DNA of 64,000 nt. It comes from Candidatus Flemingiibacterium sp. (GTDB taxonomy: Bacteria > Bacillota > Clostridia > Oscillospirales > CAG-272). Under the pieces are notes generated by a model that worked only from the letters and a program-made list of their open reading frames with translations, was not told where the DNA came from and did no database searches. The stretch lies in contig JAZNKS010000073.1 in assembly GCA_045578725.1 (NCBI GenBank), positions 12,902 through 76,901 on the forward strand, given 5' to 3'. The translations under genes were made by a program, and so were the position numbers. This document shows positions 1-64,000 of the stretch, piece by piece; position 1 is the stretch's first letter; each line of letters opens with the position of its first letter.

Positions 1-221
1 TACTTCCCGGCATGATCCGGACAGACCGCTGGGAAAAGAATCCGGATTTTTACGCCAATGTTCCCTCCCGCTATACCCCTATCGGCGATGTGGCCGACGG
101 AGCGGATATTGCCGATGCGGTCTTCTATTTCACCGATTACGCCCGCAATACCACCGGCGCCGAACTGGTGGTAGACGGCGGCAATACAATTCAGCTTTAT
201 CCGATCATTCCACAGGAATAA
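1..221 (+). CDS. SDR-family oxidoreductase, C-terminal part (truncated by window start)
   Basis: PIGDVADGADIADAVFYF...TTGAELVVDGG matches the typical SDR C-terminus (PxGR..P.DIA..V.FL...ITG..L.VDGG). Confidence 0.8.
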   Translation, partial: LPGMIRTDRWEKNPDFYANVPSRYTPIGDVADGADIADAVFYFTDYARNTTGAELVVDGGNTIQLYPIIPQE

Positions 222-231
222 GCTCAAATAT

Positions 232-265
232 AAAAAAAGCGCTTCCGTCTTTTTCCCGGAAGCGC
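232..265. terminator. Hairpin between convergent genes
   Basis: Stem GCGCTTCCG(239-247)/CGGAAGCGC(257-265) preceded by A7, which reads as a U-tract on the minus strand. Confidence 0.6.
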
Positions 266-320
266 AGGCGTTTTTGCACCGCAATCCATCGGGGCTGCTG
301 CACTGCAACAGCCCCTTCCT

Positions 321-1664
321 TTATTTCTTTTTCGCCCGTTCCAGAACTTTTTTGTAGGGCATCAGCATTCCCTCGGTCATTTTGGAGCCGGCTTTGGCCT
401 TCAGCTTCGGCGAGGCCATCAGCGCACCGACCAGATACATGGCCAGCATCCGTCCCCGCTTTTTCTGCGGGAAATCATACTGACCGTGCTCCTTGTAGAA
501 GCGGTGGTCCGCTTTCATCATGCCCTGCATCAGCCAGATCAGATCACGGAAAATCTTCATACCGCCAACCCCATAGAAGTTCTGCGGCGGGACATATTTG
601 TTTTCCAGCGCCCATACCAGCGATTTGACAAGCCGGTCGATTTCAACATCGGGATTCACCTCATCCGTCGCAATTCCCGCAAGAAAATTGCCGCCGACCT
701 GGGCACGCCCCTCCAAAATCATCTGCAGATTGAATTCCCGGCTGTACGGGCCGCAGATCAGATAGCCAAAAGGCATTCCCATCGTCACCGTCCGATGCCC
801 GTTGCAGAACTGCCGGTCATCGTACAGCTTGAAGCGGGCACCCATCGAATGGTCCCGCACGGTAAAGGCATAGACAATCGCCTGAGCCGTCTGGATTTCC
901 CCACGGAGGAAATCGTCAAAGCCGTCCTTGTAGATGCATTTTCCCGACACCGCGCAGTTGAAGCAGCCGAGGCACCCGCCCTTGAAGGGATACTCCCGAA
1001 TGTTCACCACCCGCGTTTTCAGCGGGAGTACCGCGCAAAAGCGGTCGATCATCGCCTGCAGGGCATCCTCGCCGGGGCCGATATCGGCAACAATCACCAC
1101 ATCGCCGGAATCGGCGCCGACCGGTTCGGGAACCGTCGCACGCACAGCCGGCGGAATCGCATCCGGCATCGGGAGGCGCTCATACAGATCCGCCGCCATG
1201 GAGCGGCAGACATACGAAAAGAACTGTTCGGCCTCCGTCTGCCCCTTCTCGCTCAGCAGATCCTCCATATCGGCCGACAGACCGCGGATGAACTTCATGC
1301 CCATATCCTGACAGTTGTCCTGAATATAGCGATGAGCCGTCACATCGTAAAAATGCTTGGAGGTTGTAATCTGCGTGGCAAACTTGCCCGCAAGCGAAAC
1401 GCCCGATTCTTTCATCAGCTCAACAAACCGATGAAGCTGATACGGGGCAATGAAGGTATAGACCGGATAGGCAAACAACAGAAGATCCGCCGCGGTGACC
1501 TGCGCCATTACCTCTCCGCAGTCTTTTTCCAGCGACTTTATCTTCGCTCCGACATGAACGACCTCAAAATGATGCTCCTCATGCTGCAGGGCCAGGTAAT
1601 TCACCGTCTGCAGCGTTACGCTGTCAGCCCCTTTGGGACTGCCGTTCAATACCAGAATGTTCAT
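321..1664 (-). CDS. Two-domain flavodoxin-like NAD(P)H-dependent oxidoreductase / iron-sulfur flavoprotein
   Basis: N-terminal MNILVLNGSPKG flavodoxin-like motif; second domain with GCLGCFNCAVSGKC (Cx2Cx2Cx5C, Isf-type). Confidence 0.75.
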   Translation of the reverse strand: MNILVLNGSPKGADSVTLQTVNYLALQHEEHHFEVVHVGAKIKSLEKDCGEVMAQVTAADLLLFAYPVYTFIAPYQLHRFVELMKESGVSLAGKFATQITTSKHFYDVTAHRYIQDNCQDMGMKFIRGLSADMEDLLSEKGQTEAEQFFSYVCRSMAADLYERLPMPDAIPPAVRATVPEPVGADSGDVVIVADIGPGEDALQAMIDRFCAVLPLKTRVVNIREYPFKGGCLGCFNCAVSGKCIYKDGFDDFLRGEIQTAQAIVYAFTVRDHSMGARFKLYDDRQFCNGHRTVTMGMPFGYLICGPYSREFNLQMILEGRAQVGGNFLAGIATDEVNPDVEIDRLVKSLVWALENKYVPPQNFYGVGGMKIFRDLIWLMQGMMKADHRFYKEHGQYDFPQKKRGRMLAMYLVGALMASPKLKAKAGSKMTEGMLMPYKKVLERAKKK

Positions 1665-1673
1665 TTGCTTCGT

Positions 1674-3308
1674 TTACTCCTGCGTCATGGCATGGAGCCG
1701 CTTCATGATATCGCTCTCACGGCCGAAATGATCGTGCAGCTCCAGATAGATTTCATACAGGCGTGCATATGCTTTCGCATTGTCGGGATTCGGGGTATAA
1801 ACCTTGATAGCCGGCTTGACCATCGCCTTTGCCGCTTCATCAAAGCTGTCATACAGACCCGCGGCCACGGCACCGCTCATTGCGCTTCCCAGTGCACCCG
1901 CCTGTTTGGAGGCACCGACCCGGAGTGTCCGCCCGGTAACATCCGCATAAATCTGCATCAGCAGCTCGTCCTTCATGGCGATGCCGCCCGATGCCACGAT
2001 ATCGCCGACCGGGATTCCGTTTTCCTCGAAATTGTCGAGAATCTTTTTGGTTCCGAATGCCGTCGCTTCCAGAAGCGCACGGTAAATGTCCTCCGGCTTG
2101 GTATCCATCCGCAGGCCGACCATCATGCCCGAAAGCGTGCTGTCCTGCAGAACACTCCGATTGCCGTTCCACCAGTCCAGCGCCACCAGACCGGATTCGC
2201 CCGGCTTTTTCAGACTCGCCTTTTCGCGAAGCAGCTGGTGCGGGCTGATGCCGCGCGCGGCGGCTTCGTCCCGGTATTCACCGTTCAAACAGCGCTTGAC
2301 AAACCAATCGAAAATATCGCCGACACCCGACTGACCGGCTTCATAGGCATAATAGCCGGGAATCGCGCCGCCGTTGACAACACCGCAAATACCGCTTGCC
2401 AGCGTTTCCGTCCTGCCGAGCAGCAGGTGGCAGGAGGACGTGCCGATAATCAGAAGCATACTGCCTTCGGTTGTGATGCCGCATCCGGGAAAGGCGGCGT
2501 GCGCATCGATAAAGCAGCTGGAAACCGGGATCCCCGGCACCAGACCAAAGCGTGCGGCGGCTTCCTTTGTCACATGGCCGACCAGGGCACCCTGCGCAAG
2601 GACTTCGGTGTGCACTTTTGTTCCGAACAATCCGTCCAGCCGCTGATCCAGTACACAGAGCAGATCGTTGGAAACATCCCCGTCCGCCCACATGGATTTG
2701 TATCCGGCGGCACAGGTAGAGCGGGAGCAGACACCGGTCAGCATCCAGTTAATCCAGTCGCCGGCCTCAACAAAGCGATCGGCTGCCGCATACACTTCCG
2801 GCGCCTCATCCAGCGTGTGCATGATTTTGGGAAGCATCCATTCGGACGAAACCCGTCCGCCAAATCGCTTCAGGCGGTCGGGATCCATCTTCTCCATCAC
2901 CTCGTTCAGCCGGTCTGCCTGCTTATGCGCCGCATGGCTCTTCCAGAGTTTGACCAGCGCATGAGGGTTTTTTCTGTAATCCTCCATAAAGCAGAGCGGT
3001 GTTCCGTCAGCCTTTACAGGGAGCAGAGTGCAGGCTGTGAAATCGATTCCGATACCGGCAATCTGCTCCGGTTTGGCACCGGCCTTGTCAAGCACGGCGG
3101 GAATCGTGTGCTCCAGCACATCCAGATAATCCTGCGGATCCTGAAGCGCCCATCCGCTTGAAAGCTTTACGCCGCAGGCTTCGTCCTCCATAACAGCGTG
3201 GGGATATTCGTATACCGATGCGGCCGCTTCCGTTCCGTCTGCGGCATCCACCAGCAGAGCGCGTCCGGACAGCGTACCGAAATCGATACCCAGTACGTAT
3301 TTTTTCAT
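1674..3308 (-). CDS. araB: Ribulokinase (FGGY family)
   Basis: LGIDFGTLSGRA, IGIDFTACT, LWKSHAA, EAGQSGVGDIF and LDWWNGNRS motifs. Confidence 0.85.
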   Translation of the reverse strand: MKKYVLGIDFGTLSGRALLVDAADGTEAAASVYEYPHAVMEDEACGVKLSSGWALQDPQDYLDVLEHTIPAVLDKAGAKPEQIAGIGIDFTACTLLPVKADGTPLCFMEDYRKNPHALVKLWKSHAAHKQADRLNEVMEKMDPDRLKRFGGRVSSEWMLPKIMHTLDEAPEVYAAADRFVEAGDWINWMLTGVCSRSTCAAGYKSMWADGDVSNDLLCVLDQRLDGLFGTKVHTEVLAQGALVGHVTKEAAARFGLVPGIPVSSCFIDAHAAFPGCGITTEGSMLLIIGTSSCHLLLGRTETLASGICGVVNGGAIPGYYAYEAGQSGVGDIFDWFVKRCLNGEYRDEAAARGISPHQLLREKASLKKPGESGLVALDWWNGNRSVLQDSTLSGMMVGLRMDTKPEDIYRALLEATAFGTKKILDNFEENGIPVGDIVASGGIAMKDELLMQIYADVTGRTLRVGASKQAGALGSAMSGAVAAGLYDSFDEAAKAMVKPAIKVYTPNPDNAKAYARLYEIYLELHDHFGRESDIMKRLHAMTQE

Positions 3309-3329
3309 TTTTCTGTCCTTTCCGGCCGA

Positions 3330-3971
3330 TCAAAGGCCGAGTTTTTCCATAGTCCTGACAAAATAATCAGCAAATTCGCGGTAAACCTCCGGGCGAAGAT
3401 GCAGGCCATCCGCAATGAAGATATCCCGGAAGCCCTCATAGCTTCCGACCGACTCCGGCTTTTCATAGAAGAAGTCGCTGATGTTGACATAATCCACATT
3501 CTCGGTCTGATCGGCATATTCCTTCTGAAGGGCATTGAAGGCCGCATAGAGCTCTGCACGCTTGCCCTTTGCCGAGGGATGCTCGAAGCTGCAGAAGGGA
3601 ATCAGACGGATGCCCGGGAAATCGGTTCTGGCAAATTCAAACAGCCGCCATGCCATATTCCACGCTTCCTGCGGCGTAAAACCGCGGAAGAGATCATTGG
3701 GACCGACGCGGAAGACAATCGCCCGCGGTTCCCAGGGAAGCACCAGACGGTGATAATAGTAAAGCAATTCATCCACAGTGGCACCGCCGAAGCCGTGATT
3801 GACAACCGTGAATTTTCCGCCGGATGCCTCGGCGACCTGCGCGGAGGCTTCCTTCCAGTTGGTGAAAAACGAGCTTCCGTACAGAAGAATACAGCCTTTT
3901 TGAACAGGCTGTGCCAGATAGGCATCGACCTGCCGCTGCTGTCCCTTAAGTTTGACAGGGTATTCAATCAT
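3330..3971 (-). CDS. SGNH/GDSL-like esterase (start revised to MIEYPVK)
   Basis: YGSSFF, NHGFGGAT, GPND and DGLH blocks; RBS GAAAGGA upstream of the ATG at 3971. Confidence 0.8.
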   Translation of the reverse strand: MIEYPVKLKGQQRQVDAYLAQPVQKGCILLYGSSFFTNWKEASAQVAEASGGKFTVVNHGFGGATVDELLYYYHRLVLPWEPRAIVFRVGPNDLFRGFTPQEAWNMAWRLFEFARTDFPGIRLIPFCSFEHPSAKGKRAELYAAFNALQKEYADQTENVDYVNISDFFYEKPESVGSYEGFRDIFIADGLHLRPEVYREFADYFVRTMEKLGL

Positions 3972-4001
3972 ACTATCAAATCCTTTCCGGTTTATGATAT
4001 C

Positions 4002-4031
4002 ATTATACCGCAGATTTTCCCGTTTTGTCAA
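4002..4031 (-). promoter_or_regulatory. SigA promoter for the SGNH-araB-flavoprotein unit
   Basis: TTGACA-18-TATAAT on the minus strand. Confidence 0.7.
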
Positions 4032-4132
4032 GAGCTCTGAAAGGAAAAGTACACTTCCGTGAAACACGGCCGCTGCTCTTCGTAACTTCACCCTGCTGCT
4101 GCAGCATTTTTTCAGAGATTGCCGATTCAGCC

Positions 4133-4161
4133 TTGACATTTCTTCTGCGATTTGCTATAAT
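4133..4161 (+). promoter_or_regulatory. SigA promoter for the CapA...SGNH operon
   Basis: TTGACA-17-TATAAT with extended -10 TG. Confidence 0.8.
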
Positions 4162-4194
4162 GAGCACAGTAAACACGTTATCGGAGGTACTCTC

Positions 4195-5364
4195 ATGTCA
4201 AATCTCAAAATGCTTTTTACCGGTGATGTCTGCTTCAAAATCCAGCGCGATGTCACCAAGGAATCGGCCAAAGGAATCCTTTCGGAGCTGATGCCCGATT
4301 TTGATGCGGCCGATCTCCGCGTCATGAATCTGGAAACACCTCTCGCCGAGGACGACCTCGGTGCACCGATCCCCAAAAGCGGCCCCAACATCATTGGCCG
4401 TCCGCACAATCTGGGATTTCTGGCAGCAGCAGGATGCGACTGCGCATCCCTTGCCAACAATCACACCAAGGATTTCGGCGAGGAGCCGCTGATGAACACC
4501 ATCGCGCTTTTAGAGCAGGCCGGAATCGCCCACGCCGGTGCCGGCCGCAATATTGCCGAAGCCTATAAGGCCTGGCGGGCCGAGAAGAACGGCATCCGCG
4601 TTTCGGTGATCTGTGTCTGTGAGAACGAATTCGGCATCGCCGACGAGGAGCTTTCCGGCACCGCCGGCTTCCAGCTGGAGCGCCTGGCCGATAAAATCCG
4701 CGAGGAAAAGACGGTGTCCGACTTTGTGCTGGTCTTCTTCCACGGCGGCTGTGAACACAATCCTCTGCCCTCTCCGCTCTGCCGCGAGCGATACCGCATG
4801 ATCATCCGGCTTGGTGCCGATGCGCTGATCGGCGGTCATACCCACTGCATTCAGGGCATGGAAATCTACGAAGGCAAGCCGATCTTCTACAGCATGGGCA
4901 ATTTCCTGTTTGTTCCCACCTGGGAAGCGGCCGACGGCTGGTATTACGGCTACATGGTTCAGCTGACGCTGGAAATCGGGAAGCCGATCGCCTATCAGCT
5001 GATCCCCTACCGCATGGAGAAGGACGGAAGCAAAATTAACCGTCTGGAGGGCGAGGAAAAGGCCCGTGTTCTGGCGCATATCGATACCGTTTCGGCTCCC
5101 ATCGCCGACACAAAAGAGCTGACACGCCTTTACAAGGGCTGGTGCGCCATCTCCGGCATCAGCTATATCAAGAACCTGGTATCCGATAATGAGAATTACA
5201 AGCCGGAGAACCTTCCCGCCGAAGGCATTGCTCCTCTGAAGAATCTCTTCAGCTGTGAAGCCCACAATGAGCTGATCCGCACCACGCTGAACATCGCCTT
5301 CACGGGTGAACTGAAGGATGCCTATATCTGGGCCGATGAAATCCGCGAGCTGCAGAAGGTATAA
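4195..5364 (+). CDS. CapA-family metallophosphoesterase, no signal peptide
   Basis: FTGD, NLETP, SLANNH, FHGG, GGHTH and YSMGNF motifs. Confidence 0.85.
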   Translation: MSNLKMLFTGDVCFKIQRDVTKESAKGILSELMPDFDAADLRVMNLETPLAEDDLGAPIPKSGPNIIGRPHNLGFLAAAGCDCASLANNHTKDFGEEPLMNTIALLEQAGIAHAGAGRNIAEAYKAWRAEKNGIRVSVICVCENEFGIADEELSGTAGFQLERLADKIREEKTVSDFVLVFFHGGCEHNPLPSPLCRERYRMIIRLGADALIGGHTHCIQGMEIYEGKPIFYSMGNFLFVPTWEAADGWYYGYMVQLTLEIGKPIAYQLIPYRMEKDGSKINRLEGEEKARVLAHIDTVSAPIADTKELTRLYKGWCAISGISYIKNLVSDNENYKPENLPAEGIAPLKNLFSCEAHNELIRTTLNIAFTGELKDAYIWADEIRELQKV

Positions 5365-5447
5365 GTCCGAAAGATAAATCTTCAGCCCCGGTTTTGCGGC
5401 TTACAGCCCAAAATTCCAGGAAAGGAAGCTTTCGCTGTGCGAAAGCC

Positions 5448-6878
5448 GTGATCACAATTATGGAAACAAACCGCAAGGAAATCATACGCCGCACACTCCT
5501 CACCATGCGGGAGCAGAATGAAGCCGCCTCCGCATCCCTCACCGACCGGTGCACGCTTGAGGATTACCGTGCCCTCACCTTTATCGATGAGCGCGGCCGG
5601 CTCCGCTGGGAGAAGGCTCTGCAGGCCGCCATCCGCGAGCATGAAATTACCGTTATTCCGCCCTGCGCCGAGCCGTATTATATCGGCGCACAGATCCGCA
5701 TTCCCTCCGACCGGCGGATTGAAGCCGCCGGTGCCTGCATCCGTCAGACCGAGGAATGCACCCTGCTGATGCTCGCAAACGAGCATACCCATGACGGCAC
5801 CCACGCGCCGATCGACACCTCCGACCGTGATCGGAACATCGCGATCATCGGCGGGCGTTGGGAGGAATCCCGCACCGCGCGCGCCGGCTACGGCCGGACC
5901 GGCAAATATGACGAGGAGCGCAGTTTCTACGGCGTGTCCACCCTCTTTTTCTTCAACAATCTGGACGGTCTGACCCTGCGGGAACTCACCTTTGCCCATA
6001 CGGCCGGATTTGCCGTCCAGACCGGCGATCTCCGGAATGCCTGCTTTGAGCACATCCGCTTTGAATCCTGCTATGCCGACGGTTTACATATGAACGGCAA
6101 CAGCGAGAATCTTCTTGTGCGCGATGTCAAGGGCGAGGTCGGCGACGATCTGGTCGCGCTGAATATGTATGACTGGCAGAATTCCTCCGTCAATTTCGGT
6201 CCGACGAAAACGGTGCTCTGCGAGGATCTGGAACTGTCTGATTCCAGCCCATACAAGGCCATCCGGATCGAGCCGGGCACCTATTATTTCGATGACGGAA
6301 GCGCGGTGGACTGCTCGCTGACGGATGCCATCTTCAAAACCGTCCGCGGCATCCGCACCTTCAAGCTTTATTATCAGACTCCGCGCTATCCCATCGGCGG
6401 CACATCCGAGCGCGGAGCTGTCGGAAGCGCCGATCATCTCTATTTTGAGGACATCGAAATCGATCTGCGCGATCCGATCGACCACTTCGACGAATACATG
6501 AATTCCGATCCGATCCGCGGCAGCTTCGCCGGCTTTGAGCTGGGTGCCAATATCGGTCATATGGAGCTTTCGGACATCCGCATCACGCTCTACAAGGAGT
6601 GTTTTCCCTATTCCTACCTGCTTTGCATCGGACCGAAATCCGTCCGCAATCAGACAGACGGCTATGAAATCTTCGATCCCGCTCTGTCCGGAATGCTCAG
6701 CTGTCTGGAACTCCATGCTATCACCGTCAACGGGCAGAGGGCCGAAAGTACCGACGGGCTCGTCCGAGAGATCGTATTCGACGATCTCTACGGCGACGGC
6801 TGCTCCACAGCCTCCGGCCGGATTGAAAAGCTCCTGCTCGACGGCATCGAGCAGAAACAATACATATCAGAAATATAA
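5448..6878 (+). CDS. Right-handed beta-helix (pectin-lyase fold, GH28-like) protein; start GTG 5448 or ATG 5460
   Basis: ALQAAI..VIPP N-terminal motif; ADGLHM..S.N..V.D..G..GDD.VAL resembles the GH28 NTDG/DD motifs. Confidence 0.6.
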   Translation: MITIMETNRKEIIRRTLLTMREQNEAASASLTDRCTLEDYRALTFIDERGRLRWEKALQAAIREHEITVIPPCAEPYYIGAQIRIPSDRRIEAAGACIRQTEECTLLMLANEHTHDGTHAPIDTSDRDRNIAIIGGRWEESRTARAGYGRTGKYDEERSFYGVSTLFFFNNLDGLTLRELTFAHTAGFAVQTGDLRNACFEHIRFESCYADGLHMNGNSENLLVRDVKGEVGDDLVALNMYDWQNSSVNFGPTKTVLCEDLELSDSSPYKAIRIEPGTYYFDDGSAVDCSLTDAIFKTVRGIRTFKLYYQTPRYPIGGTSERGAVGSADHLYFEDIEIDLRDPIDHFDEYMNSDPIRGSFAGFELGANIGHMELSDIRITLYKECFPYSYLLCIGPKSVRNQTDGYEIFDPALSGMLSCLELHAITVNGQRAESTDGLVREIVFDDLYGDGCSTASGRIEKLLLDGIEQKQYISEI

Positions 6879-6892
6879 AGAAGATTGACATC

Positions 6893-8350
6893 ATGAAAAC
6901 AAACCGAATTTTCACTCTGCTGCTTATCGCCGCGATGCTTGTAACGACCGCCGCCTGCGGCAGTCAGCCCCCGTCCGGTACGGATACCACCCCTGCCGCC
7001 GATTCCACCTCCGGCACCGAGCCGGACGAAGGGTATGTATTCCCCGAATATGACGGAAAAAGCGAAGATTTTACGATTCTGAACTGCTCCAACACCTGGG
7101 GCTTCTACACCAATCTCGATTTTGAAACCGCATCCGGCGAAACGCTGGATGATGCTATTGTTGATCGTAACCGCACGGTTGAGGAAAAATTCAACGTCGA
7201 TATCAAAATCGTCGAACAGCCGATGTATCAGACAGCAGCGGAGCACTACCAGACCTCCATCATCTCCGGCGATCATCAGTATGATGCGGCTTTCATCCCG
7301 ACCATCAATATGGCTCCGTTCGTCACCGAGAGCTATCTGTACAATCTGGTCGATATTCCCGAGCTTCATCTGGATGAGCCCTATTACGATCAGAGTGTCA
7401 ACACAGCGGCAAGAGTCGGTGCTGACGATATTCAGTATTTTGCCTGCAACTATACCAGCCTTTCCGGTATCGACGGCGTTCTCTGCCTTTTCTTCAATGA
7501 AAATATGCTGAACGATCTGAACAAAGAAGCGCCCTACCAGCTGGTGCGCGACGGCCAATGGACGCTGGACCGTTACGGCGAGTATCTGAAAGCCGGCACC
7601 AATCTCAACGGCGACGATTCCTTTGCCTGGGATGAAAACGGTGCGGCCGTCTACGGCATGGCCTCCTGGAAGGATGGCTTCGGTGCTTTCATTGCCGGTG
7701 CCGGTGTAAATTTTGTTACGCTGGATGAGGAGCAGTATCCCGTCTTCAATGTAAACGAGCGCCTGTACGATGTCCTGAACAAGGTGGATACCGTTCTGTC
7801 GGATGACGGTGTTTTCATCTCGCAGAACGATTCCGGCAACGGCCATTATGAAATGATGTTCAAGAACGGCCGCTCTCTCTTTATGCTGGCCGAGCTGAAG
7901 GCTTCCTCCAAATACCGCGACATGAATGACACCTTCGGCATCGTTCCCCTGCCGAAATACGATGAAAAGCAGGAGAATTACTCCAGCTACCGCTCCCGCT
8001 ATGAGCTTCTTATGAGTGTTCCCACCACCAATCCGGATCCGGAACGCGCCGGCATCGTTCTGGATGCGCTGGCTTACCTGAGCTATGAGAATGTTCTGCC
8101 GATCTACTATGATTACCGCCTGTCGGCCAAGCAGCTCCGCAGCGACGATTCGGTCGAAATGCTGGATATCATCCGCTCTACGATGAACTTTGATACCGGC
8201 TTTCCCTTTGGCTGGACCTTTGATTTGTACACCACCCTCAGCGTGGCCATCTCCCAGAAGGCAGGCGGCTATGCCTCGGCGGTTGCCCAGAAGCAGTCCG
8301 CCATCGAAACGCAGATCAAGGACACCATGGATCTCATCAACGATAAATAA
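6893..8350 (+). CDS. Extracellular solute-binding lipoprotein (sugar ABC type)
   Basis: Lipobox TAAC followed by a Ser/Thr/Pro linker; GQWTLD and FGIVPLPKYD motifs. Confidence 0.8.
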   Translation: MKTNRIFTLLLIAAMLVTTAACGSQPPSGTDTTPAADSTSGTEPDEGYVFPEYDGKSEDFTILNCSNTWGFYTNLDFETASGETLDDAIVDRNRTVEEKFNVDIKIVEQPMYQTAAEHYQTSIISGDHQYDAAFIPTINMAPFVTESYLYNLVDIPELHLDEPYYDQSVNTAARVGADDIQYFACNYTSLSGIDGVLCLFFNENMLNDLNKEAPYQLVRDGQWTLDRYGEYLKAGTNLNGDDSFAWDENGAAVYGMASWKDGFGAFIAGAGVNFVTLDEEQYPVFNVNERLYDVLNKVDTVLSDDGVFISQNDSGNGHYEMMFKNGRSLFMLAELKASSKYRDMNDTFGIVPLPKYDEKQENYSSYRSRYELLMSVPTTNPDPERAGIVLDALAYLSYENVLPIYYDYRLSAKQLRSDDSVEMLDIIRSTMNFDTGFPFGWTFDLYTTLSVAISQKAGGYASAVAQKQSAIETQIKDTMDLINDK

Positions 8351-8370
8351 TCCCATCAAGGAGAACCAAT

Positions 8371-10701
8371 ATGAAAAAAATCTGCATCTCAAAAGACTGG
8401 ATGCTGGATGCCCCCGGCTTTCACGGGAAGGTTGATCTTCCCAATGACTACTCCATCACCCTTCCCCGCACGCCGGATGCCGCAGGAGGCGCGAGCAACG
8501 GATTTTTTCCGAGCGGAATCGGCACCTATACCAAGCATCTGAAGCTTGATGAAACGCCCAGACACTATATCCTCGATATCGACGGCGCATATATGTGCAC
8601 CACCGTAACCTTCAATGAATACCGCATGGTCATGCATCCGCACGGCTACACACCTCTGCTGGTTGACCTGACTGATCGCGTCCATCCCGGCAAAACCAAC
8701 CGGCTGGTCATCTCGACCAACGCTCTTCAGCCCTCGACCCGCTGGTACGCAGGCGCCGGCATCTACCGCGATGTTTATCTGTGGGAGGGCGGCGATGTCC
8801 GTCTGGAGCCATGGGATCTCTTTATCACCACGCCGAGCCTTGACTCCGTTCACCTCGCCTGCGAAATCCGTGCCGACCGCGAGGCAAATGTGCGCATCCG
8901 CGCCGAAATTTTCTTCGCTGACCGCCCGGTAACCTCGGAGGAAACGGAGATTGCCGTCAAAGCCGGCAAAAAAACGCCTGCCGAGCTTGCCTTCTCCATT
9001 CCGGATGCCAAGCTCTGGGATACGGAAAATCCCAATCTGTACACCATGCGTGTCACTCTGCTGGAGGACGATCGCGTACTCGATACCGATGAACGCCGCT
9101 TTGGCATCCGTACGGTCACAGCCGATGCAAAGAACGGTCTGCTTCTCAATGGCAAGCCGATCAAGCTGCGCGGCGGCTGTATCCATCACGATCACGGCGT
9201 GCTTGGCGCGGCCGATTATCCGGCTGCCTGCCGACGCAAGCTGACCCGTCTGAAGGAAGTCGGCTTCAATGCCCTCCGGATCGCGCACAATCCGCCGTCC
9301 GTTCAGCTGTTGGAAATGTGCGATGAAATGGGAATTATCGTCATGGATGAGGCCTTCGACTGCTGGCAGAGAGAAAAGGGCGGCTCGCTGAATTATCATG
9401 TCTGGTTCACCGATTGGTGGGCGCGGGATATTTCCTATATGGTCCTCCGCGACCGGAACCATCCCTGTGTCATCGCCTATTCCACCGGCAATGAAATCCC
9501 CGAAAGCGACGGTGCCTCCGACGGTGATGAATGGTCTTCCCGTCTGGCCGCCGAAATCCGGAAATACGATTCCACCCGTCTTGTCACCTCGGCGACCTGG
9601 CAGATGCCGGCCACCTGCGATCCCGGTGCTCCTGAAGATTACAAAAAGGATTTCGCCGAGCGTCTTGAAAACGGCGATGATCACAGCTGGGCCAGCCGCA
9701 CCGCCGGCTACTTCAAGCCCTACGATATCTGCGGCTACAACTATATGTACGGCCGGTATGCCGAAGATCACAAGCGCTTCCCCGAGCGTGTGATCTGGGG
9801 CTCCGAAACCCATGTCATCCATTTCTATGATTCCTGGAAGACGGTCATGGAAAACAGCTATGTCATCGGCGACTTCACATGGACCGCCTATGATAATCTC
9901 GGCGAGGCCGGAACCGGGCGCTCCTGCTGGGCACGCGACGGCCATATTCCGGGAATCTCGCTGGCCGCTTATCCGTGGCGCTCCTGCTATCAGGGCGATC
10001 TGGATCTGTGCGGATACCGCCGTCCGCAGTCCTATTTCCGGGAGGCTATCTGGAATCCGGATGCCGAGCCCAAGATTTTCACCACCCATCCCGAGCATTA
10101 CGGCGAAGGCTTTTCCGGCACCGGCTGGCATTGGTACGATGTGCTCGACACCTGGAATTTTGACGATGCCTATATCGGCAAACCGGTCCGCTGTGAGCTT
10201 TACACCACCGCCGACGAGGTTGCATGGTACAAAAACGGAACGCTTCTCGGAAAGAGCCGCCCCGAAAAGGCGATTGCTTCCTTTGATATTCTCTATGAGC
10301 GGGGCGAAATTGCCGCCGAGGTTTACAAAAACGGCGAGATGCTTCACCGGGTAACGCTCGGCACGGTCGGCGAGCCGGCCGCCATCCGGGTCAGCGCCGA
10401 AAGCCGTGTGCTGACGGCCGACAACCGCGATCTCTGCTACTTTGACATCACCGTCACCGATGATGACGGATGCCGCATTCCCGATGCCAAAAATGCGCTG
10501 ACCTGTCTGGTTGACGGCGGTGAGCTGCTCGGCATCTTCAGCGGTGATCCCTGCAATGAGGATGCATACGGCTCCAATCAGTGTCATGCCTTTGAAGGCC
10601 GCGCCGTTGCCATCGTGCGCACCGACCGTCCGGGCAAGGTTACGGTAACCGTCGGCTCCTGCAGACTGCGCTCCGGAAGCGATTCGGTCAGCGCTCAATG
10701 A
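8371..10701 (+). CDS. GH2 glycoside hydrolase (beta-galactosidase-like)
   Basis: RWYAGAGIYRDV, LRGGCIHHD, RIAHNPP, RDRNHPCV..YSTGNE, WGSE and W.AYD.LGE motifs. Confidence 0.9.
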   Translation: MKKICISKDWMLDAPGFHGKVDLPNDYSITLPRTPDAAGGASNGFFPSGIGTYTKHLKLDETPRHYILDIDGAYMCTTVTFNEYRMVMHPHGYTPLLVDLTDRVHPGKTNRLVISTNALQPSTRWYAGAGIYRDVYLWEGGDVRLEPWDLFITTPSLDSVHLACEIRADREANVRIRAEIFFADRPVTSEETEIAVKAGKKTPAELAFSIPDAKLWDTENPNLYTMRVTLLEDDRVLDTDERRFGIRTVTADAKNGLLLNGKPIKLRGGCIHHDHGVLGAADYPAACRRKLTRLKEVGFNALRIAHNPPSVQLLEMCDEMGIIVMDEAFDCWQREKGGSLNYHVWFTDWWARDISYMVLRDRNHPCVIAYSTGNEIPESDGASDGDEWSSRLAAEIRKYDSTRLVTSATWQMPATCDPGAPEDYKKDFAERLENGDDHSWASRTAGYFKPYDICGYNYMYGRYAEDHKRFPERVIWGSETHVIHFYDSWKTVMENSYVIGDFTWTAYDNLGEAGTGRSCWARDGHIPGISLAAYPWRSCYQGDLDLCGYRRPQSYFREAIWNPDAEPKIFTTHPEHYGEGFSGTGWHWYDVLDTWNFDDAYIGKPVRCELYTTADEVAWYKNGTLLGKSRPEKAIASFDILYERGEIAAEVYKNGEMLHRVTLGTVGEPAAIRVSAESRVLTADNRDLCYFDITVTDDDGCRIPDAKNALTCLVDGGELLGIFSGDPCNEDAYGSNQCHAFEGRAVAIVRTDRPGKVTVTVGSCRLRSGSDSVSAQ

Positions 10702-10715
10702 AAGGATAACAGACT

Positions 10716-11711
10716 ATGAAAAATTACAGCTATCGCGACAAACCCATCGAGGTCCACGGTCTGCCCTTCTATTCGCAGAACGGTATCCTTGAGCGTGTGC
10801 CCGCCGAAATCCGTGATCAGGTTCCCAGCCTGAATTTTCTCGGCCGGCGCTGTCCCGGCTCCAGACTTTGCTTTCGCACCGATTCGCCGAAATTCACGGT
10901 GAAGATGACACTTGAAACCCTCTCGCCGGATATCGGTATGTCGCTGTATGCCTGTCAGTCGGCGAATGTCATGATCGGAAACCGTCAGAGCGCCCGCTTT
11001 GCCGGTCTCGTCACCCCGCCGGATTACAGCACAAAAACAGCAGAGAAAACCTTCGCCAAATCCGACGAGATGGAGGATGTCACCATCTGGTTCCCGCGCA
11101 ATGAAATCATCGCCGATTTTGAGATTTCAATCGAAGACAACGCCCGTCTGGAAGCACCGACACCGTACAGATATCCGCCGATGCTCTATTACGGCTCCTC
11201 CATCACCGAGGGCGGATGCTGCTGCCGCGTGACAAATGCCTACAACGCGCTGATTTGCCAGCATCTGGATGTGGATTACTACAATTTCGGTTTTTCCGGA
11301 AGCGCCAAGGGCGAGCTTGCCATGGCGGATCTGATCAACACCGTTCCGATGAGCATCTTCGTCTACGATTACGATCACAACGCGCCGAGCACGGAGCATC
11401 TGAAGCAAACGCATGAGCCGTTCTTCCGGCGGATCCGCGAAAAGAACCCGGAGCTGCCGACCATCATCCTGACCAAGCCGGATTTTGATTACGCCTCCGT
11501 CAATGCCGAGCGCCGGGCAATCATCCGCGCGACCTACGAGAATGCCGTCGCCGCCGGCGATAACAATGTGTATTTCATTGACGGCGAAACCTATTTCGGT
11601 GATACCGACCGCCACGCCTGCACCGTCGATTGCTGTCACCCCAACGATCTGGGCTTCTACCGCATGGCTTCGGTCATTGAGCCGCTCGTCAAGCGGATTC
11701 TGGAAAAGTAA
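10716..11711 (+). CDS. SGNH/GDSL hydrolase with N-terminal extension
   Basis: YYGSSITEG, NFGFSGSAKGE, YDHN and DCCHPNDLG motifs. Confidence 0.85.
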   Translation: MKNYSYRDKPIEVHGLPFYSQNGILERVPAEIRDQVPSLNFLGRRCPGSRLCFRTDSPKFTVKMTLETLSPDIGMSLYACQSANVMIGNRQSARFAGLVTPPDYSTKTAEKTFAKSDEMEDVTIWFPRNEIIADFEISIEDNARLEAPTPYRYPPMLYYGSSITEGGCCCRVTNAYNALICQHLDVDYYNFGFSGSAKGELAMADLINTVPMSIFVYDYDHNAPSTEHLKQTHEPFFRRIREKNPELPTIILTKPDFDYASVNAERRAIIRATYENAVAAGDNNVYFIDGETYFGDTDRHACTVDCCHPNDLGFYRMASVIEPLVKRILEK

Positions 11712-11754
11712 AGAAAAAAATGCTTACTGCCTGCGGCAGTAAGCATTTTTTCTT
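11711..11754. terminator. Bidirectional intrinsic terminator
   Basis: AAAAAATGCTTACTGCC-TGC-GGCAGTAAGCATTTTTT perfect inverted repeat between convergent genes. Confidence 0.85.
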
Positions 11755-12778
11755 ATTGGTTGCTTTCCGTGATGTTCTGAATATACCGGCATTTCGGGTA
11801 GTTGCTGCACCCATAAAACGAGCGTCCGGCATTTGCTCCGCGCGATGCAGTCCGCAGAATCATATCTCCGCCGCATTTGGGACACTTTACAGCCTCCGGT
11901 GCAGGCCCAGGTGCAGACGGCACATCCGGCATGGCGGCGGTGCTTTCCTCAGCTGCAGGCTCCTGCTTTATAACAGTCTTCTCTGCCTCCTGAGATGTCA
12001 TATCCCGCTCATCCGCCGGGCAGAGATTTTGCTTTTCACGGATGTTTTCAATATGCTGCTTTTTGACATCCGATCCCACCTGCGTAAGAGGATACAGCCG
12101 GTCATAGAGTGCCGCAATCCGCCCATCGTCCAGAACCGCCGGCATCTGTGTGCAAAGCGCCGATACAACCGCCTCAACATCGCCGCGCTGAATTACACGG
12201 ATGTCCTTGCTTGTGATCTGCACATTCTTCAGCGTACACCGCTCCGAAAAGACAATTACCGACTTCATCGGAAGCGTTTCGCCAAGGAAGGCTTCCAGAT
12301 GACGGATATGCGATCGGTTCTGCATAACGGGATTGTAGAAGGATTCCTTATGGCTTTTATTCCGACCGGACGGCAAGGTCTGATACCAGCTGACGCGCTT
12401 CTCATCTCCGAAAATCCACCCGCTGTAATTCTTGCTTTCCAGAACCACAATTCCCTGCGGCGCTATCATCATCAGATCGATTTCCGAGGTTTCACCGTTC
12501 TCCTTGGGGATGTAGACATTCATCAGAAATCGGGCGCCCTGCTTTTCAAACCGGCGCAGGCACTTATATGTAAGATACTCGCCGTATCGCCCGATATCCT
12601 TTCGCACTGTCCAATACGGAAGACCGGTGATCCGATAGTAGGCCCCCGTTTTATAGCATTTGCTGTTCCAGATCAGATATACAACTGCGGCAGCTGCGGC
12701 CAGCGGCAGGAACGGAACGATAAATGCCCACAGCGATGTAAGTGTTGTTTTCAAAAAAGCCTTCAGCAATTCAAACAT
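11753..12778 (-). CDS. Membrane-anchored NERD-domain nuclease with C-terminal topoisomerase-type C4 zinc ribbon
   Basis: N-terminal TM; G.YGE, EIDL..I...GIVVLESKNYSG and NPVMQN..H motifs; CPKCGG.M..R...FYGCSNYPKC. Confidence 0.85.
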   Translation of the reverse strand: MFELLKAFLKTTLTSLWAFIVPFLPLAAAAAVVYLIWNSKCYKTGAYYRITGLPYWTVRKDIGRYGEYLTYKCLRRFEKQGARFLMNVYIPKENGETSEIDLMMIAPQGIVVLESKNYSGWIFGDEKRVSWYQTLPSGRNKSHKESFYNPVMQNRSHIRHLEAFLGETLPMKSVIVFSERCTLKNVQITSKDIRVIQRGDVEAVVSALCTQMPAVLDDGRIAALYDRLYPLTQVGSDVKKQHIENIREKQNLCPADERDMTSQEAEKTVIKQEPAAEESTAAMPDVPSAPGPAPEAVKCPKCGGDMILRTASRGANAGRSFYGCSNYPKCRYIQNITESNQ

Positions 12779-12799
12779 GTTCTGTTTTTCTCCTTTTTA

Positions 12800-13345
12800 T
12801 CAATGGCACCGCTTGCAGGCGCGGGTCTTGCCGGCGGCGATGGCTTCCTCATGGGTACCGGACAGGATTTTCTTGGAACGGGAGAGGGAGGAACAGCTCT
12901 CGCGACTGTGCCAAACCTCGCCGTTTGGCACCCAATAGACCGTCGCTTCGCCCGATGGCGGAGGTGCGGTTGTATCCGGTGGCACGGTCGTTTCCGGAGG
13001 CGCGGTTGTTTCCGGAGGCGCGGCTGTATCCGGTGGTGCCGTTGTATCCGGCGGCGCGGTGGTATCCGGAGGTGCCGTTGTATCCGGTGGTGCGGCTGTA
13101 TCCGGAGGTGCCGTTGTTTCCGGTGGTGCCGTTGTTTCCGGAGGTGCCGTTGTTTCCGGAGCAACGGTTTCGGGCGGATCGCTGATTCCCTGATACGGGA
13201 TAAAGCCGCTGCTGCCCGGATTCAGCGTCCATGTTTCACCGTTGACAATCAGTTCTGCCAGCTCGTTATGGCCCGCACAGCCGACAAAAAGCATAAGGAC
13301 GGTGAGAAGCAGAGCCGTCATGCCGATCCGATGACCGGTTCGCAT
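12800..13345 (-). CDS. Lipoprotein with PP(E/D)TTA linker and C-terminal Ada-like metal-binding domain (alternative start 13366)
   Basis: Lipobox FVGC; C-terminus VYWVPNGEVWH..SC..L.....EEAIAAG..ACKRC. Confidence 0.7.
   Translation of the reverse strand: MRTGHRIGMTALLLTVLMLFVGCAGHNELAELIVNGETWTLNPGSSGFIPYQGISDPPETVAPETTAPPETTAPPETTAPPDTAAPPDTTAPPDTTAPPDTTAPPDTAAPPETTAPPETTVPPDTTAPPPSGEATVYWVPNGEVWHSRESCSSLSRSKKILSGTHEEAIAAGKTRACKRCH
12960..13178 (-). repeat. About 12 degenerate in-frame 18-bp tandem repeats encoding PP(E/D)T(T/A)A
   Basis: Repeated CCGGA(T/A)ACAACGGCACC-like units visible in the sequence. Confidence 0.9.
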
Positions 13346-13366
13346 ATTCTCACCGTCCTTTTTCAT

Positions 13367-15757
13367 TTATTTTACTTCCACGACCGTCACGCCGAGGTCG
13401 CCTTCCCCGTACTGGCCGTACCGGTAGCTGATCACGCGCGGGTCCTTCTTCAGATAATTCCAGAGCGCCATCCGCAGAGCACCCGTTCCCTTGCCATGAA
13501 TCAGCCGCAGGGTATGGATGCCGGCGATATGCGCTTCGTCGAAATACTTGTCCACCATATACCAGGCATCCTCGCCGTTCTGGCCGCGCAGATCGATCTC
13601 ATTCTTGAAATCGCGCGACACGGTGACCCGGTACTTGTCCGCAGCCATCTGCTTTTTCTGGCTGTCCGTATAGGTGACCTTGCTTTCATTCAGAAGCATC
13701 AGGTTCTTGACCTTGGTTCTCGTCTTGATGATGCCGGCCTGGACATTGACATTGCCGTCCTTATCCGGATCGTCCAGGACAACGCCCTTCTTGTTGATAT
13801 TGATCAGCAGGACATCGTCGCCCTTCTTCAGCGGACGCGGGAGGACATAATCCTCTGCCACCCGCTCGGTAACGGGATTGACCTTGGAATCGCTCTCGCG
13901 GAGCTGCTTTCGGATATTGCGGCGGCCTTCCTCCAGAGCCGAAGCAAGGTTGGCACTCTCACGCTCCTTCTTGACCTTTTCCAGCTGTTCCATGACATAA
14001 TCGCTGGAAACCTTGGCGCTTTCGATGATCGATACCGCCTGTGCACGCGCCTTTTCCAGCTCATGCTCGGCTCTTGCCAGCTCATCGGCGATCCGCTTTT
14101 CGTTCTCGGCCTTATAAGCCTCGAATTCCCGCTTCAGACGGGCGGCCTCCTCGCGGTCGCGGTCCATCTGCAGGCGGCTGGCCTCCAGCTTTTCGATAAC
14201 ATCCTCAAAATGCTTGTTTTCCTCGCTGACCAGCGCCTTGGCCCGATTGACGATTTCATCGGACAGACCGAGCTTGGAGGAGATGGCAAACGCATTGGAT
14301 TTACCGGGCGTGCCGATAATCAGCCGGTAGGTCGGCTTGAGGGTATTCACATCAAACTCGCAGGAAGCATTGATAAAGCCATCGGTATCCAGCGCGAATG
14401 CTTTCAGCTCGGCATAATGGGTGGTGGCCGCGCAGAGCGCCCCCACCGAATGAACCTTTTCCAGCACGGCGATGGCCAGCGCGGCGCCCTCGACAGGATC
14501 GGTACCGGCGCCCAGCTCATCGATCAGCACCAGCGAACGTCCATTGACCTTTTCGGTGATGCCGACGATATTGACCATATGGGAGGAGAAGGTGGACAGC
14601 GACTGCTCAATCGACTGCTCATCGCCGATATCGGCAAAGATATCGTCAAAAATGCAGAGCTCGGAGGTATCCGAGGCGGGTATATGCAGGCCGGACTGTG
14701 CCATCAGCGCAAACAGTCCGAGCGTTTTGATCGTTACCGTTTTACCGCCGGTATTAGGGCCGGTGATAACCAGCGTTCCGTTTTCGCCGCCCAGCGTAAT
14801 CGTAACCGGTACAACCTTCTTCGGATCCAAAAGCGGATGGCGGGCGCGGATCAGATTCATCTTCCGCTCGCCGGTGATTTTGGCCGGCACGGCATCCATG
14901 GCAAAGGAAAGCTCGCTCTTGGCAAAGATGAAGGCAAGAAGGGTGATATTCTGATAGTTCAGATTCAGCGCCGGCTCAATCGCCGCGCAGGATGCGGACA
15001 GCTCGCCGAGAATCCGTTCGATCTCGCCGGCCTCCTTGACCTGCAGGACGCGGAGCTCGTTATTGGCCTCGACAACCGACAGGGGCTCGACAAACAGAGT
15101 GGCACCCGAAGCGGAGGTATCGTGCACCAGGCCGCGCACATCGTTTTTGCATTCCACCTTGACGGGGATAACATACCGCCCGTTACGCATGGTAATGATG
15201 TTTTCCTGCAGATATTTGGAATAGGAGCCGTTGACAAAGCTCTGGAGCGAATCCTTGATCCGGTTGTTCGCGGCCCGCATTTTGCGGCGGATATCCGCCA
15301 GCGCAGGGCTTGCCTCGTCCGCGATCATCTCCTCGGAGATAATCGCCGTATAGATGCGGTCCTCCAGCTTTTTGTCGGTGATCAGCCGCTCAAAAATCTC
15401 ATCCAGCGAGGTTGTCCCGCGGCGGTCTGTCCGGCTGTATTCCAGCAGCGAGCGTGAGGTGCGCAGAACATTGGCAATATCCAGCAGCTCACGCGGTGTC
15501 AGCACGGCGCCCTTGGCCGCACGGTCTGCAGCATCCCGCACATCCTTGATCAGGCCGAAGGAGGGCATTCCCTTAATGGCCTGCAGCTCCTTTGCCTCGG
15601 TGGTTTCCCGCTGAATCCGCAGGATCCGGTCGGGATCGTTATCCGGGCGCAGGGAAAGCGCCAGCTCACGGGAACCCTCGGTCGGGGCCTTCTGGGCCAG
15701 CAGCGCCAGTATTTTATCGTATTCGAGCGTATGAATCGCTCTTTCGTATTGACTCAA
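13367..15757 (-). CDS. mutS2: MutS2 endonuclease
   Basis: ITGPNTGGKT, DIGDEQSIEQSLSTFSSH and DELGAGTDP motifs; C-terminal Smr domain IHGKGTG. Confidence 0.95.
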   Translation of the reverse strand: MSQYERAIHTLEYDKILALLAQKAPTEGSRELALSLRPDNDPDRILRIQRETTEAKELQAIKGMPSFGLIKDVRDAADRAAKGAVLTPRELLDIANVLRTSRSLLEYSRTDRRGTTSLDEIFERLITDKKLEDRIYTAIISEEMIADEASPALADIRRKMRAANNRIKDSLQSFVNGSYSKYLQENIITMRNGRYVIPVKVECKNDVRGLVHDTSASGATLFVEPLSVVEANNELRVLQVKEAGEIERILGELSASCAAIEPALNLNYQNITLLAFIFAKSELSFAMDAVPAKITGERKMNLIRARHPLLDPKKVVPVTITLGGENGTLVITGPNTGGKTVTIKTLGLFALMAQSGLHIPASDTSELCIFDDIFADIGDEQSIEQSLSTFSSHMVNIVGITEKVNGRSLVLIDELGAGTDPVEGAALAIAVLEKVHSVGALCAATTHYAELKAFALDTDGFINASCEFDVNTLKPTYRLIIGTPGKSNAFAISSKLGLSDEIVNRAKALVSEENKHFEDVIEKLEASRLQMDRDREEAARLKREFEAYKAENEKRIADELARAEHELEKARAQAVSIIESAKVSSDYVMEQLEKVKKERESANLASALEEGRRNIRKQLRESDSKVNPVTERVAEDYVLPRPLKKGDDVLLININKKGVVLDDPDKDGNVNVQAGIIKTRTKVKNLMLLNESKVTYTDSQKKQMAADKYRVTVSRDFKNEIDLRGQNGEDAWYMVDKYFDEAHIAGIHTLRLIHGKGTGALRMALWNYLKKDPRVISYRYGQYGEGDLGVTVVEVK

Positions 15758-15778
15758 TGGTATCCTCCTGACTGTAAG

Positions 15779-16579
15779 TCATCCGAAAATCAGCATATCC
15801 AGCACCGGAAAATGGTGATCGATATGATTCAAAAGGTATTTTTCGCAGGCTGACGAAAATTCGGGGATCAGCATGGGATCCAGCGAAAAGGAATAGAGCC
15901 GGCTCATATCCGCCCAGATCGCATACTGCATGGCCAGCACAGTAGCTGGCTGCAGCGGCAGAATGATCTGTGTTGTGCGCATCTCATTGACCAGCAGCTC
16001 GTTCTCCCGATAGACTTCCTTCTGCACAAGCGCCTGACATCCGGCGCAGATCAGGCTTCCCTCCATCACATTGAGATAGAGCTTGTCTTCTCCGACACCG
16101 TGGCCGCAGGATTCACATCCAATCAGATTGGGCGCGAAGCCGGCCAGCGCGGCCAGCCTCAGCTCATAGGTTCCCTTGATCAGGCGGAGATCCTTTTCCT
16201 TCCCGTGTGCCAGCATCCAGAGGGTATTCAGCGCCAGGCGAAGAATGCCCCCGTCCGGCTGTTCCTCATTGACCAGGAACTCCGCCGTATTGAGGATATA
16301 GGTTCCCAGTGTCACCGCAGTGAAATCCCGGCAGAGATAGAAATAATTTTCGATCAGCGATGCTTCATTCAGCGAATACTTTCCGTTGTGCTCATACAGC
16401 ACAAACTCCGAATAGCAGAAAAGCTGGGTGGGCACGGAAAACCGCCCGCGGGCGCGGGTGGATCCACGGCAAAGCACCGACAGCTTTCCCTTTTCGGCTG
16501 TGAGAATGTGAATGTATTTCGCATTTTCAGTGGCGATATTCTCCCTCACCACCAATCCCTTCAGCGTATACAGCATCAC
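15779..16579 (-). CDS. recO: DNA repair protein RecO
   Basis: ILTAEKGKL OB fold, GFAP.L..CESC zinc finger; follows era. Confidence 0.9.
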   Translation of the reverse strand: MMLYTLKGLVVRENIATENAKYIHILTAEKGKLSVLCRGSTRARGRFSVPTQLFCYSEFVLYEHNGKYSLNEASLIENYFYLCRDFTAVTLGTYILNTAEFLVNEEQPDGGILRLALNTLWMLAHGKEKDLRLIKGTYELRLAALAGFAPNLIGCESCGHGVGEDKLYLNVMEGSLICAGCQALVQKEVYRENELLVNEMRTTQIILPLQPATVLAMQYAIWADMSRLYSFSLDPMLIPEFSSACEKYLLNHIDHHFPVLDMLIFG

Positions 16580-16596
16580 GCAGGCGGCCGATTCGC

Positions 16597-17481
16597 TCAG
16601 TCGTCGTTGAAGCCGAAGCTGTTGAGGAGCGAGGCGTTGTCACGCCAGTTTTCCTTGACCTTGACCCAGAGATCGAGGTGAACCTGCACGCCGAAGAAGG
16701 CTTCCAGATCCTCTCTGGCCCAGGTGCCGACCTTTTTCAGAGCCGCACCGCCCTTTCCGATGATGATTCCCTTGTGGGAATCCTTCTCGCAGAAGATCTC
16801 CGCGCGGATTTTGATAATCGTCGGCTTTTCTTCAAAGGCCTCGATGACAACGGCGGTACCGTGGGGAATCTCATCGTTGAGCGTACGAAGCAGCTTCTCG
16901 CGGATGATCTCTGCCGCCAGCGCCCGCTCCGGCTGATCGGTCAGCATATCGGACGGGAAGAACCAATCGCCCTCATGTAAAAGAGCGGCGGCCTCCTTAA
17001 TCACAATAGACACGCCCTCATTCTTCATCGCCGACATCGGAATGACAGCGGCGAAATCGCAGAGCGCGGCATAGACGGTGATGCATTCCGCCACCTTCAC
17101 GGCGTTGACGGTATCCGTCTTGTTGATCGCCAGAATGACCGGCGTTTTCTGCTTCTTCAGCCGCTCCAGAATCGTCTTCTCCACATCGGAAACCGCCTTG
17201 GCGGCATCCACCACCAGAATAGCGGCATCCACCTCGCCGATAGCGGAGCTGATCGTCTTGACCATGAAATCACCCAACTTATTCTTGGGCTTCAGCATAC
17301 CGGGGGTATCAAGGAAGACATACTGATTCTCGCCCTCGGTCAGAATGCCGGTAATCCGATTGCGCGTTGTCTGCGGCTTGCTCGATACAATCGCGACTTT
17401 TTCGCCGAGCAGCGCGTTGAGAAGAGTGGACTTGCCGACATTCGGCCGGCCAACAATAGCAATAAAACCTGTTTTCGTCAT
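16597..17481 (-). CDS. era: GTPase Era
   Basis: GRPNVGKSTL, KPQTTR, DTPG and NKTD motifs; KH domain IIIGKGG; LWVKV. Confidence 0.97.
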   Translation of the reverse strand: MTKTGFIAIVGRPNVGKSTLLNALLGEKVAIVSSKPQTTRNRITGILTEGENQYVFLDTPGMLKPKNKLGDFMVKTISSAIGEVDAAILVVDAAKAVSDVEKTILERLKKQKTPVILAINKTDTVNAVKVAECITVYAALCDFAAVIPMSAMKNEGVSIVIKEAAALLHEGDWFFPSDMLTDQPERALAAEIIREKLLRTLNDEIPHGTAVVIEAFEEKPTIIKIRAEIFCEKDSHKGIIIGKGGAALKKVGTWAREDLEAFFGVQVHLDLWVKVKENWRDNASLLNSFGFNDD

Positions 17482-17494
17482 ATTTTTTTCCTAT

Positions 17495-17899
17495 CTATAT
17501 TTTTGTGACGGTAAGAACAACGGACATGAGAAGCGATGCCGCGGGAAGGACAACGGTACTGACCGCCGTATCGAATTTCGCATAATCCTCGTTATATTTC
17601 CATAGCATAACCTGAATAAAGTGCCGACGGAAAATAACCAGCAGCCAGCTGAGTACCACCAGCACGGCGTTCATCAGCACATACCGATCAATCGCCCGAT
17701 ATACAGCCAATGTGATAACAAAACCGATTGATGCCGCAATGGGCAGCCACAGCTTTGGCATCCAGTAGCGGAACCGGTATCCTTTTGCGATATGCTCCCG
17801 GTTGGAATCCGCATACGGTTCATAGAAGATGGATTCCCCGCAGATCTTGCATTCGTACTCCGCGTCGGTAACCGAACCGCATTTCGGACATTTCTTCAT
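17495..17899 (-). CDS. Hypothetical zinc-ribbon membrane protein
   Basis: CPKC..CKIC N-terminus followed by about 3 hydrophobic segments; RBS GAAAGGG. Confidence 0.65.
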   Translation of the reverse strand: MKKCPKCGSVTDAEYECKICGESIFYEPYADSNREHIAKGYRFRYWMPKLWLPIAASIGFVITLAVYRAIDRYVLMNAVLVVLSWLLVIFRRHFIQVMLWKYNEDYAKFDTAVSTVVLPAASLLMSVVLTVTKI

Positions 17900-17929
17900 T
17901 TTTTCCCTTTCTGCGGTACCGCACCGCCG

Positions 17930-18415
17930 TCAGCCGCGGGTGATTCCCATGTAATCGAGAATCGCGTGCTGTCTTGCTCGCATCTCGCGTTCTTCGTCCT
18001 CGCTGTTCACATGATCGTAGCCCAGCAGATGGAGGACGGAATGCACCGTTAAGAAGGCTACCTCGCGGGTGTAGCTGTGACCGAATTCCGCCGCCTGTGC
18101 GCGGGCGCGCTCCAGCGAAATCACAATATCGCCGAGCATGACGGCGCCGCGTGCAAAATCCGTATCGCCGGCCGGATCCGCACCCTCATCCAGCATGGGG
18201 AAAGAAAGCACATCCGTCGGCGCATCGATTTCGCGGTGCTCTTTATTGATTTCGCGGATTCCCGCATCATCGGTGAAGGTCACCGACAGCTCGGCCATCC
18301 GGCCGAAATCTTCAAAGGCAAGCGCTGCTCCGATGGCGGCTTTGACCAGCGCACGCAGCTCGGGTGTGCAGGGCTCTTTGTCCTGTTCGTTGGTGAAATA
18401 TACAATCTGCTTCAT
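17930..18415 (-). CDS. ybeY: rRNA maturation RNase YbeY
   Basis: PTDVLSFP, LGDIVIS and HSVLHLLGYDH motifs. Confidence 0.95.
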   Translation of the reverse strand: MKQIVYFTNEQDKEPCTPELRALVKAAIGAALAFEDFGRMAELSVTFTDDAGIREINKEHREIDAPTDVLSFPMLDEGADPAGDTDFARGAVMLGDIVISLERARAQAAEFGHSYTREVAFLTVHSVLHLLGYDHVNSEDEEREMRARQHAILDYMGITRG

Positions 18416-19455
18416 TGATTATCTTCCTCTGTCTTTTCTTTGATCCGGAAGCGGCGGCCGTCCTCGGACGGGGTGTGCTTCCTCTGTTTATCGTAATTCT
18501 CATATGCCAGGATGATCTTCTGCACCAGACGGTGGCGGACCACATCCCGCTCGCTGAAGCGGTGGATGGCAATATCGTCGATGCCCTCCAGAATCTTCAC
18601 CGCCTCGCCAAGACCGCTCTTTTTGCCGAACGGCAGGTCGGTCTGGGTCAGATCGCCCGTAACCACAGCCTTGGAGCCGAAGCCGAGCCGGGTTAAGAAC
18701 ATTTTCATCTGCTCCGGCGTGGTATTCTGCGCCTCATCGAGGATGATGAACGAATCGTCCAGCGTCCGGCCGCGCATATAAGCCAGCGGTGCGATCTCGA
18801 TCACGCCGCGCTCCACATAGCGGCTGTATGCCTCCACCCCCAGCATCTCATACAGCGCATCGTACAGCGGGCGCAGATAAGGATCGATCTTGTTCTGCAG
18901 ATCGCCGGGCAGAAAGCCCAGCTTTTCGCCGGCCTCGACCGCCGGACGGGTGAGGATGATCCTCTCAACCTGCTTGGAGCGCAGGGCTGTCACCGCCATC
19001 GCCACGGCAAGGAAGGTCTTGCCCGTTCCCGCCGGGCCGATGCCCATGATGACCGTATTCTTTTTGATGGCCTCGACGTATTTCTTCTGTCCCAGCGTCT
19101 TGGCCTTGATCGGCTTGCCGCGTGTGGTCAGGCAGATTGTATCGTCATCCAGCTCGGACAGCTCCTCGCGGCGGCCGTCGGAGATCATCCCGATCACATA
19201 ATCCACGTTCTGCGAAGTCAGCACATCGTTGAGCCGGGTCATCCGCTTCAGATAGCCGATCGCATTGGCCGCCTGCTCGGCCGCCTCCAGCGTCGGTGCC
19301 GTGATATGAATTGCGTTTCCGGTAGTCTTGTCCGTATTCCGTGCGGTGATGGAAACGCCGAAGGCGTTTTCCAGCCGCTCCAGATTGACATCCAATTCTC
19401 CGAACAGCTTGGCGGTCTGCTCCGCCGAATCGGTTAATAGTATTTTTTCAGCCAT
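18412..19455 (-). CDS. phoH: PhoH family ATPase
   Basis: GPAGTGKT, RPAVEAGEKLGFLPG, YMRGRT and DEAQN motifs. Confidence 0.95.
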   Translation of the reverse strand: MAEKILLTDSAEQTAKLFGELDVNLERLENAFGVSITARNTDKTTGNAIHITAPTLEAAEQAANAIGYLKRMTRLNDVLTSQNVDYVIGMISDGRREELSELDDDTICLTTRGKPIKAKTLGQKKYVEAIKKNTVIMGIGPAGTGKTFLAVAMAVTALRSKQVERIILTRPAVEAGEKLGFLPGDLQNKIDPYLRPLYDALYEMLGVEAYSRYVERGVIEIAPLAYMRGRTLDDSFIILDEAQNTTPEQMKMFLTRLGFGSKAVVTGDLTQTDLPFGKKSGLGEAVKILEGIDDIAIHRFSERDVVRHRLVQKIILAYENYDKQRKHTPSEDGRRFRIKEKTEEDNQ

Positions 19456-19520
19456 TCTGTTTCCAATCTCCGGCGCTTCTGTATTTCCGTATCCTTGCCG
19501 GATGACACGGAACTGCTATT

Positions 19521-20696
19521 TTACTGATAAATCGGAGCCTCTTTTGCAATATCGCAGATCAGCTCCAGCCTGCACGTCAGCCGATAAGCATCCTCCGTAA
19601 GCTCCCCCCGGATTTCACGGCTCACCTGCTCGCTTTGGGCAGACAGCTGCTCCAGCTCATCCCGCAGGCGGGCATAGGCACGGGCACGGGCCTCCTCACC
19701 GGTCAGGCGGTGGGATGTCCATTCATATACCCGGAACTCCTCCACGCATAAAGCCACGGGAACTTCAATCGTATCGAAAATGCGAAGCGGAGTTTCTCTC
19801 TTTATTATATCATATTCCGCGGGCAGATTTCCAGTATTTTTGAAAAATTTCAGCGAAAAGCCGAAAAATTTTACGGATTTCTCATAAAACACCGCCCCGG
19901 TTTCCCTTTTCACCCGCTCCTCCAGCGGAATTTCCACCGTAACCGTCCGTTTGACCTGCGCCAGAACCTTTCCCCTGGCATGGAGCAGCCGGTAGCCGCC
20001 CGGCGTATCCACCACACCGGAGGCCAGCAGATCGCCCTTTCGTACCAGATCGCCCACATCCGCCTCCGGCGTTCCGCGATAGATCTCCCGTTCGACGAGA
20101 ATCCCATCCTCGGCCGCCACCAGATTGAAGGGGGTGGATTCATCGATCCGGATCTCCGGAATCTCCATCTCCCGCACCTCAACTGTTGCCCCTGTGCCGC
20201 GCAGATTGACGGCAATCCAGGAAATATCGTCATACTGCAGCAGGAATTCATGATGCAGATCATCGAAATCGATCGACGGAATGTAGGTTCCCACATGACA
20301 TCCGAGCGCTTCCAGCCGGGTCAGAATCGCATCAGCGGGGATTTTGTCGTTTCCCTTGACATCCATCGTCCATATAAACTGCCCCGATGCCCAGAGAATC
20401 GCAAAGAACATTCCAAGCCCGACCGGGATTCCGTACCGCCGCCGATACCGTCCGAGCCGCTGCGGCAGGCCCCGCTCCCGAATAAACGACGGCTCAATTC
20501 CGTTCCGGGCCAGAATCCGTTCGACCGCCTGCGCATCGCCCAGCCCCAGCGAAAAGCAAAGCTCGTCACCCCGCCGCTTCATCCCCCGCACATCGGCACC
20601 GGAGCGTGCCAGCAGCGCAGCAGCCCGATCCGCCATTTCGGACGGAATCCGATATTCGCGGCTGCCTAACATCCAGCGGATTCCTTCAGCGAACAT
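19521..20696 (-). CDS. yqfD: Sporulation protein YqfD
   Basis: TM followed by FIW.MDVKGN, WIAVNLRGT and LVAAEDG..V..GDLLASG; yqfC-yqfD-phoH synteny. Confidence 0.85.
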   Translation of the reverse strand: MFAEGIRWMLGSREYRIPSEMADRAAALLARSGADVRGMKRRGDELCFSLGLGDAQAVERILARNGIEPSFIRERGLPQRLGRYRRRYGIPVGLGMFFAILWASGQFIWTMDVKGNDKIPADAILTRLEALGCHVGTYIPSIDFDDLHHEFLLQYDDISWIAVNLRGTGATVEVREMEIPEIRIDESTPFNLVAAEDGILVEREIYRGTPEADVGDLVRKGDLLASGVVDTPGGYRLLHARGKVLAQVKRTVTVEIPLEERVKRETGAVFYEKSVKFFGFSLKFFKNTGNLPAEYDIIKRETPLRIFDTIEVPVALCVEEFRVYEWTSHRLTGEEARARAYARLRDELEQLSAQSEQVSREIRGELTEDAYRLTCRLELICDIAKEAPIYQ

Positions 20697-20991
20697 AGCG
20701 GTTCTCCTTATCATAAACAATGCTGGCAATACACCCGTTCACCGCAATGCGCCCGCCGGAAAAGCTCCGCAGCTCCAGCTCGCTCCCGCAGATAATCAGC
20801 CGATGATCGCAAAGTTCCAGAATCACCTTGTCCTCGGCGTAGGCAATCAGCTCCTCGCATCCGCTGATGCAGAGCTCACGGTTCCCCGATGCCTCGATAA
20901 AGGAGATCCGCCCGAAGGTTCCCACCGGAATATCAAAGGCTTCGCAAAGCCGCTGGGAAAACGGTTTGCTCGATTTTTCCTTTTTACTCAT
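20686..20991 (-). CDS. yqfC: YabP/YqfC family sporulation protein
   Basis: GNRELCI.GC..LI.Y...V.L.....I.G..L.L......I.V.G.I..I pattern; lies upstream of yqfD. Confidence 0.8.
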   Translation of the reverse strand: MSKKEKSSKPFSQRLCEAFDIPVGTFGRISFIEASGNRELCISGCEELIAYAEDKVILELCDHRLIICGSELELRSFSGGRIAVNGCIASIVYDKENRYVR

Positions 20992-21042
20992 ATTCTATCA
21001 CCGGATTTCTATAAAATAATGGCAGGGCAAGCTGCCCCCTAA

Positions 21043-21069
21043 ATCATATGAAAAACGGACGGTGATTAT
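21043..21069 (-). promoter_or_regulatory. Putative SigE promoter for yqfCD
   Basis: ATA-16-CATATGAT on the minus strand. Confidence 0.45.
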
Positions 21070-22009
21070 TATTCTCCTTATCCGAAAAAGCGAAGGCTTC
21101 ACAGCGCTCGGTCTGTCTGCGGCTTTTTTGCTGGCTTGCTTTCTGAAGCATCCGGCCTTTGCCGCCTCGTCGGTACAGCAGGCGTTGGATGTCTGTGCCA
21201 TCCGCCTGATTCCCGCTCTCTTTCCGGCGCTCATTCTGTGCGGGATTCTTCAGCGCTCCGGCTTTGCCGATCAGCTGGCCCGGCCGATCGCCCCCCTCTT
21301 TCGCCGGATTTTCCGTCTGCCGGGATGCGGTGCATCCGCGTTTCTTCTCGGTGCGCTGGCCGGCTTTCCGGTCGGCGCGGTCACATCCCGCGCGCTCTGC
21401 GAGGACGGCAGAATCCGCCATGAGGAGGCAGCACGGCTGTGTTCCTTTACCAACAACGCCGGAATGGCCTTCTGTGTCGGCGGTATCGGTTCCGCGCTGT
21501 ATCACGATCCTGCAGTCGGCTGGCGCCTGTATTTCTGTCAGCTGACAGCATCCATCCTCATCGGTATCTTTCTCGGCCTTGGAAAGCCGCGTCCCAATGA
21601 AATACTTTCGCCGACGGTGCGCCGGATACCGCCGGCGGCAATTTTCGTGGATTCCGTAACAGAATCCGCCCTCACGATGTTGAAAATCTGCGCGTTTGCG
21701 GTATTCTTCGGCGTGATCGGCGATTCCCTCCGTGCGGTGATCGATACTCTGCTGCCCGAAAACAAATGGCTGTGCGCGCTGGCTTTATCCTTCTGTGAGC
21801 TGACAAAAGCCTCCGGACTGTGCGCCGGTCTGCCGGCCGGTTCGGAAGCTCTCTGCGCCTTTGCTGTCGGCTTTGCCGGGCTGTCCGTCCATATGCAGAT
21901 CGCATCGGTGCTGTCCGGCAGCCGGATCCGCTCCAATCTGTGCCTGAAATGCAAGCTCGCACAGGGGATTCTGAGCGCTGTTTTGGTTCAAATCGGCAAT
22001 CTTTGTTAA
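21062..22009 (+). CDS. ylbJ: Sporulation integral membrane protein YlbJ-like (start uncertain)
   Basis: LIPALFP, LG.LAGFPVGA, FTNNAG..F and GFAGLSVH.Q motifs. Confidence 0.8.
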   Translation: MIIILLIRKSEGFTALGLSAAFLLACFLKHPAFAASSVQQALDVCAIRLIPALFPALILCGILQRSGFADQLARPIAPLFRRIFRLPGCGASAFLLGALAGFPVGAVTSRALCEDGRIRHEEAARLCSFTNNAGMAFCVGGIGSALYHDPAVGWRLYFCQLTASILIGIFLGLGKPRPNEILSPTVRRIPPAAIFVDSVTESALTMLKICAFAVFFGVIGDSLRAVIDTLLPENKWLCALALSFCELTKASGLCAGLPAGSEALCAFAVGFAGLSVHMQIASVLSGSRIRSNLCLKCKLAQGILSAVLVQIGNLC

Positions 22010-22080
22010 TTATTTACCATTCTCGCGAAAGCGGCCGGATATAATCTTATAATTTTTTACACAGTTATAGAGATTACATC

Positions 22081-22109
22081 TTGCAATTCACACGGAAATG
22101 TAGTATAAT
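22081..22109 (+). promoter_or_regulatory. SigA promoter of the rnf operon
   Basis: TTGCAA-17-TATAAT. Confidence 0.7.
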
Positions 22110-22171
22110 GTATATAATACAGTTTTGCTGTGCGCCTTCAGCGGGCACAGCATGAATCCGAGGTGAATTTT

Positions 22172-23566
22172 TTGGCTCTTACTTTTCATGGCGGTATCCA
22201 TATCCATGAGCATAAGGAAACCGCGCGCTGCATGATTGAAAAACTGCCCCCGCCCCAAAGCGTGGCCATTCCCATGCTCCAGCACATCGGTGCCCCCGCA
22301 AAACCGATCGTCAAGCCCGGTGATATCGTGGACAAGGGACAGGTCATCGGTGTTGTGGAAACAGGACTCGGCTGTCCCGTACACGCCAGCATCTCCGGCA
22401 AGGTCACCGGCTTCGGTGAGCGTTACACGGCCGCAGGCGTCAAGATCCAGATCGTCCAGATTGAGAATGACTTTGAAGACCGTCTGGCGCCCGACATCAA
22501 GCCGTGGGAGAAAAAGCTCTCCGATACAACCACCGATGAGATCATCGAAATTGTCCGCAAGGCCGGCATCTCCGGTCTTGGCGGCGCTACCTTCCCTACC
22601 CACGCCAAGATCAAGTCCGCGCTTGGCAAGGTCGAGCACATCATCGTCAACTGCGCGGAGTGCGAGCCGTACATCACGGCCAACCACCGCCTGCTTTTAG
22701 AGCAGCCCGATTCCGTCATCAACGGTCTGAAGATTCTCATGAAGGCCTTCTCCCTGCGCAAGGGCGAGATCGCCGTCGAGGACAACAAGCCCGATGCGAT
22801 TGACAAGCTTCGTGAGCGTCTGGCCGGCTCGGATCTTATCCGGGTATCGGAGCTGGAAACCAAGTATCCGCAGGGTGATGAGCGCCAGCTGATCTATGCG
22901 CTGACCGGCAAGGAGCTTCCGGCCGGAAAGCTGCCGGCGGATGTCGGCTGCTGTGTATTCAATGCCGAAACCTGCGCCGCCGTCTTCCGCGCGTTCGCCG
23001 AGGGTATGCCCCTGATCGAGCGGGTTGTCACGGTCAGCGGTGACTGCGTGAAGAATCCGAAGAACGTTCTGGTTCCGCTTGGCACTGCCTACAGCGATCT
23101 GCTGGAATTCTGCGGCGGTCTGACCCGCACACCGCAGAAGCTGATCTGCGGCGGCCCGATGATGGGCAACGCCCGCTGGGATTTCGACAATCCCGTATCC
23201 AAGGGCACCTCTGCCATGCTGGTTCTGTCCGGCAAGCAGTATCCGCGCAATGAGCAGAAGCCGACCTGCATCCGGTGCGGCCGATGCGTACGGGCCTGCC
23301 CGATGCGGCTGATGCCCAATTATCTGGCTTCTTTTGCAAAGCAGGGCCGTCTTGCCGAGGCGGAGGAGTTTGATATCATGAGCTGCATCGAATGCGGTTC
23401 CTGCTCCTACTCCTGCCCGGGCCACGTCCACATTGTTCAGTATATCCGCGCCGCCAAGGGTCAGATCAACGATCACAAGCGTGCAATGGCCGCGGCTCTT
23501 GCCAACAGCCAGACCAATTCCGCCGAAAGGAGTGACAAAAATGGATCCGAAGCCGGAAGTAAATGA
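22172..23566 (+). CDS. rnfC: Rnf complex subunit C (TTG start after GAGGTG)
   Basis: TFHGGIH, QHIGAP, GLGGATFPTH, NCAECEPY, KYPQG, CIRCGRC and CIECGSC motifs. Confidence 0.95.
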   Translation: MALTFHGGIHIHEHKETARCMIEKLPPPQSVAIPMLQHIGAPAKPIVKPGDIVDKGQVIGVVETGLGCPVHASISGKVTGFGERYTAAGVKIQIVQIENDFEDRLAPDIKPWEKKLSDTTTDEIIEIVRKAGISGLGGATFPTHAKIKSALGKVEHIIVNCAECEPYITANHRLLLEQPDSVINGLKILMKAFSLRKGEIAVEDNKPDAIDKLRERLAGSDLIRVSELETKYPQGDERQLIYALTGKELPAGKLPADVGCCVFNAETCAAVFRAFAEGMPLIERVVTVSGDCVKNPKNVLVPLGTAYSDLLEFCGGLTRTPQKLICGGPMMGNARWDFDNPVSKGTSAMLVLSGKQYPRNEQKPTCIRCGRCVRACPMRLMPNYLASFAKQGRLAEAEEFDIMSCIECGSCSYSCPGHVHIVQYIRAAKGQINDHKRAMAAALANSQTNSAERSDKNGSEAGSK

Positions 23567-24641
23567 GAAGGAAATCGCCTCCTCCGCCTCCGATACCCCT
23601 CAGGCAGAGGAAGCGGCTGAAAACAAGGATTGGCGTTCCCTCATTCCCAAAATGATGACCGTTACGCCCGCTCCGCATATGCGTACGGACGATACCACGC
23701 AGTCCATCATGATCGATGTCTGCATTGCACTCCTGCCCGCGCTGATCTGGGGCATTTATGTCTTCGGATGGCGCGCGCTCACCCTGACGCTGGTTGCGAT
23801 CGCTTTCGCTGTCGGCTCGGAGTACCTTTACGAAAGGCTTATGAAGAAACCGAATACCCTGCCGGATTGCTCGGCGGTGGTAACCGGCCTTCTGCTTGGC
23901 ATGAATCTCCCGGTATCCGCACCGCTCTGGATGCCTGCCATCGGCTCGGTCTTCGCCATTGTTGTGGTCAAGCAGCTTTTCGGCGGCATCGGCAAGAATT
24001 TCGTCAATCCCGCGCTGGCCGCCCGTGTCTTCCTGTTCGCATGGCCCGCCCATATGAACACCTTCACTGCGGCCGGAGCCAGACTCTCCCCCTTTGCGCT
24101 GTCCGTTTCCCAAAGCACCGTGGATGCGGTTGCAAGCGCCACTCCGCTTTCGACGCTGAAGAATGCCGACCTGCCGGAATATCTCTCGCTGTTTGATATG
24201 TTCATCGGCTACGAGGCCGGATGCATCGGCGAGGTTTCGGCTCTGCTGCTCGGCATCGGCGGTCTGTATCTGATGATCCGCCGCGTTATTACCTGGCATA
24301 TTCCCGTTTCCTATATCGTCACCGTTCTCGCCGTTGTCACGCTGTTCAATGACAGCTCGCTTCCGTTTGATTACGCCTTCTCGCAGATTTTGTCGGGCGG
24401 CCTTTTCCTCGGTGCCTTCTTTATGGCCACCGACTATGCAACTTCGCCCGTCACCAATCGCGGACGGCTGATCTACGGTGTCGGATGCGGCCTTCTGACC
24501 GTCTTTATCCGCTATTTCGGCGGTTATCCCGAGGGCGTTTCGTTCTCGATTCTCATCATGAACCTGCTGGTATGGTATATCGACCGCTATTCCAAGCCGG
24601 TCCGCTTCGGAGGAGGGAAAGTAAAAAATGCAAAAGAGTGA
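23541..24641 (+). CDS. rnfD: Rnf complex subunit D
   Basis: KQLFGGIGKNFVNPA, DAVASATPL (FMN Thr), GCIGE, FFMATD and GGYPEG motifs. Confidence 0.95.
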   Translation: MDPKPEVNEKEIASSASDTPQAEEAAENKDWRSLIPKMMTVTPAPHMRTDDTTQSIMIDVCIALLPALIWGIYVFGWRALTLTLVAIAFAVGSEYLYERLMKKPNTLPDCSAVVTGLLLGMNLPVSAPLWMPAIGSVFAIVVVKQLFGGIGKNFVNPALAARVFLFAWPAHMNTFTAAGARLSPFALSVSQSTVDAVASATPLSTLKNADLPEYLSLFDMFIGYEAGCIGEVSALLLGIGGLYLMIRRVITWHIPVSYIVTVLAVVTLFNDSSLPFDYAFSQILSGGLFLGAFFMATDYATSPVTNRGRLIYGVGCGLLTVFIRYFGGYPEGVSFSILIMNLLVWYIDRYSKPVRFGGGKVKNAKE

Positions 24642-25185
24642 TATGAAATTCCTTCTCACCGTCACGGGCAAGCTTCTTCTGATCTGCGCCATCACAGCTG
24701 TTCTGCTGGCCGGTGTCAATGCGCTGACCGCCGAAAAGATTGCCGACAACATCCGCGCAGAGAAGGCAGCGGCCATTCAGGCCATTTTCCCGGAGGCCAC
24801 CGCCAATGAAGAGGTTTCGCACTCCCTTGAAGGCATCGGCTCTGTGAACCGCGTGCTGTCCGGGGATAACCTCATCGGCTGTGCCATCAATGTCGTCCCC
24901 CTGGGCTTTGGCGGCGAGCTTGACATCATGGTCGGCATCAACGCCGACGGTTCCATCGCCGGAATTGAGATTATCAGCCATTCCGAAACACCGGGTCTTG
25001 GCAGCCGTGCCAGCGAAAAGAGCTATCTGGACCGCTACACGGGTCTGAGCGGAGAGCTCCTGCTCAATGTGGATGTGGATGCCATTACCGGCGTCACCGT
25101 TTCCTCCACCGCCGTTCTGAACGGTGTCAACGATGCTCTGGATGCTTATGCCGAGCTGTTTGCCGAAAACGGAGGTGCACAATGA
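24628..25185 (+). CDS. rnfG: Rnf complex subunit G
   Basis: GFGG.L..MVGI, HSETPGLG and VDAITGVT motifs. Confidence 0.92.
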   Translation: MQKSDMKFLLTVTGKLLLICAITAVLLAGVNALTAEKIADNIRAEKAAAIQAIFPEATANEEVSHSLEGIGSVNRVLSGDNLIGCAINVVPLGFGGELDIMVGINADGSIAGIEIISHSETPGLGSRASEKSYLDRYTGLSGELLLNVDVDAITGVTVSSTAVLNGVNDALDAYAELFAENGGAQ

Positions 25186-25955
25186 GCCGCTATACGCTGA
25201 AGAATTTCCGCCAGCAGATCCTTGAAGCGCTGTTTGACAAAAACCCCGTTCTGGTTCAGATGCTGGGTATGTGCTCCACCCTTGCCGTTACCACCAGCAT
25301 CACCAATGCGCTCGGTATGGGTCTTGCGGTCACCGCCGTTCTGATCTGTTCCAACATTTTCATCTCGCTTCTGCGGAATTTCATTCCCAAGCAGATCCGC
25401 ATCGCCTCCTACATTGTCATCATTTCCGGCTTTGTCACGGCGATTCAGCTGCTGATTTCCGCCTATCTTCCCGCGCTCGATAAATCGCTCGGCCTGTTTA
25501 TTCCACTGATTGTCGTCAACTGCATTATCCTGGCGCGCGCCGAATCCTTTGCCTCCAAGCATCCGGTTCTGCCCTCCGCCGTGGACGGTCTGGCTATGGG
25601 CATCGGCTTCACCTTCGCGCTGAGCTGTCTTGCCGCGATCCGCGAGCTGATCGGTGCCGGAACCCTGTTCGGATTCCGGGTTATGCCCTCGTTTTACGAG
25701 CCGGCGATCATCTTCATCCTCCCCTCCGGCGCCTTTCTCACGCTCGGCTTCCTCATCGCGCTGGTCAATAAGCTGATGGAGATCCGCAAGCGCCGCGCCG
25801 CCGAAAAGGAAAAGGCATCCGCTCTTGCTCTGAATGTGGAAATTCCCGCCTTTGTGGATGAACAGGATCAGGCCGCAGGCGAAGAAGAAAAAGAAATTCC
25901 GGAAATCACCTTCCGTGCGGAAGCGGAAGATACGGCCGATAAGGAGGAGAAATAA
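25182..25955 (+). CDS. rnfE: Rnf complex subunit E
   Basis: LGMCSTLAVT and LGLFIPLIVVNCIIL.RAE motifs. Confidence 0.95.
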   Translation: MSRYTLKNFRQQILEALFDKNPVLVQMLGMCSTLAVTTSITNALGMGLAVTAVLICSNIFISLLRNFIPKQIRIASYIVIISGFVTAIQLLISAYLPALDKSLGLFIPLIVVNCIILARAESFASKHPVLPSAVDGLAMGIGFTFALSCLAAIRELIGAGTLFGFRVMPSFYEPAIIFILPSGAFLTLGFLIALVNKLMEIRKRRAAEKEKASALALNVEIPAFVDEQDQAAGEEEKEIPEITFRAEAEDTADKEEK

Positions 25956-26542
25956 TGGATGCTCTGATAAACATTCTTCTGCTGATGCTGTCAGCCGTTC
26001 TGGTGGAGAACTACATTTTCTCCCGCTTCCTCGGTATCTGCCCCTTCCTCGGTGTATCGGACAAGCCGGATACCGCGCTCGGTATGGGCTTTGCGGTCAT
26101 GTTCGTTATGACGATCTCCAGCGCGGCGACCTGGGCCGTCTATTACGGCATTCTGGTCCCCTTCCATCTGGAGTTTCTGGAAACCATCGCCTTCATTCTG
26201 ATTATAGCCTCGCTGGTGCAGTTCATTGAGATGTTCCTGCGCCGCTTTGTGCCCGCCCTTTACGGTGCGCTCGGCATCTATCTGCCGCTGATCACCACCA
26301 ACTGTGCCGTACTGGGCGCCGCTCTGCTCAACATTCAGAAGGGCTATAACTTTGTGGAATCGATCGCCTACGGCTTCTCGGCCGCCGCCGGATTCACGCT
26401 GGCCATCGTCATCTTCGCCGGTGTCCGTGTGCGTCTGACCTTTGCGGAGCCGCCAAAGAGCTTCCGCGGGATTCCAATCGCCATGATAGCCGCCGGTCTG
26501 ATCGCCATGGCCTTTTCCGGCTTCTCCGGCATGAAATTCTAA
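25955..26542 (+). CDS. rnfA: Rnf complex subunit A
   Basis: FLGICPFLGVS and LGIYLPLITTNCAVLG motifs. Confidence 0.95.
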   Translation: MDALINILLLMLSAVLVENYIFSRFLGICPFLGVSDKPDTALGMGFAVMFVMTISSAATWAVYYGILVPFHLEFLETIAFILIIASLVQFIEMFLRRFVPALYGALGIYLPLITTNCAVLGAALLNIQKGYNFVESIAYGFSAAAGFTLAIVIFAGVRVRLTFAEPPKSFRGIPIAMIAAGLIAMAFSGFSGMKF

Positions 26543-26554
26543 GGAGGTTACCGA

Positions 26555-27409
26555 ATGGACAGTCTGTTCAATATTCTCTGGGCGCTTCTCTGGTTCTCCG
26601 TACTCGGCGGACTTCTGGGTCTTGCGCTTGCCATCGCCTCCCGGGTCTTCGCCGTAAAGGTCGATGAACGTGTTCCCCTGATCGAGGAAAAACTCCCCGG
26701 CGCCAACTGCGGCGGATGCGGCTATGCCGGATGCTCCGCGCTGGCCAATGCCATCGTCAAGGGCGAGGCCAAGCCCTCCTCCTGCACGGTCGGCGGCGAT
26801 GAGGTTGCGGCCGAAATCGCCGAAATTATGGGCGTAACGGCCGAAAAGACCAATCGGATGCGTGCGCAGGTCATGTGCTCGGGCACAATGGAATTTGCGC
26901 AGAAGAAGTATATCTACCGCGGTGCGCCCGACTGTGTGGCCGCATCCAAGCTCGGCGGCGGCGACAAGCTCTGCCCAAATGGATGTATCGGCCTCGGCTC
27001 CTGCGCGGCTATCTGCTCATTCAATGCCATCAAAATTGAAAACGGCGTGGCGGCGGTTGACTACGAAAAATGCAAAGGCTGCGGCAAATGCACCGAAGCC
27101 TGTCCCAAAAAAATCATTCGCCTGATTCCCTACGATGCCAAGCATTGGGTTGGCTGTATGTCCACCGAAAAGGGTGCCTCCGTCCGCAAATACTGCGAGG
27201 TCGGCTGCATCAGCTGCAAGCTCTGCGAAAAAGCCTGCGAGCACGGTGCCATTCACGTTGAAAACAATCTGGCCTCCATCGACTATGACAAGTGTGTCAA
27301 ATGCGATAAGTGTGTGGATAAATGCCCACGCAAGATCATCTGGTCGGATAAATCCCAGCGTCTGGTCGGCATCACCATCGAGCGCGAGGATCTGGACGTC
27401 GCTCAATGA
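26555..27409 (+). CDS. rnfB: Rnf complex subunit B
   Basis: LPGANCGGCGY.GC followed by multiple 4Fe-4S motifs. Confidence 0.95.
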   Translation: MDSLFNILWALLWFSVLGGLLGLALAIASRVFAVKVDERVPLIEEKLPGANCGGCGYAGCSALANAIVKGEAKPSSCTVGGDEVAAEIAEIMGVTAEKTNRMRAQVMCSGTMEFAQKKYIYRGAPDCVAASKLGGGDKLCPNGCIGLGSCAAICSFNAIKIENGVAAVDYEKCKGCGKCTEACPKKIIRLIPYDAKHWVGCMSTEKGASVRKYCEVGCISCKLCEKACEHGAIHVENNLASIDYDKCVKCDKCVDKCPRKIIWSDKSQRLVGITIEREDLDVAQ

Positions 27410-27981
27410 TCCGCACCTATTTCGCTTTCTGCGGCACAGCGGATGAGCATCGGACAGTCCGTGCACTGCTCCGCTTCGGCCTTGAGCGTGACTTTGGTCT
27501 GACCAATGCCGTTATCGTCAAGGACGGCCGCGGAAAGCCGATTCTCGAAACGGGGAATCTTCACATCAGCCTGTCCCATTCCGCCGGTCTGTGTATGGCC
27601 GCTGCTGCCGATGAGCCCATCGGATGCGATGTTGAAAAGCGACCGGAGCGTTGGGATGATGAACAGATCCGCCGGGTCTGCCGACTGGCCAACCGTTTTT
27701 TCACCGCGGAAGAAGCAGAAGCCGTTCAGATGAATCCGGAGCGTTTTTACGAAATCTGGGCAGCCAAGGAGAGCTTCATCAAATATACCGGTGAAGGTCT
27801 GTCGCGGCCGCTCTCCGATTTTTCGGTGCTGACAATGGACGGTCTGTGCTTCACGCCAATTCCGGTTGAGGGCTTTGCCGCCTGCATCTGCTCGAAGAAT
27901 CCCGTCAAAGCCTGCGCGTTTTTTGTGGATAACGCTGAAATTTCGTCCCGGCTTGACCCAAATTCGCCTGACGCCTTGTAA
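27406..27981 (+). CDS. 4'-phosphopantetheinyl transferase (Sfp-type)
   Basis: GKP, ISLSHS, IGCDVE and W.AKESFIK.TGEGL motifs. Confidence 0.85.
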
Positions 27982-28004
27982 TTCGTCCAATTCTGCGGTA
28001 TAAT
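27976..28004 (+). promoter_or_regulatory. SigA promoter for upp
   Basis: TTGTAA-17-TATAAT. Confidence 0.6.
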
Positions 28005-28034
28005 AATGACAATCAAAAGAAACGGAGGCTCATT

Positions 28035-28664
28035 ATGAGTACACTTCACATTGTTGATCATCCCCTGATTACCCACAAGCTGACTATCATGCGCCGACAG
28101 GATACCGGCTCCAAAGATTTCCGTCAGCTTCTGAATGAAATCTCCATGCTGATGGGCTATGAGCTTACCCGCGATCTTCCGATGGAGGAAGTGGAAATCG
28201 AAACTCCCGTCGCAAAAATGACGGCGAAGGAAATCTCCGGCAAGAAGCTGGCGATTATCCCGATTCTCCGTGCCGGTCTTGGCATGGTGGATGGCCTTCT
28301 GAATCTGGTTCCGGTTGCCAAGGTCGGACACATCGGCCTCTACCGCGATCCCGACACCCATCTTCCGGTTGAATATTACTGCAAGCTTCCCTTCGATATC
28401 GAGGAGCGGATCTGCATCGTGGTTGACCCGATGCTGGCTACCGGCGGAAGCTCGGCCGATGCTTTGACCATGCTGAAGCAAAAGGGCTGCAAAAATATCA
28501 AACTCATGTGCCTGGTTGCCGCCCCCGAGGGTGTAAAGAAGGTGCAGGAGACTCATCCCGATGTGGATATTTATGTGGCCGCGCTGGATGAATGCCTCAA
28601 CGATCACGCCTATATCGTTCCGGGTCTCGGCGATGCCGGTGACCGCCTCTTCGGAACCAAATAA
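28035..28664 (+). CDS. upp: Uracil phosphoribosyltransferase
   Basis: [16 protein letters not shown] and [16 protein letters not shown] motifs. Confidence 0.97.
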
Positions 28665-28670
28665 TCCGCA

Positions 28671-28720
28671 AAAAAAACGGTGAGCCTGCTGGTAAACAGC
28701 AGGCTCATTCTTTATTTTTT
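28671..28720. terminator. Bidirectional terminator between upp and spoVM
   Basis: TGAGCCTGCTG/CAGCAGGCTCA stem flanked by A-rich and T-rich tracts. Confidence 0.8.
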
Positions 28721-28789
28721 CCGGATACCGAAAATTCGGCGCAGAAACGGCGCCAGCAGCTTCGGTGAACGCATAACCACAATTTTCAC
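28712..28789 (-). CDS. spoVM: Stage V sporulation protein M (25 aa, not in the ORF track)
   Basis: Manual translation MKIVVMRSPKLLAPFLRRIFGIRKK; Pro9; amphipathic basic helix; RBS GAAAGGA; directly downstream of thiN as in B. subtilis. Confidence 0.85.
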   Translation of the reverse strand: MKIVVMRSPKLLAPFLRRIFGIRKK

Positions 28790-28829
28790 AGTTCATCAAA
28801 TCCTTTCCCAGATCGGCATCTGCCATTAC

Positions 28830-28856
28830 AGAATATGCACGATGCGGAAAAAAAGT
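28830..28856 (-). promoter_or_regulatory. Putative mother-cell (SigE/SigK-type) promoter of spoVM
   Basis: CATATTCT -10 element with AC 17 nt upstream on the minus strand. Confidence 0.45.
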
Positions 28857-29510
28857 TCAATCCCGGCTTTCAATGACAAGCATGACGCCCTTTTCAAGGG
28901 CAATCTCAGCCTTATCGCCGGTTATTTCATTGCTGACCGCGTAGGAATAGCTCCGGGTCAGCTCAACTCCGTCCAGCGGATAATAAACGCCGGAAATGGA
29001 AACGCCCTCACACCGATCGCTCAGCGATACCAGCGAAACATAGTGAAACCCCGGCATCACCGCCATATGGCAGGGGGATCCCTCCGCTTTCATGAGGTGT
29101 ACCCGGTTACGGCCGTCGGTCATATCGGCCACGGCTCCGCGATCGTGGATATACTCCAGCAGAAAAACGCTGGACAGCGTATGATCCAGCCGGCCGCCAA
29201 GGCCCCCGATCAGGTGAATGTGAAGGGCGCCGCGCTCCAGCGCCGTGTCCACCGCCAGCTGGGTATCGGTATCATCCTTAATCGGCGGCACCAGAATCTT
29301 TTCCATCGCGTCCAGTTCATCGGGCCGCAGAGCGGACGAATCCAGCGAATCGAGGTCACCGAGAAGCAGATCCGGCTTGATGCCCAACCGCCGCGCGGTC
29401 AGATATCCGCTGTCAGCGGCGATTTTCAGCGCCGGGCCGGGATCGGGAAGGGCCAGCGCATCCCATTCTTCGGCAAACACCTGCCCGCCGGCAAAAATAT
29501 AGGCTTCCAT
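28857..29510 (-). CDS. thiN: Thiamine pyrophosphokinase
   Basis: IAADSG, GDLDS, KDDTDT, GGLGGRLDH and VSNE motifs. Confidence 0.92.
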   Translation of the reverse strand: MEAYIFAGGQVFAEEWDALALPDPGPALKIAADSGYLTARRLGIKPDLLLGDLDSLDSSALRPDELDAMEKILVPPIKDDTDTQLAVDTALERGALHIHLIGGLGGRLDHTLSSVFLLEYIHDRGAVADMTDGRNRVHLMKAEGSPCHMAVMPGFHYVSLVSLSDRCEGVSISGVYYPLDGVELTRSYSYAVSNEITGDKAEIALEKGVMLVIESRD

Positions 29511-30208
29511 TAAATATCCCCCGATTGGCGGCTGACCTGACACCAGATCATGTAATGGTCGGAGTGCTTTTCTTCCAGCATTCCGCTGTCCTCCAGCTTC
29601 CATCCATCCGAGAACAGGATGTTGTCAATCGCCTTGGATGACTTCCACAAGGAGGGATAGCGCCGGTCGCTCCGGTTCAGCATCCATGCCGCATTCAGCA
29701 CATCAAACTCCTGAAAATTCTCGGTATTGAAATCGCCCGTCAGAATGTACGGTTCTTTCTTCGGAAGAAGCCCTGCCAGCTCGGCAAACTGCCGGGTACG
29801 GATCGCGGCATCCTCTCGTGAGAGAGTCAGATGCGTATTGAAGAAATGAACGGACTGGCCGCAGACATCCAGAAGTGCATGAGCGACCGATCGCTGTTCA
29901 AAGCCGCCCGATTCCAGCAGAACCGATTCAAAGGACAGAATCGGCCAGCGTGACAGAATTCCGTTTCCGTACTCGCCGCCTTCCAGCGGAATGCTCCTTG
30001 AGAAGGCCGAATATTTCATCGTGGATGCTTCGGCAAGCTCCGCCATCGTGTCAACCCGGCGCGAACGGTCAACATGAATATCCACTTCCTGCAGGCCGAC
30101 CACATCCAGCGCCAGCGCTTCAAAGTCATCGGCCAGCGTCTGCATTTTCATATCCACAAACGCACCGTGCTGGATATTATACGAAGCCACTCTCATTTTC
30201 ATAATCAT
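29510..30208 (-). CDS. Endonuclease/exonuclease/phosphatase (EEP) family protein
   Basis: ASYNI, LQEVD, YGNGILSR.PI, NTHL, TGDFN, IDNI and HSDH motifs. Confidence 0.88.
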   Translation of the reverse strand: MIMKMRVASYNIQHGAFVDMKMQTLADDFEALALDVVGLQEVDIHVDRSRRVDTMAELAEASTMKYSAFSRSIPLEGGEYGNGILSRWPILSFESVLLESGGFEQRSVAHALLDVCGQSVHFFNTHLTLSREDAAIRTRQFAELAGLLPKKEPYILTGDFNTENFQEFDVLNAAWMLNRSDRRYPSLWKSSKAIDNILFSDGWKLEDSGMLEEKHSDHYMIWCQVSRQSGDI

Positions 30209-31227
30209 CGACCCGATCCTTTCCGATCCCATTCATGCTTGTTCTTCAGCGCCTCATAAAAGGCCAGAAAGCTCGCGTGCCGTTCGGCCGGGATCTTTCC
30301 TTCGCGCACAGCCGCTAAAATCGCGCAGCCCTCTTCCCTGGTATGCGTGCACTTGGTATATCGGCACTGGCCGATGTACGGTTCAAATTCCCGGAAAACG
30401 TAGGGTAAATCCTCTTTGGTATAAAAATCGTACTGCACAAAATCCAGCATACTGAAGCCGGGCGTGTCGGCGATATAGCCGGCATCCGCATCAAATCCCG
30501 GCAGGCGGTCCAATCCGTACAGCTCGATATGCCGGGTGGTATGGCGGCCGCGCTCGGTTTTGCGGCTGATTTCGCCGGTCTGCAGGCCGAGCGACGGGAA
30601 CAGCCGGTTCAGAAGCGTGGATTTACCGACACCGGATGCGCCGGCGAAGGCTGAAATCTTATTTTTACTCTGCCGGATAAAGGCTCCAAGCCCGCTGTCC
30701 GGCATTTCTTCGCCTTCGATAAAGACCACATAGCCGCATCGACGGTAGATCGAAGCATATGCCTCGGCGGCATCCCCTGCCAGATCAGCCTTGGTGATGA
30801 TAATCACCGGCTCAACCTTTTTGTATTCCGCGACGGTCAGCAGCTTGTCCACCGTCTGCAGAATCGGAGTCGGTCTTGCTGCGGCAAAGACCGCATAGAT
30901 CCGATCCAGATTGGCCATCGGCGGCCGGATCAGCTCATTTTTGCGGGGGAGAATCTCATCGATCATCACACCGGCCTGAATCTCATCCACACCGGCGCGC
31001 CGTTCGGATGTCTCCCCGGCACGATAAAGCTCCGTATCAATACGGAGCTTTACGCTGTCGCCCGGAAGGAGCGTCATTTTTTCATGGCGGAATACACCGC
31101 GTGCCTTGCAGAACAGGCAGGTACCGGCTGTGAATCCTTCCGCAGCCGGCTCGGAATCGGCGATCAGGCGAACCTCATACTGTCCGCCGACCCCCTTGAT
31201 CAGAATGCCTTTGGCTGTGATTTCCAT
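30205..31227 (-). CDS. rsgA: Ribosome small subunit-dependent GTPase A
   Basis: RPPMANLD, TKADL, GASGVGKST, GRHTTR, DTPG and C...C.H..E.GC motifs. Confidence 0.95.
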   Translation of the reverse strand: MEITAKGILIKGVGGQYEVRLIADSEPAAEGFTAGTCLFCKARGVFRHEKMTLLPGDSVKLRIDTELYRAGETSERRAGVDEIQAGVMIDEILPRKNELIRPPMANLDRIYAVFAAARPTPILQTVDKLLTVAEYKKVEPVIIITKADLAGDAAEAYASIYRRCGYVVFIEGEEMPDSGLGAFIRQSKNKISAFAGASGVGKSTLLNRLFPSLGLQTGEISRKTERGRHTTRHIELYGLDRLPGFDADAGYIADTPGFSMLDFVQYDFYTKEDLPYVFREFEPYIGQCRYTKCTHTREEGCAILAAVREGKIPAERHASFLAFYEALKNKHEWDRKGSGR

Positions 31228-32990
31228 TATTCTGCCGCACCCGATTCGCCCTCGCCGACCGGATCAGCGGTTGTTTCCGTCTTTTCGGGGCCAAGGCTCA
31301 TGACAAAGTCGATCTTCGTGCCTTCCGGAACCATTCCGCCGGCCGCATGGCTCTGACGGATGACGATTCCCTCGCGCACGGTATCCGAGTATTCGTAGGT
31401 AACCTCGCCGAGCTTGAAGCCATTGATCCGCAGAACATTCATGACATTCTGCTCGGTACTGCCCTCAAAGTCCGGCATTTTATTGTACTTGATATCCTGA
31501 CCGCTGCTGATATAGAGCGTTACCGTTTCGCCGCGCTTCAGCGTGGTGCCGGCCTCCGGCTCGGTGCGGATAACATAGCCTTCGTTAATATAATCGTGAT
31601 GCTCGGTGACCTCAAACACGATCATGCCCAGCTCATCACGGAGCTCAATCTTGGCGGTGCGGGCATCGCTGTAGGAATAATCCTTCAGCTCGGCCGTTTC
31701 GGCACCCCAGCAGACCGTCAGCTTCAGATCACAGTTCTGCTTGCCGGGGATAATCTTCCGCTTTTCGCCGGGCAGAGGATCCTGCGCGACGATCTCATAG
31801 CGGTCATAGTTGGAGTCATACATATAGGTGACCTCGACTGTGTAGCCGATGTCCTCCAGACTCTTCTTCAGATCCTCGGTGTAGATGCTTTCGGTGTATT
31901 TGGGGATGGTAATCTGACGGGAGTTGTCCGTTGTCGTGACCTCAAACAGCTTGGTCAGTACCACAACCGCCGCAATACAGCAGACAATCAGGAAGGCCGA
32001 TGCGACACCGGCGATTACCGGGAACATCGTCCGGCTGCTGCTGCGCGGAGGCGTGAGCTTCTTGACATTGACGGGCGAATTCTGCACCGTACCGGATGAT
32101 CCGGAAGAGCTTGAAGCCGTCGCTTCATGCTGCGGCATCTTGAAGACAGTTCGCGGGTTGCTCTTGACCTGTGCCACATGGCGGAGCATCTGCGCCGCGC
32201 TCTGGAACCGATGCTCCGGATTCTTTTCCATCGCGCCCAGAATGATCTGCTCCAGTCCCACCGGAATCTGGGCATTGATTTCCCGGGGCGGCTTCGGACG
32301 GTTCTTGACCTGCATGATCGCCACCGTCACCGGGCTGTCGGCCACGAAGGGAAGCTTGCCGGTCGCCATTTCATACATGGTGACACCGAGCGAATAGATG
32401 TCGCTCCGGCGATCGATCATCTTGCCGCTGGCCTGCTCGGGGCTGATATAAAAAACCGTACCGATCGCCTTATCGGTCATCGTAACCGTTTCCGCATTGG
32501 GAAGCTTGGCGATGCCGAAATCCGCGACCTTGATGACGCCGTTCTTCAGCATCATGATATTCTGCGGCTTGATATCCCGGTGAACGATTCCCTTGGCGTG
32601 AGCGTGCTCCAGCGCCAGCAGGATCTGTTCGGTGATATTCATGATTTCGTGGAAGCTGAGCACACGCTTTTTAAGGATATAATTCTTCAGCGTGATGCCT
32701 TCGATCAGCTCCATAACAATATATTTCAGGTTGTCCTTGACCGAAACATCGTAGATATTGACAATGTTGGGATGGGAGAGCATGGCAACCGCCTTGCTCT
32801 CGTTGATGAAGCGCTTGACCGCCTGTGTATCGTTATTGATGTCATCCTTAAGCATCTTTACCGCTACATTCCGGCGCATCAGCAGATCCGTTGCCTCGAA
32901 GACAACAGCCATTCCGCCGATTCCGATAATTTTGATGATACGGTAGCGCTTGTCAAAGACCTGACCTACATATCTTTCAAAGGAATCCAT
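31227..32990 (-). CDS. pknB: PASTA-domain Ser/Thr kinase (Stk1/PrkC/PknB)
   Basis: GIGGMA.V, HRDIKPQN, DFGIA and SPEQA motifs; TM; about 3 PASTA repeats. Confidence 0.95.
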   Translation of the reverse strand: MDSFERYVGQVFDKRYRIIKIIGIGGMAVVFEATDLLMRRNVAVKMLKDDINNDTQAVKRFINESKAVAMLSHPNIVNIYDVSVKDNLKYIVMELIEGITLKNYILKKRVLSFHEIMNITEQILLALEHAHAKGIVHRDIKPQNIMMLKNGVIKVADFGIAKLPNAETVTMTDKAIGTVFYISPEQASGKMIDRRSDIYSLGVTMYEMATGKLPFVADSPVTVAIMQVKNRPKPPREINAQIPVGLEQIILGAMEKNPEHRFQSAAQMLRHVAQVKSNPRTVFKMPQHEATASSSSGSSGTVQNSPVNVKKLTPPRSSSRTMFPVIAGVASAFLIVCCIAAVVVLTKLFEVTTTDNSRQITIPKYTESIYTEDLKKSLEDIGYTVEVTYMYDSNYDRYEIVAQDPLPGEKRKIIPGKQNCDLKLTVCWGAETAELKDYSYSDARTAKIELRDELGMIVFEVTEHHDYINEGYVIRTEPEAGTTLKRGETVTLYISSGQDIKYNKMPDFEGSTEQNVMNVLRINGFKLGEVTYEYSDTVREGIVIRQSHAAGGMVPEGTKIDFVMSLGPEKTETTADPVGEGESGAAE

Positions 32991-33027
32991 TCCTTATCAT
33001 CCTTTCCGCATTGCTGCCTTCGTCCGG

Positions 33028-33834
33028 TTATTCTTCCGTTTTTGTGTACTTGACAAGCACCGCTGTTATGTTGTCCGGACCGCCGGCCGCATTGGCCGCC
33101 TCAATCAGCCGGTCGGTTTTATCCGCCAGCTCGGTTTCCGTGTCGAGAACCACGTCGATGTCCAGATCGGAGGAGATAATGGCATAAATATCCTCCGGCA
33201 GAAGCTGGCCGGAAAGACCGTCGGAGCAAAGGAGAAGATAGCAGACCTTCAGGCTGGAGAGATCAACGGAGAAGATATCCGTTTCAATGTTATTCTTGAT
33301 GCCGACCGCGCGGGTAATTCGGTTGCGGAAGGGATGGCTGCGTGCATCCTCCACGCTGATCTCGCCGCTGTCGATCAGATGCTGAACATAGGAATGGTCA
33401 TGCGTGATCTGGGTGATGGTATTGTCCGAGATCAGATACAGCCGGCTGTCGCCGATATTGACCACATAGACCAGCTCATCGCAGATCAGCGCCGCAACAA
33501 GGGTTGTTCCCATGCCGCGGTATTCCGCCGAGGTCTGGGATTTCTTATATACGGCAATATTGGCGTCGTGCGCCGCATTGTCAAGGATGATACAGGCATC
33601 ATCGCTGGAAAGGCGGAGCATATTGTCTTCATCAATCTTGGCAAGGGCATATTTCAGAACCTTTTCGCAGAAAACCTCAGCCGCGCATTCGCTGGCCACA
33701 TTTCCGCCCTTGGCACCGCCCATACCGTCGCAGACCACACAAAGCGTCGCATTGCTGCTGATCTCACGGATCAGATAATTATCCTGATTGGCAGAGCGAA
33801 CCTTGCCGGTATCGCTTTTACCGTAAAAAAACAT
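33028..33834 (-). CDS. stp1: PP2C-type Ser/Thr phosphatase (Stp1/PrpC)
   Basis: R..NQD, CDGMGG, GMGTT, GDSR, LCSDGL and GG.DNIT motifs. Confidence 0.93.
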   Translation of the reverse strand: MFFYGKSDTGKVRSANQDNYLIREISSNATLCVVCDGMGGAKGGNVASECAAEVFCEKVLKYALAKIDEDNMLRLSSDDACIILDNAAHDANIAVYKKSQTSAEYRGMGTTLVAALICDELVYVVNIGDSRLYLISDNTITQITHDHSYVQHLIDSGEISVEDARSHPFRNRITRAVGIKNNIETDIFSVDLSSLKVCYLLLCSDGLSGQLLPEDIYAIISSDLDIDVVLDTETELADKTDRLIEAANAAGGPDNITAVLVKYTKTEE

Positions 33835-33882
33835 TTCTTCCGTTCATCCTCTCTTGCCTGACACTAAAATGAGCCTTACCTA

Positions 33883-33911
33883 ATTATATTCTATCGATGT
33901 GAATCAGTAAA
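33883..33911 (-). promoter_or_regulatory. Internal SigA-like promoter upstream of stp1-pknB
   Basis: TTTACT-17-TATAAT on the minus strand. Confidence 0.5.
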
Positions 33912-33959
33912 GATTTTTTTGGGGCTGAATTGTTAACAAAGCACCCCGTCGGGGATTTT

Positions 33960-35042
33960 TTACTCCTCCGCCGCTGTTTCGCGGGCCAGCTTGGCCCGGC
34001 GGAGCTGACCGCAGGAGGCATTGATGTCCGAGCCGAGTTTGCGGCGCACAGTGGCATTGATGCCGTTCTTCTCTAAAACAGCGGCAAATCGCTGAACCGC
34101 TTCTGCGGAGGAACGGGAGAATCCGCTCTCCGCCACCTCATTGACCGGAATCAGATTGACATGGATCGGGAAGCTGCGGCCGCCTTCAAACAGGCCCTTC
34201 TTCAGAGCCGCAGCCAGCTGGCCCGCATATTCCGCCGTATCGTTTTTGCCGGCGATCAGCGTATATTCAAAGGAAATTCGTCTTCCGGTCGCCAGAAAAT
34301 ACCGACGGCAGGCAGAAAGCAGAGCGGCGATATTCCACTTTTTGTTGACCGGCATGATGGAGGTGCGGGTTTCGTCATCCGCCGCGTGGAGGGAAATCGA
34401 CAGCGTGATCTGCAGATCCAGCTTTGCCAGCTCATCAATCCGGTCCACCAGACCGCAGGTGGACAGCGAGATATGGCGGCTTCCGATATTCAGTCCCTCG
34501 GGGGCACCGACCAGCTCCAGGAATTTCACTACATTATCATAATTGTCCAGCGGCTCGCCGATTCCCATCATGACGATGTTGGAAATCCGCTCGCCCATAT
34601 CCTTTTCGGCGGCGATCACCTGTCCGAGCAGCTCGGACGGCTCCAGTCTGCGCACAAGGCCGCCAATGGTGGAAGCGCAGAACTTGCATCCCATCGGGCA
34701 GCCGACCTCGCTGGAGATGCAGATGGTATTGCCGTGCTTGTAGCGCATGAATACGCTTTCAATCACATTGCCGTCATACAGGCCAAACAGGTACTTGACC
34801 GTACCATCCAGCTTTGATACCAGCTTTTCTTCCACGGTCGGCAGATTGACAACGGCCTTCTCCTTCAGCGTCTGGCGCAGTTTCTTTGAGAGATTGGTCA
34901 TCCCGTCAAGATCCGTGCCCTTGTGCATCCAGGAAAAAATCTGACCGGCGCGGTATTTCGGCTCACCGAGCGAGGCAAGGAATTCCTCCAGCTCGGCAAT
35001 ATTCATGCTCAGCAAATCGGCTTTTTCGTTGATGGTTGTCAT
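33960..35042 (-). CDS. rlmN: 23S rRNA m2A2503 methyltransferase RlmN
   Basis: GCPMGCKFC radical SAM motif, MGIGEP and ASCGQL. Confidence 0.95.
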   Translation of the reverse strand: MTTINEKADLLSMNIAELEEFLASLGEPKYRAGQIFSWMHKGTDLDGMTNLSKKLRQTLKEKAVVNLPTVEEKLVSKLDGTVKYLFGLYDGNVIESVFMRYKHGNTICISSEVGCPMGCKFCASTIGGLVRRLEPSELLGQVIAAEKDMGERISNIVMMGIGEPLDNYDNVVKFLELVGAPEGLNIGSRHISLSTCGLVDRIDELAKLDLQITLSISLHAADDETRTSIMPVNKKWNIAALLSACRRYFLATGRRISFEYTLIAGKNDTAEYAGQLAAALKKGLFEGGRSFPIHVNLIPVNEVAESGFSRSSAEAVQRFAAVLEKNGINATVRRKLGSDINASCGQLRRAKLARETAAEE

Positions 35043-36379
35043 TTGTTATCCTTACGTCTGAATTTGGCGATAAAGAAGCCGTCGGTATTATCGATATGCG
35101 GATACAGGGTCAGCTGTCCGTTTTTTGATGCCAGCCCGCCGATTTCAAAATCCTCGGCGGCATAATCGCCGTGCGTATCAAGGAAGGCCCGCACCACATC
35201 ACCGTTTTCGCGGCGGTTGAGCGTGCAGGTGGAATAGCAGAGTACGCCGCCCGGCTTGACATACCGGGAAACATTGGCCAGAATCGCCGTCTGGATGGCG
35301 GGGAGCCGCTCGATTTCATCCGCACCCTTATAGCGGATCTCCGGCTTCTTGGCGATCACGCCGAGGCCTGAGCAAGGGGCATCGCAGATCAGGACATCCG
35401 CTGACTTTTCAAGGCCCGCATCAAAAACGGAACCATTCTTTTCTTCGGCCGTCAGAATCGAAATTCCCAGCGACCGCGCCCCGTTTTCGACCAGCGAAAG
35501 CTTATTTTTGTGAAGATCGAAGCTTTTCAGAATGCCGGTATTCTCCATGGCCATCGCCGCCGAGAAGCTCTTGCCGCCCGGGCAGGCGCAGGAATCGATC
35601 ACCGTTTGTCCCGGCTTCGGATCCGCGGCCAATACCGCCAGCTGGGAGGCTTCGTCCTGGACAAAGGCCAATCCCTCATGTACGACGGCCAGCGCCTGCG
35701 GCTGAAGGGAGCCGCCGAGGCGGATGCCGACCGGTGAATAAGCGGTCGCTCCGGCAGAAATGCCGTCCTGCGCCAGCCGTTCAAGAAGTGCCTCGCGCGT
35801 TGTTTTCAGCGTATTGACACGGAGCGTGATCGGCGGATTCTGATGAAAGGCCGCGAGCAGCGCTTCCGGGTCATCGCAGGAATCCGAAAGGATCCGGCAG
35901 ACATCCTCGCCGCAGGAATAGCGAACCGACAGATAATCCGCCCCATCCGCACGGGTGGGCCATGGAAGATTGTCCCGGCTCATTTTGCGGAGAAAGCCGC
36001 GCAGAACCGCATTGACAAAGGAGGCGGCGCGGGGCTGTCTTTTCTTGATAAGCGTCACGCTTTCATTGACCGCCGCGCTTTCCGGGATCCGGTCGAGCCA
36101 GATCAGCTGATAGAGGCCCAGCCGCAGAGCGGTGAGGATTTCATCGTCCAGCGCCGTCAGCTCTTTGGCGGACAGCTGTGCCAGAAAATAATCCAGCGAA
36201 ATTCTCCGCTCGATGACACCGTACACAAGAGCGGTATAAAGACCGCGCTCGGCACCCGTCAGATGAAAGCGGCGGATCGCGGAATCGACCTCCAGATTGG
36301 AGTATTTTTTATCCTTTTCACAGCGCAGAAGGGAGAGAAAGGCCGCCTCGCGCGCCGAATATTCCTTTTGTTCCATCAC
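35039..36379 (-). CDS. rsmB: 16S rRNA m5C967 methyltransferase RsmB
   Basis: NusB-like N-terminus; VQDEAS, CACPGGK, DAPCSG and YSTCT motifs. Confidence 0.95.
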   Translation of the reverse strand: MMEQKEYSAREAAFLSLLRCEKDKKYSNLEVDSAIRRFHLTGAERGLYTALVYGVIERRISLDYFLAQLSAKELTALDDEILTALRLGLYQLIWLDRIPESAAVNESVTLIKKRQPRAASFVNAVLRGFLRKMSRDNLPWPTRADGADYLSVRYSCGEDVCRILSDSCDDPEALLAAFHQNPPITLRVNTLKTTREALLERLAQDGISAGATAYSPVGIRLGGSLQPQALAVVHEGLAFVQDEASQLAVLAADPKPGQTVIDSCACPGGKSFSAAMAMENTGILKSFDLHKNKLSLVENGARSLGISILTAEEKNGSVFDAGLEKSADVLICDAPCSGLGVIAKKPEIRYKGADEIERLPAIQTAILANVSRYVKPGGVLCYSTCTLNRRENGDVVRAFLDTHGDYAAEDFEIGGLASKNGQLTLYPHIDNTDGFFIAKFRRKDNK

Positions 36380-37071
36380 TTGCGGTCGCTCCGTCTGGCA
36401 ATCAGGAAGATCCGGATCAGGTTGGCCAGCGAAACGGCCAGCGCGGCTACATAGGTCAGCGCGGCGGCCGTCAGAACCTTCCGTGAAGAGGCCAGCTCAT
36501 CGCTGTTCAGCCGTCCGGAGGCCTTCAGCGCCTCCATGGCGCGGGAGCTGGCATTGAATTCGGTCGGAAGCGTGACCAGCTGGAAGAGCGTGGAGCATCC
36601 GAAGGCAATCACGCCCAGATACGCCAGTGCGGGAAAGGAGAGCGCAATTCCCAAAAGCACCAGCGGCATAGCTAAATTGGAACCGATATTGGTGATGGGA
36701 ATGATCGCCATGCGGAGCTTGATCGGACCGTACCCGACCGCGTGCTGAACCGCGTGACCGGCCTCATGGGCGGCAACGCCCACCGCGGCCGCGGTATTGA
36801 CACCATATACCGGCTCCGACAGATAGATTGTGTTGTCAGACGGGTTGTAATGGTCGGTCAGCTCGCCCGCTGTCTGCGCGATGCGGACGTTCCGGAGCCC
36901 GTTGGCATCCAGAATGCTCCGTGCGGCATCAAAGCCGGTCATCCCGCATTTTACGGTTTCCTTTGCATAGCGCTTGAAGGTTGAGCTGACATTGGCCTGT
37001 GCCCACATGGCAAAAATCACCGCCGGAAGCACCAGCACAATATAAGCCATATCAATACCCAGAAAATTCAT
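36376..37071 (-). CDS. Neutral zinc metallopeptidase (YugP family)
   Basis: LTDHY.P, AAHEAGHA.Q, EFNAS.RA and AAALTYVA motifs. Confidence 0.9.
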   Translation of the reverse strand: MNFLGIDMAYIVLVLPAVIFAMWAQANVSSTFKRYAKETVKCGMTGFDAARSILDANGLRNVRIAQTAGELTDHYNPSDNTIYLSEPVYGVNTAAAVGVAAHEAGHAVQHAVGYGPIKLRMAIIPITNIGSNLAMPLVLLGIALSFPALAYLGVIAFGCSTLFQLVTLPTEFNASSRAMEALKASGRLNSDELASSRKVLTAAALTYVAALAVSLANLIRIFLIARRSDRK

Positions 37072-37092
37072 GGACAGAATGTCCTCCTCGTG

Positions 37093-38043
37093 TTATCGCT
37101 GATAAACCCGGAAGCAGTCGCCGGGCGCCACCTTGCGGCCGTTGATGAAATCGGCGGCGGCCATCCGGCTCTTTCCTTCGGGAAGAAGATGGGTGACGGC
37201 AATGGAACCGACACGGCAGGCGACCTCGATTTTTCCGTCGGCGCACCGCAGAACCTCACCCGGGTTCGTATGCTCCTTCACCGTATCCGCAAGCTCGGCG
37301 CGGATGATTTTCACAGCACGGTGATTCAGCTCGGCCACCGCAAGCGGGAACGGCGAAAGGCCGCGGATCCGGTTGTATACATGAATGGCCTCGTCATCGA
37401 AGTGGAGAATGCAGTCGGCATTCTCAATTTTGGCGGCATAGGTGGACTTCAGATCGTCCTGCTTTTCGCGGGGAGCCGTTCCGTTTTCGATGGCGGGAAG
37501 CGTTTCCAGCAGCAGGCGGGCGCCGGCCTCGGCCATTTTATCATGGACCGATTCAAAATCGTCGTGCAGTTCGATCGGAACCACGGCTTTGGCGATCATA
37601 TCACCGGTATCGATGCCGGCATCCATATACATGATGGTAATGCCGGTCTCTCTCTCTCCGTCGATGATCGCACGCTGCATGGGAGCCGCGCCGCGGTATT
37701 TGGGCAGAAGGGAGCCGTGAACGCAGATGCTGCCGTATTTCGGATAATCCAGCACATTTTCGGGCAGGATTTTGCCGAAGGCCGCCACCGCGATCAGATC
37801 GGGATTGACAGATTCCAGCAGGGCGGCAAATTCCTCGCCGCGAAGGGTTTTGGGCTGATAGACCGGAATCCCGTGCTCAACGGCACATTCCTTGACCGGA
37901 GGCGGGGTAAGAATCATCTTGCGGCCCTTGGGCTTGTCCGGCTGGGTCACAACACCGATGACATCATAGCCGGCCGAAATCAGAGCCTCCAGCGAGCTGC
38001 GGGCAAAATCGGGGGTGCCCATAAACAGAATTCTCATGCTCAT
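37093..38043 (-). CDS. fmt: Methionyl-tRNA formyltransferase
   Basis: FMGTPDFA, VTQPD and HGSLLPKYRGAAP motifs. Confidence 0.97.
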   Translation of the reverse strand: MSMRILFMGTPDFARSSLEALISAGYDVIGVVTQPDKPKGRKMILTPPPVKECAVEHGIPVYQPKTLRGEEFAALLESVNPDLIAVAAFGKILPENVLDYPKYGSICVHGSLLPKYRGAAPMQRAIIDGERETGITIMYMDAGIDTGDMIAKAVVPIELHDDFESVHDKMAEAGARLLLETLPAIENGTAPREKQDDLKSTYAAKIENADCILHFDDEAIHVYNRIRGLSPFPLAVAELNHRAVKIIRAELADTVKEHTNPGEVLRCADGKIEVACRVGSIAVTHLLPEGKSRMAAADFINGRKVAPGDCFRVYQR

Positions 38044-38513
38044 TCGGCTTCCACCTCATCAGGATCCAGCATACGGATCGCCTTGTCCGTGAACAGAATG
38101 CCCTCCAGATGATCCAGCTCGTGGCAAAAGGCGCGTGCGGCCAGACCCGATCCGGTCACCTGAATCCATTCGCCGTCCAGATTCATGGCCCGGACGGTGA
38201 CCGTCATCGGACGGTCGGTGATGCCCCAGCGATCCGGAACCGACAGACAGCCCTCGGCTTCATTCTGCTTGCCCTCCCGCTTGATGATCTCGGGGTTGAT
38301 CAGGATGTAGGGCTTGCCCTCTTCCACCTCAACGATGACCATCCGGCGGAGCTTTCCCACCTGTACGGCGGCCAGACCGCATCCGTTGGCGGCCCGCATC
38401 GTTTCCAGCATATCTGCGGCCAGCAGACGGATCCGATCGTCGATTTTCTCGATCGGGCGGCTCTTTTTGCGGAGGATGGGATCGCCATCCTTTACTATAT
38501 TCAGCTTAGCCAT
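38040..38513 (-). CDS. def: Peptide deformylase
   Basis: GCGLAAVQ, EGCLS and HELDHLEG motifs. Confidence 0.97.
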   Translation of the reverse strand: MAKLNIVKDGDPILRKKSRPIEKIDDRIRLLAADMLETMRAANGCGLAAVQVGKLRRMVIVEVEEGKPYILINPEIIKREGKQNEAEGCLSVPDRWGITDRPMTVTVRAMNLDGEWIQVTGSGLAARAFCHELDHLEGILFTDKAIRMLDPDEVEAE

Positions 38514-38547
38514 AATTATGCATTCCTTTCTGCCTGTTCTGGTTCCC

Positions 38548-40803
38548 TTACAGATTTCCCGGATTCACATCGGCCGATACCGATGCCTTGAGGGCCGTCT
38601 TTGAGCCGGAGAATTCGTGCATCAGACGGTCAATCAATCCGCGGACACGCTTTGTCACGGCGCATTTGAGAATCAGTCGCATACGATAAACATTGTTCAC
38701 TTTATAGATCGGCGCCTCAAAGGGGCCGAAGAGATAGATTTTCAGATCGGAATATTCGCCGGATAGAAACTCCCGGAGACGCTTGTCAAGCTTCAGCGAG
38801 AGAGCCAGAACATCCTGCTCCGCCTCGCCCGTAATGCCGAGAAGCACGAATTCGCAGAAGGGCGGGAACACCAATTGCCGCCGAAGCTGAATCGCGCTTT
38901 CATAGAAGCCTTCATAATCCTGCGCCGCCGCCAGATTGATCGTTTCGTTATCCGGTGAGCAGGTCTGGATGACAGCACGCCCCGGCTTTTGGGCACGCCC
39001 CGCCCGCCCGATCACCTGAGTCAGAAGCGCAAAGGTGCGCTCGCTCGCCCTAAAATCGTCCAGATAGAGTGCCGCATCCGTATTGATGACGCCGACCAGC
39101 GTGACATCCGGGAAATTGTGGCCCTTTGTCACCATCTGGGTTCCGATCAGGATATCCGCCTCATGCGCCCGGAAGCGGGAGAGAATCGCCTCATGCGAAA
39201 ACTTTCCGCCGGTGGCATCGGCATCCATCCGGAGAATCCGCGCCTTGGGATAGAGAGAGGCAAGCTCCTCGGCCACAAGCTGGGTGCCGAAGCCCTTGCG
39301 GCTCAGATGCTCGGAGGCGCATTCGGGACATTGCGCGGGGACCTCCTCGGTGTAGCCGCAGTAATGGCATTTGAGAAAAGCGTGATCCGCTTCCCGATGA
39401 TAGGTCAGCGACACCGAGCAATGGGGGCAGGTGATCGCCTGTCCGCATTTCTGGCAGCTGACAAAATTATTATACCCGCGCCGGCTCACAAACAGAATCG
39501 TCTGCTCCCCGGCGGCGAGATTTTTTTCGATTTCGTCGCGGAGCATTCCGCCGATCGGTGTAATCAGCCCCTTTTGGGCATCCGTGCGCAGATCCGAAAT
39601 CCGCACCTCGGGGAGCACGGCATTGCCGTACCGCTCCTTCAGCGTGATGAGCGAATAAACCCCGCTCTTTGCCTTATAGAAGGATTCCAGCGACGGAGTT
39701 GCCGAGGCCAGGAGCATCAGCGCCCTGTTGTGCGCCGCCCGCCAGCGCGCAATATCCCGCGCGTGGTATTTGGGGTTCATGTCCGACTTGTAGGTATGTT
39801 CCTGCTCTTCATCGATGACAATCAATCCAAGATTGTCAAGAGGAGCAAAGATGGCCGACCGGGTGCCGATCACAACATCGACCTCCCCGGCACGGATCCG
39901 CTTCCATGCATCGGTGCGCTCCCCCTCGGAAAGCCCCGAATGAATGACCGCGACCCGCTCACCGAAATAACCGCAGAACAGATCCACCGTCTGTCCGGTC
40001 AGCGAAATCTCCGGCACCAGCAGAATCACCGATTTCCCCATGGCGATCACGCGGTCGATCAGCGCCTTGATAACGCGGGTCTTGCCGCTTCCGGTCACAC
40101 CGTATAAAAGAGCCGCCCGCGGCTGATCCTCGGCCGCCAGCGCTGCCAGCCGTTCACAGGCATCTGCCTGCTCTTTTGACAGTCGGTTCGGATCCGGAAT
40201 CCGTCCGCGTCCCGCGTAGGGATTACGCCAGACCTCCCGGATCTCCTCGCGGAGAATCCCCTTTTCCGTCAGGCCCTTCAGAGTGGGAAGCGATACATCC
40301 AGCGTCTTGCGCAGCTCACCGAGCGATACCGGCCGGTCGGGATGCTCCCCGAGATAGGCCAGAACCTTCGCCTGCGCGCTGCCCGTGCGGGATGCCTTTT
40401 GTCCGGTCAGCGAATAAAAGCGCTCGATCGGATCCCGTCGGGAATGATAGAGCGAATCGACGGCACCGGCCGGCAGAATCGTCTGTACCGCCTCGCCGGT
40501 GGAGCAGAAGGTCCGCTCCCGCAGAAATGTGCACAGTCCGAGCAGCTCTTCATTCAGCGAGAACCGATCGTCGGCGACCGCCTCCAGCGGCTTTAGTCGG
40601 GAATATTCTGAGGTTGCCTTGACCGAAACCACAATCGCCGTGCGCCGATGGACATTGCCGAAGGAAACCGCCGTCAGTGTTCCCGGATGAACCTGATTCT
40701 GCAGGGCCGGCGGAATGGCATAGTCGAAGCATTGGTCAGCCGAGAACGGGAGCTCCAGAATCCGTACCGATGCGACAGCCGCCAGGAACGGATTACCGGG
40801 CAT
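38548..40803 (-). CDS. priA: Primosomal protein N'
   Basis: GVTGSGKT, DEEQ, SATPS, two CxxC pairs and GTQMVTKG motifs. Confidence 0.95.
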   Translation of the reverse strand: MPGNPFLAAVASVRILELPFSADQCFDYAIPPALQNQVHPGTLTAVSFGNVHRRTAIVVSVKATSEYSRLKPLEAVADDRFSLNEELLGLCTFLRERTFCSTGEAVQTILPAGAVDSLYHSRRDPIERFYSLTGQKASRTGSAQAKVLAYLGEHPDRPVSLGELRKTLDVSLPTLKGLTEKGILREEIREVWRNPYAGRGRIPDPNRLSKEQADACERLAALAAEDQPRAALLYGVTGSGKTRVIKALIDRVIAMGKSVILLVPEISLTGQTVDLFCGYFGERVAVIHSGLSEGERTDAWKRIRAGEVDVVIGTRSAIFAPLDNLGLIVIDEEQEHTYKSDMNPKYHARDIARWRAAHNRALMLLASATPSLESFYKAKSGVYSLITLKERYGNAVLPEVRISDLRTDAQKGLITPIGGMLRDEIEKNLAAGEQTILFVSRRGYNNFVSCQKCGQAITCPHCSVSLTYHREADHAFLKCHYCGYTEEVPAQCPECASEHLSRKGFGTQLVAEELASLYPKARILRMDADATGGKFSHEAILSRFRAHEADILIGTQMVTKGHNFPDVTLVGVINTDAALYLDDFRASERTFALLTQVIGRAGRAQKPGRAVIQTCSPDNETINLAAAQDYEGFYESAIQLRRQLVFPPFCEFVLLGITGEAEQDVLALSLKLDKRLREFLSGEYSDLKIYLFGPFEAPIYKVNNVYRMRLILKCAVTKRVRGLIDRLMHEFSGSKTALKASVSADVNPGNL

Positions 40804-41087
40804 CAGTTGTTTTCCCGCAGATTGATGCTGGCGTCGTTGATCTTGTACTCGCCCTGATAGATGCGGTTGATGGCATTTTTAACCGCCTTTTCATCGCGGA
40901 TATCGCGCTTGATCATGGAAGCCAGACTCTTGTCGGTTTCCTTGTTGGCGATCAGCTTTTCGGCCTGCTCGCGCTGATGGACGTATTCATCGGTCACCAT
41001 GCGTGCGCACTTGGCGGTTGCGATGCAGAGAATATAGCGGTTATACTTGTCGTTCTGGCTCAGTTCTTCAACGGAAGGATAAATCAT
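40803..41087 (-). CDS. rpoZ: RNA polymerase omega subunit
   Basis: MIYPSVEEL..NRY.L.IATAK.AR; follows gmk. Confidence 0.85.
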   Translation of the reverse strand: MIYPSVEELSQNDKYNRYILCIATAKCARMVTDEYVHQREQAEKLIANKETDKSLASMIKRDIRDEKAVKNAINRIYQGEYKINDASINLRENN

Positions 41088-41105
41088 GATTCGTACCTCT
41101 CTTCA

Positions 41106-41723
41106 TTATTCAGCAAAAAATGTTGTTTCAAAATTTCCCGCCCGTTCGGTGCGGAGCTTTTCCGCCTGCACAATATGGATGATATCGTGCGCGGCGCACT
41201 CAACGGCATCATCGCCGTTGATTACTATGTAATCGTATTCCTCAAGCTTGGACAGCTCCCATGCAGCCGCCTCCAGCCGCTCGCGGATCACTTCCTCGGA
41301 TACCTTGTCGCCTCGTCCGCGCAGACGCTTCTCCAGCGTGCGGTAATCGGGCGGCGCAATCATCAGCAGAATCGAATCGGGACAGCGCTCCTTGATCTGG
41401 AGAGCTCCCTGCACATCGATTTCGAGAATCACATTCCGGCCGGCGGCAAGATTTTCCCAAACCTCTTTCTTGGGGGTTCCGTAATAATTTCCGCAGTATT
41501 CGGCATATTCAAGCATCATATCGGCTGAAATCCGCTCGCGGAACTCCTCTTTGGTAATAAAATAGTAATTGATACCGTGCGCCTCGCCCTCGCGCGGTGC
41601 GCGGGTGGTGGCGGAAACCGAAAAGACAAAGCTGTCGTCCAGCTCCATCAGCCGCCGGACAACGGTTCCCTTACCGCTTCCGGAAGGGCCGGAAAGCACA
41701 ATCAGAAGTCCCTGCTCCTTCAT
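41106..41723 (-). CDS. gmk: Guanylate kinase
   Basis: [24 protein letters not shown] and EIDVQG motifs. Confidence 0.97.
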
Positions 41724-42001
41724 CCCAGCGTCTCCTCCTCATTCTCATCCTCGTCACTGCTGTCATCCCGATCGCTGAGGCGGTTGGAGATGGTTTCCGA
41801 CTGGAAGGCCGACAGAATCACGTGCTCGCTGTCGGTGATGATGACGGCGCGGGTGCGCTTGCCGCAGGTGACATCAATGGCGCGTCCGTTATCCTTGGAA
41901 TCCTGGATCAGCCGCTTGATGGGAGCGCTGTCCGGGCTGACGACCGCCACCACGCGCTCGGCGGCGACCATATTGCCAAAGCCTATGTTGATAAATCTCA
42001 T
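41720..42001 (-). CDS. remA: DUF370/RemA family regulator
   Basis: FINIGFGN.V...[13 protein letters not shown]; lies between yicC and gmk. Confidence 0.9.
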
Positions 42002-42026
42002 ATGAAGCATCCGTTCCTTTCGCGGC

Positions 42027-42920
42027 TTATTCGATATTCTGAATCTGCTCGCGGATTTTTTCCAGTTCGCTCTTGACCTCGACCACCATCGCCGCGATCT
42101 CGGCATTGCTTGCCTTGGAGCCGATGGTATTCGTTTCGCGGTTGATCTCCTGCAGAAGGAAATCCAGCTTGCGGCCAACCGGCTCATCGGAGGCAAGAAT
42201 CGTGCGGAAGGCTTCAAAGTGGCAGGAAAGCCGCACCAGCTCCTCGTCAATTGCCACACGGTCAGCATAAATAGCGCATTCGGTGAGCACCATATTCGGG
42301 TTCAGCTCGGCCATATTGTCAGCCAGCAATCCCTTCAGACGTGTTTCAAACCTGGTGCGGTAGGCGGCGATATCCTCCTCGGAATGCTTTCCGATCTCCC
42401 CGGCCAGCACCTGAATTTTCTCCATCTTGCCGATGATATCATTCTTCAGCCGCTCGCCCTCGGCTTCCCGTACCTTCAGGAAGGCATCGATGGCCTCGTC
42501 CAGCACCGGCCTGATGAGCTCCCAATCCTTTTCGGCATCCTCCTCCGGCTTGCGGATGTTGAAAATGTCCCGATTCTGGGCCACGCTCATAACCGAGATG
42601 TCATCGGCGAGCCCGAAGGTATCGCGGAGCTTGCGAAGTGCGGTGATATAGCTTTCGGCCAGCGCCTCATCGATATCGATGGTCATACCGACATTTTCGA
42701 CAATCTCCACACCGACCCAGACATCCAGCTTGCCGCGGGAAATGCCTTTTGTCTGCACATATTGGCGGATCCGATCCTCCAAAAAGCTGTACATCCGCGA
42801 AATCTTCACGGTGCAGTCCAGATACCGGTTGTTTACACTCTTTAGTTCTACTGTGATATTTTTTCCGTCTTCGGTGCCGGTCCGGAGGGCGCGGCCGAAG
42901 GCTGTCATACTGCGTACCAT
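42027..42920 (-). CDS. yicC: YicC/YloC family endoribonuclease
   Basis: [16 protein letters not shown] and [19 protein letters not shown] motifs. Confidence 0.93.
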
Positions 42921-42960
42921 AATCCTTCTCCCACATACTTCATTTTGGGCATATATATTT

Positions 42961-42989
42961 ATTATACCGCATTTCGCACGATTTGTCAA
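42961..42989 (-). promoter_or_regulatory. SigA promoter of the yicC...thiN operon
   Basis: TTGACA-17-TATAAT on the minus strand. Confidence 0.8.
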
Positions 42990-43023
42990 TCAAATTATTC
43001 GTGAAACTCATTGACAAATCGTG
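42977..43023. repeat. 14-bp perfect inverted repeat overlapping the yicC -35 element
   Basis: CACGATTTGTCAAT ... ATTGACAAATCGTG. Confidence 0.75.
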
Positions 43024-43091
43024 AATTTATGCCTCTCGCCCCCGAAATAACCGCCCGCAGTCAAATCCGGAATTTTTGTCCATATTGCCGC

Positions 43092-43120
43092 TTGACAACA
43101 CTCGCAAAAAAGGGTATAAT
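43092..43120 (+). promoter_or_regulatory. SigA promoter of the ECF-coaX unit
   Basis: TTGACA-17-TATAAT. Confidence 0.85.
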
Positions 43121-43199
43121 GTTAGCATCTGCCATCCATCGGCAGAAATAATATTTTGCGCTGTATCCCGCCAAGCGGGAGCGGCAGCAGGAGGTTTTT

Positions 43200-43832
43200 A
43201 TGAATCCCAAGGCAAAGACCCGAACCGATGTGAAACGGCTCGCCATGATCGCGATGCTCGCAGCCGTCGTTATCGTGCTGCAGGCTGTCGGCTCCGTCAT
43301 CAAGATCGGACCGTTCCCCATCAATCTTGCCCTCACGCCGATCATCATCGGCGCGGCACTTTACGGCTGGAAGGCCGGCGCCATTCTCGGCGCCATCCTC
43401 GGTGCGTACATTTTCTGCGCCGGGCTCTGGATTGACGGCTCCATGATTCCCATGGTGCAGTACAATTTTCCGGCCTCGCTCATTCTCTGCATCGGCAAAA
43501 CAACGGCCGCCGGTGCGCTGGCAGGCGTTCTGTACCGCCTGATCCGCCAGAAAAATGCTTTTCTGGCCACTCTGATCGCCAGCATCGTCACGCCCATCAC
43601 CAACACCGCCATCTATGCCATCGGTATGATGAGCATCTTCAGCGGCTTCCTCGGCGCAGCCGCACAGGCGAAGGGCCACACCAATCCGATTGCGTTTCTC
43701 TTTCTCGTTGTCATCGGTGTGAATTTCATCATCGAATTTCTTCTCAACACAGCGCTTGCGACCGTCATCACCCGCATCATCGCCTATTACAATAAAAACA
43801 TAGGAAACAAGCGAAATGCTGCTGGCCTGTAA
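43200..43832 (+). CDS. ECF transporter S component, PanT-like
   Basis: Multiple TM helices, PIIIGA.LYG...GAILG motif; overlaps coaX. Confidence 0.75.
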   Translation: MNPKAKTRTDVKRLAMIAMLAAVVIVLQAVGSVIKIGPFPINLALTPIIIGAALYGWKAGAILGAILGAYIFCAGLWIDGSMIPMVQYNFPASLILCIGKTTAAGALAGVLYRLIRQKNAFLATLIASIVTPITNTAIYAIGMMSIFSGFLGAAAQAKGHTNPIAFLFLVVIGVNFIIEFLLNTALATVITRIIAYYNKNIGNKRNAAGL

Positions 43833-44601
43833 CATCGGAAATGGCGAGATCCGGCTCGGCTTTCTGGACAGCGGCCGTCTTCTCGATACCGTTTCCTTCT
43901 CCAACGCACACAAGCGTACCGCCGATGAATACGCCTGCCTGATCCGGGATCTGCTCTCGCTTCGCGGCGTGTCGCCGTGCGATTTTGAGGATGCCATCCT
44001 CGCCTCTGTTGTTCCCGATGTCACCGAAGCGGTGCGGCGGGGAATCCAGCTTCTCTGCGGCGGTCTGCGTCCGCACCTCGTGGGGACGGGAATCCGCACC
44101 GGGCTGAACATCCTCACCGACGATCCCTCCCAGCTGGGAAGCGATCTTGTCGCCTCCGCAGCCGGCGCGCTTCTGGATTACAAACCGCCGCTGATTCTGA
44201 TCGATTTCGGCACGGCAATCACCTTTTCCGTTCTGGATAAGGATGGCAGCTTCATCGGCTGCTCCATCGCCCCCGGCCTCCGGCTTTCCGCCGAAGCGCT
44301 GAGCAGCGGAGCAAGTCTGCTCCCGCATTACGCCTATGCCGCCCCCAAAAAGTGCATCGGCACCAATACCGTGGAAAGCCTCCGCAGCGGCGGCATTCAC
44401 GGAACGGCCGCCATGGTGGACGGCATGATCGGACGGATTGAGGAGGAGCTGGGCTATCCGGCTTCGTGCATCGCATCCGGCGAGGGCGCGGAGATCGTTC
44501 TTCCCCTATGCCGCCGCAAAATTCTCCGCGACGACACGCTCCTTCTGCGCGGACTCGGCGCGATCTGGGAGCGGAATCGGAAAAAAGCGAAAAAATCATA
44601 A
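43816..44601 (+). CDS. coaX: Type III pantothenate kinase, divergent active site
   Basis: T.DE, ASVVP, LGSD, IDFGTAIT, G.SIAPG and GTNT motifs. Confidence 0.88.
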   Translation: MLLACNIGNGEIRLGFLDSGRLLDTVSFSNAHKRTADEYACLIRDLLSLRGVSPCDFEDAILASVVPDVTEAVRRGIQLLCGGLRPHLVGTGIRTGLNILTDDPSQLGSDLVASAAGALLDYKPPLILIDFGTAITFSVLDKDGSFIGCSIAPGLRLSAEALSSGASLLPHYAYAAPKKCIGTNTVESLRSGGIHGTAAMVDGMIGRIEEELGYPASCIASGEGAEIVLPLCRRKILRDDTLLLRGLGAIWERNRKKAKKS

Positions 44602-44646
44602 TCCGAAAATCCTGCAGGTGCTGATCTGCAGGATTTTTTTGGATTT
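44601..44646 (+). terminator. Terminator after coaX
   Basis: AAAATCCTGCAG/CTGCAGGATTTT stem followed by a T-tract. Confidence 0.75.
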
Positions 44647-44720
44647 TCATCAGTAAATATCCGTATTTTTATGCAGTATTCCGTTTGGCCGTATCCTCTT
44701 GTCTCCCCTCTGTGGATTGT

Positions 44721-44933
44721 GTCTATGATTTCAGCGATCGCTACGGCTTTGGCGTCGAAGTCAACTGGATGCCCAACAGCTTCTTCTATTCCAGCGCCAT
44801 CTCGCTGGTCGAGCTGAACGAGGACGGCGACATGGAGCTGGCCTTCGGCGGCGAACGAACGGTACGCCTGCCGGAGATCTTCGCCAAGGCGGAAATCGAT
44901 GCTTTCTCCCAAGCATTGCAGGTACTCGAATAA
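44721..44933 (+). pseudogene. Remnant of a solute-binding lipoprotein paralog
   Basis: 38/56 aa identical (manual alignment) to 45762-45929 of the next gene; no RBS, signal peptide or lipobox. Confidence 0.8.
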
Positions 44934-44943
44934 GCAGCACCCG

Positions 44944-44968
44944 GCAGGCCGCAAGGCCTGCTTTTTTT
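44944..44968 (+). terminator. Intrinsic terminator after the remnant
   Basis: GCAGGCC-GCAA-GGCCTGC followed by T7. Confidence 0.85.
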
Positions 44969-44987
44969 CGACTTCGGGCTTTTGTGC

Positions 44988-45015
44988 TTGACTTTTCACA
45001 ATTTCGTGATATAAT
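44988..45015 (+). promoter_or_regulatory. SigA promoter with a palindromic spacer
   Basis: TTGACT-16-TATAAT; spacer contains TCACAATTTCGTGA. Confidence 0.6.
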
Positions 45016-45050
45016 AGATCTGTAAAGCCAAATACATCAGGAGGTTTCTC

Positions 45051-46493
45051 ATGAAAAAGCGTCTTCTCAGCACATGGCTCCTCATGGCCATGCTCGTATC
45101 CTGCGGCACCGCTGCCCCGTCCGGCAGCGACACTGAAAATCCTTCCCCCACTCCCGAAGATACTACAGCCGGCGAGGAACGTCCCACCCACGGCATTGAT
45201 GTCTGCGATTACGAAGGCGAGCCCTTTCACATTCTCGCACCCGAATGGGGTCTTTACATCAACTACTTCTTTGCCGATGAGCAGACAGGCGAAACCATGA
45301 ACGATGCCATCTATGAGCGCACAACGCGGGTGGAGGAGCATCTCGGAATCGATATCACCTATGCGTGCGAGGGAACCATCAACGATATCCCCGGCGCGGT
45401 CCGGACCGCGGTGACATCCGGCGACGATCCCTATCAGCTGGTGCTGACCCACTGCATCTACGGTCTGGGCGGCATGGTAACCGACAGCCTGCTGTATGAC
45501 TGGAATCAGATCCCCTATGCGGATCTTGACCGGGAATACTGGAATCAGCAATGCAATGAAAATCTGTCGATCGACGGCAAGCAATATTATGCGGTTTCCG
45601 ACTATATGCTGGCGGATCCCAATGCCATTCTCTTCAGCAAGGACATGATCACCGATTTCAGCCTGGAGAATCCTTACGAGCTCGTCCGTGACGGCAGCTG
45701 GACGCTGGAGAAAATGTTCACCATGGCATCCAAGGTTTCCTCGGATCTGAACGGCGACAGCGTCTACGATTACAGCGACCGCTATGGCTTCGGCGTGGAA
45801 TCCAACTGGAAGCTGAACAGCTTCTTCTATTCCAGCGGCATTCATCTGGCCCAAAAGAACAGCGACGGCATTCCGGAGCTTACCGTCGGCGGCGAGCGCA
45901 CCCTTCGCCTTGTGGAGCTCTTTGATAAGATCATCAACGGCTCCAACGATGCCGTTACCTGGGTCATGGGCGCCCCGGAAGAAGAGTCCGTCATGATTCC
46001 GACCGGCCGCGTACTCTTCCAGATGGAAGCGCTCAATGCCCTGCGCAACTACCGCGACTGTGATGTTGAATTCGGTATTCTCCCCTATCCGAAGCTGGAT
46101 GAATCGCAGGAAACCTATGTAACCAATGACTGGAGCGGTCTGATGTGCGTACCGGTCACGGTCCAGAATCCGGAACTGATCGGCAAGGCCTGCGAGCTTC
46201 TGGCTTATCACAGCGGGGATACCACGATCCCCGCCTACTACGATCTGGTTCTGGGCGAAAAGCTTTCCCGTGATGAGGATTCCAAGGAAATGCTGAAGCT
46301 GATCTATAGCAATATTACCTACGATGCCGGTGTCAACTATGTCGGATTTGAGGCCAACATGATGGCTCTGTTCTATACCCTTCAGCGACTGGTTGTCCGG
46401 GACGGAAGTGCCAACTTCGCCTCCTGGTACGATACCTACGGTCCCGGCGCCGAATCCGAAATCGAAACCTTCATTAAATCCGTACAGGAATAA
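45051..46493 (+). CDS. Extracellular solute-binding lipoprotein
   Basis: Lipobox LVSC; GSWTLE and FGILPYPKLD motifs; homologous to 6893..8350. Confidence 0.82.
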   Translation: MKKRLLSTWLLMAMLVSCGTAAPSGSDTENPSPTPEDTTAGEERPTHGIDVCDYEGEPFHILAPEWGLYINYFFADEQTGETMNDAIYERTTRVEEHLGIDITYACEGTINDIPGAVRTAVTSGDDPYQLVLTHCIYGLGGMVTDSLLYDWNQIPYADLDREYWNQQCNENLSIDGKQYYAVSDYMLADPNAILFSKDMITDFSLENPYELVRDGSWTLEKMFTMASKVSSDLNGDSVYDYSDRYGFGVESNWKLNSFFYSSGIHLAQKNSDGIPELTVGGERTLRLVELFDKIINGSNDAVTWVMGAPEEESVMIPTGRVLFQMEALNALRNYRDCDVEFGILPYPKLDESQETYVTNDWSGLMCVPVTVQNPELIGKACELLAYHSGDTTIPAYYDLVLGEKLSRDEDSKEMLKLIYSNITYDAGVNYVGFEANMMALFYTLQRLVVRDGSANFASWYDTYGPGAESEIETFIKSVQE

Positions 46494-46512
46494 AAACGAA
46501 AGGATAATTGTT

Positions 46513-47379
46513 ATGCGATATCAGTTTATGCGCTTCCCGGGAGGGAAAAGCAAAGTTGTCACCCTGAGCTACGATGACGGCATCCGTCAGGATCTCCGTT
46601 TTTCCGAGCTGCTGAACAAATACGGCATCAAATGCACGTTCAATCTCAACAACCGAAAAATGCGCGGTGCCAGCGGTCTGGAGCCGGAGGAGGTCAAGGA
46701 ATACCTTCTGGACAAGGGCCATGAAATCGCTCTTCATACCGGCAATCACCGCGCGCCCGGTACTCTGCGCCCCATCGAAGCCATTCAGGATATTCTGGCA
46801 AACCGGAATGAGCTTGAGCAGACCTACGGTCGTATTGTACGCGGCATGGCTTATCCCGACAGCGGAATCCGCGTCATCACGACCGACACGGATTATGAAA
46901 GCATCCGGCATTATCTGAAGGATCTGGACATCGCTTACGCGCGCACGCTCGGCGGTGACAACGATTCCTTCCGCTTCCCGGAGGATTGGTATGCCTGGAT
47001 GCCGACTGCCCACCACGGCAATCCGCAGATTTTCAATTATATCGAAAAATTCCTCGCGCTGAATCCGGACGATCCGGAAATGCGCGGAACCAGACGTCAG
47101 CCCGCCCTGTTCTATCTGTGGGGACACAGCTATGAGTTTGACCGCACCGATAACGGCTGGGAGCATATCGAAAAGATCTGCGAGCGTCTTGCCTTCAAGG
47201 ACAACATCTGGTATGCGACCAACATGGAAATTTTTGAATATGTCACGGCATACCGCTCGCTCATTTACAGCGCAGACGAATCGAGAATCTACAATCCCAC
47301 CCTCCACACGATCTGGTTTGATGCGGACGGAAAGTCCTATACCATCCAGCCGGGCGAAACCATCGTCCGTCCGGTCTGA
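46513..47379 (+). CDS. Polysaccharide deacetylase (CE4/NodB-like)
   Basis: TLSYDDG, GHEIALHT.NH, MAYP and YLWGHSYEF motifs. Confidence 0.85.
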   Translation: MRYQFMRFPGGKSKVVTLSYDDGIRQDLRFSELLNKYGIKCTFNLNNRKMRGASGLEPEEVKEYLLDKGHEIALHTGNHRAPGTLRPIEAIQDILANRNELEQTYGRIVRGMAYPDSGIRVITTDTDYESIRHYLKDLDIAYARTLGGDNDSFRFPEDWYAWMPTAHHGNPQIFNYIEKFLALNPDDPEMRGTRRQPALFYLWGHSYEFDRTDNGWEHIEKICERLAFKDNIWYATNMEIFEYVTAYRSLIYSADESRIYNPTLHTIWFDADGKSYTIQPGETIVRPV

Positions 47380-47422
47380 GGCGGTCCGCCCTGTCTGAGG
47401 CGGCTCGATTTCAGGAAAACAG

Positions 47423-47452
47423 CACACCCCCGGTTGTAAAACCGGGGGTGTA
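47423..47452. terminator. Hairpin between convergent genes
   Basis: ACACCCCCGGTT-GTAA-AACCGGGGGTGT. Confidence 0.7.
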
Positions 47453-47467
47453 TTGGTCTGTCGGCTT

Positions 47468-49669
47468 TTATTCGGCCTTGAAGTGCCAGATCCGGCTCTC
47501 GCCATCCGTCCAGCTTCCGGTCAGATTCAGGCCGGCGTTCATCAGAAGCGCGCCCGAATATTTCCGGCCGCTTGCCGTATCGGTGTAGATCTTCTCCGGA
47601 TCCAGACCGCGCAGGCGGATATAGCGGGATACATGAACCTGCGTGCGCATAACCACATAGGTCAGCAGAACCTCGTTCTTATCCAGCGATACCGATTCCC
47701 ATGCGGCGGCAGATGTAATCTTCGCCTTATCCTCGGTCGGATTGATCAGGCGATAGTAATCACCGTTCTGGATCACATCGTAATACTTATGATAAGCGGC
47801 AACCTGCTCGCGGACCAGGGCACGCTCTTCATCGTTCATCTTCGTCAGATCCAGCTCGTAGCCGAAGGCACCGGCCAAAGCTACCTCGCCGCGGGTCTTG
47901 AAGCTGGTGACTCGTCCGGTCTGATGGTTCGGAACCGCCGAAACATGGGCGCTCATGGCCGAGGGCGGATAAACCATCGTTGTGCCGTACTGGATTTCCA
48001 GCCGCTCCATGGCATCCGTATCGTCCGATGTCCAGATCTGCGGGCTGTAATAGAGCATACCGGGATCAAAACGTCCGCCGCCGCCCGAGCATCCCTCCAG
48101 AAGCAGGTGCGGGAATTCGGTCAGCAGGCGCTCCAGAAGCTCATACACGCCGAGAATGTACCGGTGTGCAACCTCCTTCTGACGGCCCGCAGGGAGCAGA
48201 TCGCTTCCCACCTCGGTCAGATTGCGGTTGAAGTCCCACTTCACATATTCGATATTGGCGCTCGAAAGGATCGCCTTCATCTGCTCAAAGATATTGTCGC
48301 GGACATCCTTTCTCGACATATCCAGCACATACTGCTGGCGGCCAATCGAGCGGTCACGGCCGTTGACATGGAGGCACCAGTCGGGATGCGCGCGGTAAAG
48401 ATCGCTGTCAGGCGATACCATCTCCGGCTCAAACCAGATGCCGAACTTCACGCCCAGCGCGTTGACGCGCTCGACCAGCTTGCCAAGGCCTCCTTTGATC
48501 TTATCCTCGTTGACATACCAATCGCCCAGCGAGCAGTTGTCAATGTTGCGCACACCGAACCAGCCATCGTCCATGACCAGCATTTCGATGCCGAGATCGG
48601 CCGCATCCTTTGCAATCGCAACCAGCTTGTCATCGTCGAAATCGAAATAGGTGGCCTCCCAGTTATTGACGATAATCGGGCGCTTCTTTGTTTTCCATTC
48701 GCCGCGGCAGAGATTGTAGCGGTAGAGCTTATGGAAGGTGCGGCTCATGGTGCCTACACCGGCTCCCGAATAGACCATGACCGCCTCGGGTGCTGTGAAG
48801 CTTTCACCGGGCTCCAGATGCCAGCCGAAATCCTCGGGATTGATGCCCATCAGAAGACGGGTGGTGCGCATACAATCCACTTCGGTTTCCACCGCAAAAT
48901 TGCTGGAATAGATCAGCGAGAAGCCGTAGACCTCACCGCTTTCCTCGGTATAACCGTCGCGTGCCAGCGCCGCAAAAGGATTGTTGTTGTGGCTGGAGGA
49001 ACCGCGCTTGGAATGAATGCCCTGCAGACCGAATTCCAGATGACGGCTGACCAGCGTGCGTTCCTTGGCCCAGCGGCCCTGCAGATGGAGAAGCGTGAAA
49101 TCGCTGTCGGTGAAATCAACAGCTGTGGAATGAATCCGCTCGATGTCGAAGGGCTTGTCGGAGGTGTTCGTCACGCGAACACTGCGGGTGATCGCATCCA
49201 GGGTCCTGAAGGCGGTGTAGACAAGAACCACCTCGGCGCCGGTCAGCGAATCGGTGCAGACGATCTCCAGCGTATCGGCCTCCTCGTCGGAGGCATAGGT
49301 TGCGGGCAGGCCTTCCAGCTTCGGCTTGCCTGCATAGATTTTGTGGGATTTGTAACGGATATCGGTTGCCGAGCTTCCGTTGGCGCCGCGGATCGACAGA
49401 GCCGACACGCGGAAATCACCGGCACCGTTGGCGGGATATTCCAGCGCCGCGGTATCCAGCGACAGACCGTTCTCCTCCGGCGCGGGGACACTGGCGCTGA
49501 AGGAAGCATTGTTCAGCCGCATCCGAAGATAATCAAGATCGGTATCCGGCACATAGGCACCGTAATAGAGATGCAAAAGGAATCCGGTCGGGCTGATCTC
49601 CATCACATAGCTGGAGGAGGGTGTATCCAGCTTGAAGACACGAAGCCCGGAATCGTACAGAATCGACAT
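47468..49669 (-). CDS. Alpha-galactosidase (GH36)
   Basis: NNWEATYFDF, DDGWFG, GIWFEPEM, YVKWDFNR, CSGGGGRFD and WTSDDTD motifs. Confidence 0.95.
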   Translation of the reverse strand: MSILYDSGLRVFKLDTPSSSYVMEISPTGFLLHLYYGAYVPDTDLDYLRMRLNNASFSASVPAPEENGLSLDTAALEYPANGAGDFRVSALSIRGANGSSATDIRYKSHKIYAGKPKLEGLPATYASDEEADTLEIVCTDSLTGAEVVLVYTAFRTLDAITRSVRVTNTSDKPFDIERIHSTAVDFTDSDFTLLHLQGRWAKERTLVSRHLEFGLQGIHSKRGSSSHNNNPFAALARDGYTEESGEVYGFSLIYSSNFAVETEVDCMRTTRLLMGINPEDFGWHLEPGESFTAPEAVMVYSGAGVGTMSRTFHKLYRYNLCRGEWKTKKRPIIVNNWEATYFDFDDDKLVAIAKDAADLGIEMLVMDDGWFGVRNIDNCSLGDWYVNEDKIKGGLGKLVERVNALGVKFGIWFEPEMVSPDSDLYRAHPDWCLHVNGRDRSIGRQQYVLDMSRKDVRDNIFEQMKAILSSANIEYVKWDFNRNLTEVGSDLLPAGRQKEVAHRYILGVYELLERLLTEFPHLLLEGCSGGGGRFDPGMLYYSPQIWTSDDTDAMERLEIQYGTTMVYPPSAMSAHVSAVPNHQTGRVTSFKTRGEVALAGAFGYELDLTKMNDEERALVREQVAAYHKYYDVIQNGDYYRLINPTEDKAKITSAAAWESVSLDKNEVLLTYVVMRTQVHVSRYIRLRGLDPEKIYTDTASGRKYSGALLMNAGLNLTGSWTDGESRIWHFKAE

Positions 49670-49713
49670 AATACATTCATCCTTTCCTGGAATCGGAATC
49701 ATTTGACTCTTTC

Positions 49714-49742
49714 ATTATAGCAGAAATTCCCTTTGCGGTCAA
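49714..49742 (-). promoter_or_regulatory. SigA promoter of the GH36 gene
   Basis: TTGACC-17-TATAAT on the minus strand. Confidence 0.7.
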
Positions 49743-49811
49743 GATATTTGCAAAAAAACGCAGAATTCCAGTCTTTTTTCCGTCTGTACACAATCCGTTG
49801 GCCTCCCTGTC

Positions 49812-49840
49812 TTGATTTCGTCATAAAATACTGGTATAAT
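49812..49840 (+). promoter_or_regulatory. SigA promoter of the S8 pair
   Basis: TTGATT-17-TATAAT with extended -10 TG. Confidence 0.7.
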
Positions 49841-49890
49841 AGTAGAAGAAATCAATTTCTGCGAATTTCATGAAAGAAACGGAGTCCGAT

Positions 49891-52800
49891 ATGAAAGCGC
49901 TCATCGCCTCCCTCCTCCTGCCGGCCCTTCTCTGCCCGCCGGCCGTCGTTAATGTGAATCATCCGAATCCCGTCGAGGTGATTGTCGAGGTCGAACCGTC
50001 CGGTGAAGCCTGTCTGCCCCTGCTGGCCGGACAGCTGCCCGATGCCGGAATCGGCTACTGCTACGACCTTCTGCTCGACGGCATTCAGCTGACCCTTCCC
50101 GCCTCCCAGCTCTGGAAGCTGGAAGCCCTCTCCTTTGTCAGAGAGGTCTATCCCTGCGCCGAATACGAAAGCACCGCTGTCCAATCGGAAGTCTTCGATG
50201 CCTCCGCTTATCAAAGCGCGGCCGGGATGCTCGGCATAGATAACACGGAGCTTGACGGCTCCGGCATCACCGTTGCCATTCTCGATACCGGCTTTGACAT
50301 CACGCATCCGGCCTTTGCTGTGCCGGTCGGTCCGTTTTCGGAATCGCTCACCTTTGAGGGGCTGAAGGCTCATCTCGGAAGCCGGCTTCTGAAGGCATCC
50401 CATGCCGGCATTCTTTCGGCCGACGATCTTTATCACAGCGCGCAGATTCCGTTCTGCTTCGATTATCACGGACAGGATCCCGATCTGTCCGGGGCCTCCG
50501 TACACGGGACCCATGTGGCCGGCATCATCGGTGCCAATAAAACCGCCGACAGCGATTTTTCCGGCATCGCGCCGGGCTGTCAGCTTCTTCTGATGAAGGT
50601 CTTTGACGATGCCGGAAGCGCGGCCACCGACAGCGCCATCATCGCCGCCATCGAGGATGCCATCCGTCTGGGCGCCGACATCATCAATCTCAGCCTCGGT
50701 GACTATGCAGGCTCGGCCGATCCCGGTCAGAATATCAGCCTTTCCGCCGTAATCGAGCGTGCCCGCCAATCGGGCGTGCTGATCGTCTGCTCCGCCGGCA
50801 ACGAAAGCACCTCCTCCGCCGCCAGCCGTCTGGCCGGCGAAGGAATCCCTCTCCCGCCTGCCGATTACACCGATTACGGCACGATCAGCTATCCCGCCTC
50901 CGCCGATTATACGGTTGCCGCCGCATCGGCCGACAATATTTTTTCCTATCAGCTCCATTTCTTCGCCGCCGATCCGTCCCGCCCGATTGCTTACACCGAT
51001 ACCAATAAGGCCTCCGGCGTGCTGGAAAGCTCCTTTGCCGATCATTTTCACGGACGTACACTTGAATATGCTGTGATTCCCGGCATCGGTGAGGACGGGG
51101 ATTATAACGGAATCCAGGCTGACGGCAAGCTGGTTCTTGTAAACCGTGGAACGATTCCCTTCACCGAAAAAGCCGTCGCCGCCGCCGCGCACGGTGCCGT
51201 CGGCATGATTGTTTCTGACAACACCGACGATCCGCTCCTGAATATGGAGCTGACCGGCTCGCCCATCCCCGCAATCTTCATTTCCCGTGAGGACGGTCTG
51301 GCGCTTGCCGATGCCGCCTTGAGGCAGGTCACCTTCCGACGGGAATACAGCGTTCTTTCCAACACCGATACCGCCGGCCAGATTTCCGCCTTTTCTTCCT
51401 TTGGCCCGACTCCGTCCCTGACCCTGAAGCCGGACATCACCGCCATCGGCGGCCATGTCTGGAGTACGGTCAGCGGCGGATATGCAAGCGCTTCCGGAAC
51501 CTCCATGGCCGCCCCGCAAATTTCGGCCGCCGCCGCGCTGCTTCTGCAGGATCTCAGCCTCCGGGGAGAGATCACCGATCCGTCCCTGCGTGCCGAACAG
51601 CTTCGCATCCGGCTCATGAATGCCGCCGTTCCGATCCTGCAGGACAACGGTATTGAATATTCTCCCCGCGCGCAGGGAGCCGGCCTTCTGAATCTTGCCT
51701 CGGCGCAAAAAGATCTCCCCCGGTTGATTCACACGCCTGACAAAAAGCCAAAGGCCGAGCTGTATGACCGGCTTGGTGACAGCTTTTCGCTGTCGGTCAC
51801 ACTCCAGAATCCCACCGGCGAGCCGATGGAAACCGCACTCGGCGTTTCCCTTCTCCATGATGGCTGGCAGATGCTTACGCTCGCCGACGGAAGCAAGCGT
51901 ATCTTCGCTTCGCTGATCAGCGGAGCCGATAAGGGTGCCGTGATCCGTGCCGCCGGCTCCGGGCTGAATCTCAACCGGAACGCCGCTGATTATTCGCCGC
52001 TGTCCGTCACGCTGGCACCGGGCGAAGAAACGATTATTGAGCTGATCGTCACGCCGGATCCGGCCCTGACAAAGGAGCTGGAAGCGGTATTTCCGAACGG
52101 CTTTTATCGGGAGGGCTTTGTCTACTGCGAAACGGCCGGGCAAAGCGTGTCCCTGCCCTTTATGGGCTATGCGGGCAGATGGGATGCCGCGCCGATTCTG
52201 GACGGCAGCCTGTATGAGGATGAATTCACGCTGTTCGGAGGCATCAAGTGGGTCCTGCCGGTGAACGGTATGCTGACCCCGGCCGGTCAGACGGCTGACG
52301 GCGATCTGGATGCCGAGCTTATCGCCTTTTCTCCGAACGGGGACGGCAATGCCGATGAGCTGTATCTGATTCCCAATCTTCTGCGCAATGCGGAAAACGG
52401 AACGATCACCGTAACGGACAGCAGCGGCCGGATTGTCTGCCGGGAAGATATCGCCGCCGATTATCTGACCAAGAGCGCGGGCATGGATGCCGTTCTCCGG
52501 CTCCCCATCTTCTGGGGCGGAAGCGACGGCTTATACTGGCGCTATATTCTTCCCGACGGCCGGTATACGATCGCCGTCTCGCTGACACCGGATTATCCCG
52601 GAGCCGCTCCGCAGGTCCTCACCTTCCCCCTTCTTCTGGATACCGAAAAACCGGTCATCCGGGATATGGACTTTGATCCTGCCACCCGCCGTCTGACGCT
52701 CACGCTCCGGGATAATGCAGGCCTTTTGCAGGCGGTTCTGAAGGAAAATCAGCATCCGGACAGCTTCACAGCGACCGCTCTCTGCGATCCGTCCGATCCG

Positions 52801-52923
52801 GATACCGCCGTCACCTTCGATCTTTCCGGCTTTGAGGGAGATGTCCTCTACTGTGAACTGACCGATCTCGCCCGGAACACGCAGATTCTGCGGCTTGTAC
52901 TGTCAAAGGAGGAATTCCGGTAA
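49891..52923 (+). CDS. S8 subtilase of lactocepin/C5a-peptidase type (I9-like propeptide, PA, Fn3-like and FlgD-Ig-like domains); alternative start 49870
   Basis: Intact triad AILDTG / HGTHVAG / SGTSMAAP and oxyanion SAGN; PA domain GKLVLVNRG..FTEK; FPNG...EGFV; FSPNGDG. Confidence 0.9.
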   Translation: MKALIASLLLPALLCPPAVVNVNHPNPVEVIVEVEPSGEACLPLLAGQLPDAGIGYCYDLLLDGIQLTLPASQLWKLEALSFVREVYPCAEYESTAVQSEVFDASAYQSAAGMLGIDNTELDGSGITVAILDTGFDITHPAFAVPVGPFSESLTFEGLKAHLGSRLLKASHAGILSADDLYHSAQIPFCFDYHGQDPDLSGASVHGTHVAGIIGANKTADSDFSGIAPGCQLLLMKVFDDAGSAATDSAIIAAIEDAIRLGADIINLSLGDYAGSADPGQNISLSAVIERARQSGVLIVCSAGNESTSSAASRLAGEGIPLPPADYTDYGTISYPASADYTVAAASADNIFSYQLHFFAADPSRPIAYTDTNKASGVLESSFADHFHGRTLEYAVIPGIGEDGDYNGIQADGKLVLVNRGTIPFTEKAVAAAAHGAVGMIVSDNTDDPLLNMELTGSPIPAIFISREDGLALADAALRQVTFRREYSVLSNTDTAGQISAFSSFGPTPSLTLKPDITAIGGHVWSTVSGGYASASGTSMAAPQISAAAALLLQDLSLRGEITDPSLRAEQLRIRLMNAAVPILQDNGIEYSPRAQGAGLLNLASAQKDLPRLIHTPDKKPKAELYDRLGDSFSLSVTLQNPTGEPMETALGVSLLHDGWQMLTLADGSKRIFASLISGADKGAVIRAAGSGLNLNRNAADYSPLSVTLAPGEETIIELIVTPDPALTKELEAVFPNGFYREGFVYCETAGQSVSLPFMGYAGRWDAAPILDGSLYEDEFTLFGGIKWVLPVNGMLTPAGQTADGDLDAELIAFSPNGDGNADELYLIPNLLRNAENGTITVTDSSGRIVCREDIAADYLTKSAGMDAVLRLPIFWGGSDGLYWRYILPDGRYTIAVSLTPDYPGAAPQVLTFPLLLDTEKPVIRDMDFDPATRRLTLTLRDNAGLLQAVLKENQHPDSFTATALCDPSDPDTAVTFDLSGFEGDVLYCELTDLARNTQILRLVLSKEEFR

Positions 52924-55775
52924 TGAACGGCATCAAAAAGCTTCTCTGCTTTGCGCTGGCCCTTCTCATGCTCCCCATTCTGCCAAGCTATGCCGGCTTT
53001 GAGGGTTTCGCTCCCCCGGCAGACTATAACGGCGAAGGAATGTGCATCGCCATTCTGGATACGGGCTTTGATCTGACCCACGAAACCTTTGGCATGAGCG
53101 CCGATTCCGTCAAAATCACAAAGGAGCAGCTGCGCGCCGCCCTGCCGGAGCTGAATGCCCAGGCGGATGACGGTGCGTGGTTCAGCGAAAAAATCCCCTT
53201 TGCCTACAACTATGCCGCGATGAGCACCGATGTATCCGAAAACCCCGAGCGCGGCACCTACCTTTTGTCGGCGGCCGCCGGGAACACATCCGGCCGTGCC
53301 CCCGGCATCGCTCCCGGAGCGCAGGTTCTTGCCATGAAAATCTGTGATTCCTCGATGACGCTGGATGAGGAGATTCTGATTCTCGCCATGAAAGATGCCG
53401 CCCGCCTCGGCGCCGATGTCATCCTGCTCCCGGCTTATGAAGCCTGCGGTTTTGCCGCTGATCCGGCATCTGCTTTCTGCCGGACCGTGACCCGGCTTTG
53501 CGAGTCCGGCATCCTCGTGCTCTCCTCGGCCGGTGATACCGGCGATCCCGGTACCTCCACCGTTTATTCCCGGACGGTCGGCCTGACCGGCATGACCTCG
53601 GATCAACCGGACGGCGGCTCGATCTCTTATCCGGGCTCTTTTCCCGCTGTTTTCACAGCCGGAAGTACCGATACCAACCTTTACAGCACCAACTGCCTGC
53701 TTCTCGGCGATGCCATAATCCCATACAGCGATTCCAATGCGATGTTCGACATTCCCCCCGAGCCGCTTCCATTTGCGGATCGCTTTGAGGGGATGACCCT
53801 TTCCTATGAAGTCATCGACGGCATCGGAAAACCGGAGGATTTTCTCCGGGACGGCAAGGCTCCCGATCTTACGGGTAAGCTGGCGATGATCCCGCGCGGA
53901 GAACTGACCTTCACCGAAAAGGCATCGAATGCCGCCGCGCTCGGTGCCATCGGTGTGATTATTGTGGACAATCAGAAGAATCCCGAAGCCTCGCTCACGC
54001 TGTCCATGGATCTGACCGACTCGCCGATCCCGGCTATTCTGGTATCCGAGGCGGACGGTAAAAAGCTGACCGAAGCGGCCGTTAAGAGAATCACCGTTGA
54101 CAGCTCGCTCCGGTATACCCTGCTTCTTCAGCCGACTCCGTCGCCGTCCGCCTTCACCTCTGTCGGACCCGCGCCCGATCTCACGCTGAAACCGGATGTA
54201 TCCGTAATCGGAAGCAATGTGGAATGCGCCGCTCCTGATCAGTCCTATGCCGCTGTCACCTCCACCGATATAGCCGCGGCCCGTCTTGCCGGAATCGCCG
54301 CCTGTACAAAGCAGCGGCTTCTGGCGGAGGGCGATTCCTCCGACCCGGCCATTCTGGCCGGACGGGTGCGCGCACTGATTGCTTCCTCGGCACAGCTCAT
54401 GCTGAACGCAGACGGGAAAATCCCCTATTCGCCCCGGATTCAGGGCGGCGGTGCGGCCGATCTGTCCCGGGCGCTGGATGCCGGTCTGCTGGTCACGCTG
54501 GACAAAACATCCCTCGGTGAAATCGACGGTTCGGATCTTACGCTGACCGTCACCGTCGAGAATCTGGAGCCTGTATCCAAGACCTGTACGCTCGATGCCA
54601 TCCTCGGCTCGGATGGCTATGATACCTTCACCTACGAAATTCTCAGCGATATTGAGAGCGGCGATCAGACAATCGGTGAAATGCTCGGCAAGGCACCGTC
54701 CGATACCGTGCACTTTACTACCGGCTTCGAGCCCTTCAAAAAGGCCCGGATCATGGTCGGCGACTGCTTTTTGCAGCTGAATGCGATGGCCGACGATGCC
54801 GAGCCGTATACTTTCACGCTCAAGCCCTACAGCCGCAATACCGTCCGCATAAGTGTGGTTTTAGATTCCCAAACGCAGGCCGAATACCGGAAGGCATTCC
54901 CAAACGGCTTTTTCATCGAAGGCTTCGTCCGCGTGCGGACCGATGAGGCGGATGGCCCGGAGGAGGCCTCGGTCCCTTTCCTCGGCTTTGATGGCGATTG
55001 GAGCACCGCGCCCGCGCTGGAAACTGAGATTTATTCGGGACTTGCCCCGATCCGCGACAGCATCTACCTCTGGCGGAGCATTCTGGACCCGCGCTTTGGC
55101 GGAATACTTCTGCCCGGCCAGAATCCGTTTGCGGATCCCAGGGCGCCCGATTACCGGCCCGATGCTGCCCGCCTTACCTTCTCGCCGACCGCCGATGCAA
55201 AAAATGCATCCGTCTGGCTGAATCTCGGTCTTCTGCGCAGTTTGCGCGATCTGACGGTTTCCGTATATTCACCGGATGGAGAAGTGATTCTCCGCCGTGA
55301 AATCGGCCCGGCTATCCGGACCTATCCCGGAACCTACGGCTATGTCAGCCCGAGGATCGAATTATGGGACGGACGCTCCCCGGAACTCACATCCTACGTT
55401 TATCCCGACGGCAGTTATACCGTGGAGATCGCCTTTACCAAAGCCGCCGATCCGGAAGGCCTCCGCGAGTCAAGAAGCTGGGAGCTGATTCTTGATGGCA
55501 CGCCGCCCGTTCTCGTCGCACATTCCTTCACCGATACCGGGGATAAGAAAATGCTCTCGCTGACCACATCGGACACGAACGGGACTGCGTATATCTTTTT
55601 AAGTGACAGCAATTACGATTCGCCCGAGGAAGCAGGCATCTTTGGAGAGGACGGCACCGTGCTCTTCGATGTCAGCACCCTGACCGGCGATTACATCTAT
55701 GCGGAGATTTACGATGCCGCTATGAATTGCACGGTAGAACGGTTGGCTAATCCGTTTGCCCGCCCCGCCGGCTGA
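52923..55775 (+). CDS. S8 subtilase paralog, predicted catalytically inactive (pseudoprotease)
   Basis: Signal peptide ending SYA; AILDTG kept; HGT->RGT, SAGN->SAGD, GTSMA->STDIA; no propeptide; same downstream domains as the upstream gene. Confidence 0.85.
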   Translation: MNGIKKLLCFALALLMLPILPSYAGFEGFAPPADYNGEGMCIAILDTGFDLTHETFGMSADSVKITKEQLRAALPELNAQADDGAWFSEKIPFAYNYAAMSTDVSENPERGTYLLSAAAGNTSGRAPGIAPGAQVLAMKICDSSMTLDEEILILAMKDAARLGADVILLPAYEACGFAADPASAFCRTVTRLCESGILVLSSAGDTGDPGTSTVYSRTVGLTGMTSDQPDGGSISYPGSFPAVFTAGSTDTNLYSTNCLLLGDAIIPYSDSNAMFDIPPEPLPFADRFEGMTLSYEVIDGIGKPEDFLRDGKAPDLTGKLAMIPRGELTFTEKASNAAALGAIGVIIVDNQKNPEASLTLSMDLTDSPIPAILVSEADGKKLTEAAVKRITVDSSLRYTLLLQPTPSPSAFTSVGPAPDLTLKPDVSVIGSNVECAAPDQSYAAVTSTDIAAARLAGIAACTKQRLLAEGDSSDPAILAGRVRALIASSAQLMLNADGKIPYSPRIQGGGAADLSRALDAGLLVTLDKTSLGEIDGSDLTLTVTVENLEPVSKTCTLDAILGSDGYDTFTYEILSDIESGDQTIGEMLGKAPSDTVHFTTGFEPFKKARIMVGDCFLQLNAMADDAEPYTFTLKPYSRNTVRISVVLDSQTQAEYRKAFPNGFFIEGFVRVRTDEADGPEEASVPFLGFDGDWSTAPALETEIYSGLAPIRDSIYLWRSILDPRFGGILLPGQNPFADPRAPDYRPDAARLTFSPTADAKNASVWLNLGLLRSLRDLTVSVYSPDGEVILRREIGPAIRTYPGTYGYVSPRIELWDGRSPELTSYVYPDGSYTVEIAFTKAADPEGLRESRSWELILDGTPPVLVAHSFTDTGDKKMLSLTTSDTNGTAYIFLSDSNYDSPEEAGIFGEDGTVLFDVSTLTGDYIYAEIYDAAMNCTVERLANPFARPAG

Positions 55776-56853
55776 TCGCCTCCTGCTCCCGCCTTACCGA
55801 CAGCGCAAGAGAAAGGCAGACCGGCAGCAGAATCAGGCCGACCAGCCCGAACAGACGGCTTCCGATCACCATGGCCATCAGCGCCAGCAGGGGATGAAGC
55901 CCCATCTGCCGGCCGACAATCCGCGGCTCGAGGATATTGCGCACCACGCTGATAATCCCCCAGAGCACCAGAAGTCCGATTCCGAGCGGATAATCCGCAT
56001 ACAGAAACGAAAGAAGCGCCCAGGGGATCAGGATACCGCCGGTTCCGAGCACCGGAAGAAAATCGAACAGCGCAATGCCAAGCGCGGCCCAGAGCGGGGA
56101 ACTGACACCGAGGATCACCAGTCCCAGCGCCAGCTCCCCGTAAGTGATCAGCGCCAGCAGGGCATAGGAGCGCAGACAGCGTGCCGCTGTGACAAATCCC
56201 ATATTCCGAATCCGTTTCAGAAAAGCGACTGCCTTATCCGGCAGCCGCTTTTTGATGGCGGCCAGAATCTCCTCAAAATCCAGCGTGATGAAAAAGCTGG
56301 CCAGTACCGCAATCAGGCCCTCGATCAGAATCCGCGGGATACCGGCCGCAGCCGCCGAAAGTCGGGTCAGCACCTGCACGGACAGCTCCGACACCGCATT
56401 GCCAAGCGATGTCTTCAGCGAATCGATATAGCTCTGCAGGGCATCAAAGAATTCTCCCTCCGCGCCCATACCGAAAAAGCTCCGGACCCGATCAAGGAAG
56501 CGCTGAACCGTATCAATCAGCCATGTCAGCGTCGGCTCTACACCCGTCTGATAGATTTGGGGCAGATCCGCCATGAAATTCCCGACCAGTACGCCGAGCC
56601 GCACAACGGCAATACTCACCAGCATTCCGATGGTAGCGTAAAAAAGCAGCAAAAGGAGGATCGCCGTCGGCCGGCGGCGCAGACGGAATCGCCCCAGAAG
56701 CCAGCGCACAACCGGATTGATCAGCGATGCAGCCGCAAAGCCGATCAGAAAGGGCATCACCACAAAGATAGCATATTTGAAAAACAGATACACCATTCCG
56801 GCAATCAGAAGATACCAGACGGTGCTGACAATAAATCGAAGTTTTTTCTCCAT
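55747..56853 (-). CDS. ytvI: Sporulation integral membrane protein YtvI (AI-2E family)
   Basis: PFLIGF..A.LI.P, D.LPVLGTG.ILIPW and EPRIVG..MGLHPL motifs. Confidence 0.88.
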   Translation of the reverse strand: MEKKLRFIVSTVWYLLIAGMVYLFFKYAIFVVMPFLIGFAAASLINPVVRWLLGRFRLRRRPTAILLLLLFYATIGMLVSIAVVRLGVLVGNFMADLPQIYQTGVEPTLTWLIDTVQRFLDRVRSFFGMGAEGEFFDALQSYIDSLKTSLGNAVSELSVQVLTRLSAAAAGIPRILIEGLIAVLASFFITLDFEEILAAIKKRLPDKAVAFLKRIRNMGFVTAARCLRSYALLALITYGELALGLVILGVSSPLWAALGIALFDFLPVLGTGGILIPWALLSFLYADYPLGIGLLVLWGIISVVRNILEPRIVGRQMGLHPLLALMAMVIGSRLFGLVGLILLPVCLSLALSVRREQEAISRRGGQTD

Positions 56854-56869
56854 GACAGCCTCCTTTTTC

Positions 56870-56898
56870 ATAGTATGACCGGCCGGCTTTCCCGCTAT
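56870..56898 (-). promoter_or_regulatory. Putative SigE promoter of ytvI
   Basis: ATA-18-CATACTAT on the minus strand just upstream of AAGGAGG. Confidence 0.55.
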
Positions 56899-57035
56899 AA
56901 CAAAAATCACGTCCTCTTCACACAGCCTTCAATCAGCACCCACATACTTTTGATACTATATATATGTATCCATCGCATCAATCATCCCGGAACCGACGAC
57001 CACGACGGAATTCCGGTCAGAAAGGAAAACGCATC

Positions 57036-58499
57036 ATGTCCAAGGGATCACGAACCCGCGCAGATAACGCGGAAAAGAACCGCCTGAAAAAAGAAAAAGA
57101 GGCCTTTGAGGCCACCAAGAAAAAGGTCCGCCGCGTAACGGCGATCATCACCGGCTCCCTGCTCGCTCTTATGATTCTCATCACCCTCATCGGCACGATC
57201 GTCTATCAGATCCGGATGAACGGCGGCGAATATCTCCGCACCGAAATTGCGGCCTCCTCCGGCGATCTTGATGTCAACGGCTCGATGATGAATTATTACT
57301 TCAATGATGTTTATAACACCTTTGTGGATTATTACGGCAGTTATGTTTCCTATTACGGTCTGGATCCAACCCTCTCGCTGAAGCAGCAGCAGATTTCCGA
57401 GGGCCAGACCTGGTTCTCCTACTTCATGTCCGGCGCACAGGAAACCGTCAGCAGCATTCTCCTGCTCAACCGGATGGCGGAAGCGGATGGCATTTCGCTC
57501 ACCGAAGCGGAAATTGCAGCCATCACCAACCGAGCAAAGGGAATGGATACCGGCTTATATGGCCGCGGTGTCAATACAAAGGATATCACCGATGCCAAGC
57601 TGCTGGAAGGGCTGGCCTACAAATATCAGTTCGCCAGACAGGCCGGCCTTCAGCCGACCCTCGCCGAGATGGAGGAGCATTACAAGGCCAACACCGATGC
57701 TTACCTTCTGGTGGATTATATCTGCTACGATATGACCTATTCCGATAAAGGTCCGACCCGCGAGGAAATCAGTGCCATCGCCGATACGCTGGCAAAAGCG
57801 CCGACCCCCGATGCCTTCCGCAAGGCCATTGAAGACAAGCTGCGTGCCGACGATCCGGTCATCAGTCGGGAGGATATCGATTATATCCTCGATTCGGTCA
57901 CCTTTGAGGGCGCTTACTTTGCCGAAGAGGACGAATTCAGCGAATGGGCCTTCAAGGAGGCAAAGGTCGGCGATACAAAGATCATCGAGGATCCTGACAA
58001 ATCCGTCTTCTATGTCTATATGATTACAAAAGCGCCCTACCGCGATGAGGCGAGCACCGTGAATGTGCGGCACATTCTCCTCACCCAAGCCTCTGCCGGA
58101 AGCGACAGCAAGGCTAAAAAGCTCGCCGAGAAGCTTCTGGCCGAATTTGAAGCCGGTGATAAGAGCGAGGAAGCCTTCGGACTTCTCGCGCTGGAATATT
58201 CGGATGATACCGGCTCCTATTACAACGGCGGTCTGTATGAAAATGTCGGCGAGGGCGATATGGTCACCGCCTTCAACGATTGGTGCTTCGATCCGTCCCG
58301 CAAGGAGGGCGATACCGGCATCGTGGAAACGGATTACGGCTATCATGTCATGCTCTTCTGCGGCGAGGGACAGAAGGTCTGGGAGTCGCTGGCCTCCTAT
58401 GCGCTGATCAACGAGAAAATGGCCGAGCTGATGGAGGAGAACAGCCCCCTCTATCCTGTCACGTTCGATGATACGGTACTCAAAATGATTCCCGGCTGA
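57036..58499 (+). CDS. Membrane-anchored parvulin-type peptidyl-prolyl isomerase (PrsA/SurA-like)
   Basis: Basic N-terminus plus TM; VNVRHIL, F..LA.EYSDD, GGL, MV..F..W.F and ET.YGYH motifs. Confidence 0.85.
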   Translation: MSKGSRTRADNAEKNRLKKEKEAFEATKKKVRRVTAIITGSLLALMILITLIGTIVYQIRMNGGEYLRTEIAASSGDLDVNGSMMNYYFNDVYNTFVDYYGSYVSYYGLDPTLSLKQQQISEGQTWFSYFMSGAQETVSSILLLNRMAEADGISLTEAEIAAITNRAKGMDTGLYGRGVNTKDITDAKLLEGLAYKYQFARQAGLQPTLAEMEEHYKANTDAYLLVDYICYDMTYSDKGPTREEISAIADTLAKAPTPDAFRKAIEDKLRADDPVISREDIDYILDSVTFEGAYFAEEDEFSEWAFKEAKVGDTKIIEDPDKSVFYVYMITKAPYRDEASTVNVRHILLTQASAGSDSKAKKLAEKLLAEFEAGDKSEEAFGLLALEYSDDTGSYYNGGLYENVGEGDMVTAFNDWCFDPSRKEGDTGIVETDYGYHVMLFCGEGQKVWESLASYALINEKMAELMEENSPLYPVTFDDTVLKMIPG

Positions 58500-58500
58500 T

Positions 58501-58546
58501 AAAAACAAGGCCTCCGTTTTCCTGCATGGAAAACGGAGGCTTTTTG
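58501..58546. terminator. Bidirectional terminator
   Basis: GCCTCCGTTTTCC/GGAAAACGGAGGC stem with flanking A/T tracts. Confidence 0.8.
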
Positions 58547-58583
58547 CGATTATACATTTGCTGGGGGGTATTCAGCCCAAAAG

Positions 58584-59600
58584 TCAGCCGATCGTCTTAC
58601 CGATCAGCGGAAGCATTCCCTTGATCTTCGCCATCACGCCATCGAACTCATCGGGCGTCAGGGACTGCTTGCCGTCGGAAAGCGCCTTGGCGGGATTGTT
58701 GTGAACCTCGATCATGATGCCGTCAGCACCGGCCGCAACCGCTGCCATAGCCAGCGGCTCCACCAGCCAGCTGATGCCGCCTGCGTGACTGGGATCCGCT
58801 ACAACCGGCAGATGGGACAGGCGCTTCAGCACCGGAATTGCCGATACATCAAAGGTATTGCGGGTCGCAGTTTCAAAGGTACGGATACCGCGCTCGCAGA
58901 GGATGACATTTTCATTGCCGCCGGCCATAATATATTCGGCGCTCATCAGCATTTCTTCAATGGTATTGGCCAAACCACGCTTTAAGAGAATCGGCTTTTG
59001 GGTATGACCAAGCTCCTTGAGCAATTCAAAATTCTGCATATTGCGGGCGCCGACCTGAATGACATCGACATTCTCAAACAGCGGGAGATGCGAAGCATCC
59101 ATAATCTCGCTGACAATCGGAAGGCCGGTTTCTTTCTTGGCCTCCAACAGAAGCTCGATCCCCTCGGCCTTCAAACCCTGGAAGGCATACGGCGAGGTTC
59201 TCGGCTTGAAAGCGCCGCCGCGGAGCATCGTAGAGCCGGCTCCCTTTACACGGCGTGCGATCTCGCAGATCTGCTCCTCGCATTCAACCGAGCAGGGGCC
59301 GCTGATGACCTGAAAATGGCCGCCGCCGACCTTGATGCCGCCGATATCCACAACCGTATCGTCGGGATGGAATTTGCGGTTGGCATTCTTGAACGGCTCC
59401 TGAACGCGCTTGATATCCTCAACGATATCATCCGTGCGCAGGCGGTCGATGTCAACCTTGGAGGTATCGCCGACCAGACCGATAATCGTGGTGTGCAGAC
59501 CTTCGACCAGATGGGCCTGAAGGCCGGGCGTTTTTTCCAGCTCGGTAACAAAGGCCGAAACCTTGGCTTTTTCCGTATAGGGTTTGACAATGATAATCAT
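58584..59600 (-). CDS. aroF: 3-deoxy-7-phosphoheptulonate synthase (type Ibeta with N-terminal ferredoxin-like domain)
   Basis: GPCSVE, RGGAFKPRTSPY.FQG, GARNMQN, CERGIR, DPSH and SDG.QSL motifs. Confidence 0.95.
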   Translation of the reverse strand: MIIIVKPYTEKAKVSAFVTELEKTPGLQAHLVEGLHTTIIGLVGDTSKVDIDRLRTDDIVEDIKRVQEPFKNANRKFHPDDTVVDIGGIKVGGGHFQVISGPCSVECEEQICEIARRVKGAGSTMLRGGAFKPRTSPYAFQGLKAEGIELLLEAKKETGLPIVSEIMDASHLPLFENVDVIQVGARNMQNFELLKELGHTQKPILLKRGLANTIEEMLMSAEYIMAGGNENVILCERGIRTFETATRNTFDVSAIPVLKRLSHLPVVADPSHAGGISWLVEPLAMAAVAAGADGIMIEVHNNPAKALSDGKQSLTPDEFDGVMAKIKGMLPLIGKTIG

Positions 59601-59737
59601 TTTTTATTCATTCCTCTCCAAGAGATAATCCTTAAAATAAAGAACCGCTTTTTATTATACCACATTCCGGCGGATTTTTCAACAGGAATCCGAAGAATTG
59701 CGAAAAAAATAACAATTTTCTCACAAATTCCCGCACT

Positions 59738-59947
59738 TTACGTCAGATCCTCTCCCAGATCCTCGGGGATCGGAAGCTCCGGCATCCGGCGCGGCACCCG
59801 CTTGAGCGGATCATAGAGAAACCGCCGGCAGGTGTATTCCTTCGGAACCACGCCTTTTTTATCGCAGAGCATATCCCCGGTTCCCGCAATGGGGCCGGCA
59901 AAGCGGCAGTATTCACAGATTTTTTCAATATTGTCCGAATCCTTCAC
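59738..59947 (-). CDS. Small Cys-rich hypothetical protein (GTG start likely)
   Basis: CEYC..LC.KKG.V...YTCRRF.YDPLKR.P; RBS GAGGT; upstream TTGACT-17-TACAAT. Confidence 0.65.
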   Translation of the reverse strand: MKDSDNIEKICEYCRFAGPIAGTGDMLCDKKGVVPKEYTCRRFLYDPLKRVPRRMPELPIPEDLGEDLT

Positions 59948-60009
59948 AGGCTGTACCTCTCTGATTTTCAAACTGTTTTGCATTATTGTATCACACTACT
60001 GCCGAAAAG

Positions 60010-60888
60010 TCAAGTTGCTTTGATAATAAGAGTATTGTCCTTTTCCTCCAGCTTTGTCAGGCAGGGACGTTCCAGCGGCGTGGTATTGGGCTGATGGCAG
60101 ATAAAATACAGCTCGCCGTCATAACTCTCAAAAATCATGCCGTGACCGCCATCCTTTGAAAAGAGAAGCCGCTCATCGTGGATCCAGCGGCCGTCAATCC
60201 GGCCGTTGTCGGAGTAGGCAAGTGCCTCGCAGTAACCTTCTCGCGCAAAGCTGGACCAGATCATCAGAAGCCGACCCGATTTTGTGCGGTACAGGAACGG
60301 GCCGTCGGTGATGTAAACCTTCTGACCCTTCCGGGCCCAATCCGGGACAATCGCCCAGGCAGGCTCCGATGCACAAAACAGCCGGATCGGATCGCCGATC
60401 GGACGCGCCAGATCCTCGGACAGCCGGAGGGCACACATCTCGCCATCCATCACCTGCGTCCATTCATGGCAGAATACGATGTAAGGCTGACCGTCCTCGT
60501 CGACATAGAGCGTACCATCCAGGCATTCCCAATCGCGCGGAGTAACCGGACCGTCGCTGTGCAGGCAAAAAGGGCCTTCGGGCGAATCGGCACACAGAAT
60601 CTGGGTGCCGCGGCAGACCGCTGCGTTCTTGAAGCTGGCAAACATATAATATTTTCCGCGATAACAATGAACCTCGGGTGCCCAGAAATTCCGGTCTGCC
60701 CAGAAATCCTTCGGCGCTTCAAATACCGTTATCGGATCGCTCCATGCGGAAAGATCGGAGCTGACATACACATCAAAGCCCATGCACTTGCCCCAGCAGT
60801 CGGCACCGCGGGTTCCGTACATATAATATTTTCCATCCGCCTTCAGAACAAAGGGATCGCGGATGTGAATATCCTTCATTGTAAGCAC
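60010..60888 (-). CDS. GH43 glycoside hydrolase
   Basis: IRDPFV, FWAPEVH, CLDGT, TDGP and GGHGMIF motifs. Confidence 0.88.
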   Translation of the reverse strand: MLTMKDIHIRDPFVLKADGKYYMYGTRGADCWGKCMGFDVYVSSDLSAWSDPITVFEAPKDFWADRNFWAPEVHCYRGKYYMFASFKNAAVCRGTQILCADSPEGPFCLHSDGPVTPRDWECLDGTLYVDEDGQPYIVFCHEWTQVMDGEMCALRLSEDLARPIGDPIRLFCASEPAWAIVPDWARKGQKVYITDGPFLYRTKSGRLLMIWSSFAREGYCEALAYSDNGRIDGRWIHDERLLFSKDGGHGMIFESYDGELYFICHQPNTTPLERPCLTKLEEKDNTLIIKAT

Positions 60889-60908
60889 GGTAATCCTCCA
60901 AAAAATGA

Positions 60909-60937
60909 CAGGCGGCGTCCTTCTGACGCCGCCTGCC
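60909..60937 (-). terminator. Hairpin between rhaA and the GH43 gene
   Basis: CAGGCGGCGTC/GACGCCGCCTG stem; CATTTTTT downstream on the minus strand. Confidence 0.55.
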
Positions 60938-60944
60938 CGTTATT

Positions 60945-62198
60945 TTATCTCTTCGAAAGCACGTCGGCTTCGTATTTCTTGACCTCAGCAAGCCAGCCCT
61001 CGCGGACAGGAACATTCTCGCTTTCGCAGAAGTAATCCCAAACCGCGGCAAACGGATAGGATTTCAGCTCTTCAAGCATAGCCAGACGGGAGGTATAATC
61101 GCCGTCAAGTTCCAGCTTCTTCATCCGGTCTGTCGGCTCAAGCAGAGCATACAGCAGCGCCTTCTGCATATTACGGGTACCGATGACCCATGCAGCGATG
61201 CGGTTGATCGAGGCATCGAAGAAGTCAAGGCCGATATGGACACGCTTCTCGAAGCTGCCGCGGATGATTTCCTGCGCAATGGCCTTCAGCTCATCATCGA
61301 ATATGACAACATGGTCCGAGTCCCAGCGTACCGGGCGGGATACATGAAGCAGAACATCGTTGAGGAAGAGCAGAGCCGAGGAGATCTTATCGGAAACCAC
61401 TTCCGTCGGATGGAAATGACCGGTATCCAGTGTCAGAACCAGATCATTCTTAACAGCATAGCCCATGCACATTTCCAGTGAACCGATGGTGCAGGACTCG
61501 GCGCCGATGCCGAATACCTTGCTCTCGATCGCATTCAGGTTGTACTGCTTATTCTGGCCTGCGAAGATCTTATCATAGGAATCGACCAGACGCTCGCGGT
61601 AACCGTAGCGGTCAACCGGGATATCCTTGAAGCCATCGGGAATCCAATGGTTGGTGATCGCCGGCTCGCCCATTTCGCGGCCGATGTACTCCGCAATCTC
61701 GCGGGCGCGGATCGAATGCTCGATCCAGTACTCGCGGACCGCGTTGTCAGCGCTCGAAAGGGTAAATCCGCTTGCGCTCATCGGATGGGAGAAGCAGCTG
61801 GAGTTGAAGTCCACGCCGATCTTCTTTTCCTTGGCCCATTCCACCCAGGAGGTGAAGTGCTTCGGCTCAATTTTGTTGCGCTCGACCTTTTCGCCCAGTG
61901 TATCCAGATAGAAGGTGTGGAGGCTGATGCGTTTCTTGCCGGGAATCAGCGAGATCGCCTCGGAAAAATCGGCGCGGAGCTGGTCGATATTGGTGGCACG
62001 TCCGGGATAGTTGCCGGTCGTCTGAATACCGCCGGTCAGATCGCCGTTCGGATTTTCAAAGCCGCGGACATCGTCTCCCTGCCAGCAATGCATCGAAATC
62101 GGGATTGACTTCAGACGCTCGATGGCCTTATCGGTATCCACACCGAGGGATGCGTACAGCTCTTTGGCAATAGCGTAATTCTTTTCTGTGTTCATCAT
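60945..62198 (-). CDS. rhaA: L-rhamnose isomerase
   Basis: ISMHCWQGDDV.GFE, TGNYPG, WIPDG.KD, GHFHPTE and HVSRPVRWDSDHV motifs. Confidence 0.95.
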   Translation of the reverse strand: MMNTEKNYAIAKELYASLGVDTDKAIERLKSIPISMHCWQGDDVRGFENPNGDLTGGIQTTGNYPGRATNIDQLRADFSEAISLIPGKKRISLHTFYLDTLGEKVERNKIEPKHFTSWVEWAKEKKIGVDFNSSCFSHPMSASGFTLSSADNAVREYWIEHSIRAREIAEYIGREMGEPAITNHWIPDGFKDIPVDRYGYRERLVDSYDKIFAGQNKQYNLNAIESKVFGIGAESCTIGSLEMCMGYAVKNDLVLTLDTGHFHPTEVVSDKISSALLFLNDVLLHVSRPVRWDSDHVVIFDDELKAIAQEIIRGSFEKRVHIGLDFFDASINRIAAWVIGTRNMQKALLYALLEPTDRMKKLELDGDYTSRLAMLEELKSYPFAAVWDYFCESENVPVREGWLAEVKKYEADVLSKR

Positions 62199-63676
62199 TC
62201 TTCTCCGATCAGCTTGCAGAAGCGGCCATAGGCATCATCCCACTGGTCATTGTGCTTCGGCTCATAGGACTTGATTTCGAAAGAGTTGCGTACAACCTCG
62301 CGGGCTTCGGCAACATTCTTGATTTCGCCGGCGGCAATCGCCTGAACCGACAGATTACCGATAGCGGTTGCCTCAACGGGGCCGGCATAAACCGGACGGT
62401 TGCAGGAATCGGCTGCCAGCTGGCAGAGAGGCGCTTCCTTGCATCCGCCTCCGACGATGTTGATGAAGGGAGTCTTGCGGCCCATCAGCTCGTCGATCTT
62501 CTCAACGGTCCAGCGGTAGCGGAGTGCCAGACTGTCGAATACGCAGCGGATGGTCTCGCCCGGATTCTCCGGAACGTGCTGACCGGTGGTACGGCAGTAT
62601 TCGGCGATGCGGCCGGGCAGATTGCCGGGGCCGGAGAAAAGCGGATCATCGGGGTTGATGATCGACTGCAGGGGCTTGGAGGCCATCGCCATATCGGAGA
62701 GCTGGTCATAGGTGTACTTCGTGCCCTCGCGCTCCCACTGACGCTTGGATTCCTGCTCGAGCCACAGGCCCATGATATTCTTCAGGAAGCGGGTGGTACC
62801 CTCGGCGCCGCCCTCGTTGGTGAAGTCATACTTGCGGGAAGCATCGTTGATGATCGGAGCCTTCAGCTCGGTACCCATCAGCGACCAGGTGCCGGAGCTG
62901 ATGAAGACAAAGTCCTCGCCCTTGGCCGGAACGGCAACAACGGCGCTGGCGGTATCGTGAGCGGCAACGTTGACAACGTTTGCCTTGATATCGCCGACCT
63001 CCTCCAGAACCTGAGGAAGCAGCGGGCCGACGGTGGTACCGGGGTTGGACAGCTCGGTGAAGATGTTCGACGGGATACCGAACTTCTCCAGCATATCGAA
63101 GGCATAATTGCGCTTCTTGGCATCGAGGATCGCACCGGTGGATGCGATGGTGTACTCGGTGTGCTTCACGCCTGTCAGGAAGTAGTTCAGCAGGTCGGGC
63201 GTAAAGAGGAGCTTATCCGCATTTTCAACATAGATCGGATTCTCGCGCAGAGAAGCGATCAGCTGAAAGAGCGTATTGAAGTTCATGAACTGCGTACCGG
63301 TCGTCTTGTAGATATCATCCTTGGAAACGATCGTATCCGCATAGTCGATGATGCCCTCGGTGCGGGTATCGCGGTAGTGAACGGGGTTAGCCATCAGCTT
63401 GCCGTTCTTATCGATCAGGCCGTAGTCAACGCCCCAGGTATCGATACCGATGGACTTGATATCCTTATCCTCGGAGAGGGCGCACTTGCGGATCGAATTC
63501 TTGATTTCATGGAAAATGCGCAGAGTATCCCAGGTGAAGGTACCGGCTACGGTAACCGGTTCATTCGGGAAACGGTGATTCTCTTCCAGCGTCAGTTTTT
63601 CGCCGTCGAAGCTGCCGACAATACCGCGGCCGCTGGAGGCACCGAGGTCAATGGCGAGCATTTTTAACTTTGCCAT
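62195..63676 (-). CDS. rhaB: Rhamnulokinase
   Basis: IDLGASSGR, GIDTWGVDY, HDTASA, SSGTWSL.G.E, NEGG and KNIMGLW motifs. Confidence 0.92.
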   Translation of the reverse strand: MAKLKMLAIDLGASSGRGIVGSFDGEKLTLEENHRFPNEPVTVAGTFTWDTLRIFHEIKNSIRKCALSEDKDIKSIGIDTWGVDYGLIDKNGKLMANPVHYRDTRTEGIIDYADTIVSKDDIYKTTGTQFMNFNTLFQLIASLRENPIYVENADKLLFTPDLLNYFLTGVKHTEYTIASTGAILDAKKRNYAFDMLEKFGIPSNIFTELSNPGTTVGPLLPQVLEEVGDIKANVVNVAAHDTASAVVAVPAKGEDFVFISSGTWSLMGTELKAPIINDASRKYDFTNEGGAEGTTRFLKNIMGLWLEQESKRQWEREGTKYTYDQLSDMAMASKPLQSIINPDDPLFSGPGNLPGRIAEYCRTTGQHVPENPGETIRCVFDSLALRYRWTVEKIDELMGRKTPFINIVGGGCKEAPLCQLAADSCNRPVYAGPVEATAIGNLSVQAIAAGEIKNVAEAREVVRNSFEIKSYEPKHNDQWDDAYGRFCKLIGEE

Positions 63677-63699
63677 GGCGTTATTCTCCTGTTCCGATA

Positions 63700-64000
63700 T
63701 TATTTTGCGATGTTTGCGATGATGTTCTTCAGTGCATCAACAGCAGCACCGAATGCTTCATAACTGGTAGCGTAGGTGTTGGGCATCTTGGTCTGCTCGG
63801 GGCGCTCCAGGGTTTCAAAGCCCTTGAAGACACGCAGGTGAGGCTCAACCGTCAGAATGAGCTTGCCGTCGATCTTCTTATCAAGATCCGCCAGAATCTG
63901 AGGAATACCGCCGATGCCCTTGCCGGCCGGTGCGATTACACGCTCTGCGGTCGCATCCTTGATGTGCATATACCAGATCTTGTCGCCCAGCATATTGTAG
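63700..64000 (-). CDS. Sugar phosphate isomerase/epimerase (TIM barrel), C-terminal part
   Basis: YMHIKDA....PAG.G.G and LTVEPHL motifs; truncated by window end. Confidence 0.7.
   Translation of the reverse strand, partial: YNMLGDKIWYMHIKDATAERVIAPAGKGIGGIPQILADLDKKIDGKLILTVEPHLRVFKGFETLERPEQTKMPNTYATSYEAFGAAVDALKNIIANIAK

Follow-up and report, generated by a model that had tools for sequence, protein, structure and literature searches.

Tandem genes for a C5a-peptidase-type subtilase and a catalytically degenerate paralog in uncultured gut Clostridia

Two S8 paralogs in a putative operon

The window, a 64,000-nucleotide stretch of the genome of a Candidatus Flemingiibacterium species, carries two open reading frames on the forward strand, A followed by B, that encode S8 subtilase paralogs with PA domains. 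An alignment of the two proteins over 941 columns gives 32% identity (E 7e-103), and their genes are the only S8 genes in the genome. The following features were assigned.

49812 to 49840, + strand: promoter-like site TTGATT-17-TATAAT, TG-extended, upstream of A (consensus scan, 10/12, not proof of function)
49891 to 52923, + strand: gene A, predicted secreted C5a-peptidase/CEP-type S8 subtilase (alternative upstream ATG at 49870)
50284 to 50286, + strand: codon for A catalytic Asp139, in AILDTG
50503 to 50505, + strand: codon for A catalytic His212, in HGTHVAG
50800 to 50802, + strand: codon for A oxyanion Asn311, in SAGN
51502 to 51504, + strand: codon for A catalytic Ser545, in GTSMAAP
52906 to 52925, + strand: ribosome-binding site AAGGAGG (52906 to 52912) and TAATG (TAA/ATG) stop/start overlap (52921 to 52925), coupling A to B
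52923 to 55775, + strand: gene B, predicted secreted pseudoprotease paralog, 950 aa, without a pro-region
52923 to 52994, + strand: B Sec-type signal peptide MNGIKK...PSYA (read by eye; pLDDT below 50 for residues 1-32)
53058 to 53060, + strand: B Asp46, the catalytic-Asp position kept, in AILDTG
53250 to 53252, + strand: B Arg110, at the catalytic His column
53535 to 53537, + strand: B Asp205, at the oxyanion Asn column
53841 to 54068, + strand: B PA domain, residues 307-382, conserved as well as that of A
54267 to 54269, + strand: B Asp449, at the catalytic Ser column
54510 to 55772, + strand: B Fn3-like/beta-sandwich C-terminal domains, residues 530-950

Judged from the sequence, A and B appear to make up a single operon, the two products of which are exported and belong to the C5a-peptidase/cell-envelope-proteinase (CEP) branch of the S8 subtilases. 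The sequence-only reading of this DNA had proposed that the paralogs share one promoter and are joined by a TAATG overlap. In the consensus scan a promoter-like site was found only upstream of A, with nothing comparable directly upstream of B, and the overlap is present together with a strong ribosome-binding site. Across the 20 genomes of the genus in which it could be measured, the gap between the A stop and the B start runs from -4 to +66 nt. The datasets listed as holding the operon were gut and faecal metagenome DNA contigs, none of which matched more than 0.21 of the words sampled, with no RNA dataset among them.

The start of A at ATG 49891, which was also the choice of the sequence-only reading, is the likelier one, with GGAG located 7 nt upstream; residue numbers for A nevertheless count from ATG 49870. 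The predicted order of the protein is a signal peptide, a pro-region of ~95 aa, a catalytic domain with the PA insert, and Fn3-like C-terminal domains. A scores 177.8 bits against PF00082 (gathering threshold 21.8) and has the canonical Asp/His/Ser triad and oxyanion Asn that had been read from the sequence, residues that are canonical wherever the position could be seen in the 24 of 24 genomes of the genus. A thus has the features expected of a conventional zymogen and of the active protease of the pair.

B scores 74.2 bits against PF00082, as expected for a member of the S8 fold, and lacks the triad and oxyanion Asn of an active peptidase. By sequence it is a non-peptidase homologue of S8. 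The substitutions previously noted (His to Arg, Asn to Asp, and Ser to Asp) fall exactly at R110, D205, and D449, and the frame is uninterrupted over its 950 codons. The signal peptide, AILDTG, the PA domain, KPD, YSPRIQGGG, and the missing propeptide were likewise borne out. Of the 22 full-length B orthologues, 21 have a signal peptide as well. The PA domain passes the Pfam threshold in both A and B. The Fn3-like regions described in B agree with its full-length fold match, but fall short of the Pfam cut-off (fn3_5, 22.3 versus 27.6 bits).

The predicted structure of B (pLDDT 88.2, pTM 0.86) can confidently be modelled as a complete C5a-peptidase/SpyCEP-type fold, with catalytic domain, PA insert, and Fn3-like domains. 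The top full-length Foldseek match of this model is ScpB (8bty; E 3.8e-66, TM 0.63), with TM 0.62-0.64 against ScpB and ScpA over the full length, and the AlphaFold model of a B-type orthologue matches SpyCEP and ScpA with Z 41-43. The C5a peptidase/CEP order of a catalytic domain with inserted PA followed by Fn3-like domains is therefore found in B by model and in A by sequence. The LPXTG or SLH anchoring of that architecture is found in neither: a C-terminal scan detected no LPXTG-like motif or hydrophobic segment in A or B and Pfam detected no SLH domain in either, in line with the sequence-only reading. SLH domains do occur in more distant relatives of 1200-1650 aa.

The same reading had assigned A an I9-like propeptide. 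A does have a pro-region, which matches weakly the pro-region of the B-type orthologue P0003 (31% over 52 residues, E 0.002), but Pfam reports no family at E<=1, and no Inhibitor_I9 (PF05922), for the pro-region of A or for that of the B-type orthologue. In the AlphaFold model of P0003 the elements of the pro-region follow a beta-alpha-beta-beta-alpha-beta order, and the model can be overlaid, starting at residue 25-28, on unprocessed pro-subtilisin E and pro-Tk-subtilisin (Z ~34, rmsd 2.2-2.6), suggesting that this pro-region has a pro-subtilisin fold.

Repeated loss of catalytic residues and conservation of gene B

Conservation of the tandem arrangement had been proposed as a check. Both genes, always A then B and with B full length beside A, occur in 23 of the 24 other species of the genus (on the same contig in 21 of the 23 and split across contigs in two), and the A-then-B pair also appears in many genera of the family. 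None of these 23 genomes has B without A, and the one genus genome that lacks both genes, G022, is 90% complete. The A tree and the B tree mirror each other. However, genes that lie side by side are passed on or lost as a unit regardless of whether their products interact, so the mirrored trees and the absence from G022 are weak evidence for a partnership.

B orthologues range from proteins with all four catalytic residues and a pro-region to proteins missing one, two, three, or four of the residues. Ser is kept in 6/24, His in 17/23, Asn in 6/24, and Asp in 20/23, and on the tree a minimum of 6, 3, 4, and 3 changes between kept and lost, respectively, is needed. The replacements vary by species, with T, A, R, E, or D at the Ser column (Thr in 8/24) and R, N, or S at the His column, while the oxyanion column holds Asp or Glu in 14/24. 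Only the B proteins of G016, G023, and G012 keep the pro-region, and all three keep Ser. The residue states were read from an alignment of 88 sequences (48 from the genus and 40 from other genera, made with MAFFT at a setting faster than --auto). In a family-wide tree with 12 long CEPs as the root, the downstream-type lineage forms one clade (44 rows, SH-like support 98). Further independent degenerations of the downstream gene are found in other genera, where it is apparently intact in 12 of 17 complete pairs.

The sequence-only reading had counted intact triads in close relatives against itself. Such relatives exist in part: all four residues are kept in 3 of 23 B orthologues (G006, G016, and G023), and the remaining 20 lack the full set. 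Taken with the 12 of 17 intact downstream genes elsewhere, these three indicate that the second gene probably started out as a second protease rather than a partner. G006, G016, and G023 read as a retained ancestral state in a lineage that repeatedly loses its catalytic residues, and not as counter to the pseudoenzyme status of B in the window.

Evolutionary rates could be trusted for two species pairs only, G007/G017 and G003/G015, because dS is saturated for most others; this includes the window copy, whose dN/dS against its nearest orthologue (46% identity) is unusable. In G007/G017, where the B residues are D/S/S/R, dN/dS is 0.142 for B and 0.166 for A at dS 0.35-0.39, and individual B domains span 0.09-0.18. 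The value for the second gene, which had been suggested as a check, is thus well short of 1. In G003/G015, B evolves at 0.21-0.31 versus 0.11-0.16 for A. B orthologues are 34-45% identical to B of the window by BLASTP, and none of the 23 orthologues (21 complete and two cut by contig ends) nor the window copy contains an internal stop. Mean column identity is 0.49 for A and 0.43 for B, with the largest deficits of B at residues 161-240 and 441-480. The 58 A-invariant positions that are lost in B cluster at the His helix, the SLG strand, the oxyanion site, and the Ser helix; 77 conserved positions are shared and 36 are conserved in B only. Among strain variants in gut metagenome contigs, the 31 listed for B of the window comprise 19 synonymous and 12 non-synonymous changes, a rough count given patchy contig coverage and with 40 of 96 variants shown. 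The variant at position 50508 was left out, as this site lies in the conserved His motif, where contigs of other organisms accumulate and are loose at either end.

Purifying selection on dead copies, together with a loss of conservation mainly at active-site segments, indicates that B is a selectively maintained pseudoprotease. We hold it very probable that B is both dead and maintained by selection. The earlier preference for a maintained non-catalytic paralog over random decay is thereby strongly supported, with synteny in 23/24, dN/dS of 0.14 against 0.17 for A, and relaxation focused on the active site.

Possible roles of gene B

In our main reading, to which we assign a probability of roughly 0.55, A is active and B is a dead but maintained non-catalytic product that works with A. 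B would go back to an ancient tandem duplication, and its ancestor would have been an enzyme with a pro-region. The window copy no longer has His, the oxyanion Asn, or Ser, nor the SLG strand that holds the substrate backbone, and its pro-region is gone as well; the whole five-domain scaffold is still there, kept by selection. A dead site in such a scaffold implies a non-catalytic role for B. The likeliest such role is binding, with the PA and Fn3-like domains making the contacts, and B may perform it in concert with co-translated A. Two options rank highest: B could recruit targets for A as a subunit that binds substrates or surfaces, or it could bind the released pro-peptide of A and so tune the activation of A. 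The lack of conservation in the canonical substrate-binding strand of B counts against a simple substrate trap or a classically bound pro-peptide. Binding away from the active site has precedents in the same fold, in the Fn2 exosite of ScpA (in the excerpted text of PMC9464890) and in a C-terminal fragment of SpyCEP with a KM of 55 nM (in that of PMC10624844).

That B is functionally tied to A seems slightly favoured on balance. A stable physical A:B complex, in line with the heteromeric protease with a receptor, adaptor, or regulator subunit that the sequence-only reading had proposed, and for which operon coupling and co-inheritance are the basis, is possible at somewhat less than even odds. 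More tentative still, and rather unlikely in its full extent, is a secreted protease:pseudoprotease two-component system widespread in this uncultured gut Clostridia family, in which the downstream paralog would have turned from enzyme to subunit many times independently, losing its pro-region, and would control A by pro-peptide capture or substrate delivery. Mature A and B are both strongly acidic (pI ~4.3-4.6 in 22 of 22 pairs), which rules out charge complementarity between them.

The chief competitor to a role alongside A is that B is an independent secreted binding protein, such as an adhesin or a lectin-like or nutrient-capturing protein, that shares the promoter of A only through tandem duplication and does not depend on A. 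The streptococcal C5a peptidase has non-proteolytic adhesin roles, the scaffold, PA domain, and C-terminal domains of B are as conserved as those of A, 36 conserved positions are its own, and charge complementarity with A is absent. Members of the same fold also use exosites remote from the active site to bind ligands, as the excerpts of PMC9464890 and PMC10624844 describe. However, tight translational coupling is kept genus-wide, B never occurs without A in the 23 genomes, and neither protein has the recognisable anchor that an adhesin normally needs, so that we consider independent binding unlikely though worth serious weight. It is improbable that B is still an enzyme, performing proteolysis or another hydrolysis with shifted or different residues such as Thr448 or acidic residues of the cleft. 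Migrated catalytic residues are noted for some nominal pseudoenzymes (excerpts of PMC10211241), and the recurrence of Asp or Glu at the oxyanion column and of Thr at the Ser column would fit this possibility, but the replacements differ among species with no alternative site conserved, the motifs of the His helix, SLG strand, and Ser helix are lost, and B of the window is entirely without the catalytic His. The faster evolution of B, both in column identity and in the G003/G015 dN/dS, is what would be expected of a functionless relic of a duplicated protease that is decaying and so far uninterrupted. Such a relic is hardly credible beside stop-free frames at 34-45% identity, a dN/dS of 0.14 after complete site loss in G007/G017, retained signal peptides, and the synonymous excess among strain variants, and we reject a decaying pseudogene as contradicted by the conservation data.

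Relation to known systems and implications

Among solved structures the best sequence matches of both proteins are ScpA, ScpB, and SpyCEP (E 1e-65 for A and ~1e-48 to 5e-50 for B), which share with them the catalytic domain, PA insert, and Fn3-like domains. A and B differ from these enzymes in lacking an LPXTG anchor, in an identity of only ~21-26%, in the loss of His, Asn, and Ser from B, and in forming a tandem active/inactive pair from an uncultured gut commensal lineage. The best NCBIfam match of A and B is NF040553, which describes SGO_0316/SGO_0317 of oral streptococci, named in PMC6341032. These too are CEP-type paralogs in tandem, but they are LPXTG serine peptidases; with 222.9 bits for A and 172.1 for B, far under the cut-off of 1400, and with no LPXTG, membership was rejected.

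The Csp proteins of clostridial spore germination resemble A and B in being subtilase paralogs encoded together, one active and the others triad-degenerate yet retained and functional. Csp triad state varies among species. The Csp proteins act inside spores without Sec signals and keep their pro-region bound, whereas A and B are predicted to be exported and most B orthologues have lost the pro-region; Csp proteins are also only ~550 aa and lack PA and Fn3 domains. Membership in that family was rejected, with scores of 40.9 and 49.1 bits for A and 24.2 for B against NF040808/NF040809 (CspC/CspBA; cut-offs 675 and 1250), and the Csp precedent is an analogy. In it, active CspB is accompanied by the pseudoproteases CspC and CspA, which form a CspC:CspA heterodimer and act through protein-protein contacts (in the excerpted text of PMC12880746 and PMC7200643). 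Dead paralogs are likewise kept as companions of an active copy in the trypanosome AdoMetDC prozyme and plant SCPL acyltransferases (excerpts of PMC5201418 and PMC9541279), although these have unrelated folds and are intracellular or from plants, so that the likeness is one of logic only. A literature search for CEP/C5a-peptidase-type pseudoproteases, with subscription journals outside its coverage, yielded papers on Csp, on malaria, and on pseudoenzymes in general and no others, and none that described the A/B pairing.

By analogy, A and B may represent a Csp-like protease/pseudoprotease pairing in a secreted, anchorless C5a-peptidase-type scaffold. Pseudoenzymes are usually seen as finished products, and here one genus displays the path from intact to dead, including a fully dead copy (in G007/G017) that is constrained like its active neighbour. 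The genus thus offers a comparative set for asking why a large secreted subtilase scaffold persists once catalysis is lost. Both kinds of gene, A and B, carry the annotation 'S8 family serine peptidase', so that protease counts from gut metagenomes include members that do not cleave. If the two-component reading is true, B would be the first regulatory pseudoenzyme of the C5a-peptidase/CEP fold, with a natural series of intermediates, and a protease/pseudoprotease pairing known from spore germination in clostridia would gain a counterpart in the extracellular proteolysis of gut commensals.

The A-B operon and its conservation in the genus

Positions 49870-55775 of the forward strand are occupied by two long open reading frames (ORFs), which encode the S8 subtilase A and its catalytically degenerate paralog B and are the sole S8 genes found in the genome (3.33 Mb, 95% complete).

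Features of the operon and its neighbours
47468-49702, reverse strand: GH36 alpha-galactosidase gene, divergent from the operon
49812-49840, upstream of A: promoter-like TTGATT-17-TATAAT with TG extension (consensus scan only)
49891-52923, forward strand: gene A, most likely start ATG 49891 with GGAG 7 nt before it (second in-frame ATG at 49870)
52906-52912: AAGGAGG before the start of B
52921-52925: TAATG, in which the stop of A (TAA) overlaps the start of B (ATG)
52923-55775, forward strand: gene B, ORF
55747-56910, reverse strand: AI-2E-family transporter gene, convergent, its 3' end overlapping that of B by 29 nt
56964-58499, forward strand: PPIC-type PPIase gene, 511 aa, N-terminal membrane anchor

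An imperfect inverted repeat (AATTTC..GAATTT, 49852-49867), downstream of the predicted -10 box and ahead of the A start codons, could be an operator. Of 23 genomes of the genus, 21 have the AI-2E transporter gene near the A-B pair and 18 have the PPIase gene there; in the clade of G002, G005, G011 and G019 the pair is flipped relative to both genes but the adjacency is kept. Lactococcal PrtP and PrtM provide a precedent for pairing a protease with a maturation factor, and by analogy we would guess that the PPIase is a PrsA/PrtM-like maturation factor.

A sequence-only reading had proposed that B is a maintained non-catalytic partner of protease A, and the tandem arrangement of the two genes is indeed conserved. 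A search with B as the query covered 24 further species-level genomes of the genus and found both genes in 23; relatives are recorded as Candidatus Flemingiibacterium or as unclassified Clostridia MAGs, from animal guts. By BLAST, each of the 23 has one A-type and one B-type ORF, invariably in the order A then B, with the genes on different contigs in two fragmented assemblies; the remaining genome (G022, 90% complete) gave no match to either. For the 20 genomes with measurable spacing, the start of B lies -4 to +66 nt from the stop of A; the -37 of G019 becomes -4 if the second Met is taken as the start. The orthologues are 39-48% identical to the window's A and 34-45% identical to its B, for which no close relative was found among 5.8 billion clustered proteins (best 45% identity). 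Identity across the genus is 44-54% for the AI-2E gene (21 loci) and 42-58% for the PPIase gene (18 loci). By these comparisons A and B are fast-evolving exported proteins, since they are 34-48% identical where the metabolic neighbour GH36 stays at 76-85% (9 loci). The B orthologue of G011 (L041) has an open frame, yet no signal peptide or plausible start was found in it, which could reflect a frameshift, an assembly error or true loss of export.

Active site, scaffold and pro-region

A and B share 32% identity over 941 aligned columns (E 7e-103); they score 177.8 and 74.2 bits, respectively, against Pfam Peptidase_S8 (cut-off 21.8), and both pass for the PA domain. The tetrad of A comprises Asp139 (AILDTG), His212 (HGTHVAG), Asn311 (SAGN) and Ser545 (GTSMAAP). 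In B, the catalytic Asp position is intact (Asp46, AILDTG), and alignment places Arg110 at the His column, Asp205 at the Asn column and Asp449 at the Ser column, exactly where the sequence-only reading had noted these replacements. Its report that an LPXTG anchor is absent also stands, with neither an LPXTG-like motif nor a hydrophobic tail at the C terminus of A or B. An AlphaFold2 model of B, built from 39 aligned sequences, has a mean pLDDT of 88.2 and pTM of 0.86, with pLDDT <50 at residues 1-32 only. Foldseek matched this model over its full length to the streptococcal C5a peptidases ScpB (8bty, E 3.8e-66, TM 0.63) and ScpA (3eif, E 1.4e-65) and to SpyCEP; in sequence, too, the solved structures that A and B match best are those of C5a peptidases and SpyCEP. 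The full-length fold match and the replaced residues together indicate that B, as modelled, is an intact five-domain scaffold of the C5a-peptidase/cell-envelope proteinase (CEP) type with a dead active site. The structural relatives include Vpr, a PA-containing S8 peptidase solved as a fibril (8jmw, Z 40.7, 485 residues); self-assembly of this scaffold is therefore on record, and might be relevant to how A and B associate.

The Sec-type signal peptide of B leads directly into the catalytic domain, and in A the two are separated by ~95 additional residues that are conserved across all full-length A orthologues. This pro-region is at most tentatively I9-like; Pfam Inhibitor_I9 gave no match even at E<=1, and the region aligns weakly with the pro-region of the B-type orthologue P0003 (single comparison: E 0.002, 31% across 52 residues). 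A similar segment is present in three B orthologues (G016, G023 and G012). In the P0003 model (pLDDT 88.4) the pro-segment has the order beta-alpha-beta-beta-alpha-beta, and from residue 25-28 onward VIA-align fits the model to pro-subtilisin E and pro-Tk-subtilisin in their unprocessed forms (Z about 34; rmsd 2.2-2.6 Å over 334-343 residues), whereas alignment with mature subtilisins starts only at about residue 100. Together, these observations indicate that the B lineage started with a classical pro-peptide, since lost from the window's B. All three B proteins that keep the pro-region retain Ser, an association that represents ~2 independent lineages because two of the three are sisters. 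In G024 (L053), B has no pro-region but a long, acidic tandem repeat of TETDGI-like units between signal peptide and catalytic domain; an extended acidic insert is also seen near the N terminus of the A orthologue.

Recurrent catalytic loss under purifying selection

A is canonical at all positions seen in 24 of 24 genomes (one a fragment without the N-terminal half). B is degenerate in most, but the expectation of the same triad loss throughout held only partly, as the replacements vary and the full tetrad is retained in G006, G016 and G023 only.

Residues at the tetrad columns of B
Ser: kept in 6/24; replaced by Thr 8, Ala 4, Arg 3, Glu 2, Asp 1
His: kept in 17/23; replaced by Ser 4, Arg 1, Asn 1
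Asn: kept in 6/24; replaced by Asp 11, Ser 4, Glu 3
Asp: kept in 20/23; replaced by Gly 3

In a quick IQ-TREE analysis (LG+G4) of 48 sequences from the genus, A and B each form one clade (SH-aLRT 100 each) with mirrored internal branching; the Ser, His, Asn and Asp columns require at least 6, 3, 4 and 3 kept/lost changes, respectively. Among columns with enough data, 77 positions are conserved in A and B alike, 36 in B alone, and 58 that are invariant in A are lost in B. These losses cluster in the His helix (A215-222), the SLG substrate-backbone strand (A273-282), the oxyanion region and the Ser helix (A543-550), and are common even to the three B proteins with intact tetrads. Column identity in the genus averages 0.49 in A and 0.43 in B; in relative terms B falls furthest behind at residues 161-240 and 441-480, and it is as well conserved as A in the PA domain and in some stretches of the C-terminal domains.

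dN/dS by NG86 for species pairs (more distant pairs were saturated)
G007/G017: dS 0.35-0.39; A 0.166, B 0.142
G003/G015: dS about 0.5-0.8; A 0.11-0.16, B 0.21-0.31
G014/G018: dS above 1, saturating; A 0.10, B 0.12

The residues at the Asp/His/Asn/Ser columns of B are D/S/S/R in G007, G017 and their sister G009, so catalytic loss is older than the G007/G017 split, and the value of 0.142 for B, far from 1, describes evolution after the loss. By domain, dN/dS of B in this pair is 0.09-0.18 throughout, including the dead catalytic domain. Contigs from four gut or faecal metagenome runs partly cover the operon at 90-99% identity. Of the 40 variants listed from 96, 31 are within B (19 synonymous, 12 non-synonymous), which, assuming that one site in four is synonymous, gives a pN/pS of roughly 0.2, a rough value from low-depth contigs covering one part of the gene.

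Tandem pairs beyond the genus and the role of B

The family was sampled with 151 genomes, the window's own among them, drawn from 97 genera; 45 of the genomes had a match at E<=1e-20. Twenty two-match loci were examined, of which 17 are complete adjacent pairs. The upstream gene is canonical in all 17 (HGTHVA ... GTSMAxP). In 12 pairs the downstream gene has a complete tetrad, but set in derived motifs such as HGTAM. and GTSxxxA, the latter lacking the Pro; in five it is degenerate: G090 (D/H/E/G), G091 (E/T/E/R), G108 (D/E/D/R), G173 (D/L/D/Y) and G182 (S/Q/N/G). Three more degenerate copies are partial or non-adjacent. In a wider survey of 70 titled loci from a species-representative genome collection, every single long CEP is canonical (about 1000-2400 aa; bacilli, clostridia, Lactobacillus delbrueckii and others), ~1000-aa tandem pairs are confined to Clostridia, Oscillospiraceae and Eubacteriales MAGs, and two additional downstream genes are D/H/D/D. 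A FastTree phylogeny rooted on 12 long CEPs, with support less reliable than from a full search, groups B, 17 downstream and three upstream genes in one clade (SH-like 98), with the window's B clade sister to the intact-tetrad downstream genes of G064 and G153 (support 92). The history is not one of a single clean duplication, because the canonical upstream genes of G091 and G173 nest within this downstream-type clade. The downstream gene of G062 groups with these two (L073 and L072; support 100), whose pairs may reflect a second duplication or replacement of the A-type gene.

The status of B as a pseudoenzyme is solid. The window's copy clearly represents an end state: it has lost the pro-region and the SLG strand as well as His, Asn and Ser. 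The data fit a history in which B is an old tandem duplicate, originally a second pro-region-bearing protease, and in which, within this family, the duplicate would repeatedly have become dispensable as an enzyme, yet not as a protein. A joint function of A and B is our best guess because of their tight coupling and invariable co-occurrence. Pro-peptides can act in trans, and plant SBT3 dimerises via its PA domain; B could plausibly serve as an adaptor or recruiting subunit, or else bind the pro-peptide that A releases. The main rival is that B is an independent binding protein. B retains the PA and Fn3-like domains, the parts by which relatives bind partners off the active site: an Fn2 exosite is reported for ScpA (PMC9464890), and for SpyCEP a C-terminal fragment that binds CXCL8 (KM 55 nM; PMC10624844).

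The SGO_0316/0317 tandem family is the best NCBIfam match for A and B, but far below the family cut-off, and membership of the clostridial spore-germination subtilases (Csp) was rejected at 24-49 bits against cut-offs of 675-1250. In the Csp system, active CspB is accompanied by the pseudoproteases CspC and CspA, which together form a signalling heterodimer (PMC12880746). A and B resemble it in the logic of a pseudoprotease beside an active protease and differ in size, domains and export; they share the fold of C5a peptidase and SpyCEP but not the anchor of those proteins. In the literature searched, no description of a CEP-type pseudoprotease partner was found. What would be new here, judging from sequence and models, is a protease/pseudoprotease pairing, known in its logic from Csp, on an anchorless C5a-peptidase/SpyCEP fold.
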